A DNA stretch of 64,000 nucleotides from Promethearchaeota archaeon. GTDB lineage: Archaea; Asgardarchaeota; Lokiarchaeia; Sigyniarchaeales; SOKP01. Where the stretch lies: positions 1 to 64,000 of the forward strand of contig JAHPZA010000009.1 in assembly GCA_019058445.1 (NCBI GenBank). The letters are read 5' to 3'. The position numbers and the translations under genes were made by a program. The notes beneath the pieces are model-generated. The model did not search any database and was not told the origin of the DNA. It saw only the letters and a program-made list of their open reading frames with translations. The stretch's first letter is position 1, and each line of letters starts with the position of its first letter. Positions 1-64,000 of this stretch are shown one piece after another.

Positions 1-22
1 TGATAATATCAAATGAATCCAT
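1..22 (-). CDS. 5' end of a gene running off the window, probably an FAD-dependent oxidoreductase
   Basis: Minus strand reads ATG GAT TCA TTT GAT ATT ATC = MDSFDII, typical of the strand preceding a GxGxxG Rossmann motif; only 7 codons are visible. Confidence 0.35.
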
Positions 23-132
23 ATTTTATCATTTTATCAATTATTCTTAGCTATAAAAAATTATTATGGATTTTTAGTTTTTCATTTAATTTCTATAACT
101 TCACTGCGTCTAATGCTTATTTTTTAAAAAAC

Positions 133-146
133 GAAAGATTTATAAA
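133..146 (+). promoter_or_regulatory. BRE/TATA promoter of hsp20
   Basis: GAAAGATTTATAAA about 100 nt upstream of the ATG; SD-like GAGGTTGA at 233-240. Confidence 0.55.
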
Positions 147-244
147 TGTCAATTGTTTCTAGTAAATTAGTGGTTGACAGTCAAGAAGAGGTTTACAGAT
201 CTATCTTGACACAATCCAAATAATAACAAAACGAGGTTGATACT

Positions 245-859
245 ATGTCAGATGTAAAAGAAGAAAAAAAAGTTGAAGTAAAAGAAGAAGAGCATGTCGA
301 AGCCAAGGAAGAACCTAAAGAAACAGAAATTAAAACAGAAGAAACTCCTGAAGAAGAAAAAGAAACTGATATGACACTAAGCCGCAGATATCATCCTTTA
401 TCGATGTTTAGAAATACAGATCGATTTTTCAGCGACATTAGCAAGTGGTTTGATGATATGTTTTGGAGACCTTCCAGATTCTTTGAATTTGAGCCTTTCA
501 GTCTAAAAGTATTTGATGAAAGTGATTTTTTCCGAACTCCATTGGTAAATGTTACTGAAGATGAAAAAGGTTATCAAATGACTGCTGAATTACCTGGGTT
601 AGAAAAAGGTGATTTAGAGATAACAATTCACGATGGTACTTTAGAAATTAAAGGCGAGAGAAAAGAAGAGCACGAAGAAAAGAAAGATGGATATGTTAGA
701 AAAGAATACAGTAGCTCCAGTTATTATAGAAGCTTTAAATTACCTGAGAATGTTGATGAAGAGAAAATCGATGCTACTTTAGATAAGGGAATGTTGAAAT
801 TGGACATGCCAAAAAAAGAACTCAAAGAGAAAGAGAGCAAAAAAATAGAAGTTAAATAA
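245..859 (+). CDS. hsp20: Small heat shock protein (Hsp20/alpha-crystallin) with acidic N-terminal extension
   Basis: AELPGLEKGDLEI...GERKEE...YRSFKLPENVD...A.LDKGMLKL.MPK and C-terminal IEV motif. Confidence 0.95.
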   Translation: MSDVKEEKKVEVKEEEHVEAKEEPKETEIKTEETPEEEKETDMTLSRRYHPLSMFRNTDRFFSDISKWFDDMFWRPSRFFEFEPFSLKVFDESDFFRTPLVNVTEDEKGYQMTAELPGLEKGDLEITIHDGTLEIKGERKEEHEEKKDGYVRKEYSSSSYYRSFKLPENVDEEKIDATLDKGMLKLDMPKKELKEKESKKIEVK

Positions 860-906
860 TCTTTTTTGTTTAATTAATCTTTTTTTTGTTCAATTTTGTT
901 TTTTAT
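860..906 (+). terminator. Oligo-T archaeal terminator region
   Basis: Repeated T tracts directly after the hsp20 stop. Confidence 0.5.
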
Positions 907-988
907 TCATAGAACAATATTTAAAAGAAAGTTTTTTTATATTCTTTTTATAATTTAGTTATCAACTATAAAAATTTTTTTAGCGTTT

Positions 989-1369
989 ATGTTACAGCAC
1001 CTAGATGACTTTTGGATTCTTAAGGACTCCGGGATAGTTCTTTATCATTACCAATCTTATGAGGTAGTTGATAAAAATCTATTTGGTGCTATTACTATAG
1101 CATTAAATTCATATGCTGATATACTTTCTAAAGGGGGGTTAACTTCTTTTCAATTTATTACAAAAATGTTTACATTTATAAAGAAGCGAGATATTATTTT
1201 CGTCGGGAAGTCATCCGTAAAAGCGAAAGAGAAACATGTTAAACAAGAACTAAACCAAATATCAGATATATTTTTCAAGCATTATTCTGAAGATTTCTTA
1301 AATCAATGGAAGGGGAATATTGCAGTTTTTTCAGATTTTAAAGAAGTATTAGCAATTTCCTATCAGTAA
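989..1369 (+). CDS. Longin-like small protein
   Basis: FWILKDSGIVLY start, LFGAITIALNSYA helix, C-terminal F..HY...W.G....F.DF pattern typical of Asgard longin-like proteins. Confidence 0.7.
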   Translation: MLQHLDDFWILKDSGIVLYHYQSYEVVDKNLFGAITIALNSYADILSKGGLTSFQFITKMFTFIKKRDIIFVGKSSVKAKEKHVKQELNQISDIFFKHYSEDFLNQWKGNIAVFSDFKEVLAISYQ

Positions 1370-1376
1370 GGTCTTT

Positions 1377-1814
1377 TTAAAAAGATTTTAAAAATTTTGA
1401 CAAACTATCCGCAGGTTCAGATATTATTTCATTTAATTCTGCTTCAAAAGAACGCATAATTTCTTTTTTCATTTCTTCACTAGAAGCAAGGTGACCTATA
1501 AATTTATCGATAAAGAGATTTTTAATTTGATTTAGTATGCCAAACATTTTTTTATTTTTTGCATCAGATTCGCATTTTATGGCGAATAAATTATGAGAAA
1601 GTTTATCCATTGACGTTAAGATTTTAGCGTCACTTAATTCGATGACTCTTGTTTCTTCTTCTCCAAATTCTCTTGCAAAGGCTTGTAAGGCTGTGACAAA
1701 ATCAGATAATAAAGCATGATTCGCGTTGCCTGAACCCTGAAAATAATTCTCACGAATAAAGATTGGATTACTTTTCTCATCAATTATATAGATGCACAAT
1801 ATTTCTTTTATCAT
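1377..1814 (-). CDS. Longin-like small protein, downstream of the GTPase
   Basis: IYIIDEKSNPIF, LLSDFVTALQAFAREFG, LNQIKNLFIDKF. Confidence 0.7.
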   Translation of the reverse strand: MIKEILCIYIIDEKSNPIFIRENYFQGSGNANHALLSDFVTALQAFAREFGEEETRVIELSDAKILTSMDKLSHNLFAIKCESDAKNKKMFGILNQIKNLFIDKFIGHLASSEEMKKEIMRSFEAELNEIISEPADSLSKFLKSF

Positions 1815-1850
1815 GAGAATAATCTTTCCTTATCAGAATTTTAAGAGAAT

Positions 1851-2399
1851 TTAAAATAAACTTTTTTCAAAGATCGTATATATTGTCGTTTTAAAAAAAC
1901 TATAATTAAAATTATCAGGGATAATAGTTTTAATCTTATCAACTAATTCTGAGTTAACGATTTGGTAAATGTCCTTGAATTCCTCTTTCTTTATTAAATT
2001 AGGATCGTATTTATGTAAAAATACGGAAATTTCAATAAATTGTTCGTCTTTCTGAAGGAAATTTATTAAATCTTGTAAATATTCAAGCGCAACACCATAT
2101 CTTTTTTTATCTTGAACATCAATTACGTAAAGGATTTTAGTAGTCTGCTTTGCATATTTACTAAAATCTTTTAAATAACCTTTACGGTATTGAGCTTGCC
2201 CTCCAAGGTCCCAACACACTAATTTTTGCTCATCAGAATCAAATTCTTCCACAACTAATCCCTTTGTAGGTTTTAGGGAAATATAAGATAATAAATTAGC
2301 ATTCTCTCTTAGACTTAATAAAATTGAGGTTTTACCGCTATTATCTAATCCCATTATTAAGATCTTTTTAGGTTTACTGTGATTTGTAAAGTCGTTCAT
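1851..2399 (-). CDS. Small GTPase, Rag/Arf-like
   Basis: G1 GLDNSGKTS, G2 PTKG, G3 WDLGGQ, G4 HKYD, G5 TTI. Confidence 0.92.
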   Translation of the reverse strand: MNDFTNHSKPKKILIMGLDNSGKTSILLSLRENANLLSYISLKPTKGLVVEEFDSDEQKLVCWDLGGQAQYRKGYLKDFSKYAKQTTKILYVIDVQDKKRYGVALEYLQDLINFLQKDEQFIEISVFLHKYDPNLIKKEEFKDIYQIVNSELVDKIKTIIPDNFNYSFFKTTIYTIFEKSLF

Positions 2400-2594
2400 G
2401 ATTGACCATTCTTAATTTTTATTATCTTTATTAAAAACATATGATAATAACTTAAAGAGCAATTATCTTTTTAAATTTAAGTTAATACTTAGTTTTTAAA
2501 CATTTTTAAATTGGATTCGAAACTAACAATCGAATAATCAGCTTGTTTTTAAAAAATACAAGAATAAAAATTTAAATATTTAATCAATATTATT

Positions 2595-2630
2595 ACTGAC
2601 CTTACAAATATAACTAACCTTACAAATATA
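2595..2630 (+). repeat. 18-bp tandem direct repeat (2 copies, 1 mismatch)
   Basis: ACTGACCTTACAAATATA / ACTAACCTTACAAATATA. Confidence 0.85.
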
Positions 2631-2675
2631 AATAGAGCTTTTTTAAAACACAAAAAATTATTCCCCATGTAGATT

Positions 2676-5570
2676 ATGTCAGAAGATTCGAAAAAGAAGC
2701 AGGAATACATAGAGTTAATAATTTTTCTATTAATTTTACTTGGTACGTATTTAACGAGTTTTTATAGTTATCTTCTTTTTCATACCATCGCAGAATTATT
2801 TAGTATTATTGTCGCGGGAGGAATTTTTGTAATTTGTTGGAACTCTCGAAAAAATATCGATAATTCTTTCTTTTTAGTAGTTGGGATCTCGTTTTTGTTT
2901 ATTAGTGTGATTGACTTAATCCATACTTTATCTTATACTGGACTGAATATTTTTGTTGGTTATGATTCCAATCTCCCATCTTCATTATGGATTGCTGCAC
3001 GTTATCTGCAGGCTTTTTCTTATTTATATGGTACATTAATGATTAAAAAAAAACTAAAAACGTCCTATTTACTTGTAGGTTATACCTTGATCACAATTTT
3101 ATTGTTATTTAGCATTTTTACGGGAATATTTCCTATTTGTTACATCGAAGGATCGGGTTTAACACCTTTTAAGATTATAAGTGAATATGTAATTAATTTG
3201 ATCTTAATTAGTACTATCCTTCTAATGTACAACTTTCGAAATGAGTTTAATAAGAAAATATTAACCTTAATAATTGCCTCGATTTTAGCGACCGTAATTT
3301 CGGAATTAGCATTCACTTTTTATGTTAATGTTTATGGCTTGTCAAACTTAATCGGTCATATTTTTAAAATTATAGCTTTCTACTTTCTATATAAGGCTAT
3401 AATCGAAATTGGTTTAGAAAATCCCTATAATCTACTTTTTAGGAAATTGAAAAAATCTGAAGAAAGATATTTTAAATTATTTGAATCTTCACCTGTGGGG
3501 ATTGGTATTGCAGATATTAATGGTAAAGTAAGGGCCATCAACAAAAAAATGCGTGAAATAACTGGTTATACTTTAGAAGAATTTAAAACTATAAATCTAG
3601 CATCTACTTATGAAGATCCACAATTAAGAGAAGAATTTTTAATTCAGTTGGTCAAAACAGGTAAAATAAATAATTTTGAAGCAAAATTTAAAAAAAAAAA
3701 TGGTCAGCGATATTATGCTCTGTTAAATGCAGAATTGATTAATATTGAAGATGAAAAATTAATTATAACTAATGTTCAAGATATAACTGATAAAAAGCAA
3801 TTCGAGTTAGCGTTAGCTGAGAGCGAAGAAAAATTCCGAACAATTGCTGAGCAATCTTCTTTAGGAATAGTAATTCTACAAGATGGAATTTTTAAATATT
3901 CAAATAAAGGATTATCTGATATTACAGGATATTCCAAGGATGAGATTAGAAAATGGTCTCAAAATGAATTTACTAAGAAAATACATCCCGATGACCTGCC
4001 TACTGTTATTGAGAATTATCAGAAAAAAATTAGAGGAGAGATGAGTTTATCGTCGAGTTACACATGTAGAATCATAACAAAATCAGAAAAAATTAAGTGG
4101 ATTGAGATAAGATCAATAGCGATCCAATATCTTGGAAGGCTAGCCGATCTTGCCACATTTATAGATATAACCGAACAAAAAGAAGCTGAAAGAAGAATAC
4201 AAGAGGCTGAATTACGTTATCGAACCACCTTTGAGCAATCTCCCGATGGAATTATGATATTAGATCCTCAAACAAAGAGAGCGATCGAGTTTAACAATTC
4301 TATGTGTAGGCTATTAGGTTATTCACACGAAGAGTTTGCAAAACTCCAAATCAATGATTATGATGTGCAGGAAAAGCCTGAAGAGACGAAAACACATATA
4401 CAGATTATTCTAAGAGATGGAAGAGATGATTTTGAGACTAAATTTCAGACTAAGAGCGGAGAGATTAAGGATGTGTCATTAATCTGTAAAACGATTGAAT
4501 TATCAGAAAAGATATATTTTCAGGTAATTTGCCGTGATATTACCGAAAAAAAGAAAGCAGAAGAGAAGATTGCAAATTTAGCTAAATTTCCTTCTGAGAA
4601 TCCTTTACCAGTCTTAAGGGTAAATAATAAGAGTATAATTTACAGCAACCAAGTTGGAGAATTAATTTTTGATATTACTAAAGGGAGCCCACTTCCTCTT
4701 AACTTAAAAGATGATATTATAGATGTAATAACGAATAGAAAACTAAAAACAATAGAAAGAGAAATCAATAAAAAATTTTATTCCTTTGTGATAACTCCAG
4801 TTGAAGGAGTAGATTATGTGAATATTTACGGTATGGATATTACAGATCGTAAACAGGCTGAGCAAAGATTAGAACGCTTAGTTTCTACAGTATCACACGA
4901 ATTAAGAACGCCTATTACCGTTATATTAATGTCTTTAGATTATTTAAAAAACCATCAAGACAACATAACTCCAGAGTTGGAAGCTCGATTAATGGATGGA
5001 GTTTCCAGAAACACTTCATTACTTCACAAATTAGCCGAAGATATTCTTATGGTCTCAAGAATTGATGATCATCGATTAGAGCTTGAATTGGCAGAGTATA
5101 GCCCATTAGAAATAATAAATGAGGTCTTAACTCTCTTGGAACAGAAAGGTAAAGAAAAAAGTATTAATTTTGATATTAATATAGATGAGAATATTCAATT
5201 GTTAGGTGATCCAAAACGTATTGACCAAATTTTTCGTATACTCATTGATAATGCGATAAAATATTCGGTTTTAGATTCCAAGATTGAAATTAGTGCGATT
5301 AACAATTACATAGGAAAATATAGTTGCAATGGAAAAAAAGGAGTACTTTTTCAGTTCAAAGATAATGGAATGGGGATCCCCGAAAAAGATATTCCTCATT
5401 TATTTGAAAGATTCTTTAGGTCTGAACACGTAAAAGAAATTAGCGGAACGGGTTTGGGACTATCAATTGCTAGAGAATTGGCACACCTTCATGATGGTGA
5501 GATATTTGTCGAGAGTGAGTTTGAAAAAGGATCAACTTTTTATGTGTTTCTTCCTAAAATTGAAGGATAA
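2676..5570 (+). CDS. Sensor histidine kinase: MASE3-type membrane domain, 3-4 PAS domains, HisKA, HATPase
   Basis: YLLFHTIAELFSI MASE3 start; repeated DIT..K.AE PAS ends; SHELRTP H-box; NAIKY, DNGMGI, GTGLGL. Confidence 0.95.
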   Translation: MSEDSKKKQEYIELIIFLLILLGTYLTSFYSYLLFHTIAELFSIIVAGGIFVICWNSRKNIDNSFFLVVGISFLFISVIDLIHTLSYTGLNIFVGYDSNLPSSLWIAARYLQAFSYLYGTLMIKKKLKTSYLLVGYTLITILLLFSIFTGIFPICYIEGSGLTPFKIISEYVINLILISTILLMYNFRNEFNKKILTLIIASILATVISELAFTFYVNVYGLSNLIGHIFKIIAFYFLYKAIIEIGLENPYNLLFRKLKKSEERYFKLFESSPVGIGIADINGKVRAINKKMREITGYTLEEFKTINLASTYEDPQLREEFLIQLVKTGKINNFEAKFKKKNGQRYYALLNAELINIEDEKLIITNVQDITDKKQFELALAESEEKFRTIAEQSSLGIVILQDGIFKYSNKGLSDITGYSKDEIRKWSQNEFTKKIHPDDLPTVIENYQKKIRGEMSLSSSYTCRIITKSEKIKWIEIRSIAIQYLGRLADLATFIDITEQKEAERRIQEAELRYRTTFEQSPDGIMILDPQTKRAIEFNNSMCRLLGYSHEEFAKLQINDYDVQEKPEETKTHIQIILRDGRDDFETKFQTKSGEIKDVSLICKTIELSEKIYFQVICRDITEKKKAEEKIANLAKFPSENPLPVLRVNNKSIIYSNQVGELIFDITKGSPLPLNLKDDIIDVITNRKLKTIEREINKKFYSFVITPVEGVDYVNIYGMDITDRKQAEQRLERLVSTVSHELRTPITVILMSLDYLKNHQDNITPELEARLMDGVSRNTSLLHKLAEDILMVSRIDDHRLELELAEYSPLEIINEVLTLLEQKGKEKSINFDINIDENIQLLGDPKRIDQIFRILIDNAIKYSVLDSKIEISAINNYIGKYSCNGKKGVLFQFKDNGMGIPEKDIPHLFERFFRSEHVKEISGTGLGLSIARELAHLHDGEIFVESEFEKGSTFYVFLPKIEG

Positions 5571-5641
5571 TTTTAAAAAAAATTATAAAAATCCTTAGAA
5601 CAATTATTAATTAATATAAAGAGAAATGCGAAAAATTTAGC

Positions 5642-6529
5642 TTGAAGCCACTTATTCTTGTTGTAGAAGATAATGCGGACATTTTGTTTAGTATTAAGTT
5701 AATTTTAGAAGCCAATGGTTTTCAAGTAACTACGGCAGATAATGGAGAGAAGGCTCTAAAAGTCCTAAACGAACTTAAAACAATTCCAGAAGTCATCATC
5801 AGCGATATTTTGATGCCAAAAATGAATGGGTATGATTTTTTTAAGGCTATTTTTGAAGATATCCGTTGGAATAGAATACCTTTCATATTTCTTACAGCTC
5901 GCTCATCACCAGAAGAAATTCGATTTGGCAAAATGTTGGGTGTTGATGATTACATTACTAAACCTTTTAATGAAGAAGATTTAATTGCAGCTGTAGCTGG
6001 CAAAATAGCACGAAATAAAAAAATTAAATCAATTAATCAGAAAGTTGAAGAGATGCTTTTATCATTAAAAATAGAAAGTAAGGCATCAATTTCTGAGAAA
6101 GAAAAAAGCCTGGTTCATCTGTTGATTGTTGTGTGGGATGACAGATTAGGTCCTGAACTAAAAGATTATTATCCAAAACAAGATTATCTGCCAATCCCGA
6201 TTAAAGATATAGGAACCCAACTATTTCAAGCTACAGTTTCGATTTATGGAAATGAAGATATAACTGAGTCAGAAGGACTCTTGTTAAATATCGAAAATAT
6301 CAAAAAATATGGATATATTCTTTTCGATGCTTTTCAAGATAAAACCTCAAGAGGAGGAGAAAGACAATTTATGATTGCAGTTATTGCTCCCAAAATAAAT
6401 TATATTGAATCATTTGAAATTAAAAAAGTATTTAAAACTATTTCACTTAAATTAAAGAAGAATGAAAAATGGGATATTGAAGCAAGTTGGGAGGAAATTT
6501 TAGAGATATTATCGACGCCTACTCTTTAA
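5642..6529 (+). CDS. Response regulator receiver fused to a uDENN/longin-like domain
   Basis: VVEDN, ISDILMPKMNG, FLTA, YITKPF; C-terminal LLIVVWDDRLGP...D..SRGGERQFMI. Confidence 0.9.
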   Translation: MKPLILVVEDNADILFSIKLILEANGFQVTTADNGEKALKVLNELKTIPEVIISDILMPKMNGYDFFKAIFEDIRWNRIPFIFLTARSSPEEIRFGKMLGVDDYITKPFNEEDLIAAVAGKIARNKKIKSINQKVEEMLLSLKIESKASISEKEKSLVHLLIVVWDDRLGPELKDYYPKQDYLPIPIKDIGTQLFQATVSIYGNEDITESEGLLLNIENIKKYGYILFDAFQDKTSRGGERQFMIAVIAPKINYIESFEIKKVFKTISLKLKKNEKWDIEASWEEILEILSTPTL

Positions 6530-6544
6530 TCTTTAAGTTTTTGA

Positions 6545-6605
6545 TCAGTTTTTTTGCTTTTCTCCTGGAATATTACAAAATACGAGTCCAGGAATAAAAA
6601 ACTGA
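6545..6605. terminator. Long stem-loop downstream of the response regulator
   Basis: TCAGTTTTTT/AAAAAACTGA and TCCTGGA/TCCAGGA nested inverted repeats. Confidence 0.5.
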
Positions 6606-6755
6606 AGTGGCTTATGGTTTTTTAATCTTTAATATTATACTAGCTAATAGAGCTTTGTATTGAATTAATTCTTTCTTAGATGGAATTATTTCTAGAATAT
6701 TTATTTTAATTTTTTGAACTATTTTGATCAATTTTAATTAAATACTTCTTAATCT

Positions 6756-6770
6756 TGAAACTTTATAATA
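6756..6770 (+). promoter_or_regulatory. BRE/TATA-like promoter of the GH38 gene
   Basis: TGAAACTTTATAATA about 100 nt upstream of ATG 6872. Confidence 0.5.
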
Positions 6771-6871
6771 AGACGAAAGATTAAAAAATATTGAGAATGA
6801 GAATATATAATTTTATAAGTTCAGTTATTAATTAATCTGTATTAGAAATTAAATTATAAGGATGAAAATAT

Positions 6872-9697
6872 ATGGTAAAGGCAAATAAGATTATATTAGT
6901 GCCTGAAACACATTGGGACCGTGAAACTTTATAATATTGAGATGTAAAGCACGAATGGTATCTTACCTTTAACGAGTTTCGGGCCTACCTTGTAATAATG
7001 ATGGATAAATTGTTAGAAATTCTTAAAAAAGACCCCAGTTTTAATAATTTCACACTTGATGGACAAGTCATACCATTAGAAGACTATCTGGAAGTAAGAC
7101 CTAAAGAGAGAGAAATTATTGAAAAATTTGTTAAAGAAGATCGGCTTTCGATTGGTCCTATGTATGTATTACCAGATGAGTTCTTAGTTAGTGGAGAATC
7201 ACTTATTCGTAATTTATTGCTTGGCCACATAATTGGCAGGAGATTTGGGAAAGTTATGAAAGCAGGATATATCCCAGATCCTTTTGGACACATCGCACAA
7301 CTACCCCAAATATTGCAGGGATGTGAGATTCCATCCATGTTATTTATGAGAGGTTTTGGTAATGAATTCGAGGAAAACAACTTAAACATGGAGTTTATAT
7401 GGAACGCACCTGGAAATAGCGCATCAATTTTGACTATCCATTTACTTTACGGATATTCCTCTGCGGCAAATCTTAATACTATAATTACTGATGGCAAATA
7501 TCAATCAGCACTGAAAAAACTTAAAAAAGCAGTAAAAAAATTAGAAAAGTATACCGCAACAGATATTGTCTTATTAAATAATGGTTCGGATCATTTATTT
7601 GCACAACCTGAAGTTCCGGAAATAGTAAAGCAATGGAATGAAGCCTATCCTGATAGTCTCATGGAGATAAATGATTTTGAACATTATGTAAATTTGGTTT
7701 CCTCAGCGAATCCTAAATTAAAAAGTTTTAAAGGAGAACTCAGAGGGGGAAAATATCATCCGCTCTTATCGGGAGTTTTTTCTGCAAGAATGTGGATAAA
7801 GCAAAAGAATACAGAAATCGAATATTTGTATGAGAAATATGCAGAACCCCTATCTACTATTACTTGGGTGCTAGATAAGTATAATAAATTCAGTTACCCA
7901 AACGCATTTCTCTGGACAGGGTTGAAGTGGCTACTTAAAAATCATCCTCATGACTCGATATGCGGATGTAGTATCGATGAGGTTCATGAAGAAATGAAAA
8001 CAAGGTTTCAGTGGGCTGAACAAATTGCAAATGAAATTACAAAGAATTCTTCCATATATCTATCTGATTTAATTAAATTTCAGACAGAAAATGATGAAAA
8101 AATCCCGATAATAATTTACAATCCAATGCCGTGGAAGAGGAAAGATATTTCATATTTTGAAGTTAGTGTTCTTGCAAATAAAGATCCTAATGAAATTCAG
8201 AGTGAATTGTCAATTATCGATTATGAGGGTAAAAATATAGACTATCAGATTTTTAAGATAAAAGAGAAACCAAGGCTTTGGATTGAGCCAAATGCTTCAT
8301 ATCGAATTACATTTATAGCCAATGTTCCAGCATGTGGATATAAAGTGTATTATGTATTGTATAATAAACTTGATGAGACGCTTAAACCTCAAAAAAAACT
8401 TGATCTAAGCAAAAAGAGTATTGAAAACGAATATTATAAAGTGACCGTTAAAAATAATGGTCAAATTGACTTATTAGATAAAAAAAGCGAGATTTTATAT
8501 GAAAATATATTACAATTTGAAGATGTAGGAGATTGGGGTGATGAATACGACTATTCAGGTCCTAAAAAGGGGGCGATGGACAAAAAATATACTTTACAAG
8601 ATGCAACTAACCTCAAAACAAGCTTAAAAATAGACGGGCCCTCTCAAAAAACATTGAAGTTTAGTATGATACTAAACTTACCAAACTCATTAGCGAAGGA
8701 TAGAATGAAACGAGAAGAACTATTAACCCCAAATAAAATAAGCGTCTATATCACTGTATATAAAGAAATTAATCGTTTAGATTTTAAAATAAAGGTTGAT
8801 AACCAAAGCAAAGATCATAGAATTAGGGCTATCTTTTCATCTAAAGTAAGGAGTGAAAAGGTATATGCAGATGGTCATTTTTATGTGATTCCAAGAAATA
8901 TAGAATTACCTAAGAGTCGCGGATGGGCTCAAAAAGCACTCCCTACGAACCATCAAAAGGATTTTGTATGCGCTCAGGATGATGCTAATTGTTTTGCTAT
9001 ATTCAATAAAGGATTGCCGGAGTATGAGGCTATTAAAAATAATAATGACACAATTAAGCTGGCGGTTACCTTATTAAGATGTGTTGAATGGCTTTCACGT
9101 GGAGATCTTGCAACAAGGACGGGTATGAGAAGTGCAATAGCCGGACCTCCTCTACATACCCCTAAAGCACAATGTCTTGGAAAATATGAGTTTGATTTAT
9201 CATTATGTATAAAAAATCATAAAAAAGATTTCTTAGATGCTGGAATTCCCAAAATTGGGAAAGAATTTAATAATCCTCTCTTGACAATCATACCAGGTAG
9301 TCTTAAGATTATTATAAGACAAAATGATAAATTGCTTTTATCTCCTTCTTCTATTTTTCAGATATTTACAAATATAACTCCGAAAGAATTTGAACCATAT
9401 TTACCTGAAAGTATGAGCTTTTTGGAGATCGATAATAAAAATATTATCTTAAGCGCTTTAAAGAAAGCAGAGAAAGGAAATTCTTTAATAATCCGTATTT
9501 ATAATTTAGCTACGACATCTCAAAAAGTAAAATTACAATTTTTTAAGAATTTTGCCTTGAAACAAGCTGAATTTGTTAATTTATTAGAGGAGAAACCAAA
9601 AAGTGTAATAAAAGCGAAGATAACTGAGATTAATAAGAACTTTGTCAAAATTGAAATAGAAGCTCATGTAATTGCTACAATTAAAATAGAATTATGA
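6872..9697 (+). CDS. GH38 alpha-mannosidase (mannosylglycerate hydrolase-like); predicted exons 6872-6925 and 6956-9697, 931 aa spliced
   Basis: Spliced N-terminus MVKANKIILVPETHWDRE|WYLTFNEFRAYLV; FTLDGQ, GESLIRN, GYIPDPFGH, NGSDH, HPHDSICGCS. The ORF-track start at 6998 lacks the HWD metal ligands. Confidence 0.92.
6926..6955 (+). other. Candidate 30-nt bulge-helix-bulge mRNA intron
   Basis: In-frame TAA and TGA; 4-bp helix CGUG/CACG, 3-nt bulges AAA and AAU, 7-bp intron stem; removal restores HWDREWY. Confidence 0.82.
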
Positions 9698-9729
9698 AAA
9701 TTTGAAAGAATATAATCGAAAATATAAAA

Positions 9730-10146
9730 TTATAAGCTACTCATCTTAAAATAGAGCTCTAATTTTTCTTTGAATTTATCAAAGTAAGATAATGTTCCGT
9801 CCCAGTTTTTAACATCCTCAGGTCTATACAACTCTTCGAAAATCCGGGCAATCACATCGCATTGCTTATCAATTTTTTTATCTTTCATACCTACATCGGT
9901 TCTGCATACAAGAATCGCATTCCCCTCGAGGAGGGATTTAAGGATAAATTTATGGTTTTCTAAGATAAAGCTGTTCAAGCCTTTTTCACTAAGATGTTGG
10001 CTGTACAATTTAATTGCTGAGACAAAACTTCCCATTAAAAATTTATCTAAACCCGTATCTTTAGAAAATTCTACAATTGGGATCCCCGCCTGTGAAAAAA
10101 TCCAGAGTTCCCTCAGTATAGAAGACATTTTTGAGTTTTTTGGCAT
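9730..10146 (-). CDS. Longin-like small protein
   Basis: LRELWIFSQAGIPI, LMGSFVSAIKLYS, W.G.LSYFDKF; paralog-like similarity to 989..1369. Confidence 0.7.
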   Translation of the reverse strand: MPKNSKMSSILRELWIFSQAGIPIVEFSKDTGLDKFLMGSFVSAIKLYSQHLSEKGLNSFILENHKFILKSLLEGNAILVCRTDVGMKDKKIDKQCDVIARIFEELYRPEDVKNWDGTLSYFDKFKEKLELYFKMSSL

Positions 10147-10167
10147 TAAAACCTTCCTTCCGTCCTT

Positions 10168-10500
10168 TTATGTTTTTGATGAGGATTCTAACAATATTGT
10201 TTTATATGTCTTATAACCTAAACGAATAATGATTGCAACAAATAATCCACCAAAAATATAAACAACTGCGACCATTAAGATAATGAGTTCTGCTTGTTCA
10301 AGCAATATTAAAATGATATTAAACACATACCCTACTAAAAACAAGATTATAAGCGCTTGAATTATGATCCACTTCTTAATTATATTTGTGCCAGGAAATA
10401 ATTCCTTTATTTTATTAACCAAGATTAAACCGTATAAGAAGAAAATAATTCCTCCAATGGAACAAATCAAGCTGAAATAAGAAATCCAATCTAAACTCAT
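10168..10500 (-). CDS. Small 3-TM membrane protein (start revised to ATG 10500)
   Basis: Three hydrophobic helices; the extension to 10593 looks like AT-rich intergenic DNA. Confidence 0.65.
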   Translation of the reverse strand: MSLDWISYFSLICSIGGIIFFLYGLILVNKIKELFPGTNIIKKWIIIQALIILFLVGYVFNIILILLEQAELIILMVAVVYIFGGLFVAIIIRLGYKTYKTILLESSSKT

Positions 10501-10699
10501 AATTTTATTCCCTTTGAATATATATATCTTATTAAGTATAATTAATCTTAGTATTTTAAAAATGTGTAATTTATGAAAATAAACTATAAACAATTTATTT
10601 CCTTAAATTAACTATTAGTAATTAAAATTAAATCTATTGTAGAAAATTTGATTTTACAAAAATTAAAAAGTATTCTCAAAGAATTAGAGATGAGTTAAA

Positions 10700-11869
10700 T
10701 TGAAACATGAAATTGTACGCATAGAACTCACCCCATTATATGTTCCTTTTAAAGAAGCTGTGCGAAAAGCTATGGGGGAAGGAGAAGGGACATTAGGAAT
10801 GGCTATCCCCGCCGAAGAAGCATGGCTCGGAGGTGATTTTGTAATTGCGAAACTAATTTGTAATGACGGTATTGAAGGGGTTGCTGAATCTTTTGTGTGG
10901 TTGCCTGAATCTGGAGTCTCTCCTTTACAGATTGTTGATGCGATAAAAGGAGGTTTAGCCAATTATGTTTTAGGAGAAAGTCCATTTAATATTGAGAAAA
11001 TTAATTGGCGGATGGATAATAACATAGCCCGCAGTGAAAATGCAAAAGGTTTGTTGGATATGGCATGTTATGATTTAATGGGAAAAATAACAGGACTCCC
11101 GGCTTGTTGTTTCATGGGGGGAAGAAATGTGGATGAAATCCCGCTCGCTGCCCTCATTCCACTTGGGGATCCTATGCTAATGAAAGGATTAGTGAGGAGC
11201 TATTTTAAGAGAGGATTTAGAACATTTCGATTAAAACTCGGAAAAAGTATTCAAGATGATGTAGAGATATGCGAAAAAATACGACGTGCTTTAGGGGATA
11301 AGATTAGATTGCGTGTAGATTACAATCAAGCATATACTCCAGCGATGGCAGTTCGCGCGATTAAAGCAATCGAACCTTTTGGTATAGATTATGCCGAGCA
11401 ACCTGTTCGCAAAGATGATTATATGGGTATGGCATATGTACAAAAACGGGTAGATACTCCTTTAATGTCTCATGAGGGATATTCTTCATTACGAGATTTT
11501 ATCACTCTAGTAGAAATGGGGGCAGTCGGTGTTCTTGGAATAAATTCTGAACGACCGGGAGGCGTTACGAATGCTAGAAAAGCATTAGATTATGCGATAA
11601 GTAAGGGTCTTACCGTAGTATTACATAACCAACCACTCGGAATTGCATCTGCCATGCATGTCCATTTTCATGCTGGACAATATTATGCAATTGATCATGC
11701 TACTGAATTATTCGGTCAGGAAATGATGGAAGATGATCTTATTGTAAATCCAATCGATTATAGCGGGGGTACAGCAAAAGTACCAGAGGGACCTGGTTGG
11801 GGAGTTGAGCTGGATGAAAATGCTCTGCAAAAATATGCTACAGCTCAAACTGTTATCTTAAAAAAGTAG
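10700..11869 (+). CDS. Enolase-superfamily enzyme (muconate cycloisomerase/mandelate racemase-like)
   Basis: LDMACYDLMGK, RVDYNQ, EQP, PEGPGWGVELD. Confidence 0.9.
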   Translation: MKHEIVRIELTPLYVPFKEAVRKAMGEGEGTLGMAIPAEEAWLGGDFVIAKLICNDGIEGVAESFVWLPESGVSPLQIVDAIKGGLANYVLGESPFNIEKINWRMDNNIARSENAKGLLDMACYDLMGKITGLPACCFMGGRNVDEIPLAALIPLGDPMLMKGLVRSYFKRGFRTFRLKLGKSIQDDVEICEKIRRALGDKIRLRVDYNQAYTPAMAVRAIKAIEPFGIDYAEQPVRKDDYMGMAYVQKRVDTPLMSHEGYSSLRDFITLVEMGAVGVLGINSERPGGVTNARKALDYAISKGLTVVLHNQPLGIASAMHVHFHAGQYYAIDHATELFGQEMMEDDLIVNPIDYSGGTAKVPEGPGWGVELDENALQKYATAQTVILKK

Positions 11870-11987
11870 AAATTTATAATAATCTAAGATTTTTTCGATT
11901 AATTAATTCCCCAAACAAAAAATTAAATAATATTTTATCAAAATAATATTAGTTCAAATTAGGAGATATGTTAGAGTGAATTAGATA

Positions 11988-13385
11988 ATGAGCGAAGAAG
12001 AAAAAATGACAGAAATGAGATATTCCACAAAAATCCACGCATCTTACGCGTTAGGGAGTTTTTTTGATGATTTCCTTATAACTTGTTTAGGCATAATGGT
12101 CTTTAAATTTTATGAAACCGAAATTTTTCTTCCGATATTATTCATAACCATCGCCATCACATTTTATGGAATTTGGAATATGATAAATGATCCAATCGCA
12201 GGCCATATATCTGATCTATCAATTCAATTTATGAAACATAAAGGTAAGCGGTTTACATGGTTTATAATTGCGTCAATTCCATGTGCTTTAATATTTATGT
12301 TCATATTTCTACCACCCTCGAGCAATATCTTACTTACTTTCATCTGGCTGTTGGTTATCCTATGTATCTTTGATACCTTATTTTCTTTTACTATGATTAA
12401 TTGGCAAAAAATATTTCCTGATAAATTCCGAACGCAAAAAGAACGTACAAAAGTAGGGGGTATTCAAATTCTTTTTTCTCTTTTTGGTTTGTTGCTTGGA
12501 TTGATTTTACCTATTTTATTCATAACGACCGGATCACCAGGAACTAATACTGCATCATATTTTATTGTAGCTTCCATGATTTCGATAATATGTGTAATAG
12601 TTGTTATAATGATGTTGTTTGGTATGCGCGAAGATGAGGAGATGATTGCTCGTTCATTTCGAGTTGTTAAAAAGGAGGAAACACAAGAATCTTTTCTTAA
12701 AAAATTGAAATTTGCATTAAGCCAAAAAAATTTCGTTTCCTATCTTATGGCTTATCTTGCCCAAACAACAGTGATGGTACTTATGCTTGCTTCCTTACCC
12801 TATTGGGTGCAATATGTTGTAAAAGTTGATGAAGTTACCGTATTATTAAATTTATTTGCCTTTCTATTAGCAAGTGTATGCTCTTCTCCATTCTGGATCT
12901 GGATTGCTCGAAAATATGGAAATAGAATTGGGTATATGTGTGGAACTGGAGGTACTGCAACTTTTTTAATTATAACTATGTTTATTAGAGATTATCCTTT
13001 TTTTATAATTGGGTTTATATGTATTGGTATTAGTATGGGAGCAACGTGGAGCTTAATTTATGTAACATTCTCGGATGTTATTGATGAAGTGGTATTGAAA
13101 ACAGGGAAACGGGAAGAAGGTGTCTACTATGGATTTAGAACTTTTTTCGGGAGGCTTTCTATTGTTATTCAAGCATTAGCATTTGGAATTATACATACCA
13201 TAACCAGATTCGATCCTCGATCCGCTACTCAATCTATAGAAGCTCAATGGGGGATATCTATAGGGATGTTTGCAGTGCCAGCGTTCTTCTATATCTTAGG
13301 GTTTTTATTTATGTGGAAAGTGTATGATCTTAAACCTGATAAAGTTCAAACAATAAAAAACAAGTTAAAAGAGCTGAATCTTTAA
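11988..13385 (+). CDS. MFS transporter, GPH (glycoside-pentoside-hexuronide) family
   Basis: WNMINDPIAGHISD, SDVIDE...TGKREEGVYYG; about 12 TM helices. Confidence 0.9.
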   Translation: MSEEEKMTEMRYSTKIHASYALGSFFDDFLITCLGIMVFKFYETEIFLPILFITIAITFYGIWNMINDPIAGHISDLSIQFMKHKGKRFTWFIIASIPCALIFMFIFLPPSSNILLTFIWLLVILCIFDTLFSFTMINWQKIFPDKFRTQKERTKVGGIQILFSLFGLLLGLILPILFITTGSPGTNTASYFIVASMISIICVIVVIMMLFGMREDEEMIARSFRVVKKEETQESFLKKLKFALSQKNFVSYLMAYLAQTTVMVLMLASLPYWVQYVVKVDEVTVLLNLFAFLLASVCSSPFWIWIARKYGNRIGYMCGTGGTATFLIITMFIRDYPFFIIGFICIGISMGATWSLIYVTFSDVIDEVVLKTGKREEGVYYGFRTFFGRLSIVIQALAFGIIHTITRFDPRSATQSIEAQWGISIGMFAVPAFFYILGFLFMWKVYDLKPDKVQTIKNKLKELNL

Positions 13386-13435
13386 TATATTCAGCTAATT
13401 AAACTGTAGTTTATTATAAAATTTATAATAAAATT

Positions 13436-14938
13436 TTATTTTTTTGGTATTATTACAGTAAATACGCTTCCTTTATGCCTTCCTCGCGAAACTGCTGAGA
13501 TATGTCCATTATGCAACTCCACTATTTCTTTCGAAATATAGAGTCCAAGCCCAGAACCCTGAATATCAATGTATTCAAGTCCTTCTCCATAACGCTCAAT
13601 TTTCCCAAATCGGGTAAAGATCCGGTTTAATTCGCTTTTAGTTAACCCTACACCTGTATCTTTGACCGAAATTATGGCGGAATTATTAATATCTTGCAAA
13701 TTAATAGTTATTTCTCCTTTAGGGGGTGTACATTTTATGGCGTTTGATAATAGATTGGTTATGACCTGTCCAATTCTTATCTTATCAATGGATATTAGAA
13801 AGGTTTCAGGCAATTCTAAGTTTAATGTGATCTGCCTTTCATTAATAAAATGCATCATATCAAATACACTTTCTCTGATGATTTTACTTAGATTCGCTTC
13901 TTCAAAGCTCAGGTCAATTTTTCTAAATTCTATTTTTGATGTGTCCAGTAAATGGTCCACCAATATCATTAATCGTTTTACTCCTCGATCTATTATCTCT
14001 ACAAGTTCTAATGCATCATTTCCAAGTTGATCCTTAAATATCTCTAGGAGTAGTTCCGAAGAACCAAATATACTCATAATGGGCGTTTTTAATTCATGAG
14101 AAACTCTTGATATTAAATCTTTTCTAATTTGGTCAAGGTCTTTTAACTTCTCAAGCTCCTGTATAATCATTTGTTCAGCTTCTTTTTCTTTTGAAATATC
14201 ATAAATCATAGTTTGAATGAATTTTTCATTTTCAATTTCTACTAACGATGCTTGTGCTCTTATCCATGTCAATTTTCCATTTTTGTTATAATATTGGAGG
14301 TCTACTGGTTCAATAGAACCTTTTTTTAATACCTCTTTAAACTTTTTAACAGAGATGGCTTCAAAATTTAGGGGGATAACTTTATTTAATTCTCTAAAAT
14401 CTTTGTTTAATAAATCTTTTTTTTTATATCCTGTAAAAGAAATGAGCTTTTTATTAAAATCAACGATCTTCCCTTCCATATTCATTAAGATAATCATGAA
14501 CGGGGAGCTCTCAAACAAATGACGGAATTTTTTTTCAGATTCCATCATTTTTTGTTCAGCGAGCTTACTTTCGGTAATATCTTTCCCTACTCCCAAGATA
14601 GCATAAACTTTTCCGTCTTTAAATAAGGGAATAGGGTATGCGTCTATATAGATAAAATCACCATTCTTTTTTTTAACTTTATATTCAGTACGTCCAGAGC
14701 TTCTGCCAAATTCAACTGTTTCTTCCGTTTTAGTGTAGGCTTTTACCAGATCCTCCTTTTCGACTACATCTTTAAACGCTAGAGAGGGAAGATCTTCACG
14801 AGTATACCCTAGTGTCTCTAATGCAATATCATTAGCATCAAGAAAATTTCCCTTTAAATCGTTTATATAAATTAAATCTAAAGAATAATTAAATAAATAT
14901 TGAAATTTTTCTCTAATTTCCTCTATAATATCCTTCAT
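13436..14938 (-). CDS. Soluble PAS-PAS histidine kinase
   Basis: Two PAS domains, SHELKTP, NLLSNAIK, DTGVG, GSGLGL. Confidence 0.95.
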   Translation of the reverse strand: MKDIIEEIREKFQYLFNYSLDLIYINDLKGNFLDANDIALETLGYTREDLPSLAFKDVVEKEDLVKAYTKTEETVEFGRSSGRTEYKVKKKNGDFIYIDAYPIPLFKDGKVYAILGVGKDITESKLAEQKMMESEKKFRHLFESSPFMIILMNMEGKIVDFNKKLISFTGYKKKDLLNKDFRELNKVIPLNFEAISVKKFKEVLKKGSIEPVDLQYYNKNGKLTWIRAQASLVEIENEKFIQTMIYDISKEKEAEQMIIQELEKLKDLDQIRKDLISRVSHELKTPIMSIFGSSELLLEIFKDQLGNDALELVEIIDRGVKRLMILVDHLLDTSKIEFRKIDLSFEEANLSKIIRESVFDMMHFINERQITLNLELPETFLISIDKIRIGQVITNLLSNAIKCTPPKGEITINLQDINNSAIISVKDTGVGLTKSELNRIFTRFGKIERYGEGLEYIDIQGSGLGLYISKEIVELHNGHISAVSRGRHKGSVFTVIIPKK

Positions 14939-15184
14939 AATTCTCCGAAAATTAACATTAGTATTCTTAAAATATTATTTAAACATAAATTCTTCATTGA
15001 ATGCCAAAAAATCAATTCCGTTTTATTATCTCTTTAAAGTTGCTTAAATATTTTCCCTAATTTTTTACCAAATTGCCTATTTTAATAAATTTGTAAAATA
15101 AGTTATATTAAAATTCTTTGATAATCATCTATAAATTAAAAAAAATAAGCTTAAATTACTATTTTTAAGGTTTTGTAAGCTAAT

Positions 15185-15208
15185 TTCGTGAAATTACGGT
15201 TTCACGAA
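15185..15208. terminator. Perfect 9-bp hairpin downstream of the DUF166 gene
   Basis: TTCGTGAAA-ttacgg-TTTCACGAA. Confidence 0.5.
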
Positions 15209-15243
15209 CAATAGAATGAGAAAAAATAAATCTTATTAAAAAG

Positions 15244-16143
15244 CTATTTTATGACATAAGTAAGTTTTTGGCCCTCTTCTTCTTCTAAATTCAATTCCCG
15301 TCTAACAGCATTTCTAATTAAATATCCTCCAACATGAAGGATAGAGTCTTTTAAAATTGAATCTTGATCCATTGAGGCATTACATGGATAGGCATGATGA
15401 GCTTTACTAATTCTTTCATTAAGGGAAAGTTCCCCGCTTTTACCATTTTTAAAATATTTTGACTTTAATTGCTGAACAATATAATACGTAGAACCACAGG
15501 GAGCAGTCTGAATTACACATGCATCTTCAATTGATTCGCCATCCTTGCTTAAGAGAAATGATACAATTGGCTCACCAATCTTGAAAAATTCTATGAATTT
15601 ATTTATATAGTCTCGTTCTTTAGTGAGATGAAATCCTACTTGATTATACTCATTTATCTCTGTGCTTAATGAACAAAACGGTTTTGGAAATGCCGCTTGG
15701 ATGCTATTTTTTTCAAATTCTTCTAATACCTGTGTTTGTAACCCCGCTGGAACCCATTTAGGATCCTCTATTGGAACTATGACTGCTTTTATTCCTTTGT
15801 CTTTTAAATAATCTGGTAGTCCAGATAATAAATCTTGATGAATCCCAACAACCAATAAGAAATCTACAGGTGGAAGATTTTTAGGAAAATATTCATCTGG
15901 TTCCTCTACAAATTCAGGAGCATTTTCTCCTATTTTTTCATAGAAGTAAATTGAACTCGCATAACTTTTAACATATTCTCTACATTTATCACATTTCACA
16001 CTCATTTCCAAATTTTCACACGCTTTACAAAACTCTTCCGTGTTTATGAGGTTGCCCACAAATTTCTGGGTTAACATTTCTGTATCTGGCCCTTTGCCGT
16101 AAAAAACTCCTAATGTATAATTTTCACTCATCATGAGAACCAT
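15244..16143 (-). CDS. DUF166-family archaeal protein
   Basis: FVEEPDEY.P, PKPFCSL, TAPCGSTYY, HHAYPCNASM. Confidence 0.75.
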   Translation of the reverse strand: MVLMMSENYTLGVFYGKGPDTEMLTQKFVGNLINTEEFCKACENLEMSVKCDKCREYVKSYASSIYFYEKIGENAPEFVEEPDEYFPKNLPPVDFLLVVGIHQDLLSGLPDYLKDKGIKAVIVPIEDPKWVPAGLQTQVLEEFEKNSIQAAFPKPFCSLSTEINEYNQVGFHLTKERDYINKFIEFFKIGEPIVSFLLSKDGESIEDACVIQTAPCGSTYYIVQQLKSKYFKNGKSGELSLNERISKAHHAYPCNASMDQDSILKDSILHVGGYLIRNAVRRELNLEEEEGQKLTYVIK

Positions 16144-16302
16144 ATTTTATTAATTTATATCTATTTTTTTAATAATTAATAAATCATTTAACGTTTAGGC
16201 TGAACATGTTCAGAGTAGCAAAAATTATATTTTTGAGCAATATTAAATTGAAGAAGTTAAATTATTTCGTTCATTCTATATAAGTAATTAGGATTATCAG
16301 TC

Positions 16303-17988
16303 ATGAATAAGTGTCTTGTAGTGAGCAAACCGAGCAAAAATGATAATATTGATGAGGATATGGAAGATGTTTCTTTTATGTTCAGGCATAAAGTTCCATT
16401 TAGTCTAAAATTTTTTATCAAAGATTTAGAAATTTCTAAAAGAGATTTCTTTACTCTGTTTTTAATTTTAAACTCTTTAGTATTTTTAATATTAGGACAA
16501 ATCGGTTTAGAACTATTGATAATGGATACAGCAAGACCTCATGGAGAATATTTTGAATGGGCGGGGATTTTTTTTGGTATTTTATTTGGATTAATTATTT
16601 CAATATTTTTTGTAGATTATATTAAAAATCCATTATCCTTTATCAAATACGTTTTAACTTTTTCTTTAATAATAACATTTATTCAGCTCTTATTGTTTTT
16701 ATTAGGATTGTACGTTATTTTAAATCTATTTTTCTTTATAAACACCTTTTTTATAATTATTGCACTAATACTAAATGGAAAACTAATTCTTTTAAAAACA
16801 ACAATTTTAGAACGAGCAAGTATTTGGTCATTTCTATTTATACTAAGTTTTTTAGTTATTGCTATCGTATTTAGTACTTTAATTTTTAACATTATGATAA
16901 TTTTCCCTGTTTCATTTATCATATTTACAGTTATAATCCTCCATACAACTGAATATAAAGATATAATTATTTTCCAAAAACCCAAAAAATATGAGAAAAG
17001 TAGTGTTAATGTAGATTTAATTAAATATTATATGTTTTTCTCGTTTTTTGGTCTAACAGCAGGTTTAGCTTCGCCTATAGAAGGATCTTTAGAAATATTT
17101 GCTAGTTCTTTAGGAGGAAATATTGCTCTCGTATTTATAATCATTATATTATTTTCTATTATAGCATCTTTTTTAATAGGAATAATCTTTGATTATTTCG
17201 GAAGAATCGGAGCTTTATCTTATGTAATTTTTGCAATTGGTTTTGCAAATTATATTCATCTTTTTCATTTTAGGGCACAAGATTTAACTTTCGCAGGAGT
17301 CTTTGCCGCATATATCGCATTGGTAATGTGTGTACCTTTATTAATTGGAGATTCAACTACTCGTGATAAATACGGAAAGACATTATCTTTTTCATATTTA
17401 CTAATTGGGCTTGGAATATTGTTTGGTATGTATTTACGTATTTCAATCCCTATCTTAATTTTAAATATAATTCTTGCTGAAAATGTAATCTCTGGTACAA
17501 TTTTTATGTCTTGTATGTTTTGCTTGATTTTTCTATTAAACATGAGGGAGACTCTACCTTCTAAGGAGCAGGAATGGAAAAATTTTTTAATCCACATGTA
17601 CGTCATCCACGATTCAGGAATTTTATTATACGAACATAGTTTTATAAAAGAGAAACATGAATCTGGAGAAAAAGCTGTGCCATCAGACTTAAAAGCAGGT
17701 GGTATTATAGGAATAAAAAATATATTAAAGGAAATTGTAAGAGGAGAAAAAGAGGTAAGGACTATCGATCATGGAGACAGAATATTAATACTAAAAATGA
17801 GCGGATCGGTTGTTTTTGCCTTAGTAATAAAAGAAAAATCAATAGTCATCAGAAAAAAGCTTGAACTCTTTATTGAGGATTTTAATAAAGGATACAAAGA
17901 TTTTACAAATGATATTAGTATGACAGGGATTGATATGAGAATCTTCAAACCAATCAAATTACTTGCTAGAAAACATTTTGGCAAATAA
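16303..17988 (+). CDS. Polytopic (MFS-like) membrane protein with C-terminal longin-like domain
   Basis: About 12 TM helices incl. IFDYFGR; then MYVIHDSGILLYEHSF...AGGIIGI...IDHGD. Confidence 0.7.
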   Translation: MNKCLVVSKPSKNDNIDEDMEDVSFMFRHKVPFSLKFFIKDLEISKRDFFTLFLILNSLVFLILGQIGLELLIMDTARPHGEYFEWAGIFFGILFGLIISIFFVDYIKNPLSFIKYVLTFSLIITFIQLLLFLLGLYVILNLFFFINTFFIIIALILNGKLILLKTTILERASIWSFLFILSFLVIAIVFSTLIFNIMIIFPVSFIIFTVIILHTTEYKDIIIFQKPKKYEKSSVNVDLIKYYMFFSFFGLTAGLASPIEGSLEIFASSLGGNIALVFIIIILFSIIASFLIGIIFDYFGRIGALSYVIFAIGFANYIHLFHFRAQDLTFAGVFAAYIALVMCVPLLIGDSTTRDKYGKTLSFSYLLIGLGILFGMYLRISIPILILNIILAENVISGTIFMSCMFCLIFLLNMRETLPSKEQEWKNFLIHMYVIHDSGILLYEHSFIKEKHESGEKAVPSDLKAGGIIGIKNILKEIVRGEKEVRTIDHGDRILILKMSGSVVFALVIKEKSIVIRKKLELFIEDFNKGYKDFTNDISMTGIDMRIFKPIKLLARKHFGK

Positions 17989-18131
17989 AAAATTTAAGTA
18001 AAAATAGAGATATTCTGCACAATGGATTGATAAAAGGATTTATTTTTATTACTGAATTTAAATATCATAGAGAAAATTAATCCTTTAATGTTTATATTGC
18101 TCTGAACTAAAGCAATACTGAAATATTTAAA

Positions 18132-18974
18132 ATGGTCGCCGAGAAAATTGAACAGAAGATAATTAACGATTTAAAAGAAGAATTACCAGAGTTAGCATTA
18201 GGTGGTAAGAACAATTTCTCATTAAATCAATATAAGAGTAAAAAGAATTTTGTCTATGACTTAATATTTACTAAAAAGCCAAAAAATTTCCCAAAAGAAT
18301 TAATTTTAAAAATATTCAGAACAGAAAATGCTGAACATGAGTATAATATCTATAAACGATTAGAAAAGCAAAATATTTCAATTCCCAAGGTATTGTTCTT
18401 TAATAATCCATATCTCTTGCTTGAAAAAGTTAAAGGGATAAATCTCTGTGACGTTATTAACAATAATTTAATTAATAAAATTAAACTTGATGAATTAAAT
18501 CCAAGCGTTCTTGACTTACTGGTCCTAAGTATTCATAAACTAGCTGCATGGATCGCTCACCTACATAGTCAAAATATAGTGAATAAGACTGATCCTTCCA
18601 ACATTATAGTATTAAATAAAGGAGATACTCGATTGAGAGATTTTATCATTGATATTAGCAATGAGACAGTGTACGGATTTGATTTTGAAGATGCCTATGA
18701 AGGAAATTATCTAGATGATTTAGTATGGATATGTTGTGCGCTTTTAGATACCGATCCGGGAATATTTGAAATGTTTGAGCCAGTCCATAAGACTGAACTA
18801 ATTAATATCTTCCTGAAAGAATATTTTCGAATAAATACTAATTTTCAATTTTCATTTCAATATTTTGCAGAAAAATTAATTGAAAATCTAAACATTGTAA
18901 TTGAAAGAAGGTCTCTTGAATTTGGTCCAGTAAGCAAGGATTCTATTTTGCAAAATATTTCTAAAGACTATTAA
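18132..18974 (+). CDS. Kinase-like phosphotransferase (APH/RIO/Kdo-like fold)
   Basis: ILKIF, HEY, LLLEKVKG, KGDTRLRDF, FDFED. Confidence 0.75.
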   Translation: MVAEKIEQKIINDLKEELPELALGGKNNFSLNQYKSKKNFVYDLIFTKKPKNFPKELILKIFRTENAEHEYNIYKRLEKQNISIPKVLFFNNPYLLLEKVKGINLCDVINNNLINKIKLDELNPSVLDLLVLSIHKLAAWIAHLHSQNIVNKTDPSNIIVLNKGDTRLRDFIIDISNETVYGFDFEDAYEGNYLDDLVWICCALLDTDPGIFEMFEPVHKTELINIFLKEYFRINTNFQFSFQYFAEKLIENLNIVIERRSLEFGPVSKDSILQNISKDY

Positions 18975-19032
18975 GTCATTTGTAGAGGTTTAGTACTTAA
19001 TTATTTTAACAAATAAATCATTAGAATAATTT

Positions 19033-20685
19033 ATGTCAGATCAAAAAGTATATTATAGATTTTGGCCAGATGGCGTGCCGAAAGAAATTGATATTCCAGA
19101 CACAACTCTCGTAGCTTTTCTAGAGGATAGCGTCAAAAAGTATCCGGATAATGTGGTTACTTATTTTATGGGGTTCGAATTGACGTACACCCAATTACTT
19201 GATATTGTGTACCGAGTAGCAACAAAATTGACAGAACTCGGACTTAAAAAAGGTGATTGCGTGGCGATCCATTTTACAAATAATCCTGCGTTTGTATGCT
19301 ACTATTATGGTATTTTAAAAATGGGGTGTATAGTAACTTGTATCTCTCCATTATTTAAGAGTCTTGAAATAAAACGACAATTAAATGACAGTGAAGCTAA
19401 GGTATATATTGGCTGGGAGGGTTTTAGCGGGATGGTAGATCCAGTTATTGAAGAGACTGGAGTACAACAAAAATTTTATAGTAATCTTTCGCCCTTTCTA
19501 TCTCCTGATCCCATGGCCCCCCCTGAGTATCCTATGGGTGGCGAGCCTACTTTCGAAGATATTATACGAGAAACTAAACCAAATCCTCCTGATGTTACTA
19601 TAACTGGAGATGATCTTGCTATGCTTCAATATACTGGAGGTACGACGGGATTCCCTAAAGGAGCCATGCTCACTCATGGAAGTATTACTTCAAATGTATT
19701 TCAAGCAGAATCGTGGTTCGTGGATAAAGAACCCGGAAAAGAAGTTCTTCTTGCGGCGTTACCTTTTTACCATATCTATATGGGATTTATGATGAATATG
19801 ACCATCCATTCTGGCTGGAAACTTGCATGTGTATTTAATCCCCGTGAAGCTCATGAAGTAATTGAAGTGATTGAGGCAACTAAGGTGACAGTATTTCCTG
19901 GGGTTGCAGCACTATATAACAATCTCAATAACTATGAAGTTATAGAAAAGCATGATTTATCTAGTATAAAATATTGTTTAAGTTCTGCTGGACCCCTTCC
20001 AGACGAGATTAGAAGAACTTTTGAGAAATTGACTGGGGCTAAACTCCGAGAGGCATATGGTTTAACAGAGATGTCTCCTGCGGTTACCGCAAATCCCTTT
20101 GAAGGTAAATTTAAAACAGGATCAATCGGGATGCCCTTTCCCAACACAGAGGTAAAAATTGTAGATTCGCAAGGAAAAACACGTGGAATCAATGAAATAG
20201 GGGAGCTGGTTTGTAGAGGTCCACAAATGATGAAAGGGTACTATAAAAGAGAAGAAGAAACGAATAATACTATGAAAAAACTTGATGATGGGAAAATGTG
20301 GTTATTTACTGGAGATATGGCACTGATGGATGAAGATGGCTATTTCGTAATTAAGGATAGATTAAAGAATTTAATAAAATACAAGGGGCATTCAGTATAC
20401 CCTACGGAAGTCGAAGATTTATTGTATAATCACGAAGCTATTGAAGAGTGTGGCGTTATAGGAATTATTGATGAAGAAGGAAAGGAGAATATTAAAGCGT
20501 TCGTGGTTCTCAAGGAAGAGTTCAAGGAGAAGGGAATAACTGAGCAGGAAATAATTGATTGGGCTCGAGAAAATATGGCTTTTGATAAATATCCCCGATT
20601 TGTAGAATTTATTGATGAAATACCTAAGACAATTGTGGGTAAAGTCCTCCATCGGGAATTAAGAGATTTGGAAGACCAAAAATAA
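19033..20685 (+). CDS. Long-chain fatty acid-CoA ligase
   Basis: YTGGTTGFPKG, YGLTE, TGD, PKTIVGK. Confidence 0.93.
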   Translation: MSDQKVYYRFWPDGVPKEIDIPDTTLVAFLEDSVKKYPDNVVTYFMGFELTYTQLLDIVYRVATKLTELGLKKGDCVAIHFTNNPAFVCYYYGILKMGCIVTCISPLFKSLEIKRQLNDSEAKVYIGWEGFSGMVDPVIEETGVQQKFYSNLSPFLSPDPMAPPEYPMGGEPTFEDIIRETKPNPPDVTITGDDLAMLQYTGGTTGFPKGAMLTHGSITSNVFQAESWFVDKEPGKEVLLAALPFYHIYMGFMMNMTIHSGWKLACVFNPREAHEVIEVIEATKVTVFPGVAALYNNLNNYEVIEKHDLSSIKYCLSSAGPLPDEIRRTFEKLTGAKLREAYGLTEMSPAVTANPFEGKFKTGSIGMPFPNTEVKIVDSQGKTRGINEIGELVCRGPQMMKGYYKREEETNNTMKKLDDGKMWLFTGDMALMDEDGYFVIKDRLKNLIKYKGHSVYPTEVEDLLYNHEAIEECGVIGIIDEEGKENIKAFVVLKEEFKEKGITEQEIIDWARENMAFDKYPRFVEFIDEIPKTIVGKVLHRELRDLEDQK

Positions 20686-20875
20686 TATTGAATATCGCTT
20701 TATTCTTTTTTCTATTCAGAGCCATAAAATTAATCCTGTTCTTTTAAGAGATGATGATCCAAAAAGAAATTGAATAAAAAATTCTTATCTACTTTTTATT
20801 TTAATCATCTTTGTTCATTTCATTATTTTTCTAATGGAGTTTAAATAATTATTTTCAAAGAATTGAGTATTTTCA

Positions 20876-20944
20876 TCGATATGTATCGGTATACACAACC
20901 CTTAAATTCAGTAGTATATTGAAATATCTTAACATACATATCGA
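20876..20944. promoter_or_regulatory. Inverted 11-bp operator-like sites flanking a TATA-like element
   Basis: TCGATATGTAT (20876-20886) / ATACATATCGA (20934-20944). Confidence 0.55.
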
Positions 20945-20986
20945 AAAAAAAAATTAATTTAAAATAGAAAAAAGTTGATTTAAAAG

Positions 20987-22285
20987 ATGGCTGTAGATAC
21001 AAAGACAGCCGTAATTGGTTGTCTTGTTATAGCTGTTGTAGCTATGGCTGGATGGGTTGGATTTTTATATGTAAATCCAATTACAAAAACTAAAACTAAA
21101 GAAGATGAGGAGACTGTATATGTTTATTTTGGAGTTCTTCGAGATTATGATTCAGGATTACCAGATGATTTAAGTTCTGCTCCTACTACTTCATTAGTCC
21201 TCTATAATGAAACAGGCGATCAAGTTGTGATAACATTAGCTCAAATAATACAATATATCGAAAAATGGGAGGGAACAGACCCTTCTACCGCTGGTAATGA
21301 GGGTAAAGAAGGTTGGTGGGAAAAAAGATTAAAACCACTCACAGTTACAGATACATCAGGTGTTCCTATAACAGGAGTAGATCTAACAGAGCTCTTAAGA
21401 GTATTTGATTGTAATTTTGCAGGTGAATTAGAGTTTGTCTCAAACGACCCTGGTGCAGACAAACTTAAGATGGATGTAATCGATATCACTAATACTTTTG
21501 ATCCTGAAGATGATGACGAAAACAACCTCATCTTAGGGATTGCGGCAGACAAGAAATGGTTGAGAAATTCCCCTATTGCGGATGATGCTGGAGATTTTGT
21601 ATTAATAGGTCAAGAGGTGACTTATCCTGATGAAGGAAATAATATCACTGAGATAGTTGAATATAGATGTGATGATTTAGCAAACATCACAGTAACTAAA
21701 AATTGGACAATTACAGTCAATGTTTATAATAATGACAATTCTTTGAACCAAACATTAGTACTTGATGCTTTTAACATCACAGATGCATATACTGGACCTT
21801 ATCATTATGAATATGATAATACTGCTTGGTGGTACTTTAATGCAACTTATTTCGGAACAAATATCAGTCAAATAATTGATTATACTGAGGCAAAGGGTAC
21901 AGATTATATCTTCAATATTACATTCTCTCCGGGAGATACTCAACCTTCTAGTAAAACTAAGAGAAAAGTATATTCTTATGCTTTTAACTTTAATTGGACT
22001 GATGTCGAAGTTGGTCTTGCTAATAATGGTACACACGTAATTGGTAACCATGTCGATTTGGTAAATGGAACAATACCAATGTTAAAATCGGATCTCTTAA
22101 TGTGTATAACACAAAAAATCCAGTATGGATATTCACATAGTGGATCAGATTACAATTCTCCATGGGAGGATTATTATAACGACGGATACCCTCCTTTCAA
22201 GCTAATAATCCCTGGACTCGCACAGCCTAGATACTTTAATGGAGTAACTGAAATTAACATAAAGATACTTTCATCAACAAGATAA
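20987..22285 (+). CDS. Membrane-anchored extracellular protein upstream of the ECF module
   Basis: N-terminal TM helix, acidic, many N-x-S/T sequons; GVDLTELL, GTNISQII, PFKLIIPG resemble molybdopterin-binding-like folds. Confidence 0.6.
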   Translation: MAVDTKTAVIGCLVIAVVAMAGWVGFLYVNPITKTKTKEDEETVYVYFGVLRDYDSGLPDDLSSAPTTSLVLYNETGDQVVITLAQIIQYIEKWEGTDPSTAGNEGKEGWWEKRLKPLTVTDTSGVPITGVDLTELLRVFDCNFAGELEFVSNDPGADKLKMDVIDITNTFDPEDDDENNLILGIAADKKWLRNSPIADDAGDFVLIGQEVTYPDEGNNITEIVEYRCDDLANITVTKNWTITVNVYNNDNSLNQTLVLDAFNITDAYTGPYHYEYDNTAWWYFNATYFGTNISQIIDYTEAKGTDYIFNITFSPGDTQPSSKTKRKVYSYAFNFNWTDVEVGLANNGTHVIGNHVDLVNGTIPMLKSDLLMCITQKIQYGYSHSGSDYNSPWEDYYNDGYPPFKLIIPGLAQPRYFNGVTEINIKILSSTR

Positions 22286-22413
22286 CTCTAAAAAATATAA
22301 ACATATTAAATAATTATTTTTTTTTATTATATTTCCATATAAAGTTTATAAAATCTCAATAAACCAAATAAATCATTTTTAATTATTTTAAAAAACTAAT
22401 AAAAAACAATCAG

Positions 22414-23004
22414 ATGCAAAAACGTAACTTTAACATATTTGTTGTTTCAATATGTATAGCAATTACATGTACCTGGCTCTCTGTATACAATTTTGTTCGA
22501 TTAGATATTAATCTTATTGATTATGTTCAAGATTCTTATGAAACGATAATTGAAGGAGAAGAGCCAGAAGAAGAAGAAACGGTAGTTGTAATAACTGGTA
22601 AAGTCACTAAAGAATTAAGCTTAACCTTATCAGAGATTAAATCAGATAAATACAGACAGATAGAGGACAAAATTTTTAAAATAGTCACACAAGTAGAACC
22701 TCATTATTATAAATATAGTGGTGTTACTCTTTGGAGCATTTTAGAAACTGAGGATATTTTAGAGGTCGGTGCTACTAAATTTACATTCATCGGTGCTGAT
22801 GGATATGAATCTCCTGAACCATTATCATTGAAAGATGTGGCAGAGAAGTATGAAGATGATGTGATTTTGGCGTATGAAAAAGACGGAAAACCATTAGAAG
22901 ATAGTGGCCCAATTAGATCGGTAATCGATGATGATGCTATTCCCCCTGGTGAATATAGTTCACAGTATTCAGTAAGAAATTTAGCTGAAGTAAGAATAGA
23001 ATAG
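22414..23004 (+). CDS. Membrane-anchored molybdopterin-binding (oxidoreductase-like) domain protein
   Basis: YSGVTLWSIL, GADGY, VILAYEKDGKPL..SGPIR, VRNLAEV. Confidence 0.75.
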   Translation: MQKRNFNIFVVSICIAITCTWLSVYNFVRLDINLIDYVQDSYETIIEGEEPEEEETVVVITGKVTKELSLTLSEIKSDKYRQIEDKIFKIVTQVEPHYYKYSGVTLWSILETEDILEVGATKFTFIGADGYESPEPLSLKDVAEKYEDDVILAYEKDGKPLEDSGPIRSVIDDDAIPPGEYSSQYSVRNLAEVRIE

Positions 23005-23017
23005 GTGTTGAATCAAA

Positions 23018-23665
23018 TTGAATGAAAAAGAAAAAAATAATGATTTAAATTTAGATTCGAAAAACTCAGAAATAAAGGAAGAAAAATATAAAGAGACGGG
23101 TATGGGATTAGAGAAGTCTAAAAATTTATCAACTTTAGATTTAATTTATTCGGCAATATTAGGTGTAATGGGAGGTATTATCTCAAGCCTCATTCCTTTT
23201 TCTCTTCTGATTAAAGTCTGGTACCCTCTTACCGGCGGAACGCAATTAGTATCGGGACATCATGTAATATGGGCATCAATTGTATATGGCTTAACGCGAA
23301 AAAAGCAGAACATAATGGTAACAATGTCGGTAAAAGGAATACTAGAATTTCTCTTAGGAGATCCATGGGGATTGATAATCATTTTTGTTAATTTAATGGA
23401 AGGGTTCTTTCTTGCGTTAGGTTTCTTCTTAATGGAAAAGATTGGAGAAGGAGAAACTAAGTTAGGTTGGGGTATTGCAGGAGGATTTGGTAATTTTTTT
23501 CAAGCCCCTTTCTTTTGGATCATTAACCAGCGTTGGCATCTCCATTTTACTTTATGGATTTTAGCTTTTATGTTTGCTTTTATCTCTGGGATTCTAATTA
23601 CGGGTATTTTAGGAAGAGCCATCAAAAATTATATAATAAAAGCAGGCGTACCAACTAGCTTTTGA
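23018..23665 (+). CDS. ECF transporter substrate-specific S component
   Basis: 5-6 TM helices, STLDLIYSAILG start, KAGV end; adjacent to ECF A and T genes. Confidence 0.8.
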   Translation: MNEKEKNNDLNLDSKNSEIKEEKYKETGMGLEKSKNLSTLDLIYSAILGVMGGIISSLIPFSLLIKVWYPLTGGTQLVSGHHVIWASIVYGLTRKKQNIMVTMSVKGILEFLLGDPWGLIIIFVNLMEGFFLALGFFLMEKIGEGETKLGWGIAGGFGNFFQAPFFWIINQRWHLHFTLWILAFMFAFISGILITGILGRAIKNYIIKAGVPTSF

Positions 23666-23688
23666 TATAATTAAGAGGTGCTATACTC

Positions 23689-25500
23689 ATTCCAGATGAA
23701 AATATCGCACTCTCTTTTAAAGATTTTTCTTTTATATATGGAATTGATAAAAGCCAGCAAAATACTGTTTCAGATATAAGCTTTGACCTTAGAAAAGGAG
23801 ATGTATTAATTTTAGCGGGTCCCAGTGGAAGCGGGAAATCTACTCTTTCATATGCTATGAATGGTATTATTCCTTGGAGATTAAAGGGTTTCATGAAGGG
23901 CGATGTTAGCATATTTGGAAAAAGTATATGGGATTACAACTTCATGGAATTGAGTCGAATTGTGGGATTAGTTAAGCAAAATCCTTTAGATCAATTAGTC
24001 ACATTTCGAGTAAGAGATGAGATTGCTTTTGGACTTGAAAATTTAAAAATTCAGGAAGATGTAATTAGAAAAAGAATAGAAGAAATTGCTAAGTTTATGG
24101 GAATTTCTCATTTACTAGATAGAGAAATTGATCAATTAAGTGGAGGCCAGAAACAACTTACAATATTATGCTCATTCTTGGTTATGGATCCTAAAATTCT
24201 TATTTTAGATGAACCTATTGCGTTCTTAGACCAACATTCTGAAAGTCTTTTATTAAATCGATTAGAACGTTTAATAAAATCTCCAGAATATAATTTGTCA
24301 TTGGTGATAATTGAACATAGACTATCGAGAGTTATAAATATTGCAAATAAAATATTAGTACTCGATGATAATGGAACTATTAAACTTAAAGGCCCTATCT
24401 CTGAAATTTTAAAAGATAAATTCGAAATTCTTAAATCCTGCAACGTCAGGGTTCCTTGGATCACAGATGTATATAATAATTTCAAAAAACAAAATTTAGA
24501 AGCTGCTGGAAATTTTAAAATTCCAACTAATTTTAAACATTTATTAGAAATTCCTAATAATTTGAATAGAGAAGAATTAAAGAAATTATCTCAAGTGTTA
24601 ATTGACACGGAGATTAAACCTAAAAATATCGAGAAATTTGAAAGTTATGATCAAAAAATTTCCTTTAATGATGTGTATATTGAATCTTTACAGAAAATGG
24701 AAATCTCTAAAAATATTGTCAAATCTAATGAAGCAGACTTTACCAAAGAAAATGACATTATTTTAGAAACTAAAAATCTTAATTTTGAGTATCCAAATTC
24801 AGGTATAAAAGCAATTAATAATTTATCCATTGAAATTAATCAAGGAGATTTCATTGGGCTTGTCGGACCGAACGGATCGGGCAAGACAACATTATTATAT
24901 TTATTAGCTAATTTATATGAGCCTACTTCAGGAAATATTTTTTATAAAAATCAGAATTTAAAGAGTATTAATCAACATAAATATGCCAGAAAGGTGGGAT
25001 TTATCTTTCAAAATCCCGAAAATATGATATTCAAACCAACAATAAGAGATGAAATTCTTTATGGACCGGTTAATTTTGGGATTTTAAATGATATTAAGCA
25101 TGATTATTTGTCCAAACTAATTGAATTAATAGGCAATGAAGATGAGGATAAAAATCCCTATAATCTGAGCTGGGGTCAAAAACGGAGATTGAATTTAAGC
25201 TCGATTTTCGTTTATAACCCGGATATAATTTTGCTGGATGAACCATTCATTGGACAAGACCAGAAAACGATTGATTCTTTAGTAGAAACTTTATATCTCG
25301 AAAACAAGCGTGGCAAAACCATAATAATCTCATCTCATGATTATCATTTGCTTTTAAAATATACCCGAAAGATCATCGAGTTAAATAAAGACGGAAGTCT
25401 AAATGATTATGCGTTAAATGGAAATTACTTTTTAAGACACAAGAATTTAGGACCTATTGTTCTGTTAAACCTAATCAAAGAAAAACTTAAAGGTGTTTAA
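23689..25500 (+). CDS. ecfA: ECF transporter fused double ATPase (start extended to a non-canonical ATT/ATA)
   Basis: First Walker A GPSGSGKST lies in frame upstream of ATG 23857; LSGGQKQ, LDEP; second GPNGSGKTT, LSWGQKRR. Confidence 0.88.
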   Translation: MPDENIALSFKDFSFIYGIDKSQQNTVSDISFDLRKGDVLILAGPSGSGKSTLSYAMNGIIPWRLKGFMKGDVSIFGKSIWDYNFMELSRIVGLVKQNPLDQLVTFRVRDEIAFGLENLKIQEDVIRKRIEEIAKFMGISHLLDREIDQLSGGQKQLTILCSFLVMDPKILILDEPIAFLDQHSESLLLNRLERLIKSPEYNLSLVIIEHRLSRVINIANKILVLDDNGTIKLKGPISEILKDKFEILKSCNVRVPWITDVYNNFKKQNLEAAGNFKIPTNFKHLLEIPNNLNREELKKLSQVLIDTEIKPKNIEKFESYDQKISFNDVYIESLQKMEISKNIVKSNEADFTKENDIILETKNLNFEYPNSGIKAINNLSIEINQGDFIGLVGPNGSGKTTLLYLLANLYEPTSGNIFYKNQNLKSINQHKYARKVGFIFQNPENMIFKPTIRDEILYGPVNFGILNDIKHDYLSKLIELIGNEDEDKNPYNLSWGQKRRLNLSSIFVYNPDIILLDEPFIGQDQKTIDSLVETLYLENKRGKTIIISSHDYHLLLKYTRKIIELNKDGSLNDYALNGNYFLRHKNLGPIVLLNLIKEKLKGV

Positions 25501-25506
25501 GGTTAA

Positions 25507-26385
25507 TTGAAAAAGAACAAAAATTTAGACAGAAAGCAGTATATGTTCGCATATGTACCAGGTAATTCACTGTTTCATAAACTAAATCCTATTTCAAAAT
25601 TAGTTTTTCTTATTTTCTTAACGGTTATTATATTATTAGTAAGTAGTATCTTGTTTTACAGTCTTATTTTTATTATTATCTTTTCAATAGCGTTGTTGAA
25701 TGGAATTAAACTGAGTTTGCTGTTTCGAAAATTGAGGTATATCTTTATAATATTAGTAGTAAGCGTTATATTGAATATTTTCTTCAATGCGATTCCAACT
25801 GAAGAGGAGATTGTTTTATTCTATTTATTTGGCTTTAAATTTTTGCCAATAAGAAGATTGGCAGTATATTATGCACTTAAAGCATTTTTTATGGTTATGA
25901 TTTTGTATACATCTACAATCATTTATACATATACAACAGATATGAGAGATTTCGTATATGCTTTAATGAAGTTAAAAATACCTTATCGATATTGCTATGC
26001 TTTGATGGTTGGAATAAGATATATTCCATTAATTGAACAAGAAGCTAAAACAATTTCCTTAGCGCAAAGGGCAAGAGGTTTTGGTTTTGAACGAGTCAAC
26101 ACAGTTAGGAAAGCATATAATTTAATTTTTGAGCGATTAATTGCAACGCTAATTACAATCTTAAGAAAAGCATACGTAACCTCAATTTCTATGGAAAATA
26201 GATGTTTTGGTATTTATAAAGATCGGACTAATCTTGTAAAAATGTATTTCAAATGGAAAGATATCATTTTTATTATTCTTTGCTGTGCTATATTTATTGC
26301 AACTACTCTCTATATCTTTCAATTATTACCTATTCTGCGCTTCCCTTCACTTTATTCTATCTTTTTAAAATATTTCAATAGTTGA
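25507..26385 (+). CDS. ecfT: ECF transporter transmembrane T component
   Basis: LFHKLNP.SKL, AQRARG, SMENRCF. Confidence 0.92.
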   Translation: MKKNKNLDRKQYMFAYVPGNSLFHKLNPISKLVFLIFLTVIILLVSSILFYSLIFIIIFSIALLNGIKLSLLFRKLRYIFIILVVSVILNIFFNAIPTEEEIVLFYLFGFKFLPIRRLAVYYALKAFFMVMILYTSTIIYTYTTDMRDFVYALMKLKIPYRYCYALMVGIRYIPLIEQEAKTISLAQRARGFGFERVNTVRKAYNLIFERLIATLITILRKAYVTSISMENRCFGIYKDRTNLVKMYFKWKDIIFIILCCAIFIATTLYIFQLLPILRFPSLYSIFLKYFNS

Positions 26386-26451
26386 AACCATAATCTAGTT
26401 TTTATTTCATTAAAGTAATCATTAAAAATCAGAATAAATCATAGTAATATT

Positions 26452-27948
26452 ATGGAAACTTATGATTTGGTTGTAGTAGGTGGTGGTTCAGCGTTAAGTG
26501 TTTTAACGATGGGGCTTAATCTAGGGCTAAAGTGCGCACTAGTAGAACCTGACAAATTTGGAGGTACTTGTTTAAATCGAGGATGTATTCCCTCAAAAAT
26601 ATTAGTCTATCCAGCGGATTTAATTAGGGAAGCACAACACGCAAAAAAAGTAGGAATTTCAGTAAAAATTGAACAAGTGGACTGGGATCTTATTGCAAAA
26701 AGAATGTGGAATAAAATAAACTTAAATGAAGGAATAGAGAAAGGATTATCAAGAAGAAAACATCTAACGGTCTATAGAGGTTATGGAGAATTCACGGGTA
26801 ATTATGAAATGACGGTAAACGATAAAGACGGTAACAATCTTGGAAATTTCAAAGGTGATAAATTTGTTATCGCAACAGGTGCTCGTTCATTTATTCCTCC
26901 AATTAAAGGTTTGGAAGAGGTAGGATATATTGAAAGCGAGAGCTTTTTTGGTGAAAAATTCCCAGAAAAGCCATGGGAAAGTTTAATTATTATCGGGGGA
27001 GGTGTGATTGCTGCAGAATTTGCGCATATATTTTCCGCATACGGATCAGATGTTACTATTGTTGAAATGCTTCCCCGTTTAGTTTCAACTGAGGAGCCCG
27101 AAATAAGTGAATTTCTAGAAAAAAATATGAAAAAACACTTAAACATCTTAGTAAATAATAGAGCGGTTAAAGTCCATAAAGAAGATGGCTTAAAAGTTTT
27201 AACTGCTAAAAATTTGCAAACAGGAGAGGAACAGGAAGTTAAAGGTCAAGAAATTTTGGTTGCAACAGGACGTAGATCTAATGCAGATAATTTAAAATTA
27301 GAAAATACTGGTGTTGCTATCGATGAGAAAGGATGGATTATCACTAATGAATTCTTAGAAACCTCTAAAAAAAATATTTGGTGCGTTGGTGATGCTAATG
27401 GCCGATATCAATTTCGCCATAAAGCTAATTATGAATTAAAAATATTGAAAAAGAATTTATTTAGTGGTGAAAAGCACCTTGTTGATTATTCAAGTGTTCC
27501 TTGGGCGATCTTTACTTATCCTCAGATAGGACATGTTGGTATAACGGAGGCAGAAGCTATTGAAAAAGGATATGAGATATATGTAGGGATACATCATTTT
27601 TCTGAAATTGCGAAAGGTTATGCCATGGGATTTGAAGAAAACGCCGACGATGATGGATTTGTTAAGTTAATCGCTGATAAATCGCATAAAATTTTAGGTG
27701 CTCATGTCATCGGCCCTTTCGCAGCAATACTTGTCCAACAATTTGTATATCTTATGAACGCCGGTTTCACCTGTGTGGAATCGGAAGAAAATTTAGATTT
27801 AAGAATTATTCCCAAACATGTAAGAGCATGTCCCGAAGGAGGTACTTTTAGTCCAATAGATAATTCAATGATTATCCATCCATCTGCGAATGAATTAACT
27901 GCATGGGCAATTGGAGTGTTAAAACCCTTGAAAACTAAAAAGGAATAA
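26452..27948 (+). CDS. Class I pyridine nucleotide-disulfide oxidoreductase (dihydrolipoamide dehydrogenase/mycothione reductase-like)
   Basis: GGTCLNRGCIPSK, GGGVIAAEF, IHPSANE. Confidence 0.92.
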   Translation: METYDLVVVGGGSALSVLTMGLNLGLKCALVEPDKFGGTCLNRGCIPSKILVYPADLIREAQHAKKVGISVKIEQVDWDLIAKRMWNKINLNEGIEKGLSRRKHLTVYRGYGEFTGNYEMTVNDKDGNNLGNFKGDKFVIATGARSFIPPIKGLEEVGYIESESFFGEKFPEKPWESLIIIGGGVIAAEFAHIFSAYGSDVTIVEMLPRLVSTEEPEISEFLEKNMKKHLNILVNNRAVKVHKEDGLKVLTAKNLQTGEEQEVKGQEILVATGRRSNADNLKLENTGVAIDEKGWIITNEFLETSKKNIWCVGDANGRYQFRHKANYELKILKKNLFSGEKHLVDYSSVPWAIFTYPQIGHVGITEAEAIEKGYEIYVGIHHFSEIAKGYAMGFEENADDDGFVKLIADKSHKILGAHVIGPFAAILVQQFVYLMNAGFTCVESEENLDLRIIPKHVRACPEGGTFSPIDNSMIIHPSANELTAWAIGVLKPLKTKKE

Positions 27949-28045
27949 AGATCTATTTTTTTTAAATAAAATATAGATTTTTTTATTTTTTCTCATTTTT
28001 AAAAGTAAATTAAAATTTACAATACTATACTAAAGTGTTAAATAT

Positions 28046-28888
28046 ATGGAAAATGAGAATAGATTGATTTCCTCAAAGAATCATCAACGAACTCATTTAT
28101 TGGCGATTATGGACCATTACTTAGACTCAATGCTTAAGAAGGATGTGAGTGCTCTAAAAACAACAGGTAATGTAAAATTTACTGAAAACTGCAAGATATT
28201 GGAATTGGGGCAAGGAGTCTGGCAAACAATCTCCTCTATTAATTATAGGCAGTATTTTACTGATTCTTTAATGGGACAAGTAGCGGTTTTCTGTGTAATT
28301 GATGAGAGAGGAGTACCTGCAATTTTGATGGTTAGACTCAAGATAACGGGTCATGAGATTGCAGAGGTGGAAACGATTGTAACCCGAAATGGAGAAGCTA
28401 GTGTTTTTTATCCTAAAGCATTAAAGAAGCCTAAACCAATTTTTGATGAAATACTTGAAAGCTCAAAACGTTCCTCCCGAGAGGAGATGATCTTTATTGC
28501 AAATAGTTATTTTGATGGAATAGAGCAGAATGATGGTACTAATATCCCATTTCATCCAGATTGTAATCGCCGAGAAAACGGTTTTCAAACCACAAATAAT
28601 CCTAAGTTTGAATTTACAAAATATGATTGCTATATTCAAATTTCCAAGTTCATATATATTACCAAAGTTAGGGATCGTCGATTTTTGATTTTAGATGAGG
28701 AGCGGGGTTTAGTTTGGGGGATATTTTTATTAGATTGCCCTGGAAATGTTGGATCAGAGTCGCTTGGTTCACTGAAAAATCCACGAACTATAGTGGTGGC
28801 AGAATGTTTTAAAATTACTAGTGGTAAAATTCGAGAAATTGAAGTATTCATGGTTAATATTCCCTATGGATCAGCTTCGGGATGGTAA
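28046..28888 (+). CDS. Conserved hypothetical protein, tandem NTF2/SnoaL-like
   Basis: FTEN...G.GVW, YFDGIE, C.RRENG, ECFKI..GKIREIE. Confidence 0.6.
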   Translation: MENENRLISSKNHQRTHLLAIMDHYLDSMLKKDVSALKTTGNVKFTENCKILELGQGVWQTISSINYRQYFTDSLMGQVAVFCVIDERGVPAILMVRLKITGHEIAEVETIVTRNGEASVFYPKALKKPKPIFDEILESSKRSSREEMIFIANSYFDGIEQNDGTNIPFHPDCNRRENGFQTTNNPKFEFTKYDCYIQISKFIYITKVRDRRFLILDEERGLVWGIFLLDCPGNVGSESLGSLKNPRTIVVAECFKITSGKIREIEVFMVNIPYGSASGW

Positions 28889-29209
28889 AAGACTTTTTAA
28901 TTCAATTTTAAAAGATAAGAATTAGTGAACTAATAGTAATCAGATCATCAAGATTAAAACAGATTTGCTTAAATTTCAAAAAATGATATCATATTTGCAT
29001 CAAAATAGTATATACTTTAAAGAATTGGTTTTTAGGCAATGAATTACATCGTCATAATTAATTATTGTAAAATATTCAGCATCTCACATGTATTAAGTTT
29101 AGGATTAAGCTGTATTGAAACAATTATCCATAATATAAGAGTCTAAAAAAAAATTGCATTCATAACTTATAATCTAAAAAATTTTTAGAAATGAATTATT
29201 TCATACACT

Positions 29210-30079
29210 ATGGTTGATAAAATCGGGATTATTCAAGAGATACAGGATACTTATAAAATTATTGGTAGAACGGAAGAATTAAAAAAGATCATATTGGCCC
29301 ATTCAGTAGGAAAAAATATTTTAATTGAGGGGGAAGTAGGCGTAGGAAAAACCACTCTTGCCAGTGCTGTTTCCTCTTATTTAGATTCTAAATTTTACCG
29401 TATCGATTGTGCAGAAGAGACATTAACCCACAATCTAATAGGATATTTTGATCCTCCGCTGGTAATTGCCAAGGGATATATTGAAGACGCGTATGTCTAC
29501 GGTCCGCTTGCTTCTGCTATGATAAATGGGGGCTGTCTTTTCATAAATGAAATTAACCGAATGCCCGAAAGCACTCAAAATATATTACTCACAGCTTTAG
29601 ATGAAAAAATCTTAGAAATACCTAAATTGAGAACAATTCGAGCTAATGAAAAATTTTTTGTGATTGCTACTTTAAATCCCTCCGCTCACGTAGGAGTAAC
29701 CGTTTTAGGAGAGGCGCTTAAAGATAGATTTATTTGGATCAAACTGGAATATCAAAACCCCGAAGAAGAAATAGAAATAATCAAACAGGAAGTTAATTTT
29801 GATAGCCAAGATGAAAAAATTCCTAAAATTGCTCAAGAAATAATTCAAATAACGAGAAATAATACTTCTATAAGAAGGGGAAGCTCAATTAGAGGTGCAA
29901 TCGATTTGGCCGCGTTAATGACTCAATATGATAACACTAGTAGTACAAAAAATTGGGTTGATGCTGCTGTGATGGCCCTCTATAATAAAATAGAGCTTGA
30001 AGATGGCGTAAATAAATCTAAAAAAGAATTAATTACAGATATAGTTTTAGCTGTATTAAATAAAGCGGATTTTCAGTAA
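29210..30079 (+). CDS. moxR: MoxR-family AAA+ ATPase
   Basis: GEVGVGKT, FINEINR, ATLNP, ALKDRF, SIRG. Confidence 0.92.
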   Translation: MVDKIGIIQEIQDTYKIIGRTEELKKIILAHSVGKNILIEGEVGVGKTTLASAVSSYLDSKFYRIDCAEETLTHNLIGYFDPPLVIAKGYIEDAYVYGPLASAMINGGCLFINEINRMPESTQNILLTALDEKILEIPKLRTIRANEKFFVIATLNPSAHVGVTVLGEALKDRFIWIKLEYQNPEEEIEIIKQEVNFDSQDEKIPKIAQEIIQITRNNTSIRRGSSIRGAIDLAALMTQYDNTSSTKNWVDAAVMALYNKIELEDGVNKSKKELITDIVLAVLNKADFQ

Positions 30080-30132
30080 TCGATGATTTCTCTCTGGAAG
30101 GATCTGAAGAGATTGAGAAAAACCGGTTAAAT

Positions 30133-31194
30133 GTGAGGCTAACTGAACAACTCCCTGATAAAGATATATTAAGGTTAGAAATAATCAGAAAGCAAAAAAA
30201 AAAACCAGATTATTATAAGTATTTAGCTGGCTCTTTAGATTATAAACAAATAAAAGAACTAACTTATTTAGCTATTCAATATAAAAATATTGAAGCTATA
30301 ATGGGTATGCTGAAAGCAAACATCTATGCCGCAACAGACGCTCTTGATTGTGAGGATGGGGTGAGATTTTTTTCTGAAAAAGCTGAAGAATCACCAGAAA
30401 TAATGCCAGAGGTTTATTTCTTTATAAGAAGACCGATCTCATCTAAATATAAGAACATTTTCAGACGATTGGCTCGTCAAAGCATTTTAAAAACCGCCTT
30501 AAAAATAACTAGCAGAGGGCTCAAGGGGATTCAGAAAAAAACAGTACCTTATTATCATATTGGTATGCCCGAATTTAACTTAGATGAGACTATACAACAT
30601 AATCCTCTAAAAATTCATGAAAGAAGTCTCAGCTATAAGGATATATATGGAATAAAAAGACGGAGACAAAAAAGAAAGGTAATACTGATTCTTGATACCA
30701 GCGGAAGCATGTATGGTAAGACTCTGTTGAATGCTGCATTAACCACTTCAGTTTTGGCTTATAACATGGAAAAAGAGGATTATAGCATTGTTTTATTTAA
30801 CTCAACCGCGATGGTTTTAAAGAAAATCGACAATAAGAGAAAAGCTATTGCAAATATTATTGATGAGATTTTAGATTCAGAAGCTGTAGGGTTTACGAAT
30901 ATTCACATTGGTCTTGAAAAAGGATTAAATGAATTAAATAGAATTAAGGAAAATGTGAAAGATCAATTCGGCATTTTAATTACAGATGGGAATTATAATC
31001 GGGGGGAGGACCCAGTTATTTTAGCAAATAAATATCCTAAACTACATGTAATAGGGATGCCCGCAGAAAATGACGCTGAGAGAGGGATTGATACATGCCG
31101 AGATATTGCCAAGGCGGGAAGAGGTAAATTTTATGCGGTATCTAACTATAAGGAAATCCCAAGAGCTTTAATTGAACTTTTATCTCAGACTTAA
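30133..31194 (+). CDS. vWA domain protein (MoxR partner); frame open from 30064
   Basis: MIDAS DTSGSM, GFTNI, ITDG. Confidence 0.9.
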   Translation: MRLTEQLPDKDILRLEIIRKQKKKPDYYKYLAGSLDYKQIKELTYLAIQYKNIEAIMGMLKANIYAATDALDCEDGVRFFSEKAEESPEIMPEVYFFIRRPISSKYKNIFRRLARQSILKTALKITSRGLKGIQKKTVPYYHIGMPEFNLDETIQHNPLKIHERSLSYKDIYGIKRRRQKRKVILILDTSGSMYGKTLLNAALTTSVLAYNMEKEDYSIVLFNSTAMVLKKIDNKRKAIANIIDEILDSEAVGFTNIHIGLEKGLNELNRIKENVKDQFGILITDGNYNRGEDPVILANKYPKLHVIGMPAENDAERGIDTCRDIAKAGRGKFYAVSNYKEIPRALIELLSQT

Positions 31195-31354
31195 CTCTCA
31201 ATCATTTAAAAACCATGAAATTTTTAGATGAAAATCACAAATTAATGTAAATTTTCCCCAAAAAGAAATTAAAAAAAAATAAATAGAGATAAAGAATTAT
31301 CTTAACCTTAAGCAATTCAGATTTTTTTACGTCACTTTAAGGAATTGACCTATC

Positions 31355-34000
31355 ATGGGGAATTTTAAAAAAAAAAAAATACAAAGTATTCTATTGATAA
31401 ATTTGCTTCTTATTTCAATAGCTATACTTAATGTAAATAATTATAGTAGTAATATTAAGAGTGAAAAAAATAATGATGGCTTAATTGAATCTGACGATAG
31501 CCTGATAAGTCCAGAAAGTTCGGCAACCGTGTCAGCTACTTATGCAGAAATTGAGATTGATGATTATGGACCTAAAAATCCTGGGGCATATAGTTGGTCA
31601 GAAGCTTTTGCTCAAGGAATTTGTACTGGTTCTGGGACAATATTAGATCCATATGTAATTGACGGACAAGTGATTTCTGATTCTGATGGATTAGGAGGTT
31701 GTATTGAAATAAGAGAATCCAATGCCCATTTTATAATCCAAAATTGTATTTTAACAAACTCGACTCATTTTGGAATAAAATTAAACGAAGCACATAACGG
31801 AACCTTACTCAATAATGAATGTTCTAATAATAACTATGGTATACAAATTTCCAGTTCTAAAAATTGTACGGTTTCAGGAAATACGCTTAATAATGATAAT
31901 TTTGGATTGAGTATAACTGGGAGTTATAATGTAACTGCATCAGGAAACACAATGACTTTATGCGGGTTAACACTAGGGTTTTTTGACTCAAAAGCTCAAA
32001 TGGATACAATGTATATTGATACATCCAATACAGCAAATGGAAAACCGATCTATTATTATAAAGATAAAACAGATTTAAAAAAAAATGATTTCGATAATGC
32101 AGCTCAAGTAATTCTAGTAAATTGTAGTGATTCATTAATAGCAGATATAAATGTTTCATATGCTTCAAGAGGTATTTCACTTTTTCATGACTCTTCTAAT
32201 GTTTCCTTATCAAATATTACTTCAAATTATGGTGCTGACTATGGGTTGTATATAAGGGACTGTAATAATATAACTCTTTATAATAATTCAGTAAGCTATA
32301 ATAAAGGAACAGGGATTTCTTGCAATGGGGATGATTACAATCTAACAAAGAATGTAATCAATTATAATGGTGAGACTGGATTATATCTATCTTCTAAAAA
32401 CGCTAATTTATCTGATAATATATTAGTATACAATAGATATGGAGGTATTCAAATTTCTGGTGAAAATTGTATTCTTAAAAATAATGACATAACTTGGGGT
32501 GGGATAGATATATATGGTAATGAACAAGAATTAGGATCTCATTCAATCGACACATCTAATACGGTAAATTCCAAAAAAATATATTATTATCCTCAACAAA
32601 CTAATTTAAAAAATACTGATTTCACTGACGCAGGTCAAATAATTTTGGTCTCGTGTAACGATTCTTTCATCTCTTATTATAATATTTCTTATGTATCTAA
32701 AGGGATTTCAATATATCATTCTGAAAATATTACAATTTATAATTGTAACATCTCAGAGAATATAGAAAATGGTCTCCACATAGAATATTCGAGTAAATGT
32801 AATTTTAGCGTCAACACTGCTAATAAAATCAATGGAACAGCATTTTATTTTATGTATGAATGTAATTTTAATAAAATCTTAGGAAATACAATCAATAATA
32901 ACTCTGGAGATGGAATCTATTTATTTACGAAATGTAGCAACAATACTATTACTGGAAATACAGTGAATAATACTAGGAATGGAATTACTGTTTATACTAA
33001 TTGCGATGATAACAATATTACTGGAAATGATATTTGTTATACAGGTAAATATACTTCCCTCTCAAAAGCAATACTTCTCAGTGATACTGATAGATGCAAT
33101 GTCTCGGGAAATGTTATTAATAATAACTATTATAGAGGAATTTATATTCAAAATGGTATAAATAACACTATTAGCAACAATGAAATTAAAGAAAATAGTG
33201 ATTTTGGATTATATCTTTATTACGGAGAGGGTCACAATATAACTAAAAATACATTAGTAGGATGCGGCTTAGGAATTAATCCAGATAACACTATATCAAA
33301 AATGACAAGCAATTATATTGATCAGAGTAATACTGTGAATGGAAAAACCTTATACTACTATGCTAATGAAGTGGGATTAGATGCCACTTCGTTTTCTAAT
33401 GCTGGACAGATTTTTCTAATAAATTGCAGCTATGCTACAATAGTAAATGTTAATGTTTCACGTGGATCAACTGGAATTACTTTATATTTCAGTGAAAATA
33501 ATACCATAATGCGCGTTAATGCGACACATAATCAACATTACGGCATATACCTCTATCGAAGTAGCAAGAATAACATTACAGAGAGTATGTTCACTAATAA
33601 CAATAAAATTGGTGTTTACTTAAGCTATATATGTGAAGATAATCAAATATATGCTAATGTATTTATTAATAATACTCTTAATAACGCTGAAGATTATGGT
33701 TCTAATAATAAGTGGAATAATGCAACAATAGGAAATTATTGGGATGATTACACTGGCTGTGATAATAATAATGATGGTATAGGAGAATCCGCATACATAA
33801 TTCCAGGAACTGCGGGTTCTCAAGACGACTTTCCTATAACAAATAGAAAATGCACACCTTCTTCTAGTGGTGGGGACGATGATGATGAGGAAGAACCACA
33901 AGTCGTTCAAATTCCGGGATATGATATTATTTTGATAATTGCCATAATTTGTGTAGCTACATTAATTTTAACTCAAAATAAGTTTAGAATTTATAAATAA
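31355..34000 (+). CDS. Cell-surface parallel beta-helix (NosD/CASH) protein with Loki-CTERM-like tail
   Basis: Signal peptide, GSGTILDPYVI, three N(T)VNGK..YYY repeats, GNYWDDY...DGIG, C-terminal IPGY + TM + basic residues. Confidence 0.88.
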   Translation: MGNFKKKKIQSILLINLLLISIAILNVNNYSSNIKSEKNNDGLIESDDSLISPESSATVSATYAEIEIDDYGPKNPGAYSWSEAFAQGICTGSGTILDPYVIDGQVISDSDGLGGCIEIRESNAHFIIQNCILTNSTHFGIKLNEAHNGTLLNNECSNNNYGIQISSSKNCTVSGNTLNNDNFGLSITGSYNVTASGNTMTLCGLTLGFFDSKAQMDTMYIDTSNTANGKPIYYYKDKTDLKKNDFDNAAQVILVNCSDSLIADINVSYASRGISLFHDSSNVSLSNITSNYGADYGLYIRDCNNITLYNNSVSYNKGTGISCNGDDYNLTKNVINYNGETGLYLSSKNANLSDNILVYNRYGGIQISGENCILKNNDITWGGIDIYGNEQELGSHSIDTSNTVNSKKIYYYPQQTNLKNTDFTDAGQIILVSCNDSFISYYNISYVSKGISIYHSENITIYNCNISENIENGLHIEYSSKCNFSVNTANKINGTAFYFMYECNFNKILGNTINNNSGDGIYLFTKCSNNTITGNTVNNTRNGITVYTNCDDNNITGNDICYTGKYTSLSKAILLSDTDRCNVSGNVINNNYYRGIYIQNGINNTISNNEIKENSDFGLYLYYGEGHNITKNTLVGCGLGINPDNTISKMTSNYIDQSNTVNGKTLYYYANEVGLDATSFSNAGQIFLINCSYATIVNVNVSRGSTGITLYFSENNTIMRVNATHNQHYGIYLYRSSKNNITESMFTNNNKIGVYLSYICEDNQIYANVFINNTLNNAEDYGSNNKWNNATIGNYWDDYTGCDNNNDGIGESAYIIPGTAGSQDDFPITNRKCTPSSSGGDDDDEEEPQVVQIPGYDIILIIAIICVATLILTQNKFRIYK

Positions 34001-34188
34001 TTTTTTTTTCATTTTTTATTTTAATACGCATTAGTTTAGAGTTCATGGTTAGTTAAATTATTAATACCGATTGTATGATTTTAAAAAATGCTTTTTGTTA
34101 TCCTATTTTCCAAACAAATATTCTAATTGCTAAAAATTAAAAATAAAAACTTTTACCTTCAACTTTAAGATATATTTTTGTGAAAAAA

Positions 34189-34220
34189 CTAAAATTCTCG
34201 AGGTAATCTCAGAATTTTAG
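34189..34220 (+). promoter_or_regulatory. Hairpin/inverted repeat in the leader of the large surface protein
   Basis: CTAAAATTCT...AGAATTTTAG with inner GAG/CTC. Confidence 0.45.
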
Positions 34221-34251
34221 GGATTATTATATTTAAAAATTTAACAAAAAA

Positions 34252-37200
34252 TTGGTTTTAACGTTGAATAAAAGTAAAAAGCAAAAGATTTTGATGATAC
34301 TGCTTTTTTCTATGATTTTTTTAACCTCGACATTTCAAAGTAATTTATCAAATTATCAAAATAGAGACACTGGCAATTCAATTATTTTTAATGAAGAAAC
34401 AGAAAGTGCGGATGAGCGACCAGATGTAGTAATCTACATAAATGGAAGTTCAGAATCGTGGGAAGATGCAAAAACTGCAGGATGGGTTGATAATGCAGGA
34501 GACGGTAGTTACGGGAATCCTTATGTTATAAAAGACAAAATAATTGATGGTGAAAATTTGAAACATGGTATTTTAATTGAAAATTGGGGCTATTATGATT
34601 TTTACTTTAGAATTGAAAACTGCACATTCATCAATATTGGATCTTCAAATGATCAATTTCCAAAAGCGGGGATTTCAATACATAATGTTGGATTTGATTG
34701 GATGACACAAGGCGGTGGGATTATACAAAATAATGAATTTGATACTAACTCTGACTTAGATAATTATGGAATTTATTTTTTTCACAGTGGAAATTCCACT
34801 TTTTCCAATAATGTTTTTACTGACTTTAAGCATGGTATATATTTTGATAATGGAAGCCGGACTTGTAGTGTTTCGGAGAATCTATTTACTGATAACCAAA
34901 ATGGAATCTTTTTGGATAGATCATGTAACAATATTAACATCACGGAAAATGATTTTTTGGATAACGCTATTTCTGGATTATATGTATTAGATTGCTATGA
35001 TATCCTCATTTATAATAATTATATAGAAGATAATACCAATTTTGGAGTGATTATCTCTGCCTGTGTTGCAGGGTGGAATTGGGGTTATAAGTGGGGGATG
35101 TGGGGCTGGTATTATTTTGATCCAATAAGAGTAATCGATAATACAATTAGTAAAAACAATTATGGAATATTCTTAGACTCAAGTGTTGAACAACAAATTA
35201 AGGGGAATGATATCATTGAAAATAATGAAAAAGGTATTTGGGTATTTCTTTCAGTTTTTAACAATATTACAGATAATACTATAAGCGATAATACAGATAA
35301 AGGAATTGTACTTGATGATAGTAATAATAATAAAATTAACTATAACTTTTTCTTAAGAAATGGAGAACATGCTATTGATGGTAATTCAAAAAATAACTTT
35401 AGTATAAATGGTATTGGTAATTATTGGGATAATTATTCACAAATCTCTGGAGTTGCAGATGATGATGATGATGGGATTGGAGATTTATGGTATAACTTTA
35501 CAGGTGGGCGTGATAAATATCCACTCTATAATGATGGAATATTTGGTGATATTATTGAAATTGATGCAGATGCAACCGGTTATGGAGCACATAATTGGAC
35601 TTGGGCACGAGAAAAGTTCTGGTGCTCTGGTAATGGTCAACCTTGGGATCCATATGTAATTAGTCCCAGTCAAATTTGGGATGGTATTATAGATGGAAAT
35701 GGAAAAACTTGCATTACAATTGAGAATTCAGACTATCAATACGGTGAATCATTTAGAATTGAGGGTTGTACAATTAAAAACTCTGGATCAAGTGGCGCAG
35801 GAATTCAATTAAATAACTCTGGTAATGCGGTAATAAATAACAATAATATCACAAATAACGGAATTGGAATATCACTTAACTGGGTTTTTTTCACTAATTT
35901 TACAGATAATACTATCATTAATTCTCTAAATAAAGGCATTTATCTGACTAACCATTCTAATATGAATGATTTTATTTGCAACACGATTTCCAGTAGTCAA
36001 AATGGAACTTATTTAGAAAAGGATAGTAAAGACAATGAGTTCATTTTAAATATTTTCGAGAATAATGCTAAATATGGGGCTGTCGTAGCCGATAATATTA
36101 GCATTAATAATGTTTTTTATGAAAATACATTTCGAGGAACGACAACAACTAACGAATATGCTCTTGACAATACTAATACAACAATGTGGTATAAAGACGA
36201 GAGAGGAAATTCTTGGGGAGATTATGTTGCGAAAACTGGTGGTTCAGATCTAGATGATGATGGTATTGGAAATGTTAAATATGATATTATTGGAAAGGGC
36301 AACAATAAGGATATATTCCCTCTTTACGACGACGGACTTAATGGTCAACCCTTATACATTAACGGAGCTGCTTCTGGTGTTGATGCGCATAATTGGACTT
36401 GGGCAAGTAAGCGACTTTATATTTCAGGGAATGGTACACAACTGAATCCATATGTTATAAAAGATGTGACTATTAGTGGTCTTGATTCAGAAAGCGCTAT
36501 TATCATTGAAAACTCTGATTGGACACTTAATACCTATTTTAGGATTGAAAACTGTACTTTAACGGATATTGGTGGCTCTGGACGCTCAGGAATTAAATTG
36601 TATAATGTCACGAACGGTGAAATAATCGATAATGAGTTTTCAACAGATAATGTAGGGAATTATGGGATTCATACAGAACGGTGTAGTTATATTTCAATTG
36701 AAATGAATACCATCTCAAGTAACGAACAGTTTGATATTGGGATTTATCTAGATAAAGATAGTCATCATATCAATATTGTAGAAAATGAAATTAATGATAA
36801 TCTCTGGGGTATATATCTCCACAATATGACTAATTATAACAACATTACAATTAATACTATAGAAAATAACGATTTCTCTGGTATATATATGAGTAATTGC
36901 TCAAATAACAACGTTATGTACAATTTCATTAATTATAATGGAAATGGTACAAAATTAGACAATGGTGGCTATTTACATAAAATTTTTGGAAACATCTTTA
37001 AAGATAACGTTGAATATGGATTAATCATAAATCACTCTGCTGTTGAAACGACTACAATTTATAATAATACTTTTTCGGGAAATTTAGCTAATGCTAGAGA
37101 CGATGGTCGCTGGAATGAATGGAATACTACATCTATAGGAAATACTTGGAAAGATTATAAAGATAATGTAGAGGGAAGAGGATATGTAGCTCAAGACCTC

Positions 37201-39174
37201 GATGATGATGGGATTGGTGATGTAAATTATACTATTTCTGGGTCAGCTAATTCGACAGATGGCAAACCTATTTATGACGATGGATTTGATGGAGATCGAA
37301 TTTACATAATTGGTAATGCTCAGCCAAGTTACTTATGGGACGATATTTGGGTTATGTCTTGGAATGAAGCTACTAGTAAAGTCTGGTGCTCAGGGAGTGG
37401 AACATCTAACGACCCATATGTTATTAAAGATATAGAGATTGATGCTAAAGGCGATAATAGCTCCATTTATATAATGCAGTCTCAAAATGATTATTTTAGG
37501 ATTGAAAATTGTAATATAACCAATTCAGCTGAAGCGAATGAAACTGCGGGGATATATTTAACTAATGTAAATTATGGCGAGATAAGAAATAATAATTGTT
37601 CGTTAAATGGTTACGCGGGAATACAGTTGGATAATTGTAATAATATTACGATAATCGACAATGATATTGAAAATAACGGAGAATTTGGGATATTCATAAC
37701 TAACTGGTGTGGTACAATTGATATAGAGAATAATAGACTAAAGCAAAACGGTCTTGGCAACGAAGGGTCGGGAATACACTTGGAAAATGGATACTTTAAT
37801 AATATCATCTATAATAATACTTTAAATGGAGATAATGTAGGGATATCCCTGAAATATCTCTGGTATATGACTCTTATTTCAGAAAATATTATTAAATCTG
37901 ATTCCCATGGATTAGCTATAATCGATCATTGTGATAAACTCCGAATAATCGGCAATACTATCTATGAATGTGGAGAAGATGGAATACACTATGGGTGGAA
38001 ATCGGGTCAGCCTTGCTTTAATAGCACTATTAACGGAAATAACATACATGATAATACTAATTATGGTATTCTTTTGGATTTCCTTGAGGACAGTGACATT
38101 TCAGGAAACATTTTAAATAGTAATTTAAAGGGAGTTGTAGTTAACGCTAAATGTAGATTAAATACGTTCAATAATAATCTTATTTTAAATAATTTTGGAG
38201 AAGGAATGTTGTTCAAGATGGGAACAGGTGGTAATCTCATATATAATAATAATTTCTCTGGAAACTTAATTCACGCTGCGGATTTTGGGCTTGATCCTGT
38301 ACAGTCAAATCTTTGGTATAAAGGAAGTAAACAGTGTGGTAATTATTGGGACGATTATGGCGATTTTGGAGGAAAAGACATGGACGACGATGGAATTGGA
38401 GATGATCCCGTAGATTATATGATTCCAGGAGGCTTAGGAATAAGCGAAGACAAATATCCTATTTGGTGGGATGAACCAGGTATTAAAGCTAAAAAACCCC
38501 TTGATAATGAGGAATTTCTGCCACATCAACCTCCAAGTTATGAGATTAATATCACCGAGGGAAGAGGATGCTTTTTCTGGTATGAAATAGATGGAACTTC
38601 CTCTACACCTATGATATTATTAGGAAATATACATGAAATAATAACGGGTACTGTAAGTTTAAGTTTATGGGATCCATTAACAGATGGGACTTATGCTATC
38701 ACATTTTACGTAAATGACACTCAAGGATATGAAAATTCTCAAGTTGTTACGATCACAAAATTAAATGCTACTACAACTACAACTCCTTCTAGCGATAATG
38801 GCGGCGGTGATGGGACTTCTGATGATTCAACCTCTGAAGACGAAGAAGGGTTACCATGGTATATACAAGCAGCAATGACGGGTGCTGTTAGTGCGAGTGT
38901 TGGTTTAATTATTAAACAGTCATATAGTTCAGCCAAAAAGAGGAGGATTATTTTAGAAAAGATACACGAAAATTTTGCGAGAGTTGATAATCTTGAGAAA
39001 TTCTTAAAAGATAAATTAACTTACGAGGATTGGGAAAAAATTCAAGAAGCATGGCAGAAATATCAAAATGATGAGATAACGGAAAGACAAATGATTAAGG
39101 AGAGTAAAAAGACCTTAGGAAAAAGATTTACTGAGTTGTTTATTCCACATAAAAAATCGAGAAGAAGAACTTAA
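34252..39174 (+). CDS. Large single-pass surface glycoprotein with four beta-helix modules
   Basis: Four G.G...PYVI...GN.W..Y...DDDGIG units, Ig-like segment, S/T/D linker, TM helix, cytoplasmic tail. Confidence 0.88.
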   Translation: MVLTLNKSKKQKILMILLFSMIFLTSTFQSNLSNYQNRDTGNSIIFNEETESADERPDVVIYINGSSESWEDAKTAGWVDNAGDGSYGNPYVIKDKIIDGENLKHGILIENWGYYDFYFRIENCTFINIGSSNDQFPKAGISIHNVGFDWMTQGGGIIQNNEFDTNSDLDNYGIYFFHSGNSTFSNNVFTDFKHGIYFDNGSRTCSVSENLFTDNQNGIFLDRSCNNINITENDFLDNAISGLYVLDCYDILIYNNYIEDNTNFGVIISACVAGWNWGYKWGMWGWYYFDPIRVIDNTISKNNYGIFLDSSVEQQIKGNDIIENNEKGIWVFLSVFNNITDNTISDNTDKGIVLDDSNNNKINYNFFLRNGEHAIDGNSKNNFSINGIGNYWDNYSQISGVADDDDDGIGDLWYNFTGGRDKYPLYNDGIFGDIIEIDADATGYGAHNWTWAREKFWCSGNGQPWDPYVISPSQIWDGIIDGNGKTCITIENSDYQYGESFRIEGCTIKNSGSSGAGIQLNNSGNAVINNNNITNNGIGISLNWVFFTNFTDNTIINSLNKGIYLTNHSNMNDFICNTISSSQNGTYLEKDSKDNEFILNIFENNAKYGAVVADNISINNVFYENTFRGTTTTNEYALDNTNTTMWYKDERGNSWGDYVAKTGGSDLDDDGIGNVKYDIIGKGNNKDIFPLYDDGLNGQPLYINGAASGVDAHNWTWASKRLYISGNGTQLNPYVIKDVTISGLDSESAIIIENSDWTLNTYFRIENCTLTDIGGSGRSGIKLYNVTNGEIIDNEFSTDNVGNYGIHTERCSYISIEMNTISSNEQFDIGIYLDKDSHHINIVENEINDNLWGIYLHNMTNYNNITINTIENNDFSGIYMSNCSNNNVMYNFINYNGNGTKLDNGGYLHKIFGNIFKDNVEYGLIINHSAVETTTIYNNTFSGNLANARDDGRWNEWNTTSIGNTWKDYKDNVEGRGYVAQDLDDDGIGDVNYTISGSANSTDGKPIYDDGFDGDRIYIIGNAQPSYLWDDIWVMSWNEATSKVWCSGSGTSNDPYVIKDIEIDAKGDNSSIYIMQSQNDYFRIENCNITNSAEANETAGIYLTNVNYGEIRNNNCSLNGYAGIQLDNCNNITIIDNDIENNGEFGIFITNWCGTIDIENNRLKQNGLGNEGSGIHLENGYFNNIIYNNTLNGDNVGISLKYLWYMTLISENIIKSDSHGLAIIDHCDKLRIIGNTIYECGEDGIHYGWKSGQPCFNSTINGNNIHDNTNYGILLDFLEDSDISGNILNSNLKGVVVNAKCRLNTFNNNLILNNFGEGMLFKMGTGGNLIYNNNFSGNLIHAADFGLDPVQSNLWYKGSKQCGNYWDDYGDFGGKDMDDDGIGDDPVDYMIPGGLGISEDKYPIWWDEPGIKAKKPLDNEEFLPHQPPSYEINITEGRGCFFWYEIDGTSSTPMILLGNIHEIITGTVSLSLWDPLTDGTYAITFYVNDTQGYENSQVVTITKLNATTTTTPSSDNGGGDGTSDDSTSEDEEGLPWYIQAAMTGAVSASVGLIIKQSYSSAKKRRIILEKIHENFARVDNLEKFLKDKLTYEDWEKIQEAWQKYQNDEITERQMIKESKKTLGKRFTELFIPHKKSRRRT

Positions 39175-39371
39175 ACTTTAATCTTTATTTTTTTTTATTT
39201 ATTTTTTTTTAATTCTTTAATTATTGAATACATTCAGATAACTGATAAATCGAAATTTCAATAATTTTATTACTTTTTTAATATAAATAGTAAAAATTTA
39301 AACTCTATTACTATTTATATCATAAGAAATAAAGTTTAATTTAGAAATTAATTAGGTATAGAGCGAACAAA

Positions 39372-40709
39372 GTGGTACGTCCTCCGACAGAAAAAAATAT
39401 TTGTTTACGATGTAAAGGAGCAAGATTGTTATGTGGAAAAAAAACTTGTCCAATCTTGTTGAAAAAATCAATTTTAAAATCTATGCTCCCCTTTGAGATT
39501 GGCAAGTCAAAAAGAAATATTGAGATATTCGGAGCGAGTCCGCCAGGTTTTTTCGTAGGAAGGTATAATTATCCCAATGTTGCAGTTGGACCACTTGTTC
39601 CTTTTAAGGAATTTGAATCCTATAAAAACATTAATGATTATCACATTTTAGATGCTCCAGAGTTATGGTTTGGTAAGCAAATAGTGGATGTAATAAAATA
39701 TAGAAGCAGTTTAGTTCGAAGTAATTTTAAAATAAACGTCAAAATAGGAGAAGAAATTAAAAAAAGAAAAAATACACCTACTTTACGAGCTCAAAGATTT
39801 TTAGAAACTTCTCAAGAGTTATCTATGGCTGCGAGACCAGTGGATACTGAAACGAAGATAGAAAAACTCAATTTCCGAATGATGATGGACAATCATGCGT
39901 TACCTATGGGCCCGTCTGGAACAACCGAAAAAATAAGAATAACAGAGAATGTAAAAGTCCATCCAAAGGTAGACTATTGTGTTTCAGATATCGATTTAAA
40001 AGCTCAAGAAGCAATTTCGGAGCATCTCTATCTTAAAGGAAATGTTCCTTTTTCTTCAATTATACGAGTATTTTCAGCAGGATTGCTTGGAGAAAAAGAA
40101 CGTCGCAAATTAGTACCAACAAGATGGTCTATTACAGCAATAGATGATATAATATCTAAAAGATTGATTAAAGAAATTAAAAAATTCCCTGAAATTAATG
40201 ATTATCGAATATTTGAAGCCACTTACCTTGATAATCATTTTAAAATTCTCCTGTTTCCCGGTAAATTTATGTACGAGATGAATGAAGTATGGGCTCCTAA
40301 TTCTTTATGGAATATTTCTCTTTCAGGAGAAGATGTTAAATTAGAACCACAAATCATGACAGATTATGAGTTCTATAAGGGGCGAAAATCATATGCAAGT
40401 AATATAACTGGTGCATATTACGCCGCACGAAAAGCAGTTTGTGAATATTTATATAAAATAAGAAAGCAAGCTAGAATTCTAATTTTTCGAGAAGTTTCCT
40501 CAGGATATCTTGTTCCATTAGGAGTCTGGGTAATCCGGGAAACTGTTAACAATGCAATGGAGCGCGCCAAGCCGATTATTTTAGATAGTTTCGATAGTGC
40601 TTTAAATAAGATGGCCGATGGATTAATTCTTGATTTAAAATATTGGAAAAATAGTAGCAAATTAATAAACTTTATAAAAACACAAAAAACTATTGATTCA
40701 TATCTTTAA
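39372..40709 (+). CDS. nreA: Archaeal DNA repair protein Nre
   Basis: C..CKG...LCG...CP, LVPTRWSITAID, GAYYAAR, PLGVWVIRE, C-terminal PIP box QKTIDSYL. Confidence 0.93.
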   Translation: MVRPPTEKNICLRCKGARLLCGKKTCPILLKKSILKSMLPFEIGKSKRNIEIFGASPPGFFVGRYNYPNVAVGPLVPFKEFESYKNINDYHILDAPELWFGKQIVDVIKYRSSLVRSNFKINVKIGEEIKKRKNTPTLRAQRFLETSQELSMAARPVDTETKIEKLNFRMMMDNHALPMGPSGTTEKIRITENVKVHPKVDYCVSDIDLKAQEAISEHLYLKGNVPFSSIIRVFSAGLLGEKERRKLVPTRWSITAIDDIISKRLIKEIKKFPEINDYRIFEATYLDNHFKILLFPGKFMYEMNEVWAPNSLWNISLSGEDVKLEPQIMTDYEFYKGRKSYASNITGAYYAARKAVCEYLYKIRKQARILIFREVSSGYLVPLGVWVIRETVNNAMERAKPIILDSFDSALNKMADGLILDLKYWKNSSKLINFIKTQKTIDSYL

Positions 40710-40742
40710 ATTGGAATAAATATATTTTTTTGGAGATTAATT

Positions 40743-41630
40743 GTGATTTGGAAAACTCAAATAAATAGCATAACTAAGACGAAATATCCGATAGTCATGG
40801 GTGCATTCGCAGGATTAGGAACTGGAAAGTTCGCTGCATCATTCTCAAATTCCGGAGGATTGGGAATTGTCACTGCTTTAAATTACGATTTAGATTCGTT
40901 TAAAGCGGTACTAAAAGAGATAAAAACATTAACAAATAAACCAGTTGGGATAAATCTTTCCATTGCTCCTCCTGGTATTAAAACAGCTCGAGGAAATCTA
41001 AATGAAGAAGACTACTTACAATATGTGGAAATAGGCCTTAATGAAGGGATAAAAATTTTCACTACTTCAGCATATAGGGCTGCTTTTATTGGAAAAAGAG
41101 TCCATGAAGCGGATTGTTATTGGTTTCATAAGTGTGCACTTCCCAGACATGCATTATCAGCAGAGAAAGCAGGGGCAGATGCGGTTACTATTGTGGGCAT
41201 AGAAGGAGCGGGAGCTAAGCACCCCCTTCAACAATCTACATTCGTAAATATACCGCTCACAAAAGGGTTATTAAAAATCCCGATAATAGCTGCGGGAGGA
41301 ATTGGTAGTGCGCATAGTTTTCTGGGAGCATTGGGGCTCGGAGCAGAAGGAGTTTGTCTTGGGACAGTGCTAATGGTTACCGAAGAATGTCCCACCACAA
41401 AAGAAATTAAAAAAAAATGGATAAATACAAATATTTTTGAAGAAAATTATCATAAAAAAATTTATGATTTTAATTCTAAGGATATCAAAACTCCTTCTAC
41501 GGCAATAAATTATGCAAAAAAAATAATTCCTATTAAACAACTCATTAAAAGAATAATTAAAAATGCTGAATTCATTTTAAAATCATGGGGCTTTGATTCT
41601 GAAGAATTTTCCACTTTTCCTAAGAATTAA
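40743..41630 (+). CDS. Nitronate monooxygenase / FabK-like FMN enzyme
   Basis: SNSGGLG, GADAV..GIEGAG, IAAGGIG, LGAEGV.LGT. Confidence 0.9.
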   Translation: MIWKTQINSITKTKYPIVMGAFAGLGTGKFAASFSNSGGLGIVTALNYDLDSFKAVLKEIKTLTNKPVGINLSIAPPGIKTARGNLNEEDYLQYVEIGLNEGIKIFTTSAYRAAFIGKRVHEADCYWFHKCALPRHALSAEKAGADAVTIVGIEGAGAKHPLQQSTFVNIPLTKGLLKIPIIAAGGIGSAHSFLGALGLGAEGVCLGTVLMVTEECPTTKEIKKKWINTNIFEENYHKKIYDFNSKDIKTPSTAINYAKKIIPIKQLIKRIIKNAEFILKSWGFDSEEFSTFPKN

Positions 41631-41777
41631 TTTAAAATTAAGAATGAGTCTTAGGTTATTTCAAAAATACTCTAAGAAAAATATTAATATCTTTTAATCT
41701 TGGGATATAAAATTAAAGATTTATATTAAAGTAAATTTAATCTATTCTTATATTTAAAATAAATATGGGAAAGTATT

Positions 41778-43076
41778 ATGGAAAACAAGAATTTTGAGTA
41801 CAAAAATTCATACACATCTATATTTTCATTGAACTATTTTGCTCAGGGGATCTATACGAGTATTTTTACTATGGTGCTGCCAGTCTACATTTTAACAACA
41901 TACGGGACCATTAATTCTGCTGCATTAGCTTTCATGCTCTCAATAATCTTTATACCAGCAGCAATTAAGATTTTTTATGGTATTGCAACTGATAAAACAC
42001 CCGTAGGAAAAATGGGAAGGAGGAAACCCTGGATCATATCTTCTTCGGTTCTTACGGGATTGGTTTGGATAATAGTTTCTTTTTTGATTCCATCAACTGC
42101 TGATGCGGCAATAAGATTGTTTACCATAGCTGGTCTAATTATTTCTTTTGGAGTTTATATATCAGATACAGCTTTAGATGGATTCATTCTTGATATTTGT
42201 CCCAAAAACCAATTAGGGCGAACTCAAGGCTTTTGCTGGGGATTGAGAGCTATTGGAATAATTTTTGGCGGACCAATAATTCTCCTATTTCTGATATTTT
42301 TGCCTTTACAAGTTATCCTCATTACATTAGGAGTAATAATGATTATTTTTCCGCTACTGACTCTCAAAATTGAAGATATCGAAACTCCTAAAGCTGAGGG
42401 TCTTGGTAAAACTCTAAAATTAATATTTAAAGACACTGAAAATTGGAAGCTATTTTTTTATTCGTTTTTTATGCAAATTGTCGGTGGGGTAGTATACACT
42501 TTTCTGGCGCTCTATATTCTCATAAAAGGCGGATATATAAATCCTCAGGGAGCAAATCTTTCATCATTAGATCTTAGTTTGTATCAACCTCAAGCAATAA
42601 TCACCTTATTTATAAGTTTAGGAATTATTTTGGGAGCAGTTTTAGGTGGAATTGTTGCAGATAAAATCTCAAGAAGAACAGCTGTATACTCTTCAATGGG
42701 ATTAAATACTATATCTTTACTTCTCCTTTTATTACCTGCACCATTTTTCGTACTTATTTTCTTTGCATTTTTAGTTGGACTTGCAAGTGGATGGATCTTC
42801 TCATCATATGTCGCCGTTGCTGGAGAATACTCGCAACAATATCCCGAATTTGACAGCACCTATTTTTCAATCAGTATCTCGTTTATTAATTTTGGAACAT
42901 TATTAGGATTGGTTTTAACGGGAATGACTTTTAATATTTTGTCTGGCATAACATCCGATACCCTGATAATTTTTGGCACTCTATTTGTAGTGATGATCAT
43001 TTTAGAAAGTATAGCTTTAATTCCGTTTATGATGTTAAATAGAGAAATTTATGAATATAAATTAGCTGAGAAATGA
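41778..43076 (+). CDS. MFS transporter (AmpG/BT1-like)
   Basis: GRRKPWI, DTALDG, ADKISRR; about 12 TM helices. Confidence 0.88.
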   Translation: MENKNFEYKNSYTSIFSLNYFAQGIYTSIFTMVLPVYILTTYGTINSAALAFMLSIIFIPAAIKIFYGIATDKTPVGKMGRRKPWIISSSVLTGLVWIIVSFLIPSTADAAIRLFTIAGLIISFGVYISDTALDGFILDICPKNQLGRTQGFCWGLRAIGIIFGGPIILLFLIFLPLQVILITLGVIMIIFPLLTLKIEDIETPKAEGLGKTLKLIFKDTENWKLFFYSFFMQIVGGVVYTFLALYILIKGGYINPQGANLSSLDLSLYQPQAIITLFISLGIILGAVLGGIVADKISRRTAVYSSMGLNTISLLLLLLPAPFFVLIFFAFLVGLASGWIFSSYVAVAGEYSQQYPEFDSTYFSISISFINFGTLLGLVLTGMTFNILSGITSDTLIIFGTLFVVMIILESIALIPFMMLNREIYEYKLAEK

Positions 43077-43228
43077 GAATTTACTAACTCCTATATTTTT
43101 TTTTAACTTTTATTTATTCCTATTTAAGAAAGTAAAATCATAAAGAAGTAATATAAGAAATAGATTTTTATCTTAATTAGAAAGAATTAGGAAATACATT
43201 TTTTTATCAATGAAATGAGGTTAAAAAT

Positions 43229-44086
43229 TTGATAATAGATATGCATATACACCCTTTCTGTAAAGAAGCAACAATGGGAGATTTAGAGAAGGTTGCAGAT
43301 GTGATGTGGGGTGCAGGCACTCTGAAACGTAAAAGAATGCGTCGTATGTTAGATCAAATAGCATATAAAACATCGATAGATGATTATATTTCATTAATGG
43401 ATAAATATAAGATCGATAAAGCTGTAATAGTGTCATTTAATATTACAACTGCATTCGGAGTTTGTATGGTAACCAATGATGATGTATCTAACCTAGTTGC
43501 TCGGTATCCTGAAAGACTAATTGGATTTGGTTGTGTAGATGTTCCAGCCTCTGATGCCATGGAGCAATTGGATTATGCAATAAATTCCTTAGGACTTAAA
43601 GGTATTAAACTTGTACCACCAGTTCAAAAATTTGATATTTCTGATAAGAAATATGATTCGCTCTGGAAAAAAATGACAGATCTTGGCATTATTTTATGGA
43701 CTCATGGTGGACATCAAGTTTCGACTAAGGGCTCCGTGGCAAAATATGGTCATCCTTTACTAATTGATGAGGTAGCAATGCGCCATGAGGATTTACCAAT
43801 AGTTATAGGGCATATGGGGACGCCATGGTTTTGGGATACTTATTCCGTTGTTTTAAGACATCCTAACGTGTACGTTGACATCTCTGCCCATTATGACCTT
43901 TATGGCTATTTTCCCTGGGATGCGTATACAAAGTACAATATAGAACATAAAGTTTTATTTGCATCTGATTATCCATTAATTCAATGGGGTGCGATTGTAC
44001 CTGCGGTGGAGGCATTACCAATTTCAAATGGTTTCAAAAAAAAAATATGGGGCGAAAACGCGATGAAACTATTAGATATTAAATAA
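43229..44086 (+). CDS. Amidohydrolase 2 family protein
   Basis: IDMHIH, WTHGG, GHMG, FASDYP. Confidence 0.92.
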   Translation: MIIDMHIHPFCKEATMGDLEKVADVMWGAGTLKRKRMRRMLDQIAYKTSIDDYISLMDKYKIDKAVIVSFNITTAFGVCMVTNDDVSNLVARYPERLIGFGCVDVPASDAMEQLDYAINSLGLKGIKLVPPVQKFDISDKKYDSLWKKMTDLGIILWTHGGHQVSTKGSVAKYGHPLLIDEVAMRHEDLPIVIGHMGTPWFWDTYSVVLRHPNVYVDISAHYDLYGYFPWDAYTKYNIEHKVLFASDYPLIQWGAIVPAVEALPISNGFKKKIWGENAMKLLDIK

Positions 44087-44166
44087 TCTCTTTTTCTTTT
44101 TTTGTAAGATCTGATATTTTATATCTAATAAAAATAAGGAATTTGAAAAAAATGTAAATATTTCTT

Positions 44167-45879
44167 TTATTCTAATTCTATTGGTTCGATCTTCTTGAGT
44201 TTCTTAAATTTCTTAACTTTAGTGTTTTTTATTACATTACCTCTAATGAAAACCATCGAGACTTGTCCAAGATACTCCAAGTTTTCGAAAGGATTTCCAG
44301 GTACAACCTGAATATCTGCCGACTTGTTAATTTCTATACTTCCTGTAATATCTCCAACACCGATAATTTCAGCATTGTTTTTTGTAGCGTAATATATTGC
44401 CTCTTGATTCGACATTCCCGTATATTTAACTAAATATACAAGTTCTTTCCATAGATCATAATGTGGCACATAGGGGACAGAAGCGTCAGTTCCCACGCCA
44501 AATCTAATATCTTCCTTATATGCTCGTTGTACTGCCTTAATCATGCCAAGTTCGATAATTTTTGCGTTTTCACGTTTAACAGGGGTAATTTTTGTGTCTT
44601 TTGCTGGAAGTGTGGCCAAACCCATTCCCGCTGAGATTGTAGGGACGACTGCTGTATAACCTCGAAGAGTCTTCGGATTATTTTTAAACATATCAATGAG
44701 ATCATCAGTGATTTCTGCGCCATGCTCAATCGTATCAACTCCACCTAACAAAGCTTCTTTCATTCCCTCTGTGCTCTCGCAATGCGTAGCGATAAGTAAA
44801 TTACCTCTGTGTGCTTCAATACACGCAATTACAATTTCTTCAACCGTCATTTGTGGCCTCCCGGCTTCACCAACCATCCTTGCATCCATAACTCCACCCG
44901 TACTTAAAATTTTAATATGATCAACTTCATTTCTAATATTTCTCCTTACCGCTTTTCTAATTTCTCCAGTGTCATCGACTGCAAAGCCAAACCACTCTCC
45001 ATGCCCTCCTGTTGGACAAATACCTCTGCCAGCACATAAAAGTCTAGGCGCTATTAATTCCCCTTTTTCAATTTTCTTTCGCAATTTGATGTCAAAATAC
45101 ATTGGCTCCCCCATAGATCGTAAAGTGGTTACTCCCGCATTAAGCGAAACTAAGGCGTGCTTTTTCATTGATCTCATCATATAATACTTTCCAATTGGAG
45201 TTTCAAGAATTTTGGCAATTTTTTTTAATTTTTCCGAATCGATTTCCATTAATTTTGTAGGTTTTCCGCTACCAAATATATGACAATGGGCGTTAATTAA
45301 TCCTGGAAGGACATACTTTCCTTTTAAATCAATAATTTTATAATCTTTAGGAATTTCAATATCGTCCTTTTTGCCTACAGCAGTAATAAGTCCCGGCACT
45401 TCTCCCTCTTCAACAATATTTTTTACTAATATAATTCCATCATTAATTATTTTGCTATCTTTATGACCATCGATAATTCCACAATTAATAATTGCAAGAT
45501 TCTTTTTTGGTTCTTTCTTCTTTAATCGTTTGAGCCACGAGATAATTTTAATCATCGAGATTATGTTGATTATGATGCTAATAATTGACACGATCCAATA
45601 CCATAATAAAGATAACCAGCTAGATTCTAGATGAGCAATATTTAAACTTAGTTCATATATACCAAAATCTAAATATCCAAGAAGTTCTAATATCCCTAAA
45701 GGAATTCCTATGAATGGGATTATCCAAGGATATACTGCCAAAAATCCTACAATTATGTATGACAGCATTCCAAGTACGCCCCTTAGTGTTCCATATGTTA
45801 TCCATGCTAATATTGAGACAAGTAATGCAAATAATAAAAGACAGGAAAATCGGTTTGATGATGATTTATTTTCACTCAT
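44167..45879 (-). CDS. Metal-dependent amidohydrolase (Xaa-Pro dipeptidase-like) with N-terminal membrane domain
   Basis: PGLINAHCH, TGGHG, IEHG, GTDA; about 115 hydrophobic N-terminal residues. Confidence 0.9.
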   Translation of the reverse strand: MSENKSSSNRFSCLLLFALLVSILAWITYGTLRGVLGMLSYIIVGFLAVYPWIIPFIGIPLGILELLGYLDFGIYELSLNIAHLESSWLSLLWYWIVSIISIIINIISMIKIISWLKRLKKKEPKKNLAIINCGIIDGHKDSKIINDGIILVKNIVEEGEVPGLITAVGKKDDIEIPKDYKIIDLKGKYVLPGLINAHCHIFGSGKPTKLMEIDSEKLKKIAKILETPIGKYYMMRSMKKHALVSLNAGVTTLRSMGEPMYFDIKLRKKIEKGELIAPRLLCAGRGICPTGGHGEWFGFAVDDTGEIRKAVRRNIRNEVDHIKILSTGGVMDARMVGEAGRPQMTVEEIVIACIEAHRGNLLIATHCESTEGMKEALLGGVDTIEHGAEITDDLIDMFKNNPKTLRGYTAVVPTISAGMGLATLPAKDTKITPVKRENAKIIELGMIKAVQRAYKEDIRFGVGTDASVPYVPHYDLWKELVYLVKYTGMSNQEAIYYATKNNAEIIGVGDITGSIEINKSADIQVVPGNPFENLEYLGQVSMVFIRGNVIKNTKVKKFKKLKKIEPIELE

Positions 45880-45916
45880 TTCTATTTTTAACTCCTTAAT
45901 TTTTTGATTAAAAAAA

Positions 45917-47329
45917 TTAATGATATTCGATCGTTACTGAAGGATATTTTTTGAATACGGGTTTCTTAAGTTTCCAAAGTTCATCAGCTTGGTTTACCCA
46001 TTCATCGAATTCACTTGGATTTTCAGGGTAGGTTTCATAGTGTTTTTGAATTTTTCCAGCAAGACCGTTAGCTTTTAGTAGTTTCCGAACGTTTTTAAAT
46101 GATAATTTTCGCTTAAGAACCCCACCCAATAACCCTAAGGCAATTTTTAAGATTTCTCCAAATGTCATTTCAGCTTCGTATTCTTTATTAGGTTCTGGTA
46201 TTTCTCCCTTCCTACTCCGATAAATAATATTGCTTCCTACAAGATAATTCCATTCTTTTTCGGTGAAATTTAATATACCGGATAGTTGCATATAAAGCCC
46301 GGCAAATTTTGCTCCTTGATCCCTATAGTATCTTAGGTTAATGTCCCATAATTTTTCTTTAGACACATAATCATCTTGTTTTAGCGCTGTTTCTATCACA
46401 TCTGTTGCGACCATACATAACATCCATGTTGCAGTGACTCCGTGCCCTGAGAAAGGATATGTTATGACAGAAGCATCACCGATGCAAAGAAATCCGTCTC
46501 CTACTAATGAATAAGGGGGACGCCTATAAGGTGTAAATCCCCTTTCAGATTTAATAATTTCATAGGGGGGAAAATTTGCTTTCTTAAGAAGATCATCTCT
46601 TACTTTGGCAACATTTTCATATGATCCTGGTTGACCTACTCCAATAATTACACCGTTCTCAATATGACATGGCCCCAACCAAGCAAGATAATAAATAAAC
46701 CCATTGAGATGTTGAGGGTATGGTTCTTCAGGCTTAGACCACTTGATGTATTGCAATAGTACATACATCACATCGTTAGGACCTAATTTAAAAGTTTCAA
46801 CCCCGTAATCGGGGGGTAAAATAGTTCGAATCGCACCACTTGTACCAGATGCATCCACTACTAATCGAGCACGATATTCTATTTTTGTACCATTTTTATC
46901 TGCTTTTAATCCTATTATTTTATTATTTTCGAAAATGAGTTCAGTGAATTTACAATTAAATTCGAATTTACCACCATCCGACTCTACAACCTTATACATT
47001 CTTTGTAAAAAAAATGAAAGCCTAATTACCGTTTGAAGTGCTCTAATCTTCTTTTTAGTTTTAAAATCAGGAGCATTTACCGTGTCTTCCTCAAATACTC
47101 CAACTAATTCTGGATACCCCTCTTTGGGAGGTGGAATTCCTGCTTTCTTAATTCGATCCGTCTCAAAATGTATTACATCTAATCTTTTCCCGACTTCTTC
47201 CCTTTTATCTTTTTCAATAATAATTACTGAGAATCCCTTTTTGGCCAGAAGCCATCCAAGATAAGTTCCAGCAGTTCCAGCACCCACAATAACGATATCA
47301 TAATTTTCAACCATATTTTCTAACTCCAA
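45917..47329 (-). CDS. FAD-dependent oxidoreductase, geranylgeranyl reductase-like
   Basis: IVGAGTAG, VVDASG, IGDA...PFSGHG. Confidence 0.85.
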   Translation of the reverse strand: MELENMVENYDIVIVGAGTAGTYLGWLLAKKGFSVIIIEKDKREEVGKRLDVIHFETDRIKKAGIPPPKEGYPELVGVFEEDTVNAPDFKTKKKIRALQTVIRLSFFLQRMYKVVESDGGKFEFNCKFTELIFENNKIIGLKADKNGTKIEYRARLVVDASGTSGAIRTILPPDYGVETFKLGPNDVMYVLLQYIKWSKPEEPYPQHLNGFIYYLAWLGPCHIENGVIIGVGQPGSYENVAKVRDDLLKKANFPPYEIIKSERGFTPYRRPPYSLVGDGFLCIGDASVITYPFSGHGVTATWMLCMVATDVIETALKQDDYVSKEKLWDINLRYYRDQGAKFAGLYMQLSGILNFTEKEWNYLVGSNIIYRSRKGEIPEPNKEYEAEMTFGEILKIALGLLGGVLKRKLSFKNVRKLLKANGLAGKIQKHYETYPENPSEFDEWVNQADELWKLKKPVFKKYPSVTIEYH

Positions 47330-47521
47330 ATAAAAAAATTTATTTCATTTAAATTAGATAATATTAATTAGTAATTAAATTATCAAGATTTCAAAACTGA
47401 ACAATTTTAAATAGTTTTACAAAATAAAAGTTTATATAACTTTCCAGTTTAATAGTGATATCATTAATGAGATTTTATTTTTTGCATAAATCACTATTTT
47501 AAATAGCTACTAATAGAGAGG

Positions 47522-48052
47522 TTGATCAATTTGAATACGGAAAATAATGAGATCGAAAAAAGAGCTATTGGATATGAAAAGGGACTTGCTAGTTTGAGAG
47601 TAGGCATTATTTCTATTACTGCAGCTCTCTATATTGCTTTAGGTTATATTTTTCATGCAATAAGCTTCCTGGGATTACAATTTAGAGTAGCTGAATTAAT
47701 GGTTGGTATGTGTATAATATTTCCAATAGAAGGAATGATAGGGAAAATTATTGGTGTATTTATTGTTAATTTAACATCACCTTTAGGACCAATTGATTTG
47801 CTTAGTACCATTGTAAATATTCCGGCATTATATTGTATTATTTATTTCAGAAAAAAGGGAAAATTGAAATACTTTGGGGGCATTTTATACGCGATAATCA
47901 TTTCGCTTTATGTTGCTATAATTTTAAACCTTGTATTGGGTTTACCAATTTGGCTGATGTTCATTCAAGTATTTATTTCCGAAGCTATTTTAGCGTCTTT
48001 AGGGATTGCTCTCTTTGATAAGATTAAAACAATGCTAGAGATCGAAGATTAA
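47522..48052 (+). CDS. queT: QueT-family ECF S component (queuosine precursor)
   Basis: AALYIAL, ISF..LQFRVAE, NLTSPLGPID. Confidence 0.85.
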   Translation: MINLNTENNEIEKRAIGYEKGLASLRVGIISITAALYIALGYIFHAISFLGLQFRVAELMVGMCIIFPIEGMIGKIIGVFIVNLTSPLGPIDLLSTIVNIPALYCIIYFRKKGKLKYFGGILYAIIISLYVAIILNLVLGLPIWLMFIQVFISEAILASLGIALFDKIKTMLEIED

Positions 48053-48175
48053 TATCTGTTAATTTTTCTGTTATGTAATTATAGTTCAAAATCAGTAATT
48101 TTATAATTCTCATTATATTTTGAAAATTAACTTTTAAATAATGATATTATCTTATTAAAGGGGTATTTTAATATT

Positions 48176-49375
48176 ATGAATAAAGCTAAGGTTTTCTGGG
48201 CTTCGCCAAATGAGATTGCTTCCTTAAGAAATACTGCAAAAAATATGGTTACAAATAATTTAGTAAAGACTCGATTGATATTGGATGAAATACTTGATAA
48301 TATCAATAAAGGTGATAAGGTAGCCGTTAAGGTTCATGTTGGAGAGGCATTAAATACTCATTACTTACGTCATGATTATGTACGTGAAGTGGTCGAGGCT
48401 ATTAAATCAAAGGGAGGAACTCCGACTCTTATAGAAACTCATGGAAGGGGGAATGAGTATGAGTTATTAGACATATGTGAAGACTATTCTGTATGTGTTG
48501 GTCACAGAAGAAAAACAGCTGATCATAATAAAATCGCCCATCTTCATGGATATACTGAATCAATTATCGGAGCACCGTTGAAATTTATTGATGGAGAAGA
48601 AGGATTGGAAGGAAAAATAGTTCCTATTAATGGAATTCATTTTAAAGATGTTTCCGTTGCGTCAGGATTATTTGAATTTGACAAGATGGTCGTTATTTCC
48701 CATTTTAAAGGGCATCCACAAGCAGGATTTGGTGGAGCGTTAAAACAGGTTGGGATAGGATGTGTAACCAAGAAAAATAAATTCTTAGCCCATATGGAAA
48801 AGGCATATGAGGTTAATTCTAAAAAATGTGATATCACAAAATGTAATAAGGAATGCATTACGGCATGTCCTGTAAATGCTATTGATATGAATGGAGAAAA
48901 AGCCTTAATTAATGCTTCTAAATGTTTTGGCTGTCATTTATGCGTGAAAAAGTGTCCTATAAAGAGAGCAATTAAAGCACCAAGAATGAATGAAGTGAAG
49001 GATTTTGTGGAAAGATTTATGGATAGTTTTGCCGCAGTTCTAAGTTTTGGACCTGAAAATATTCGTTACATTAATTTTGCTTTTGATATAACAATGATAT
49101 GTGATTGCACTCCAAATCCCGGAATGCCAGTAGTTCCTGACCTTGGAATTTTTGGCTCATCCGATCCAGTTGCAATAGATAAAGCATGCTTTGATGCCGA
49201 GACTAAAGCACCTGGACTTCCAATTCTAAATAAGGAAGATGAATGGAAAGAACCGTTACAAGCAGGAGTTGAAAAATTTGGAGCTATGATGGATATAGTT
49301 AAACCATATTATCAATTCGAAGCAGCACTCAAAAATAATATTGGCTCTATTGATTATGAATTAATAAAAATTTAA
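48176..49375 (+). CDS. DUF362 protein with inserted ferredoxin domain
   Basis: VAVKVHVGE, SHFKGH...GFGGALK, CxxCxxCxxxCP, DPVAIDKA. Confidence 0.9.
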   Translation: MNKAKVFWASPNEIASLRNTAKNMVTNNLVKTRLILDEILDNINKGDKVAVKVHVGEALNTHYLRHDYVREVVEAIKSKGGTPTLIETHGRGNEYELLDICEDYSVCVGHRRKTADHNKIAHLHGYTESIIGAPLKFIDGEEGLEGKIVPINGIHFKDVSVASGLFEFDKMVVISHFKGHPQAGFGGALKQVGIGCVTKKNKFLAHMEKAYEVNSKKCDITKCNKECITACPVNAIDMNGEKALINASKCFGCHLCVKKCPIKRAIKAPRMNEVKDFVERFMDSFAAVLSFGPENIRYINFAFDITMICDCTPNPGMPVVPDLGIFGSSDPVAIDKACFDAETKAPGLPILNKEDEWKEPLQAGVEKFGAMMDIVKPYYQFEAALKNNIGSIDYELIKI

Positions 49376-49408
49376 ATTTACCAATAAAGAATTAAAAAAA
49401 TTATCATT

Positions 49409-50371
49409 TTAGACAAGTACTTTACCATCTTTTAGTATTTTTTCACCGTCAATTTCAATCGTAACTTCCTTCATAACACCATCATGATGAATATTGCTAT
49501 AAGTTTGGCCACCAATATTAATATTTTTACCCACTGCTAAATGAGCTGTTCCTTTCATCATTTTATCCCCTATGGTTCCAGTGGTATTTTTTAAGGTGTG
49601 GTTTGTCCCAATTCCTAGTTCCGCAATATTATTTCCATTTTCATCAGCAGCTTGAATTATAGCTCTGATCTTCGCAGCTTCTTCTGCACCTTCAATTTTT
49701 ACTGCTCGACCTTTTTCTACAAATATTTTTACGGGAGTGGTAATCCCACCTACTTTTTCAAACATCGTATCAATTATCCATAAACCTTCAGCGGTTCCTT
49801 CCACGGGTGCGATAGCTGCTTCAGCATATTCAGGAACAGCACCCCATGCGCCTGGGACTGCATGTCTGACTCGTAATGGTGCAGATATTCGGTTCTTAAT
49901 AGACAATGTAACATCAGTTCCAATTTTAGAAGTAATTCTTGCCTCGTTTCCATTAGTCAATATCTCTGATAATTTTTCTGTTAATTCTGTAATTTCAAAA
50001 ATATCTTCCCGTGTAATATCAGGTTTAATATAGGGTACACCGCCCACTCTTGCCCCAACATCGGTTGCGGCCCGTCTGGCATTCATATGCAAAAATAATT
50101 GAATAGTGCTATATGGGAGCACAGCCATAATTACATCAGACTTAAGCATCATCTTACTCACTTCTTCGGGAGGTTCAATTTGTATTTCTTCGTTATTAAC
50201 CATTAAAAGCGTTATATTTGCGCCTAAAGCCTCAGCTTCCTCCGCCAAAAGTTTTGCGTTCCTATTGAAACCTTTAGAATATATAATCAGGACATTCTCA
50301 TTTGGTTTTATTGCCATGCACGTATCCACAATTACTCTCGCTCCTTTCCGATAATCCAGCCTTTTACTCAT
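49409..50371 (-). CDS. Aminopeptidase T / M29-like metallopeptidase
   Basis: GTDVTL, IAELGIGTN, GTAHLAVG, HHDG. Confidence 0.85.
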   Translation of the reverse strand: MSKRLDYRKGARVIVDTCMAIKPNENVLIIYSKGFNRNAKLLAEEAEALGANITLLMVNNEEIQIEPPEEVSKMMLKSDVIMAVLPYSTIQLFLHMNARRAATDVGARVGGVPYIKPDITREDIFEITELTEKLSEILTNGNEARITSKIGTDVTLSIKNRISAPLRVRHAVPGAWGAVPEYAEAAIAPVEGTAEGLWIIDTMFEKVGGITTPVKIFVEKGRAVKIEGAEEAAKIRAIIQAADENGNNIAELGIGTNHTLKNTTGTIGDKMMKGTAHLAVGKNINIGGQTYSNIHHDGVMKEVTIEIDGEKILKDGKVLV

Positions 50372-50659
50372 ATACTCAAATGCCTCATTAAATTTTTTAT
50401 ATACTTTTTTAACACAAATAATTCATGCGATAGTTATAAAAGGAGAGGGAAAACTATTAATTTTTTTTCATTAATTTAAATATAACATTTGTGAAAATCA
50501 TAGAATAACCAATTATAAATTAAGTATTTTTATTTTACTAAGTTTTGAATTACATGCAGATTTCTGCTTATGTAAGAACAAATCTTAATTTTATAAAAAC
50601 TAAATTTATTAGCCCGCATATTCTGACTTTAATTAATTAACTAATTTTTTTAGAAGAGT

Positions 50660-51361
50660 ATGAGTTTTAAATTTCCAGCGAATCAAAAGTATAAGGAGCG
50701 GATCTGCTTTCATTGTAAAAAAAAGATCGATATTGCCGATTATTTTGTAACAAATAAATCAAAATATCCCATAGAAAAATTAATTCAATTATGGGAACAT
50801 GATAAACTGGAGTTTTATTGTTGCTTGTGTTATGATAGATATTTAAAGAGTGAGAATTTAACTAAATTAACCGCTAGTTTAATTGAAAAAGACCGGGAAA
50901 TTTTAAAATTACTAAAACTAAAGTATTCGATTGACCTTCAAATAGTAGATAAGATTGAATATAATACTATTGGGGTCACAATCCGAAATAAGCAAATTAC
51001 TGGATTGGGACTCTTTAAATGTGTTGAAAAATTTCCAGAGATAATTGCAATGCTTACGTCTCTTGAGAATTTGAATTTAGCTTGGAATTCACTAACAGAA
51101 TTACCTAAATCTATATGCAATCTCCATCATTTAAAGGTACTAGATTTGATAGGAAATAATTTGACTTCAATCCCCAAAGAAATAAGACTACTAACTTCTC
51201 TTGAGGAATTAGATTTAAGTTATAATAAATTAAGAAATATTCCAAATACAATAGGAGAGCTTCCGTCGCTAAGAACATTGAATTTAATACATAATGAGAT
51301 TATAATGATTCCAGAAAGCTTAAAAGAATTAGAATTAAATGGTCTTAAAATTCTGTTTTAA
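50660..51361 (+). CDS. Leucine-rich repeat protein with N-terminal Cys4 (Zn-finger-like) module
   Basis: CFHC...CCLC; four LxxLxLxxNxLxxLP repeats. Confidence 0.9.
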   Translation: MSFKFPANQKYKERICFHCKKKIDIADYFVTNKSKYPIEKLIQLWEHDKLEFYCCLCYDRYLKSENLTKLTASLIEKDREILKLLKLKYSIDLQIVDKIEYNTIGVTIRNKQITGLGLFKCVEKFPEIIAMLTSLENLNLAWNSLTELPKSICNLHHLKVLDLIGNNLTSIPKEIRLLTSLEELDLSYNKLRNIPNTIGELPSLRTLNLIHNEIIMIPESLKELELNGLKILF

Positions 51362-51574
51362 AAACAACAATAATTTAATATAATTTTTATAGTTAATCTT
51401 GTAGGTTAATCCAATTATAGGGAATTTAATAGGAACTTCTACTTTATTAGAAAGGACTAGTTTTAAAAATTAGAATTTTTGATATTAATATAATTTAGTC
51501 ATTATTTATCAAAATTTGAACAATATTTATAATCTAATATAAAAAAAAATTCAAAAAAAGAGGAGAAATAATCA

Positions 51575-54500
51575 ATGAAAAACAAAAAAATTATTCTATT
51601 GTTTTTTATAGTGTGTATGAATTTCTCTATGCTAATTGTAGCAACTAATAAACCAATTAAACAGAGTAATAACACTCCAGGTACTTTAAAAACATCTCAA
51701 ACAGAAGCAGGAGGAAAAGTCTTCACCACTAGACAAGAGACATTTTATAATTGTTACATCAATAATAAACAGCCAGCGCTAAATAACTTACCAAAAATAA
51801 ATATTCCTAATTATATTCTTTCAAGTGCATCAATGAATTTTGAGGAAATTTTAGCTCATAATTTCACTTACGAACTGGAACCAGAATATACAGCGGCTTT
51901 TAAAACCAGTTCTTATACAGAACCTACTTATGTATATCAAAAATTCTGGGTTGAACGAAGTCAATATATTAATAATGTCAGCATTTATATATTAGATGAA
52001 ATAAATGAAAATGATTATAATGAGCAAAATTCATGGGAAGTTGCTATATTGAATTGCTCAAATGACTTATATGGAACACCGAATGAAACAATACAATCAC
52101 CATTAGTAATACCTCATCCCCGGAATGCAATTCCTCACTGGGAACTTTTTGACTTTTTAAATTCTGAAATAGGATCTATCTTTTTAGATAAAGATAACAC
52201 AAACTTTACAATAGAAAATGGATTCATTAAATACTGGTTCGCACTAAGAATAAAAATACCTCCTAATGATTTTTGGCAAGGAGGTGGGGAAAAATATCTT
52301 TTCTTCAATCCAGATGGCGATGATCCCACTGATATTGGAGAGGGTGCAACTTTCGCCAGAGGTCAGTTTGGCTATGGTTCTCACCGTAAAGCTTATTCTC
52401 ATACTAATGTAAGTGCGATTAATGTTATAAATGGCACTAAAAAAAGCGGTGGAATCCCTTCTTTCGCATTTATGGATAATGACAGATTTTTAGCTCAATC
52501 AAATTCTAATAATTTAACATTAAACGCCACACTTGATTTTAGTTTTGGAGATGATTGGTTGTTCTGGTTTATCAAAGAAAGGCTTCCCAGTGTATGGGAT
52601 ACTGAATATAAACCCATATTTGGATTGGAATGGGAAGAATTCTGGAATCTATTGCATCCTTATCTACTATTTGGATTTGACTTTAATATCGTAACAAACA
52701 TAAGCGACTTTAGTGATATACTTACTGCTGATATATTTCTATTCAATTCAACGGATAATACATGGATGAATGTATCCCAGTATATGAATGTTAAACAAGA
52801 AGATGAAACATTAATTACTGTCAATGTTAGAGACCGTGAAGGGAAAGATGATATCTTGTCATTAATGGGGGATGGGATGGCCTACCCAGCGCCAAATGAA
52901 CATCGGAATTATAATCTTACTGTTAAATTTAACTATACAAGTAATGGTGCTGTTTTTAACGTATCATTTGATGAATTCACTATAGATGTTCTTACTTTAT
53001 ATGAAATTTCTGATCTTCAGATATTTGATCCCGGTATAAAAGATTTATTTTATCCCATTAAAGCAACGGTAGACCCGACTACTGGAAGCACATTAGAAAA
53101 TTATAATTTAGATGTATTAGAATTAAATGATGGTAATTATTTTATAGCAAATTCTATAGATGATAATCTTACAATTGAATTTGAATTTAACTTAGTTCCC
53201 TATTTGAACAGTTCATTATGGAATATGGACCAATATGAATATCAATATGTTTACCCAAATCCCACGATCCCTGAAATGACTTTGCGTCTTAGTTCTAAGG
53301 TAAGTATAAAGGGAAACTCTTCAGTGCAAAATAATCTAACTACTGCTCTGTTAGAAGTTTATGTACCCGAAGAAATGGATTGGTTTCCAATTTGGGGAGA
53401 AAATTTATTAGCTCATGAGGAAGAGTTTCAAATACCTGCTTGGATAAATGTTACAAGCTCTTTATTTATTCTACAAATGATAAATTCTTCGGCTCAAAAA
53501 AATTCACTTAAATTTCGGTTAAGATATGAATGGAATGATGCTCAAACACCCCCTCCCGGAGGTTTTAATGTTACCATTGATGAGTTTAGTTTCGATATCA
53601 CCGTTCAAAATGCTAGGTCTTCAGATTTCGCTACGATGATTGGTTACGGGTATAATAATACTTCAGTAAAGCCCCCTGATATTTCCATGAAAGTTCAGGG
53701 CACAAGTGTGGCAAATGATAGTACATGGAGTGGTGCCATTGCTAATGGTAGTCCCTCTTTGGACGGGAATTTTGAATTTAATATAACATCCCGATGGGAG
53801 GCTGTTAGTTTTAATGTGACTATTTCATATACCATTTATAAATACATTATTGACCTAGATTTTAAGAAAAGTATAAAATCTCAGTATATGACAGGAACGA
53901 ATTATTTTACAGTTGAAGTAACAGATGATAATGGTAATGAACTGGAAGATATCGAATTACTTTTCGAACTTTTGGATAGCGATGATAAAGTTGTAGATGA
54001 GGATACTGCTATTACAAATGAGGATGGCGAAGCTAAGGGGTCATTAGATTTTGATGAAGTGGGAGATGGATATAAGATTAAAGTCAGTTTTGAAGAAGAT
54101 AGTATCTATGCTGAAGAGGATATAGAGTCGGACGAATTCAGAATAGTAGATGAAACAACCTTGTTTATTGATAATGTTCTATTTTTTCTGCCATATATAT
54201 TAATCGCTGTTGCCGGGATTACTATATTTGCCACAGTTAGGCATCATAGAATGAATAAATTACGCAGGTTCTGGGCAGGAGAGGCACTTACTTTGGATGA
54301 TTTACTTAAAATTAGTTACCTTTTAATAATACATAAAGACGCAGGGGTGACAATATATAATAAGCAGGTTTCAATGGAACTTGATTCTGATTTGATCGGT
54401 GGATTTCTCACAGCAATTTCTCAATTCAGGAGTGAGCTTAAGAAAGATTCAATTCCTAAATCCGCAGATCAAGGGATTGAAATGGATTATTATGATTTTA

Positions 54501-54931
54501 AAATAGTTATAACTGATGGAAATTATGTCAGAGTTGCTTTAATTCTGGATGGTATACCTTCAGAGAGACTAAATGAGAGTCAATGGGAATTTACTCGAAG
54601 ATTTGAAATGAAACATCAAGCAAGTTTAAAAGATTTTACTGGTGATATTAGAACATTCAAAGAAACTGATGATTTAGTAGATCAGATTTTCAATATTAGA
54701 TTAATGTATCCTTTACAGTTAGCAAAACATTGGGAATTTACAAAACTTACCAAACTAGAAAAAGCTCTTGTTGAAGTGGGATTAGAGATGCAAAAAGAAA
54801 GAAACTTTATTTTTACCTCAAGTCTATTGAGTTATGGATTAGCGGGTCGCAAAGAATCAAGAGATCAAATCATAAGTACGATTCTAGATCTTAAACGTAG
54901 AGGAATACTTATTCCAATGGAAATAGAATAA
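51575..54931 (+). CDS. Single-pass receptor-like surface protein with cytoplasmic longin-like domain
   Basis: Signal peptide, large sequon-rich ectodomain, Ig-like acidic domain, TM helix, then YLLIIHKDAGVTIY...DSDLIGGFLTAISQF. Confidence 0.8.
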   Translation: MKNKKIILLFFIVCMNFSMLIVATNKPIKQSNNTPGTLKTSQTEAGGKVFTTRQETFYNCYINNKQPALNNLPKINIPNYILSSASMNFEEILAHNFTYELEPEYTAAFKTSSYTEPTYVYQKFWVERSQYINNVSIYILDEINENDYNEQNSWEVAILNCSNDLYGTPNETIQSPLVIPHPRNAIPHWELFDFLNSEIGSIFLDKDNTNFTIENGFIKYWFALRIKIPPNDFWQGGGEKYLFFNPDGDDPTDIGEGATFARGQFGYGSHRKAYSHTNVSAINVINGTKKSGGIPSFAFMDNDRFLAQSNSNNLTLNATLDFSFGDDWLFWFIKERLPSVWDTEYKPIFGLEWEEFWNLLHPYLLFGFDFNIVTNISDFSDILTADIFLFNSTDNTWMNVSQYMNVKQEDETLITVNVRDREGKDDILSLMGDGMAYPAPNEHRNYNLTVKFNYTSNGAVFNVSFDEFTIDVLTLYEISDLQIFDPGIKDLFYPIKATVDPTTGSTLENYNLDVLELNDGNYFIANSIDDNLTIEFEFNLVPYLNSSLWNMDQYEYQYVYPNPTIPEMTLRLSSKVSIKGNSSVQNNLTTALLEVYVPEEMDWFPIWGENLLAHEEEFQIPAWINVTSSLFILQMINSSAQKNSLKFRLRYEWNDAQTPPPGGFNVTIDEFSFDITVQNARSSDFATMIGYGYNNTSVKPPDISMKVQGTSVANDSTWSGAIANGSPSLDGNFEFNITSRWEAVSFNVTISYTIYKYIIDLDFKKSIKSQYMTGTNYFTVEVTDDNGNELEDIELLFELLDSDDKVVDEDTAITNEDGEAKGSLDFDEVGDGYKIKVSFEEDSIYAEEDIESDEFRIVDETTLFIDNVLFFLPYILIAVAGITIFATVRHHRMNKLRRFWAGEALTLDDLLKISYLLIIHKDAGVTIYNKQVSMELDSDLIGGFLTAISQFRSELKKDSIPKSADQGIEMDYYDFKIVITDGNYVRVALILDGIPSERLNESQWEFTRRFEMKHQASLKDFTGDIRTFKETDDLVDQIFNIRLMYPLQLAKHWEFTKLTKLEKALVEVGLEMQKERNFIFTSSLLSYGLAGRKESRDQIISTILDLKRRGILIPMEIE

Positions 54932-55008
54932 ATATTAATATTTTTTTTCTCTATTTTTTTTCATTTGATTGATTAAATATGAAAATTAAAATTAAAAAAA
55001 AAAAGAAA

Positions 55009-56325
55009 TTAATTATTTAGTAGGTGGGCAAATAATAGATGAAGTCCTAAGGCTATACCCCATCCAGCAAGTGCAATTGCACTCCACGGGAATGTTGAAT
55101 ATAATGCATTTAAGACAATCAAGTAAGCACCTGTAGAGATATAAATTGATAAATGGATTATGGCTGTTGATTTCCAAAAACCTTTAACATTTTTTAGAAC
55201 CAGATAAAAAATAGAACCATGCACTGCTATACCAATTAGCCATCCCATAGCGGGATGAATTATTAGAATTACTGGTATTCCAAATAGAAAGAAATGAATG
55301 CCGATCAAGATTATTCCAGCTAACCACATGGTGAAATGACCAATAAATGACCACATCCAAAAAACCAACCAGCGAGCCTTTGACCGCAATTCAAATTTAT
55401 CAAGATCCTCTCCATATTGGCTTTTAACAGTATTGAGTGCCTTATCAATAATTGAATTCCAATACATAGTGATATATGCATGATAAGCAATGAGAATTCC
55501 CCATAAAATTAAGGAAAATATTGGCCAGAAAATCTTCGAAGGATTCGTAAAATATTCATATAACTGCCAACCATTGCCAACTATATAGAATCCAATATGA
55601 ATAATAAGACCTTTCATAACGGACTCAATAGCTTCAATATAAAAATAGAGAATGTACGAGAAGATATGGACAGCAAGAACACTCCCCCATCCGAGAGTTA
55701 CTTCTATTATCTCTGAGGGATCGGAAGGACTTATTATATTGTACGAATAAAGCCAAATATTTACAATGATATAATAGCTAATATGGATGATTACTAACCA
55801 AAAATTAGAAATTTTTGAGGTGGCTTTCATTTTTAATTTTTTATCTGCTTCATCGGGAAATTTCCTTTTAAGATTTAGAAGTTCCCGATTTAATGAACTA
55901 TCCCACAAAAAGAATCCTAATGCATGGAATCCAAATGCTATACCCCAATACATTAAGGGATAGATAAAAAATATTGTTCCAGTCGCAACAGCCAGATTAA
56001 TGATTAATAAGAAAAGATTTACAGTAATATAGAACCATGCATGGAAGATAAACAATACTTTGAAAGCAGGATCATGCCTTATTTTTGAAAGATACTCGAT
56101 TTTATCGTTATACATTACGTAGACTAGAGTATGAAATCCACTTCCAAAACCCCATCCAAAAATCGCGAAAAAAGGCCAAAAAAAGCCTGCGCCTGTTACT
56201 GCCCATATTAATATTAACAATCCCATAACGGCACAGTAAGTAAAAAGATGGAGTGCAATTAGTATTCTGTGTGATAACAGCCTAATTAATGCATTTTTCT
56301 CTCTAGATTCATTCATTTTTAACAC
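55009..56325 (-). CDS. Membrane protein built of tandem 2TM-like repeats
   Basis: About six H..(Y)...N...W(P)....WG.....H units. Confidence 0.75.
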   Translation of the reverse strand: MLKMNESREKNALIRLLSHRILIALHLFTYCAVMGLLILIWAVTGAGFFWPFFAIFGWGFGSGFHTLVYVMYNDKIEYLSKIRHDPAFKVLFIFHAWFYITVNLFLLIINLAVATGTIFFIYPLMYWGIAFGFHALGFFLWDSSLNRELLNLKRKFPDEADKKLKMKATSKISNFWLVIIHISYYIIVNIWLYSYNIISPSDPSEIIEVTLGWGSVLAVHIFSYILYFYIEAIESVMKGLIIHIGFYIVGNGWQLYEYFTNPSKIFWPIFSLILWGILIAYHAYITMYWNSIIDKALNTVKSQYGEDLDKFELRSKARWLVFWMWSFIGHFTMWLAGIILIGIHFFLFGIPVILIIHPAMGWLIGIAVHGSIFYLVLKNVKGFWKSTAIIHLSIYISTGAYLIVLNALYSTFPWSAIALAGWGIALGLHLLFAHLLNN

Positions 56326-56519
56326 TTTATTTTTTTTTTTGTTTTAATTTTTAATTAAATTATATTAGTCAATTGAAAGTAAAATCAACTTGAATTTAAG
56401 AAATAAATAGACCGATATTTGATTTTATCAGGAATAAAAATGAAAATAGCTTTTATTTATATACTTAATATTGTTCTCATTATTAGAGAATCTTAAAGAA
56501 AGTGCGTTTCTGAAGCAAA

Positions 56520-57851
56520 TTGAAAGATGATAATAGAACTTCTATTTGTAAAATTATACCTTTAATTAAGGAATTTATAGAAGGAAAAAGGGTTAATTTG
56601 GATATTACTGTCCGTAAAGATCCTATTATATTTCATTATTATACTGAGATTATACGCTATTGGAGTAAACTAAATTTCATTTTACAAAAAACCCAAAGAT
56701 CATTAGGTTTTTATCATTTCCCCCAAAATGAAATACCAATTTATATATATATTATATATCGAAAATTCCAAGAATATGCATCCAAAAAGAGTATATTAGA
56801 GGAATTATACTTATCATCTAACCAAATAAAGAAAATAAAAAGATTTATTAATAAATTAGAAACTTTTACTTGGAAGATTGCATTAAAAAGTAAATCATAT
56901 AAGGAGATACTAAGTATAACAGAAGCTATTCCCACTTTTGTTATTGACCGCCTTTTGCCAGTAATGTCTTTTGAGTTTATAGAACAAAATATTCAATCAA
57001 TGAATGATTATCAAAAATATAATAATTTTATACGTATATCTGATTGGAAGTTAAAGAGTTCGGATCATAGTTTTTTAATTTCATTGGAAAATGAATTGTG
57101 GTCTCATAATATTCCATCGAAACGAGATCGAGACCTCCCTGAATTAGTATTTATACCAAATGAAAAAAAAAGCTTGATTTTGAAAAGTAAATCCTACTCA
57201 TCACGTAAAATAACTTTTCAAGACAAGGCTTCTGCCGCGGTTATTAAAGTATTATCACCTCAATCCTTTGATTATATATGTGATATGTGTGCAGCTCCAG
57301 GTATCAAAACAAATTTAATTGCTCACTATACGTCTAATCAAGCAAGAGTCATTTCTGGTGAATTTCTTCTCAAAAGAGCGTTTGAAATGTCTAAACTCAT
57401 TAAAAGGACAAATACTGTAAATACACATTTAATTAATTGCGACAGTATTCAGTTTCCTTTAAGAATTAACACTAAATTCGATAGAATCTTGTTGGACGCA
57501 CCTTGTACGGGAAGTGGAACATTTATTTCGAATCCAGAACTAAAATGGCGTCAAAACAACAATTTTTTGTATCAAAATGTAATAATTCAAGAGAAATTAA
57601 TAGGGAGTGCTCTTAGACTACTAAAGCCCAACGGCATTTTCGTATATAGTACTTGCAGCCTATACCCCGAAGAAGGGGAATTACAAATCTTAAAATATAT
57701 TAGTATGTTAGAACCTCTCCAATTGCCAGACTGGTTTTCACCGAGTTATAAAATAAATGGTCAAATAGTTTCCGGGACTGGAAGATTATTTCCCTCAATG
57801 CACCATACCCATGGCTTTTTTATAGGAAAATTCAAAAAAAAAGAAAAATGA
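56520..57851 (+). CDS. RNA m5C methyltransferase, RsmB/NOP2/NSUN family
   Basis: FQDKAS, DMCAAPGIKT, LLDAPCTGSG, YSTCS, GFFIGKF. Confidence 0.93.
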   Translation: MKDDNRTSICKIIPLIKEFIEGKRVNLDITVRKDPIIFHYYTEIIRYWSKLNFILQKTQRSLGFYHFPQNEIPIYIYIIYRKFQEYASKKSILEELYLSSNQIKKIKRFINKLETFTWKIALKSKSYKEILSITEAIPTFVIDRLLPVMSFEFIEQNIQSMNDYQKYNNFIRISDWKLKSSDHSFLISLENELWSHNIPSKRDRDLPELVFIPNEKKSLILKSKSYSSRKITFQDKASAAVIKVLSPQSFDYICDMCAAPGIKTNLIAHYTSNQARVISGEFLLKRAFEMSKLIKRTNTVNTHLINCDSIQFPLRINTKFDRILLDAPCTGSGTFISNPELKWRQNNNFLYQNVIIQEKLIGSALRLLKPNGIFVYSTCSLYPEEGELQILKYISMLEPLQLPDWFSPSYKINGQIVSGTGRLFPSMHHTHGFFIGKFKKKEK

Positions 57852-57889
57852 TACTATGTAAATCAGATTGAGAAGAAGCGGCTCTAAGC

Positions 57890-58702
57890 ATGTCAAATGA
57901 GAAGAAAAAATTCATAACCATTGGTCAAATTGATGCTACTGGAGTGAGAGGTCCTCATGAAAAGGAATTAAAGGATATTAGCAACAATAAATATGCTATG
58001 TTTATCAAGATAAATGAAGAACAGTTAAAAAATATCGTACAAAATGACCTTGGGGCGAAAATTGAAAATATCGGATTTAATGAAGATTGGACAATATCTA
58101 TCGAGATGTTTCCTGAAGTTAATATTCATATGTCCTATTCTTATTTTGGTGATGAATTTGGAGATGATATCGAAGCTGAATTTAAATTTTACTTTTCTGG
58201 TGAAAGAGTATATTGGGTTCCCGGAGAAGATTCTGCAACATTCATCGATATTATAATGGATTTTATGGAAGAGCGAAGTAAAAATAAAGCTCCCTTTCAA
58301 AAAGAATATACTAAGAAAACAGATTTAATGAAAAAGGTTTTAATACAAAGAGAAAAACCATTCAACCTTTTAAAGGCAGACGATAAAAATAAATTAACCT
58401 CCTTTTTAGGAGCCAAAGTATGGAAAACAGATGAGGGTTGGAGAATTAAAAAAGAAGTTTTTCCAAAAATCTTTATTGAAATAACATGGAATAGCAAAAA
58501 TGGCTTAGATATTGCATTTTCAGGAGAAAATCTAGAAAATATTAGTAGCTATCATATCGAATTTGTTGGGATTTTTATCATTAATCACATACTCCGATAT
58601 ATAACCGTAAATAACCAAGATAAGGATTTACCAGATATTTGTTATATGATGTTCTCAAGATTATACACTAAAGAGAAGGGTTGGGAACACAGAACACGAT
58701 AA
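57890..58702 (+). CDS. Hypothetical protein with internal duplication (DUF3786-like)
   Basis: Two LGAK...W.I..E.FP.I.I units; GEDSA motif. Confidence 0.6.
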   Translation: MSNEKKKFITIGQIDATGVRGPHEKELKDISNNKYAMFIKINEEQLKNIVQNDLGAKIENIGFNEDWTISIEMFPEVNIHMSYSYFGDEFGDDIEAEFKFYFSGERVYWVPGEDSATFIDIIMDFMEERSKNKAPFQKEYTKKTDLMKKVLIQREKPFNLLKADDKNKLTSFLGAKVWKTDEGWRIKKEVFPKIFIEITWNSKNGLDIAFSGENLENISSYHIEFVGIFIINHILRYITVNNQDKDLPDICYMMFSRLYTKEKGWEHRTR

Positions 58703-58730
58703 AAAAATTATAAATTAAATTTAAAAAAAC

Positions 58731-59297
58731 CTATACAGTTGTCCATATTACAGCTCTTCCTTTTTTCTTATCTGACCTTTTAATTTTTTGTGAAGCCTCA
58801 AGATCGGACATTAGTTTCCAAACTTGAGAATTACTTAATTTAAAATACTTTCTCAAATCTGGAGTTGACATCTCAGTTCCATTTAATAAATTTAGAATTA
58901 ACCGTTTAATCTCTTCCACCGTATCCTCATCAGATTCTGAAGCATCATCATCATTGTTTTCTTCCTCCTCTGGTTCTTCCATTTCCAACATAATTCGTGA
59001 AGCTATACTGTTAAGTTGTTTAATGTTATTTTCTATACCTTGAGGTTTCATAAATAAACAGCATAATTCTAAATCTTTCGGAAAGGCTACGATGTAAAAT
59101 TTATCATATAATATTGCTCTAGGTTTTTTACCAGCGTTTCCTCCACGAAATGCAAGATAGAAATTCATTGCAAAATCATCCAAATTTACTACACCTTTAG
59201 ATGCTTCAAAATTCTTTTTCCATTTAAGAAAAGGACCGTCAATCATATCAAATCCTATTAATGCAGCTCCAAATAATTCCTTTTCACTAAAATTCAG
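58731..59297 (-). CDS. uDENN/longin-like domain fused to a winged-helix domain (start extended to CTG 59297)
   Basis: AALIGFDMIDGP; acidic linker; MSTPDLRKYFKLSNSQVWKLMSDLE..KI HTH plus wing. Confidence 0.7.
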   Translation of the reverse strand: MNFSEKELFGAALIGFDMIDGPFLKWKKNFEASKGVVNLDDFAMNFYLAFRGGNAGKKPRAILYDKFYIVAFPKDLELCCLFMKPQGIENNIKQLNSIASRIMLEMEEPEEEENNDDDASESDEDTVEEIKRLILNLLNGTEMSTPDLRKYFKLSNSQVWKLMSDLEASQKIKRSDKKKGRAVIWTTV

Positions 59298-59298
59298 T

Positions 59299-59826
59299 TT
59301 ATTTTAACCCCCTTCTGATTAAAGTTTGATTTAATTCTTTTTCAATTATTTGAATTAATGATTTTTTTTCTGTAGGATTTATTGCAGTAAGACCGTAAGT
59401 TTTTACATGAAGTAAATCCTCAATCAGTTTAGGATCCATTCTACTTACATCATTCATACATAAATCTTGTTTATTCGCAATCCCTATAATAGGGCACTCC
59501 TCATCTACAATCTTTTTGGCCAGCTCAATTAATTTTTTTGAATTTAAGACATTTCGAGGAGTAGAATCTGTTACAATAAAAACGAGGTCAGAACCTTCAA
59601 GATAATCTTCAAGATATTTTAGATATGCTTTTTGTCCACCAAAATCCCAAACTTTTAGGTTATAATTATTTAATCTTATGGACTCCAGATCAAATCCTTG
59701 AGTAGGAATGTATAATGGGTCAATGGTATCATTTCTAGTTAATAATTTCAGCATTGTTGTCTTTCCTACAGCAGGATGTCCCATGATCGAAATTTTTGCC
59801 AATGTATTAAATGTAGAACTTACCAT
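59299..59826 (-). CDS. Small GTPase, Arf-like
   Basis: GHPAVGKTT, PTQG, WDFGGQ, NKQD, TAI. Confidence 0.92.
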   Translation of the reverse strand: MVSSTFNTLAKISIMGHPAVGKTTMLKLLTRNDTIDPLYIPTQGFDLESIRLNNYNLKVWDFGGQKAYLKYLEDYLEGSDLVFIVTDSTPRNVLNSKKLIELAKKIVDEECPIIGIANKQDLCMNDVSRMDPKLIEDLLHVKTYGLTAINPTEKKSLIQIIEKELNQTLIRRGLK

Positions 59827-59935
59827 TATAAATCATAACTTTCGAAATTTGCTTAAGAAAAAGTGAGAATTCAAGTAATATTAATCTGGATGATATCTGT
59901 ATATTATTTTTAAGAAATGAATTCAAGCTAATTTA

Positions 59936-61867
59936 TTAAAATATTCCAGTTATAGGAATATTATAATAAAATGATAATAAAATAAGCGAGAAAAATGTTG
60001 GAACAATTAGACTAAAAGTCAATAATCTTTGGGACACTCTTAAGCACTCTTGTAGCGTATCAATGATTGTATTAAAATAGATTGGATTTCCCCATATTCT
60101 AACATCATTCACTGTTGAATTATAGTAGAAAAATTCAACCGGTTCTAAGTTTTTTTCTGCTTCTTGAATTAATTTGTCTAGCTTCTCAATAATAAAATCT
60201 AGTTTTATTTTATCTCCTAAAGGTGAATACCCTCTACTAGTGAATTGTCGCGCTACGGTATGTGAGTCTGAGGTTGTGATTTCACCTTTTTCAATTCCCC
60301 GGTTTTGTAGCATATTTAGGATATATGATCGAATATCAACATATGCGTTATTTGCATCGAAATGAATTAAAGCGGTTTTTTGATTAGTTTCAATATTTTT
60401 AAAAATGTGAACCACAATCCCACCATACCCAATACCATCAGTTTCAGAAAACCGTTCCATAGGATCATTTGCAACTCCATATAATAATGGAATAGGAGAG
60501 CTTGACTGCCTTTTTTTGCTTGTTAAATACTTCTCTGAAACGTTAATGAATTCCTTTCCCTCTAAAGATTTTTTAATAATTAAAACTTCATCTCCTATTA
60601 TTGAGTTATGAGAATCAATAATCAATACTTCATTAAATTTGTTCCATTGAGCAATTTTTCTTATCTTCTTACCAATATCGGATTGTATATCATCTGAGGG
60701 AAGGGGATGTCTTGTTAAAAACATAATAGGTACATTATCTATTTCCATCCCTAAAACTTTTGAATTATTGGATATTTTTCTGGAAAAATCTTTCACTTTT
60801 TTTATCCATAGTAGATTCTTATCATTTTTTATCCTTTTGATATCAGAATTAATCTGATTTAAAATTTTATTTTCCTCATTCTGAGTAGTTAGATTTTGTG
60901 TATGATCGGTTGTGGTATGATAGACAGTTGTTCCAGGAATACTTTCTCTAAACGATCTATAGATTAATTCCGGTAAATCACTAGAACCACATGTTTTAAA
61001 TGGTCCGAAATGAACGTGAGGAACAATAAATAATCCTTTTAATTTTTTTGTCTCGTCATTTCTTATTGCTAAATATTGTATTTTTACACTGGAATTTACT
61101 CCAACTGTATCAAATATTTGTTCTATTTTATCATCATGACCACTTGTCATCATAGAAAGTACAAATGCTCGAATAAACGGATATCCTCCCAAATCTCCAC
61201 CTGTTGCGTCTCTATATGTTCTACTTACATGAAATAAACCTCTTGCGTAAAAGATAGTGAATATAAAAGCACATGTCCCGAAAAAAATCATAGCTCTAAT
61301 AAAAAATGTTAAGGATAATTGAGCTGTATATATACTGTAAAGGATAATACTTGAAACCGGTTGTATTAACGCTAAAATGAAGTGGCCGTACTTTCCTACC
61401 GTTGTAAATGAAAAATAAATAACAAAAGCTAAAATATAGGAAATAATTATACCTAACATAAAAAATACTTCACGAAAAGTGTGGTTTCGGAAATATAGTG
61501 CTAATAACTGTCCAACTAAAAAACTTCCCCCTATAATTGAATTAAAAATAGCATTCATTTGAATTGACCATCCTCTTGGTGGAGAAGCTAAAACAGGCGC
61601 TTTTTTTGAATATATTAATGCAACAATCACACCAATCAATGATGTAATCATAAAAATAATAAAGATCTGCAAAAAGTAATTAAAAAGCATGTTAATACAG
61701 ATTATGTTAAAACATCGCTCATAAATAGCATGAAATATTGTTGATAATAATGCAATTAAAAAAGGCAAACCAAATAAAGCAGTATAAGCGAGGAATCTGG
61801 AAGAAAATAATTCAACATAAGAAAATATTCCAGGTGCTTTTCGAGATGGTTGCTTCTGAACAAACAT
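59936..61867 (-). CDS. DUF2070 family membrane protein
   Basis: N-terminal TM helices; PHVHFGPF..GSS.LP, IDSHN, DANN, TSDSH. Confidence 0.88.
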   Translation of the reverse strand: MFVQKQPSRKAPGIFSYVELFSSRFLAYTALFGLPFLIALLSTIFHAIYERCFNIICINMLFNYFLQIFIIFMITSLIGVIVALIYSKKAPVLASPPRGWSIQMNAIFNSIIGGSFLVGQLLALYFRNHTFREVFFMLGIIISYILAFVIYFSFTTVGKYGHFILALIQPVSSIILYSIYTAQLSLTFFIRAMIFFGTCAFIFTIFYARGLFHVSRTYRDATGGDLGGYPFIRAFVLSMMTSGHDDKIEQIFDTVGVNSSVKIQYLAIRNDETKKLKGLFIVPHVHFGPFKTCGSSDLPELIYRSFRESIPGTTVYHTTTDHTQNLTTQNEENKILNQINSDIKRIKNDKNLLWIKKVKDFSRKISNNSKVLGMEIDNVPIMFLTRHPLPSDDIQSDIGKKIRKIAQWNKFNEVLIIDSHNSIIGDEVLIIKKSLEGKEFINVSEKYLTSKKRQSSSPIPLLYGVANDPMERFSETDGIGYGGIVVHIFKNIETNQKTALIHFDANNAYVDIRSYILNMLQNRGIEKGEITTSDSHTVARQFTSRGYSPLGDKIKLDFIIEKLDKLIQEAEKNLEPVEFFYYNSTVNDVRIWGNPIYFNTIIDTLQECLRVSQRLLTFSLIVPTFFSLILLSFYYNIPITGIF

Positions 61868-61991
61868 TTTTCAATAATTTTGATCTAGTATTAATTAATA
61901 ATTCCTTTTGAATTAATTACTCTTATGATATAAATAAAAATAATAAATAAATAAATAATTGAAATAATATTAAACGATCAAGAGAAGGATC

Positions 61992-62774
61992 ATGTTTTTT
62001 AATATAGAAAAAAAATTCGATTTAGATATTAACAATCTAAATTCTCCCATTATATTAATTGGTTGGCCAGGTATAGCCCTTGTAGGTAAATTAGCAATTA
62101 GTTCTATAAAAGATGCAATTAACGCAGATTTATTTCTAAATATAGAATTTTTTGATTTTCCTCCAAAAAGTACAGTCGAAGAGGGACTCTTAGAAATACC
62201 CACTGCTAAAGTTTATTATAAATCTAGGGATATTCATGATTTTTTTATTTTAACAGCTGATTTTCAGCCTCAAAGTGCTGAAGGTGTTTTTGAATTTACT
62301 CAAAAATTCTGTGAAGTAATGAATACACTAACAGGAGGAAAAATAGAAATGTATGTAAGTACTGGAGCTTTAGTATCTGATAAAATTTCTAAGCAGCCAA
62401 AGGTACATGTCTGTTGCACAGACAAAAGTATTATTGAAAGTTTTCTAAAATTAGAAAATACAACAATAATGGAAGGTGGAATAATTGCTGGTGCGAATGG
62501 GATATTACCAGCTTGGGCTGGAAATAAAGGTTTTGCACCAGGCGTTTGCTTGTTAGCTGAAACCATTCCTCTGCCTATGATGAGCCTTGATCCAAGAGCA
62601 TCAAAAGCTTTGGTTCAATTATTAAAAGATTACTTTAGTATTGATATGACCTTCGAAGAATTAGATAGAAAAATCGAAGAGATGCAGAATATTTTTGATT
62701 CTTTCAAAAAACAAGCAGATTATTTTATGAAAGGCGATCAGGAAGAAAGTGGACCAGATTCTTACTTTAGATAA
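61992..62774 (+). CDS. PAC2-family proteasome assembly chaperone
   Basis: GWPGIALVGKLA, IAGANGIL, CLLAET, DPRASK. Confidence 0.9.
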   Translation: MFFNIEKKFDLDINNLNSPIILIGWPGIALVGKLAISSIKDAINADLFLNIEFFDFPPKSTVEEGLLEIPTAKVYYKSRDIHDFFILTADFQPQSAEGVFEFTQKFCEVMNTLTGGKIEMYVSTGALVSDKISKQPKVHVCCTDKSIIESFLKLENTTIMEGGIIAGANGILPAWAGNKGFAPGVCLLAETIPLPMMSLDPRASKALVQLLKDYFSIDMTFEELDRKIEEMQNIFDSFKKQADYFMKGDQEESGPDSYFR

Positions 62775-63013
62775 ATAACTTTATTTAACATTTTTTTACC
62801 ATAATAAATTTAGATTCCAAAATTAATCTTCATTGAATCGTAAAAAAATTTTGAATTTGAATAGCATTTTATTACTTTTTTAATGACATACAAAATTTTA
62901 AATTTATATAAATAAATATTTAATTAAACCGTTTTTTGAATAATAAAAATTAGGAAATACACTTCCAAAGAGTCTCTATAACAAAAAGAATAATAAAAAA
63001 TTAATGATACTTC

Positions 63014-63958
63014 TTGCAAGAAACTCAATTAATTGAATCAAAAAAGTTCAGGGAAGAAATCGGCTCAAATTTAATAGATATTAATGAGCAATCTAGAAAT
63101 TATATCTATGATGTTATTTTACTTGTAAATAAAGAAATTGGGATTGATAAGATTTTGTCAATTATCCTTTTTGGAAGTCAAATGAAAAATCATCATCAAA
63201 GAAGAGAAAACACTGTTATATCAGATTGCGATTTACTCATTGTATTTAATGATAATGTTTCAACTTCTTTTATTAGGCGGATGGAAAAATACTTCATTGC
63301 CTTAGAGAATAAACATAATTTTCGAAAGTATAATTCTAAATTTGTAAATAAAATGCTTGATGTTATGCAACAGTCGACGGGAATGTTTGTGAGTCATTTT
63401 TTAACCAAAAAAACTTATTTTGAAAAGGGTACTTTTCATAAAATATTTAGTGTTAATAAGATCCTTTCAGATATTTTTGCACCAAAAAAACTTGTATTAA
63501 GTAGTGTAGTTGATAATAGTACTGTTCTTTGGGGAGAAGATTTACGGGATCTCGTAAAGGAGAAAGTAGAAATTGAACCCTTTGATATGGTAAAGAGTAT
63601 TACAATGAATTTATTGATCTCTCTCTTATGTATTTTATTTTCTCCCCTGAAAATATTCAAACCAAAATATCAATTAGAGGCTATTAAATGGTCCCTTCGA
63701 GCTTCTAACTTTTATGTTTTTGAAGATTCTAAATCTCTTGAAACGATTATTAAACGATTCACTATATTTGAAAAATCAACAGGATATAAAAGAAGAGCGT
63801 ATAGATTCTATTCAAAATTTCTAGAATTAAGACATAATCCTTATAATGATCTAGACTTTATGCTTCGTTGTCCTTTCAGAATAATAAAAATTCATATTAA
63901 AGGGATTCTTTTCAAAAAACTGAGAATGAAAATGATAAAAAGATTACAGAATAGTTGA
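63014..63958 (+). CDS. Nucleotidyltransferase-domain protein (pol-beta superfamily)
   Basis: ILFGSQ...SDCDLLIV. Confidence 0.75.
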   Translation: MQETQLIESKKFREEIGSNLIDINEQSRNYIYDVILLVNKEIGIDKILSIILFGSQMKNHHQRRENTVISDCDLLIVFNDNVSTSFIRRMEKYFIALENKHNFRKYNSKFVNKMLDVMQQSTGMFVSHFLTKKTYFEKGTFHKIFSVNKILSDIFAPKKLVLSSVVDNSTVLWGEDLRDLVKEKVEIEPFDMVKSITMNLLISLLCILFSPLKIFKPKYQLEAIKWSLRASNFYVFEDSKSLETIIKRFTIFEKSTGYKRRAYRFYSKFLELRHNPYNDLDFMLRCPFRIIKIHIKGILFKKLRMKMIKRLQNS

Positions 63959-64000
63959 ATGATACAATTTTTGAAAAACTATTGCTCTAATTCTCAGTAT

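What the first reader, a model, noticed from the sequence alone, without database searches (positions are those of the whole stretch)
6872..6997. Candidate bulge-helix-bulge intron in a protein-coding gene (GH38 mannosidase) of an Asgard archaeon
Seen: from ATG 6872 the frame reads MVKANKIILVPETHWDRE, then 30 nt (6926-6955, ACTTTATAATATTGAGATGTAAAGCACGAA) with in-frame TAA and TGA, then WYLTFNEFRAYLVI into the annotated ORF. The RNA can form a 4-bp central helix CGUG(6920-23)/CACG(6950-53), 3-nt bulges AAA(6924-26) and AAU(6954-56), and a 7-bp intron stem CUUUAUA/UGUAAAG with a 9-nt loop. The exon-side stem is weak (C6919-G6957, then a mismatch), so the motif is relaxed. Known: the archaeal splicing endonuclease EndA cuts after the second base of each bulge and RtcB ligates. 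That rule gives cuts after 6925 and 6955 and yields CGT GAA|TGG TAT, exactly the conserved GH38 HWDREWY motif that carries the His/Asp metal ligands. The established archaeal mRNA intron example is crenarchaeal cbf5. Inference: tRNA-type splicing is needed to express this metabolic enzyme, and short BHB mRNA introns may be hidden in Asgard genomes as truncated ORFs. This has a loose parallel in eukaryotic HAC1/XBP1 splicing, which also uses tRNA ligases.
Basis: partly seen in the sequence, partly recalled or inferred. Interest (0 to 1): 0.97.

Follow-up and report, generated by a model that had tools for sequence, protein, structure and literature searches.

The report
tRNA-type mini-intron splitting an Asgard mannosidase gene
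A 30-base insert that breaks the metal-binding motif of an alpha-mannosidase gene in an Asgard archaeon has the RNA shape that the tRNA-splicing enzyme cuts. [quoted passage not shown]

Summary
ATG 6872 opens 18 codons ending in HWDRE. The next 30 nt (6926-6955) carry TAA and TGA. The frame then resumes at WYLTF and runs 913 codons to the stop at 9697. Intronless orthologs read HWDREWY without a break.

The same-site insert (30 nt, once 29 nt) occurs in 16 of 101 species genomes of the class that have the ortholog, and in more than 24 distinct sequence versions. Across these versions the bulge-helix-bulge (BHB) fold is 94% paired. Six pairs show compensatory changes, and many G-U pairs work only on the sense RNA. 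Every version has an in-frame stop or a frameshift, while exon 1 and the roughly 910-codon exon 2 remain under protein-level selection. Only the cut predicted by the BHB rule restores the conserved Glu.

The genome encodes EndA and RtcB. My own scan found about 15 more 29-31-nt inserts of the same architecture in other genes (EF-2, gyrB, Sir2, ChlD, thioredoxin and others), against 0-4 decoy hits.

No RNA data exist for this organism, so splicing itself is inferred. Earlier notes of this scan had already reported such introns in this genome and in others; in print I found only cbf5 and one Haloferax 5' UTR case. Verdict: a real feature and a new member of a known kind.

The parts
6872..6925 (+). 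Exon 1: start codon plus 17 codons (MVKANKIILVPETHWDRE). It carries the His-x-Asp metal-ligand motif of glycoside hydrolase family 38 (GH38).
   Evidence: Translation. It is colinear with the N-termini of intronless orthologs. It supplies Pfam PF01074 profile positions 1-13, which exon 2 lacks. Variation among intron-bearing alleles falls mainly on third codon positions: 2426 differences against 246 at position 2 and 690 at position 1.
6926..6955 (+). 30-nt bulge-helix-bulge (BHB) intron with in-frame TAA and TGA.
   Evidence: Same site and length in more than 24 distinct orthologous versions. Absent from 5 congeners. Present in DNA contigs of two samples.
6920..6923 (+). Central helix H, exon strand (CGUG). 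It pairs with 6950-6953 (CACG).
   Evidence: In alignment A1 the four pairs are 99% paired and vary only on the intron side, by G-C to G-U and U-A to U-G. The Arg codon is CGT in 16 of 16 alleles found by the protein search that carry the intron, but only 3 of 23 intronless alleles use CGT.
6924..6926 (+). 5' bulge AAA. Predicted cut after 6925.
   Evidence: Unpaired in the fold. The cut rule comes from PMC2738675. The resulting junction restores HWDRE|WY.
6927..6949 (+). Inner hairpin h': stem 6927-6933 / 6943-6949 with loop 6934-6942.
   Evidence: In A1, 6 of the 9 stem pairs show compensatory double changes, 91.6% of cells are paired, 0 of 500 shuffles reach the observed values, and slid controls reach 19-51%.
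6950..6953 (+). Central helix H, intron strand (CACG).
   Evidence: Variants are CACG, CAUG, CGCG and once CUCG.
6954..6956 (+). 3' bulge AAU. Predicted cut after 6955. The closing pair is C6919-G6957.
   Evidence: Orthologs have AUU or AGU here, which fixes the junction. The outer helix beyond the C-G pair is irregular, so the motif is relaxed.
6956..9697 (+). Exon 2: the remaining 913 codons of the GH38 alpha-mannosidase, plus the stop codon.
   Evidence: The Pfam GH38 N-terminal, middle, C-terminal and C2 domains all score over their cut-offs. It is 84% identical to intronless P0003 over its full length.

Best explanation
The 30 nt at 6926-6955 are an archaeal tRNA-type (bulge-helix-bulge, BHB) intron inside the coding sequence of a GH38 alpha-mannosidase gene of a Lokiarchaeial (Promethearchaeota, Asgard) archaeon.

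Proposed mechanism. In the pre-mRNA, exon bases CGUG pair with intron bases CACG to form the 4-bp central helix. A 3-nt bulge lies on each strand, and a 7-9-bp hairpin fills the intron. The splicing endonuclease EndA cuts after the second base of each bulge, that is after 6925 and after 6955. RtcB then joins the exons to give ...CGU GAA|UGG UAU..., and probably circularises the 30-mer. Only the spliced mRNA encodes the full enzyme with its H-x-D metal ligands.

Status of each step.
- Shown: the insert, its exact colinearity with orthologs, its conservation with covariation, selection on both exons, and the presence of EndA and RtcB genes.
- Inferred: cleavage, ligation and the requirement of splicing for activity.

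The intron is one of a population of about 30-nt BHB introns in this genome. Among relatives it is present or absent in a patchy way that implies repeated loss and/or transfer by recombination.
For: 1. Exact interruption. Intronless orthologs read THWDREWY(L/M)TF, and removing 6926-6955 gives the same. The Pfam GH38_N match starts at profile position 1 in intronless P0003 but at position 14 in exon 2 alone. P0003 aligns to solved GH38 structures across this motif.

2. Recurrence.
- All six N-truncated orthologs (56-78% identical) carry a 30-nt insert at the identical site.
- A protein-based search of 161 species genomes of the class finds it in 16 of 101 genomes with the ortholog, in four genera.
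- Pattern scans add more versions, giving 24 distinct inserts in alignment A1: 23 of 30 nt and one of 29 nt.

3. RNA structure.
- 94.3% of cells are paired and 6 pairs show compensatory changes. None of 500 shuffles reaches the observed values, and slid controls give 19-51%.
- About 28 G-U cells would be A-C mismatches on the other strand.
- One allele (L027/L049) has a different hairpin sequence but keeps the length, helix H and the bulges.

4. Not a dead gene.
- Every insert has an in-frame stop, and the 29-nt one also shifts the frame.
- Every exon 2 that is fully covered stays open for 907-920 codons.
- Exon 1 keeps a start codon and varies mainly at third codon positions.

5. Exon constraint. 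GAC CGT GAA is invariant in 16 of 16 intron alleles found without a DNA pattern. Only 1 of 23 intronless alleles has it.

6. Junction. Only the BHB-rule cut gives Glu. Sliding the cut by 1-2 nt gives Asp in all alleles ending in GAT.

7. Machinery. The EndA catalytic subunit lies at C9:770346-770843 and RtcB at C1:114713-116020. Asgard EndA is reported to be the broad-specificity (alpha-beta)2 type with the L1 loop (PMC5829648).

8. Same architecture elsewhere in the genome.
- Strict scan, insert length 26-33 nt: 10 hits against 1 and 0 decoy hits.
- Relaxed scan: 11 hits against 1 and 3 at length 30, and 6 against 0 and 1 at length 31.
- Pfam shows the Sir2 and EF-2 GTPase domains cut into consecutive profile parts, and the ChlI domain match ending at the exon 1 junction.
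Against: - No transcript, circular intron or peptide data exist for this organism, so splicing itself is not observed.
- The fold energy of the window's sequence is no better than that of shuffles (z = -0.28).
- The outer helix is a single C-G pair plus irregular pairs, so the motif is relaxed rather than canonical hBHBh'.
- Only one EndA subunit was detected with the Pfam models. The enzyme's architecture in this genome is therefore taken from the literature and was not tested here.
- The AT-rich 5' arm resembles a BRE/TATA promoter element and repeats a 15-mer found 166 nt upstream.
- Exon columns of the alleles found by the DNA pattern are invariant by construction. I therefore rest the exon-constraint argument only on the alleles found by protein search.
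Confidence: 0.85

Rival explanations
1. Programmed translational bypassing. The ribosome takes off at GAA 6923-25 and lands at GAA 6953-55, skipping 30 nt as in T4 gene 60, so no RNA splicing is needed.
For: In the window the codon before the gap and the last codon of the insert are both GAA. A stop codon lies two codons after the take-off codon, and there is a hairpin in the gap.
Against: All 23 other aligned variants, and all 14 further alleles from the protein-based search, end the insert in GAT or GAG. No matching landing codon therefore exists in them. The conserved features are a 4-bp exon-intron helix and two 3-nt bulges, which bypassing does not require. The same architecture recurs in about 15 unrelated genes with unrelated flanking codons.
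Confidence: 0.02
2. Non-functional insertion. The gene is a pseudogene or yields only an N-truncated, inactive protein from ATG 6998, and the hairpin is a relic or a small DNA-level palindromic element.
For: Gene callers annotate only the truncated ORF (P0002). The fold energy is unremarkable. The presence/absence pattern is patchy.
Against: The insert persists in 16 species-level genomes of four genera, with full-length open exon 2 in those alleles where it was checked. Exon 1 keeps its start codon and shows third-position-biased variation. Length is held at 30 nt. The G-U pairs are strand-specific. Exon codons forming helix H are fixed only in intron-bearing alleles.
Confidence: 0.04
3. Internal promoter. 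The insert's 5' arm (GAAAC-TTTATA...) acts as a BRE/TATA element that drives a transcript for the downstream ORF.
For: The junction repeats a 15-mer found at 6756-6770 upstream of the gene. These are the only two copies of it in the 4.6-Mb genome. Many alleles have TTTATA at this place.
Against: No other intron-bearing locus repeats its junction upstream. The variants in L027/L049, L054, L055 and L043 lack a good TATA but keep the BHB. A promoter does not explain the covarying 3' arm, helix H, the fixed length or the selection on exon 1. The product would lack two metal ligands.
Confidence: 0.03
4. The RNA element is excised, but by enzymes other than EndA and RtcB, or it is a regulatory hairpin whose removal is conditional.
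For: The outer helix is weak, so the motif is not canonical. No enzyme assay is available.
Against: The 4-bp helix with two 3-nt bulges, and the position of the junction, match the EndA rule exactly. Both enzymes are encoded in the genome. Relaxed motifs are reported substrates of the Asgard/TACK-type EndA (PMC5829648).
Confidence: 0.05

Closest known systems
BHB intron in the cbf5 (pseudouridine synthase) pre-mRNA of Crenarchaeota (Watanabe 2002; Yokobori 2009, PMC2738675)
   Same: Both are short introns inside a coding sequence, at a catalytic motif, flanked by a mostly relaxed BHB motif. The predicted cuts lie between the 2nd and 3rd bulge bases. Both hosts have a hetero-oligomeric type of EndA. 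Distribution among related species is patchy, implying gains and losses.
   Different: The gene differs (a metabolic GH38 glycosidase rather than an RNA-modification enzyme) and so does the phylum (Asgard rather than Crenarchaeota). The length here is fixed at 30 nt. This intron is one of about 15 or more same-architecture introns in one genome, whereas cbf5 is a single case per genome. Splicing of cbf5 has been shown by cDNA and enzyme assays; here it has not.
BHB introns of archaeal pre-tRNA and pre-rRNA
   Same: The motif is the same (4-bp helix, two 3-nt bulges, flanking helices), and so is the presumed machinery of EndA plus RtcB, with a circular excised intron expected.
   Different: The host RNA is an mRNA, so the exon side of helix H is made of codons (Arg CGU plus the G of Glu). 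This constrains synonymous sites. No tRNA body is present to help recognition.
46-nt BHB intron in the 5' UTR of Haloferax volcanii HVO_1309 (PMC7714728)
   Same: It is an mRNA substrate of the archaeal splicing endonuclease.
   Different: That intron lies in the untranslated leader and does not interrupt a reading frame. It is confirmed in vivo and in vitro.
Unconventional cytoplasmic splicing of HAC1/XBP1 mRNA in eukaryotes
   Same: It is non-spliceosomal removal of a short intron from an mRNA, followed by tRNA-ligase joining (RtcB in metazoa), and it changes the protein made.
   Different: The endonuclease is Ire1, which recognises stem-loops rather than a BHB. The event is stress-regulated. 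There is no evidence here for regulation.

Membership tests
Archaeal bulge-helix-bulge (tRNA-type) intron | A 4-bp central helix flanked by two 3-nt bulges on opposite strands | tested here: met
   CGUG 6920-23 pairs with CACG 6950-53, with bulges 6924-26 and 6954-56. The helix is 99% paired across 24 variants, with only wobble-compatible changes plus one U-U mismatch.
Archaeal bulge-helix-bulge (tRNA-type) intron | Flanking helices h' (intron side) and h (exon side) | tested here: inconclusive
   h' is met: 7-9 bp, with 6 pairs showing compensatory changes. h is only C6919-G6957 plus irregular invariant pairs suggested by RNAalifold. The motif is therefore relaxed (HBh'-like) rather than strict hBHBh'.
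Archaeal bulge-helix-bulge (tRNA-type) intron | Cuts between the 2nd and 3rd bulge bases give a functional joined RNA | tested here: met
   In silico only. The rule (PMC2738675) gives CGU GAA|UGG, which reads HWDREW as in all intronless orthologs. Other registers give Asp.
Archaeal bulge-helix-bulge (tRNA-type) intron | Cleavage by EndA and ligation by RtcB, with spliced RNA and a circular intron observed | not testable with these tools
Archaeal bulge-helix-bulge (tRNA-type) intron | The host encodes the splicing endonuclease and the RtcB ligase | tested here: met
   PF01974 and PF02778 match one 203-codon frame at C9:770346-770843. PF01139 matches at C1:114713-116020 with E = 2.6e-172. A beta subunit was not found with these models. 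The (alpha-beta)2 type with the L1 loop is taken from PMC5829648.
Glycoside hydrolase family 38 alpha-mannosidase | GH38 N-terminal, middle and C-terminal domains | tested here: met
   PF01074, PF09261, PF07748 and PF17677 all score over their cut-offs on exon 2. The N-terminus of the ortholog aligns to 3LVT and 2WYH.
Glycoside hydrolase family 38 alpha-mannosidase | N-terminal H-x-D metal-ligand motif contiguous with the rest of the domain | tested here: met
   Met only after removal of 6926-6955. Exon 1 ends in HWDRE, exon 2 starts at profile position 14 and the annotated ORF at position 30, whereas the intronless ortholog covers positions 1-251.
Programmed translational bypassing (T4 gene 60 type) | Matching take-off and landing codons flanking the skipped segment | tested here: not met
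   The pair is GAA/GAA in the window only. It is GAA against GAT or GAG in all other variants.

The most novel reading that the evidence does not exclude
The GH38 intron is one member of a length-standardised class of 29-31-nt BHB introns that populates a dozen or more ordinary protein-coding genes of this Lokiarchaeial genome, including EF-2, gyrB, Sir2, ChlD, thioredoxin and a P-loop GTPase. These introns typically sit inside the most conserved motifs. They come and go between close relatives by recombination that carries flanking exon sequence with it. If so, mRNA splicing by the tRNA-splicing machinery is a routine and evolutionarily dynamic step of gene expression in these close prokaryotic relatives of eukaryotes, not a one-gene curiosity.
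Probability: 0.6. Interest if true: 0.88.

Novelty: new member of a known kind. Interest (0 to 1): 0.78.

Why it matters
In the papers I could search, splicing of an archaeal coding sequence by the tRNA endonuclease is documented for one gene family only: cbf5 in Crenarchaeota (PMC2738675). PMC7714728 states in 2020 that cbf5 is still the only other reported example. A 2026 preprint on Asgard tRNA introns (10.64898/2026.10.13.758758) does not mention mRNA introns.

This report describes a well-supported second kind of host gene, an ordinary metabolic enzyme in Asgard archaea. The comparative evidence includes covariation, strand-specific wobble pairs, constrained synonymous sites and 16 species.

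Practical consequences:
- Gene callers truncate such genes. Here two of the metal ligands of the enzyme are lost from the annotation, so metabolic reconstructions of Asgard MAGs will miss or misjudge these genes.
- The fixed 30-nt size, the placement in conserved motifs and the rapid gain/loss pattern make testable questions of how BHB introns spread and whether they are selfish, neutral or regulatory.
- The junction is simple to test by RT-PCR in enrichment cultures or metatranscriptomes.

Tried and rejected
RNA evidence:
- Two look-ups of public runs listed no RNA holder for this DNA. No expression statement is possible.

Energy and known families:
- The fold energy of the single sequence is not better than shuffles, so I did not use energy as evidence.
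- Rfam has no match in 6700-7100.

Genome-wide scan:
- Versions that used a lenient ORF filter, or a codon-usage filter alone, gave as many decoy hits as real hits. I abandoned them.
- Only a requirement for at least 2 G-C pairs in helix H plus a near-complete hairpin separated signal from decoys.
- Two further scan hits inside the window (near 50621 and 59847) look like chance.

Sequence family:
- The GH38-type intron sequence does not recur elsewhere in the genome (the pattern was flawed). The introns of different genes are therefore alike in shape but not in sequence.

15-mer repeat upstream of the gene:
- It is real but unique to this locus. No other intron-bearing locus has one, so I rejected it as a general feature.

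tRNA genes:
- ARAGORN in intron mode finds only 23 tRNA genes, 19 with putative introns, some of them dubious. This is too unreliable to compare tRNA and mRNA introns.

EF-2:
- I did not argue that the interrupted EF-2 is the sole copy, because a 36%-identical paralog and a partial duplicate exist.

Rejected readings:
- Translational bypassing, stop-codon read-through, internal promoter, pseudogene and assembly artefact were considered and rejected for the reasons given under the rival explanations.
Full report
**What is in the sequence**

From ATG 6872 the + strand reads MVKANKIILVPETHWDRE, ending at 6925. The next 30 nt (6926-6955) contain TAA at 6932 and TGA at 6938 in that frame. From 6956 the same frame reads WYLTFNEFRAYLVIMMDKLL and stays open for 913 codons, to the stop at 9695-9697. 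The mechanical ORF list starts the gene only at ATG 6998.

Exon 2 has all four GH38 Pfam domains, but its N-domain match begins at profile position 14. The annotated ORF begins at position 30, and the intronless ortholog P0003 covers positions 1-251. P0003 aligns to solved bacterial GH38 structures straight across SHWDREWYL. From established knowledge of GH38, the His and Asp of the H-x-D motif are two of the metal ligands, so a protein started at 6998 would lack them.

Neighbouring genes are a MASE3-PAS histidine kinase, a response regulator, two small ORFs without a family on the minus strand, and an enolase-superfamily (MR_MLE) gene. No homing-endonuclease gene lies next to the gene in the window.

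**The fold**

- CGUG 6920-23 pairs with CACG 6950-53.
- AAA 6924-26 is bulged.
- A 7-bp stem (6927-33 / 6943-49) closes a 9-nt loop.

The layout is helix strand, bulge, inner hairpin, helix strand, bulge. From my knowledge of intron-containing archaeal pre-tRNA, this is the layout of the bulge-helix-bulge motif. The energy is no better than that of shuffled sequence (z = -0.28), so the single sequence carries no statistical weight. No Rfam family matches.

**Relatives**

Of the 120 best protein clusters, 112 begin like MKANKIIIVPETHWDREWYL. Six others begin at MMDKLL or, in one case, at MKHDWY, which is read from inside the insert. One cluster is a partial sequence and one is the window's own ORF.

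I fetched the DNA of all six truncated clusters. Each has a 30-nt insert at exactly the same place.

A protein-based search that reads through stops covered 161 species-representative genomes of the class. It found the ortholog (E <= 1e-40) in 101 of them. Sixteen of these carry the extra 30 nt with stops. All sixteen are in one family, in four genera:
- 1 of 6 genomes in the window's own genus
- 6 of 43 in a second genus
- 8 of 27 in a third
- 1 of 3 in a fourth

Five congeners of the window's genome have the uninterrupted gene. Pattern scans of genome and metagenome collections added more alleles. Alignment A1 holds 24 distinct versions, 23 of 30 nt and one of 29 nt. Record titles name Promethearchaeota, Hodarchaeota and Hermodarchaeota MAGs.

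**Structure conservation**

On A1 the bulge-helix-bulge structure is 94.3% paired, and six pairs show changes on both sides. None of 500 column shuffles reaches any of the five measures. Sliding the 3' partners by 1-3 columns drops pairing to 19-51%.

The central helix varies only on its intron strand, and almost only by wobble-compatible changes (CACG, CAUG, CGCG; one CUCG). About 28 cells are G-U pairs, which exist only on the sense RNA. A DNA palindrome therefore does not explain the pattern.

One allele (L027/L049) has an unrelated hairpin sequence but keeps the same length, the same helix H and the same bulges. Another (L083) turns an A-U pair into G-C.

RNAalifold prefers an exon-exon pairing for the outer part. 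Those columns are invariant and cannot be tested. The outer helix is weak, and the motif is best called relaxed.

**The exons are alive**

- Every insert has at least one in-frame stop, and the 29-nt version also shifts the frame.
- Every exon 2 that the fetched DNA covers completely is open for 907-920 codons.
- Exon 1 keeps a start codon in each allele.
- Among 29 alleles, exon 1 differs at third codon positions 2426 times, against 246 at second and 690 at first positions. This is the signature of translation under purifying selection.

An 18-residue peptide carrying half of a metal site makes sense only if it is joined to exon 2.

**The exon side of the motif is constrained**

The 23 intronless alleles use CAT/CAC, GAT/GAC, six different Arg codons, and GAA/GAG. 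Only one of them has GAC CGT GAA. All 16 intron-bearing alleles found by protein search have GAC CGT GAA; only the His codon varies, 12 CAT and 4 CAC. CGU plus the G of GAA is the exon strand of helix H, and the C of GAC closes the 3' bulge.

The alleles found through my DNA pattern are invariant here by construction, and I do not count them. The one intronless allele with these codons (L023) may be a recent precise loss.

**The junction**

PMC2738675 places the cbf5 cuts between the second and third bulge residues. Applied here, the cuts fall after 6925 and after 6955 and give CGU GAA|UGG, which reads R-E-W.

In the window GAA precedes both junctions, so the cut is ambiguous by 3 nt. This also raised the idea of ribosome hopping between matched codons. 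In every other allele the insert ends in GAT or GAG. There is then no matched landing codon, and any other register gives Asp instead of the invariant Glu. This removes bypassing as an explanation and confirms the register.

**Machinery**

The genome (4.6 Mb, 10 contigs, 31% G+C) encodes the EndA catalytic subunit at C9:770346-770843 and RtcB at C1:114713-116020. I did not find a beta subunit with the Pfam models. PMC5829648 reports that Asgard archaea have the (alpha-beta)2 EndA with the L1 loop, the type that accepts relaxed motifs.

**Genome context**

After my own analysis I consulted the scan's earlier notes. They had flagged about 30-nt BHB inserts in other genes of this same genome and in other archaea. 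I tested this with my own scan: a 4-bp helix, 3-nt bulges, a hairpin filling the insert, and an excision that rejoins an interrupted frame. I compared it with two decoy geometries, one mirrored and one slid.

Lenient filters gave no excess over decoys. Results after requiring at least two G-C pairs in helix H:

| Scan version | Insert length | Real geometry | Mirror decoy | Slid decoy |
|---|---|---|---|---|
| Strict | 26-33 nt | 10 | 1 | 0 |
| Relaxed | 30 nt | 11 | 1 | 3 |
| Relaxed | 31 nt | 6 | 0 | 1 |

The hits cut textbook motifs:
- EF-2 switch region
- GyrB LEGV|RKRPAMYIG
- Sir2 ELHG
- ChlI/ChlD MNPEEGELRPQ
- thioredoxin WCGPC
- a GxGxxG fold
- a P-loop GTPase
- a BKACE enzyme

Pfam confirms that Sir2 (profile 58-103, then 108-180) and the EF-2 GTPase domain (2-33, then 48-187) are single domains cut in two. 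The ChlI domain match ends at the last residue of exon 1.

The inserts of different genes share shape and length but not sequence. The GH38 intron is thus one of roughly 15 or more in this genome. This in turn makes it likely that the organism splices such RNAs.

**Evolutionary pattern**

On a tree of 135 GH38 sequences, the 23 intron-bearing rows need 16 changes of state, at least 14 of them forced by well-supported branches. The shuffled mean is 21.6. Near-identical genes differ in having the intron.

L067 (intron) and L072 (no intron) are identical over most of the 3' 1100 nt compared. They diverge progressively towards the intron site and are unalignable upstream of the gene. The window's exon 1 resembles that of the intron-bearing L001 more than that of its closest whole-gene relative P0003.

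I read this as exchange of the 5' gene segment by recombination, carrying the intron in or out. This is an inference from few pairs, and the direction (gain or loss) is not resolved.

**DNA check**

Logan contigs of the probable source sample (25.7x) and of a second sample of the same study span the insert without any difference. Together with the many independent assemblies of relatives, this excludes an assembly artefact.

**Comparison with what is known, and novelty**

The closest known case is the cbf5 pre-mRNA intron of Crenarchaeota. PMC7714728 (2020) adds a 46-nt BHB intron in a Haloferax 5' UTR and states that cbf5 is the only other mRNA example. PMC2738675 notes that introns in other protein genes had been predicted but not confirmed. 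My searches found no paper describing BHB introns in Asgard protein-coding genes.

The feature meets the defining features of the motif, apart from a weak outer helix. Cleavage and ligation could not be tested. I file it as a new member of a known kind. The genome-wide, length-standardised and evolutionarily mobile population is the more novel reading.

The scan had already reported such introns on other DNA and in this genome. I tested several of those notes here.

Noticed in passing
window 6756-6770 and 6922-6936: The 15-mer TGAAACTTTATAATA, which looks like a BRE/TATA element, occurs exactly twice in the 4.6-Mb genome. One copy lies 102-116 nt upstream of the ATG and the other spans the exon 1/intron junction. 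No other intron-bearing locus repeats its junction upstream.
   Followed up: yes
G000 contigs outside the window: C10:684151(-), C9:608337(-), C9:775898(-), C9:269078(-), C6:1128447(-), C4:159308(+), C6:1272331(+), C6:752439(+), C3:396665(+), C10:5852(+), C2:158371(-), C9:219412(+), C6:188701(-): Inserts of 29-31 nt with the same BHB architecture interrupt other genes: EF-2, gyrB, Sir2, ChlD, thioredoxin, a GxGxxG enzyme, a P-loop GTPase, an Fe-S protein, a BKACE enzyme and others. They mostly sit inside conserved motifs. Their sequences are unrelated to one another.
   Followed up: partly
L067 versus L072 (orthologs from other samples): Two GH38 genes are nearly identical over their 3' 1100 nt or so but diverge towards the 5' end and differ in having the intron. 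This looks like a recombination breakpoint a few hundred nt downstream of the intron site.
   Followed up: partly
L023 (G020:C22, about 20221-20580): This is the only intronless allele among the 23 with the intron-type exon codons CAT TGG GAC CGT GAA directly followed by TGG. It may be a recent precise intron loss.
   Followed up: no
L001:1-484 (-): About 900 nt upstream of the intron-bearing GH38 exon 1 in L001 lies a gene whose product has a faint LAGLIDADG_3 (homing-endonuclease-like) Pfam hit. Nothing similar lies next to the gene in the window.
   Followed up: no
G000, whole genome: ARAGORN with introns allowed finds only 23 tRNA genes, 19 of them with putative introns, and none in the window. 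This suggests that most tRNA genes are interrupted in ways the program cannot model, in line with a 2026 preprint on Asgard tRNA genes.
   Followed up: partly
G000:C10:652107-652778 (-) and C9:663790-665787 (+): There is a 97%-identical partial duplicate of the EF-2 C-terminal third, and a 36%-identical full-length EF-2 paralog.
   Followed up: no
window 2676-6529 (+): A MASE3-PAS-HisKA-HATPase sensor kinase and a response regulator lie directly upstream of the mannosidase gene on the same strand.
   Followed up: partly

Follow-up and report, generated by a model that had tools for sequence, protein, structure and literature searches.

Comparative evidence for a conserved -1 frameshift that would join a MoxR-type ATPase to a vWA domain in Asgard archaea

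The closest known case to the locus described here is the frameshifted chlD gene (fs-chlD) of the magnesium and cobalt chelatases (Antonov et al. 2013, PMC3711429; Kuznetsov et al. 2022, PMC9227772). As in fs-chlD, two adjacent ORFs of about 1 kb are annotated separately, and a -1 frameshift would let a single message encode both an AAA+ subunit and an AAA+-linker-vWA subunit. For both families, other taxa have the two parts fused in frame, and representatives occur in archaea as well as bacteria. A first-pass annotation, made from the letters of this DNA, had invoked this precedent, which is real, though the MoxR-vWA pair is not a chlD. The AAA+ protein here is of the MoxR type (AAA_5/AAA_3) and not of the ChlI type, with 25-31 bits against BchD-ChlD and cobaltochelatase cut-offs of 499-779. 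An assignment as chelatase medium subunit (ChlD/BchD/CobT) was rejected on TIGR02031 (25.3 bits, cut-off 499.6) and TIGR02442 (31.3 and 22.1 bits, cut-off 779.5), and the Pfam Mg_chelatase match is confined to MoxR residues 14-58. The sites differ as well: a short U-run, N_NNU_UUU, beside a stop codon in our case, whereas the tested chlD cassettes are poly-A (7-11 A). Finally, the MoxR-vWA cassette is Asgard-wide and has no link to a chelatase pathway.

Other described systems share parts of this design. NorQ-NorD (PMC13036017), CbbQ-CbbO, RavA-ViaA and CoxD-CoxE all combine a MoxR-class hexameric ATPase with a vWA/MIDAS partner; in these systems the two are separate polypeptides with their own start codons, whereas the Asgard vWA part seems to be produced chiefly, or exclusively, as an extension covalently attached to the ATPase. 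In dnaX (tau/gamma) and the phage tail chaperone G/GT, a programmed -1 slip sets how much of a long product is made relative to a short one that shares its N-terminal part, both assembling into one complex; the proteins differ, and the E. coli dnaX slip (described in PMC3711429) truncates the product whereas the Asgard slip would extend it. Eukaryotic midasin (Rea1) likewise joins three parts covalently, an AAA_5-type ATPase ring, a linker that is flexible and contains acidic stretches, and a single MIDAS domain, but has six AAA modules in one chain; the AAA modules of midasin and of dynein are considered to derive from prokaryotic MoxR (PMC3495828). A particular relationship to midasin, to which no special closeness was seen, was considered and rejected: the PDB E-value of 1.8e-38 adds up contributions from several AAA modules, of which the best taken singly reaches 37.7 bits, below the bacterial MoxR 2r44 at 60.8 bits, and the vWA model fits generic vWA domains, with the Rea1 MIDAS domain at rank 24. 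A literature search found no paper on a MoxR-vWA frameshift in Asgard archaea. To our knowledge few -1 frameshifts have been shown in archaea, examples being Saccharolobus fucA1 and the chlD of methanococci, the latter reportedly tested only in E. coli.

The sequence studied comes from a Promethearchaeota archaeon (assembly GCA_019058445.1, contig JAHPZA010000009.1, positions 1-64,000, forward strand); this whole stretch of 64,000 nucleotides is the window to which all coordinates refer. The features of the locus are the following.

29210..30079, plus strand: ORF of a MoxR-type AAA+ ATPase, the 0-frame product (289 aa, 32.4 kDa; Pfam AAA_5, AAA_3)
MoxR residues 41-48, plus strand: intact Walker A motif, GEVGVGKT
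30061..30063, plus strand: TAA in the -1 frame, the upstream bound for a frame change
30067..30073, plus strand: putative slippery heptamer G_GAU_UUU, in phase; conserved core U_UUU at 30070-30073, from the comparison of junctions
30073..31194, plus strand: predicted post-slip -1 reading, 373 codons and a stop codon (31192-94)
30073..30141, plus strand: predicted linker SVIDDFSLEGSEEIEKNRLNVRL, the first 23 post-slip residues; predicted disordered, conserved at the protein level, synonymous change suppressed
30077..30079, plus strand: 0-frame stop TAA of MoxR, one codon past the slippery UUU
30077..30115, plus strand: candidate kink-turn-like element, compatible with a kink-turn only; pattern in most loci of family f1
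30087..30120, plus strand: hairpin TTTCTC (30087-92) / GAGAAA (30115-20), the MFE fold, z = +1.15
30133..30135, plus strand: GTG, first canonical start in the vWA frame; non-conserved, without SD
30157..30510, plus strand: helical N-domain of the vWA protein (model residues 29-146), from the structure model
30640..31191, plus strand: vWA (Rossmann-like) domain, from Pfam and the structure model
30694-30708, plus strand: MIDAS motif DTSGS in the vWA domain; D, S, G and S invariant

The AAA+ protein and its partner belong to the MoxR-vWA class, with AAA_5/AAA_3 domains and a Walker A motif in the one and a vWA fold with MIDAS in the other. MoxR scores 75.7 bits with Pfam AAA_5 (cut-off 22) and 65.4 bits with AAA_3 (cut-off 27), and its sequence matches in the PDB include MoxR 2r44, NorQ and CbbQ. 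The second protein scores 36.8 bits with Pfam VWA; its model (pLDDT 85.8) matches BatB, NorD and the Rea1 MIDAS domain in structure, NorD in the NorQD complex being among the best matches, and DTSGS (a DxSxS MIDAS) is invariant across 22 diverse orthologs. Residues 1-23 of the linker have a pLDDT below 50 in the structure model. Flanking genes are common to only one or two of the closest relatives, and no conserved neighbours hinting at a substrate were found.

MoxR ends with the codons AAA (30062-64), GCG (30065-67), GAT (30068-70), TTT (30071-73), CAG (30074-76) and TAA (30077-79). As the first-pass annotation had read it, this layout puts G_GAU_UUU (30067-30073) in the X_XXY_YYZ phase of the MoxR frame, and the vWA frame, -1 relative to MoxR, is open from 30064. 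It runs to the stop at 31192-94. It was equally right about the start: the -1 frame reads SGFSVIDDFSLEGSEEIEKNRLNV ahead of the GTG at 30133-35, upstream of which no GGAGG-like motif was found. Re-pairing at this site is perfect in the A-site and imperfect and non-canonical in the P-site (GAU onto GGA). A chance test was made on this genome with ORFs of at least 200 codons and downstream -1 frames open for at least 100 codons: U_UUY falls within the last two codons of 150 of 2996 ORFs (5%), and only 3 of these 150 precede a long open -1 frame, the two other cases (contigs C1 and C6) being ordinary adjacent genes with an obvious ATG. In a single sequence the heptamer is real but by itself not significant; because it is common on its own, the weight of the frameshift reading comes from the comparison with other genomes. 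An A11 run inside the vWA ORF was also considered as a further shift site and rejected, as it is a Lys-run of varying length among orthologs and the shifted frames stop immediately.

Across 163 orthologous loci (85 + 78), the vWA frame overlaps MoxR at -1 in 149 (81/85 in the first set, 68/78 in the second), giving 116 unique -1 junctions; the loci are phylogenetically related and such counts overstate their independence. These junctions come from Loki-, Heimdall-, Thor-, Hod-, Hermod-, Kari-, Sif- and Borrarchaeal MAGs, from Lokiarchaeum ossiferum and from one Hadarchaeota, and the closed genomes CP104013.1, CP084166.1 and CP084167.1 carry the same arrangement. A heptamer with an A-site YYY run is found in all 116 unique junctions (fully canonical XXXYYYZ in 54), and the MoxR stop lies 0 or 1 codon past UUU in 114. 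The conservation of heptamer and overlap proposed as a check on the first-pass reading is therefore present, but its choice of GGAUUUU as the slippery site stands in part only: this heptamer is in phase here, whereas the conserved element is U_UUU, with its Phe codon, and the first three bases vary (G_GAU, A_GAU, A_AAU, C_CAU, G_GGU, U_UUU). Indeed, U_UUU is the stretch common to the permitted shift windows of every locus: the -1 frame opens just 1 nt ahead of the UUU codon in 2 loci and a 0-frame stop follows directly after UUU in 49, which therefore would pin the shift to U_UUU. T precedes UUU in 80 of 81 loci, whereas codon usage predicts a share of 0.72. In lineages richer in GC the site retains TTT, though it is used for 0-18% of their Phe codons, or alternatively GGT, 14-17% of their Gly codons. 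Eukaryotic ribosomes favour U-rich A-site heptamers (XXXUUUN), which the Asgard sites resemble. The comparison shows a conserved recoding architecture, and we conclude that the MoxR and vWA ORFs very probably form one recoded gene, in which a -1 ribosomal slip at the U-run yields a longer form of the ATPase, fused to the vWA part, beside the short one.

Sequencing is prone to error in homopolymer runs, and the -1 layout might reflect a sequencing error in a truly fused gene, as found in frame in other lineages, or else a decaying pseudogene. However, the arrangement recurs in 116 different junctions from independent assemblies, closed genomes included, run lengths and flanks differ among loci, and both the MoxR and the vWA halves are under purifying selection; artefact or decay thus appears effectively refuted. 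RNA polymerase could also stutter on the T-run, which is present in all lineages (T4 to T7), and insert an extra U, so that a share of the mRNAs would encode the in-frame fusion; the same two products arise in this way in some dnaX and chlD-type genes (PMC3711429). But the runs are mostly 4-6 nt long, whereas the slippage sites cited in that paper require runs longer than 7 A or 8 T, and the A-site/P-site phasing and the spaced downstream hairpin are features of ribosomal and not of polymerase slippage, and we consider transcriptional slippage very improbable.

Two ordinary genes would be a simpler arrangement: the vWA protein would start on its own, using GTG 30133 in this genome and different or non-canonical codons in others, perhaps through termination-reinitiation coupling, and a conserved C-terminal Phe of MoxR would have left the overlap and the U-run as side effects. 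This Phe is indeed also retained in the Njord fusions and in a separate-gene clade of Heimdallarchaea, MoxR-vWA systems are normally two proteins (e.g., NorQ/NorD, PMC13036017), and the GTG, 20 codons past the site, is exactly at the start of the predicted fold; since it stands at the edge of the folded domain, some independent initiation is possible in this genome. Yet in most orthologs this GTG is GTA, GTT or ATT, and among the orthologous -1 loci no start codon was found conserved at any position of the vWA frame. The first ATG, GTG or TTG lies anywhere from 3 to 83 codons past the site, public annotations of close orthologs give 31 different vWA lengths (296-367 aa), and no near-cognate start common to the families was found within a few codons past the site. 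The peptide upstream of every candidate start is moreover conserved and under purifying selection; ahead of GTG 30133 pN/pS is 0.475, and this stretch appears to be translated. The synonymous T before UUU, as seen above, is retained despite codon bias. Just past the site pS drops about fourfold: it is 0.197 over the first 7 codons and about 0.8 (0.75-0.82) in the remainder of both genes, a pattern that reads as the signature of an overlapping RNA signal. The Heimdall clade mentioned provides what looks like a natural control: its vWA gene lies in the +1 frame and, in all but one member, has a conserved ATG 7-10 nt past the MoxR stop, so that the sole clade with a real start has left the otherwise prevailing -1 frame. 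Variable frames with conserved vWA starts, which the first-pass annotation had expected of two independent genes, are thus the reverse of what the loci display, and we regard two ordinary genes as improbable. The phased heptamer, the overlapping -1 ORF without conserved start and the suppressed synonymous change together point to a -1 frameshift cassette.

Natural in-frame fusions, which had been suggested as worth a search, are present in Njord, Thermoproteota and Actinomycetota (81 proteins, 521-719 aa). They are 33-53% identical to MoxR and, in the two that were checked, about 30% identical to the vWA protein, and over the junction they align colinearly with the trans-frame product predicted here. 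With the bacterial fusions as root, a tree places the fusions in a basal grade and unites the frameshifted forms in one clade (SH-aLRT 97), within which the separate-gene clade and the Njord fusions are nested.

The TTTCTC...GAGAAA hairpin noticed in the first pass is the MFE fold but not a significant one: the downstream 52 nt fold at -6.6 kcal/mol, with no extra stability over dinucleotide shuffles. In 94% of 81 loci, the 50 nt past the site are more stably folded than the median for windows of the same genes (mean z -1.36), and many other lineages have a hairpin 5-11 nt past the site, at fixed offsets and with 28 different stem sequences. Judged by their pattern, these hairpins at fixed spacing are compatible with a kink-turn: 56 of 116 junctions (34/73 outside family f1) contain GA-stem-loop-NNN-GA at offset 5, 8 or 11, compared with 0.9% of control windows, and the bulge is GAU in 27/34. 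The locus studied here fits, loosely, only the inverted arrangement UAAUC-GAU-GA...GA-GAUUG, with a C stem UAAUC (30077-81) / GAUUG (30111-15), a bulge GAU (30082-84), GA (30085-86) opposite GA (30109-10) and an inner hairpin at 30087-30108. Within f1, this inverted arrangement displays no covariation and its C stem is broken in 10-11 of 26 sequences; RNAalifold gives a weak consensus (-4.8 kcal/mol) with almost no covariation. An Rfam search of 29950-30300 returned nothing significant, the best relevant match, to an archaeal C/D-box sRNA family, reaching 11.4 bits where the gathering score is 50. The further idea that in many Asgard lineages a putative kink-turn past the site is clamped by the ribosomal protein L7Ae or a paralog, which would make the frameshift protein-controlled, is tentative, and we give it a limited chance.

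In the proposed mechanism, ribosomes translating MoxR would arrive at ...GAU UUU, one codon short of the stop, and a fraction of them would slip back one base on U_UUU, with tRNA-Phe re-pairing with UUU in the -1 frame, either by a tandem slip on G_GAU_UUU or by a single P-site slip. Slipped ribosomes would read on through UCA GUA AUC... to yield a 661-aa protein of 75 kDa, made of MoxR residues 1-288 and the -1 reading (junction ...NKADF joined to SVIDDFS...), in the order MoxR, disordered linker of about 23 residues, helical domain and vWA/MIDAS domain. Those that do not slip would terminate at UAA and release the free 289-aa MoxR. As to the earlier proposal of free MoxR plus a minority fusion, the ortholog comparison supports the fusion, while "minority" was a guess. 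Because most orthologs are without a usable vWA start, the fusion may be the sole route to the vWA part. The likely purpose, which we infer together with the product ratio and the stimulator of the frameshift, would be a fixed ratio of plain ATPase subunits to subunits with a tethered vWA adaptor in one AAA+ ring. The trans-frame tryptic peptide predicted for this locus is ADFSVIDDFSLEGSEEIEK; for Lokiarchaeum ossiferum (CP104013.1, near 2,860,000, site A_AAU_UUU), the predicted trans-frame sequence is ...VLENF followed across the junction by SVEAEDPEQSPSK.

Hundreds of Asgard genes annotated as "VWA domain-containing protein", with start calls currently spread over 31 different positions, would have their annotation corrected under this reading, which also predicts an unannotated 75-kDa fusion protein. 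If the kink-turn/L7Ae idea were true, this would be the first case in cells of a -1 frameshift that a kink-turn/L7Ae roadblock stimulates, and the slip rate would set the number of MoxR ring subunits bearing a tethered MIDAS adaptor. Such a design, an AAA_5 ring with a flexible linker and one MIDAS domain, would be the one that eukaryotic midasin has hard-wired in a single chain. With fused, split and frameshifted states all present in related lineages, the family would offer a testable case of stoichiometry control in MoxR-vWA machines.

The first-pass annotation had proposed a programmed -1 frameshift joining MoxR to the vWA ORF at 30061-30135. The junction elements that it named, the heptamer in phase, the open -1 vWA frame and the GTG, are all present in the window sequence:

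29210-30079, + strand: ORF of 289 aa for a MoxR-class AAA+ ATPase (Pfam AAA_5 75.7 bits, AAA_3 65.4 bits; Walker A GEVGVGKT)
30061-30063, + strand: TAA of the -1 frame, which is then open as far as 31194
30067-30073, + strand: slippery heptamer G_GAU_UUU in X_XXY_YYZ phase (MoxR 3' end AAA GCG GAT TTT CAG TAA)
Open to 31194, + strand: vWA protein encoded by the -1 frame (Pfam VWA; MIDAS motif DTSGS)
30133, + strand: GTG, read from the sequence as the earliest canonical start of the vWA frame

On one sequence the heptamer is no more than chance. The 4.6-Mb genome of the window has 2996 ORFs with 200 codons or more, and U_UUY lies within the last two codons of 150. Only three of these 150, the window one included, run into a -1 frame that remains open for 100 codons or more; the remaining two cases have an evident ATG start.

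Orthologous loci were collected from relatives of the window's genome, a phylum-wide sample (vWA ortholog present in 184 of 301 genomes) and a scan of named records, one genome per species. The named records were Asgard (Promethearchaeota) MAGs of many classes, Ca. Lokiarchaeum ossiferum, Ca. Harpocratesius, two Ca. Heimdallarchaeum genomes and one Hadarchaeota. The vWA frame was -1 to MoxR, with overlapping open frames, at 81/85 and 68/78 loci in two sets. Once duplicates were dropped, 116 distinct junctions were left, and every one has a heptamer that permits perfect A-site re-pairing following a slip of -1 (fully canonical in 54; GGATTTT 44, TTTTTTC 22, AAATTTT 15, AGATTTT 11, TTTTTTA 6, GGGTTTT 4, others besides). 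The heptamer and the -1 overlap, whose conservation had been proposed as a check, are kept across most Asgard pairs. The 0-frame stop comes directly after the UUU codon in 49 junctions and one codon further in 65, and at two loci the -1 frame opens just one base ahead of the UUU codon; therefore, U_UUU is the only place where a change of frame is allowed in all loci. T precedes UUU in 80 of 81 loci (0.72 expected by codon usage), and even lineages in which TTT is rare (0-18% of Phe codons), or GGT is (14-17% of Gly codons), keep that codon at the site. Transcriptional slippage at the T-run is very unlikely, as the runs are mostly T4-T6.

The same cassette was found in a non-Asgard archaeon, a Hadarchaeota MAG (locus L163, CAYWSC010000003.1), where the site reads G_GAU_UUC CAG UGA and is followed by GA-GGGGG-loop-CCCCC-GAU-GA. 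This cassette suggests horizontal transfer of the entire recoded gene.

Variable frame relations with conserved independent vWA starts, which would have spoken against the proposal, were not observed outside one Heimdall clade. The earliest ATG, GTG or TTG of the vWA frame lies 3 to 83 codons past the site, most members of the family have GTA, GTT or ATT in place of the window GTG, and public gene calls for close vWA orthologs (identity 69% or more) range over 31 lengths from 296 to 367 aa. The 20 codons ahead of the GTG are conserved at the protein level, (S/L)(I/V)IDDFS..EE.E.KRL.VR, and their pN/pS of 0.475 indicates purifying selection. Judged by its sequence conservation, the linker is translated. 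With 116 independent junctions under purifying selection, a sequencing artefact or a pseudogene can be practically dismissed. Synonymous divergence falls to 0.197 in the first seven codons, compared with 0.75-0.82 in the rest of both genes, the pattern expected of an RNA signal overlapping coding sequence. In the AlphaFold model (mean pLDDT 85.8) the 23 linker residues are predicted to be disordered and lead into a helical domain and then the vWA fold.

A +1 vWA frame occurs in one Heimdall clade of 12 loci, some of them duplicates (L051-L053, L082, L127, L132, L135, L138, L147, L148, L157, L164). All members except L157 have a conserved ATG-CCN (Met-Pro...) start 7-10 nt past the MoxR stop, and a real start codon and departure from the -1 relation thus coincide in this clade alone; its MoxR still ends ..KFFR.. 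with TTTTTT. Production of the vWA protein by independent or coupled initiation is improbable: the GTG at the folded-domain edge leaves room for some independent initiation in the window, but no start is conserved anywhere, the conserved peptide lies upstream of every candidate start, and this split-gene clade, with its real ATG and lost -1 relation, behaves otherwise.

A search for longer homologs yielded natural in-frame fusions, for which the first-pass annotation had proposed to search: 81 single-ORF MoxR-vWA proteins of 521-719 aa, including Njordarchaeales, Bathyarchaeia and Nitrososphaerales; two Actinomycetota loci are likewise in frame. Both halves matched in the two fusions checked (identity about 50% and about 30%). 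Through the junction the fusions run colinear with the predicted trans-frame product. One of them still carries an in-frame C TTT TTT there, and its linker is much longer (~50 extra residues in the alignment):

L167:301-2433: Njordarchaeales in-frame MoxR-vWA fusion P0019, AAC TTT TTT CGT at the junction

The two halves were concatenated for a rapid maximum-likelihood tree with its root on the bacterial fusions. In this tree the in-frame forms branch off as a basal grade, and a single clade (SH-aLRT 97) holds every frameshifted form; the split-gene clade (support 100) and the Njord fusions arise within that clade, so the tree needs no more than three changes of state. The direction of change is tentative, weakened by the root choice and long outgroup branches.

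In 94% of 81 loci across the families, the 50-nt stretch past the heptamer has a better fold than the median window taken from the two genes themselves (mean z -1.36). In families other than that of the window, hairpins mostly start 5-10 nt past the site, and their sequence varies by lineage (stems GGAGG/CCUCC, GGGAAUUC/GAAUUCCC, UCCCGAG/CUCGGGA and GGAGAU/AUCUCC among others). A GA-stem-loop-stem-NNN-GA pattern at an offset of 5, 8 or 11 nt occurs in 56/116 junctions, compared with 0.9% of control windows, and in 34/73 junctions outside the window's family. Its stems come in 28 distinct versions, compensating changes were seen at each of the four stem positions examined, and the bulge is GAU in 27/34. 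In other lineages the element fits, by consensus, a candidate kink-turn. This arrangement is absent from the window, which fits only an inverted one:

30077-30115, + strand: inverted candidate element UAAUC-GAU-GA-(22 nt)-GA-GAUUG

Within the window's family the inverted element shows no covariation, and its C stem is broken in 10-11 of 26 sequences. Rfam gave no significant match at the window's junction region. The hairpin named by the first-pass annotation is the MFE fold, yet at -6.6 kcal/mol it gains no stability over shuffled sequence (z +1.15).

Other features were also noted. An A11 run inside the vWA ORF (30194-30204) encodes the KKK of ..RKQKKKP..; the Lys run is kept as protein, and the A-run varies in length in the family (none of at least 7 in 17 loci, 7-9 in 25, 11 only in the window). 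Frames shifted at this run hit a stop within 5-7 codons. Directly 3' of the pair lies a NosD/right-handed beta-helix protein of 881 aa (31355-34000), with a 1640-aa ORF downstream (34252-39174); this neighbourhood (31355-39174) is common to the closest relatives only, and therefore no functional link to the pair is drawn. Nearly every related genome also has a second vWA family that is only distantly related (22-27% identical to the window vWA; ORFs of ~830-870 aa):

G000:C6:1193340-1194131 (contig C6 of the window's genome), - strand: member of the second vWA family, with equivalents in most relatives

The nearest known parallel is found in the frameshifted chlD genes, for which slippage of 10-63% was validated in E. 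coli (PMC3711429; PMC9227772). Both systems have two ORFs of ~1 kb, a -1 slip and in-frame fusions in other taxa; however, the AAA+ protein is here of MoxR type, and a short U-run takes the place of the poly-A slippery motif of chlD. The pair is not chlD itself (ChlD/BchD and cobaltochelatase models 25-31 bits, cut-offs 499-779). In function it probably groups with the MoxR-vWA remodelling pairs, of which NorQ-NorD is one: NorQ and CbbQ are among the sequence matches of MoxR, and the best structural matches include NorD in the NorQD complex (PMC13036017). The best PDB match of the window MoxR by E-value is eukaryotic midasin (1.8e-38), but this value sums several modules, and a single module reaches at most 37.7 bits, compared with 60.8 for bacterial MoxR 2r44 and 53.7 for NorQ; the likeness is architectural only (AAA_5 ring, linker, MIDAS domain). 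Our literature search found no paper on a frameshift in MoxR-vWA genes, nor on any programmed frameshift in Asgard archaea.

All together, the comparison shows, at the level of sequence, a phylum-wide U-run fixed in position and phase at the end of MoxR, a -1 vWA ORF that lacks any conserved start, a linker that is translated and, at the site, a suppression of synonymous change. From these we infer that ribosomes slip -1 on U_UUU, which would yield a 661-aa (75-kDa) fusion alongside the 32-kDa MoxR. In most lineages the vWA part would then be made mainly or only from the fusion, and the rate of slippage may set the number of adaptor-carrying subunits in the ring.
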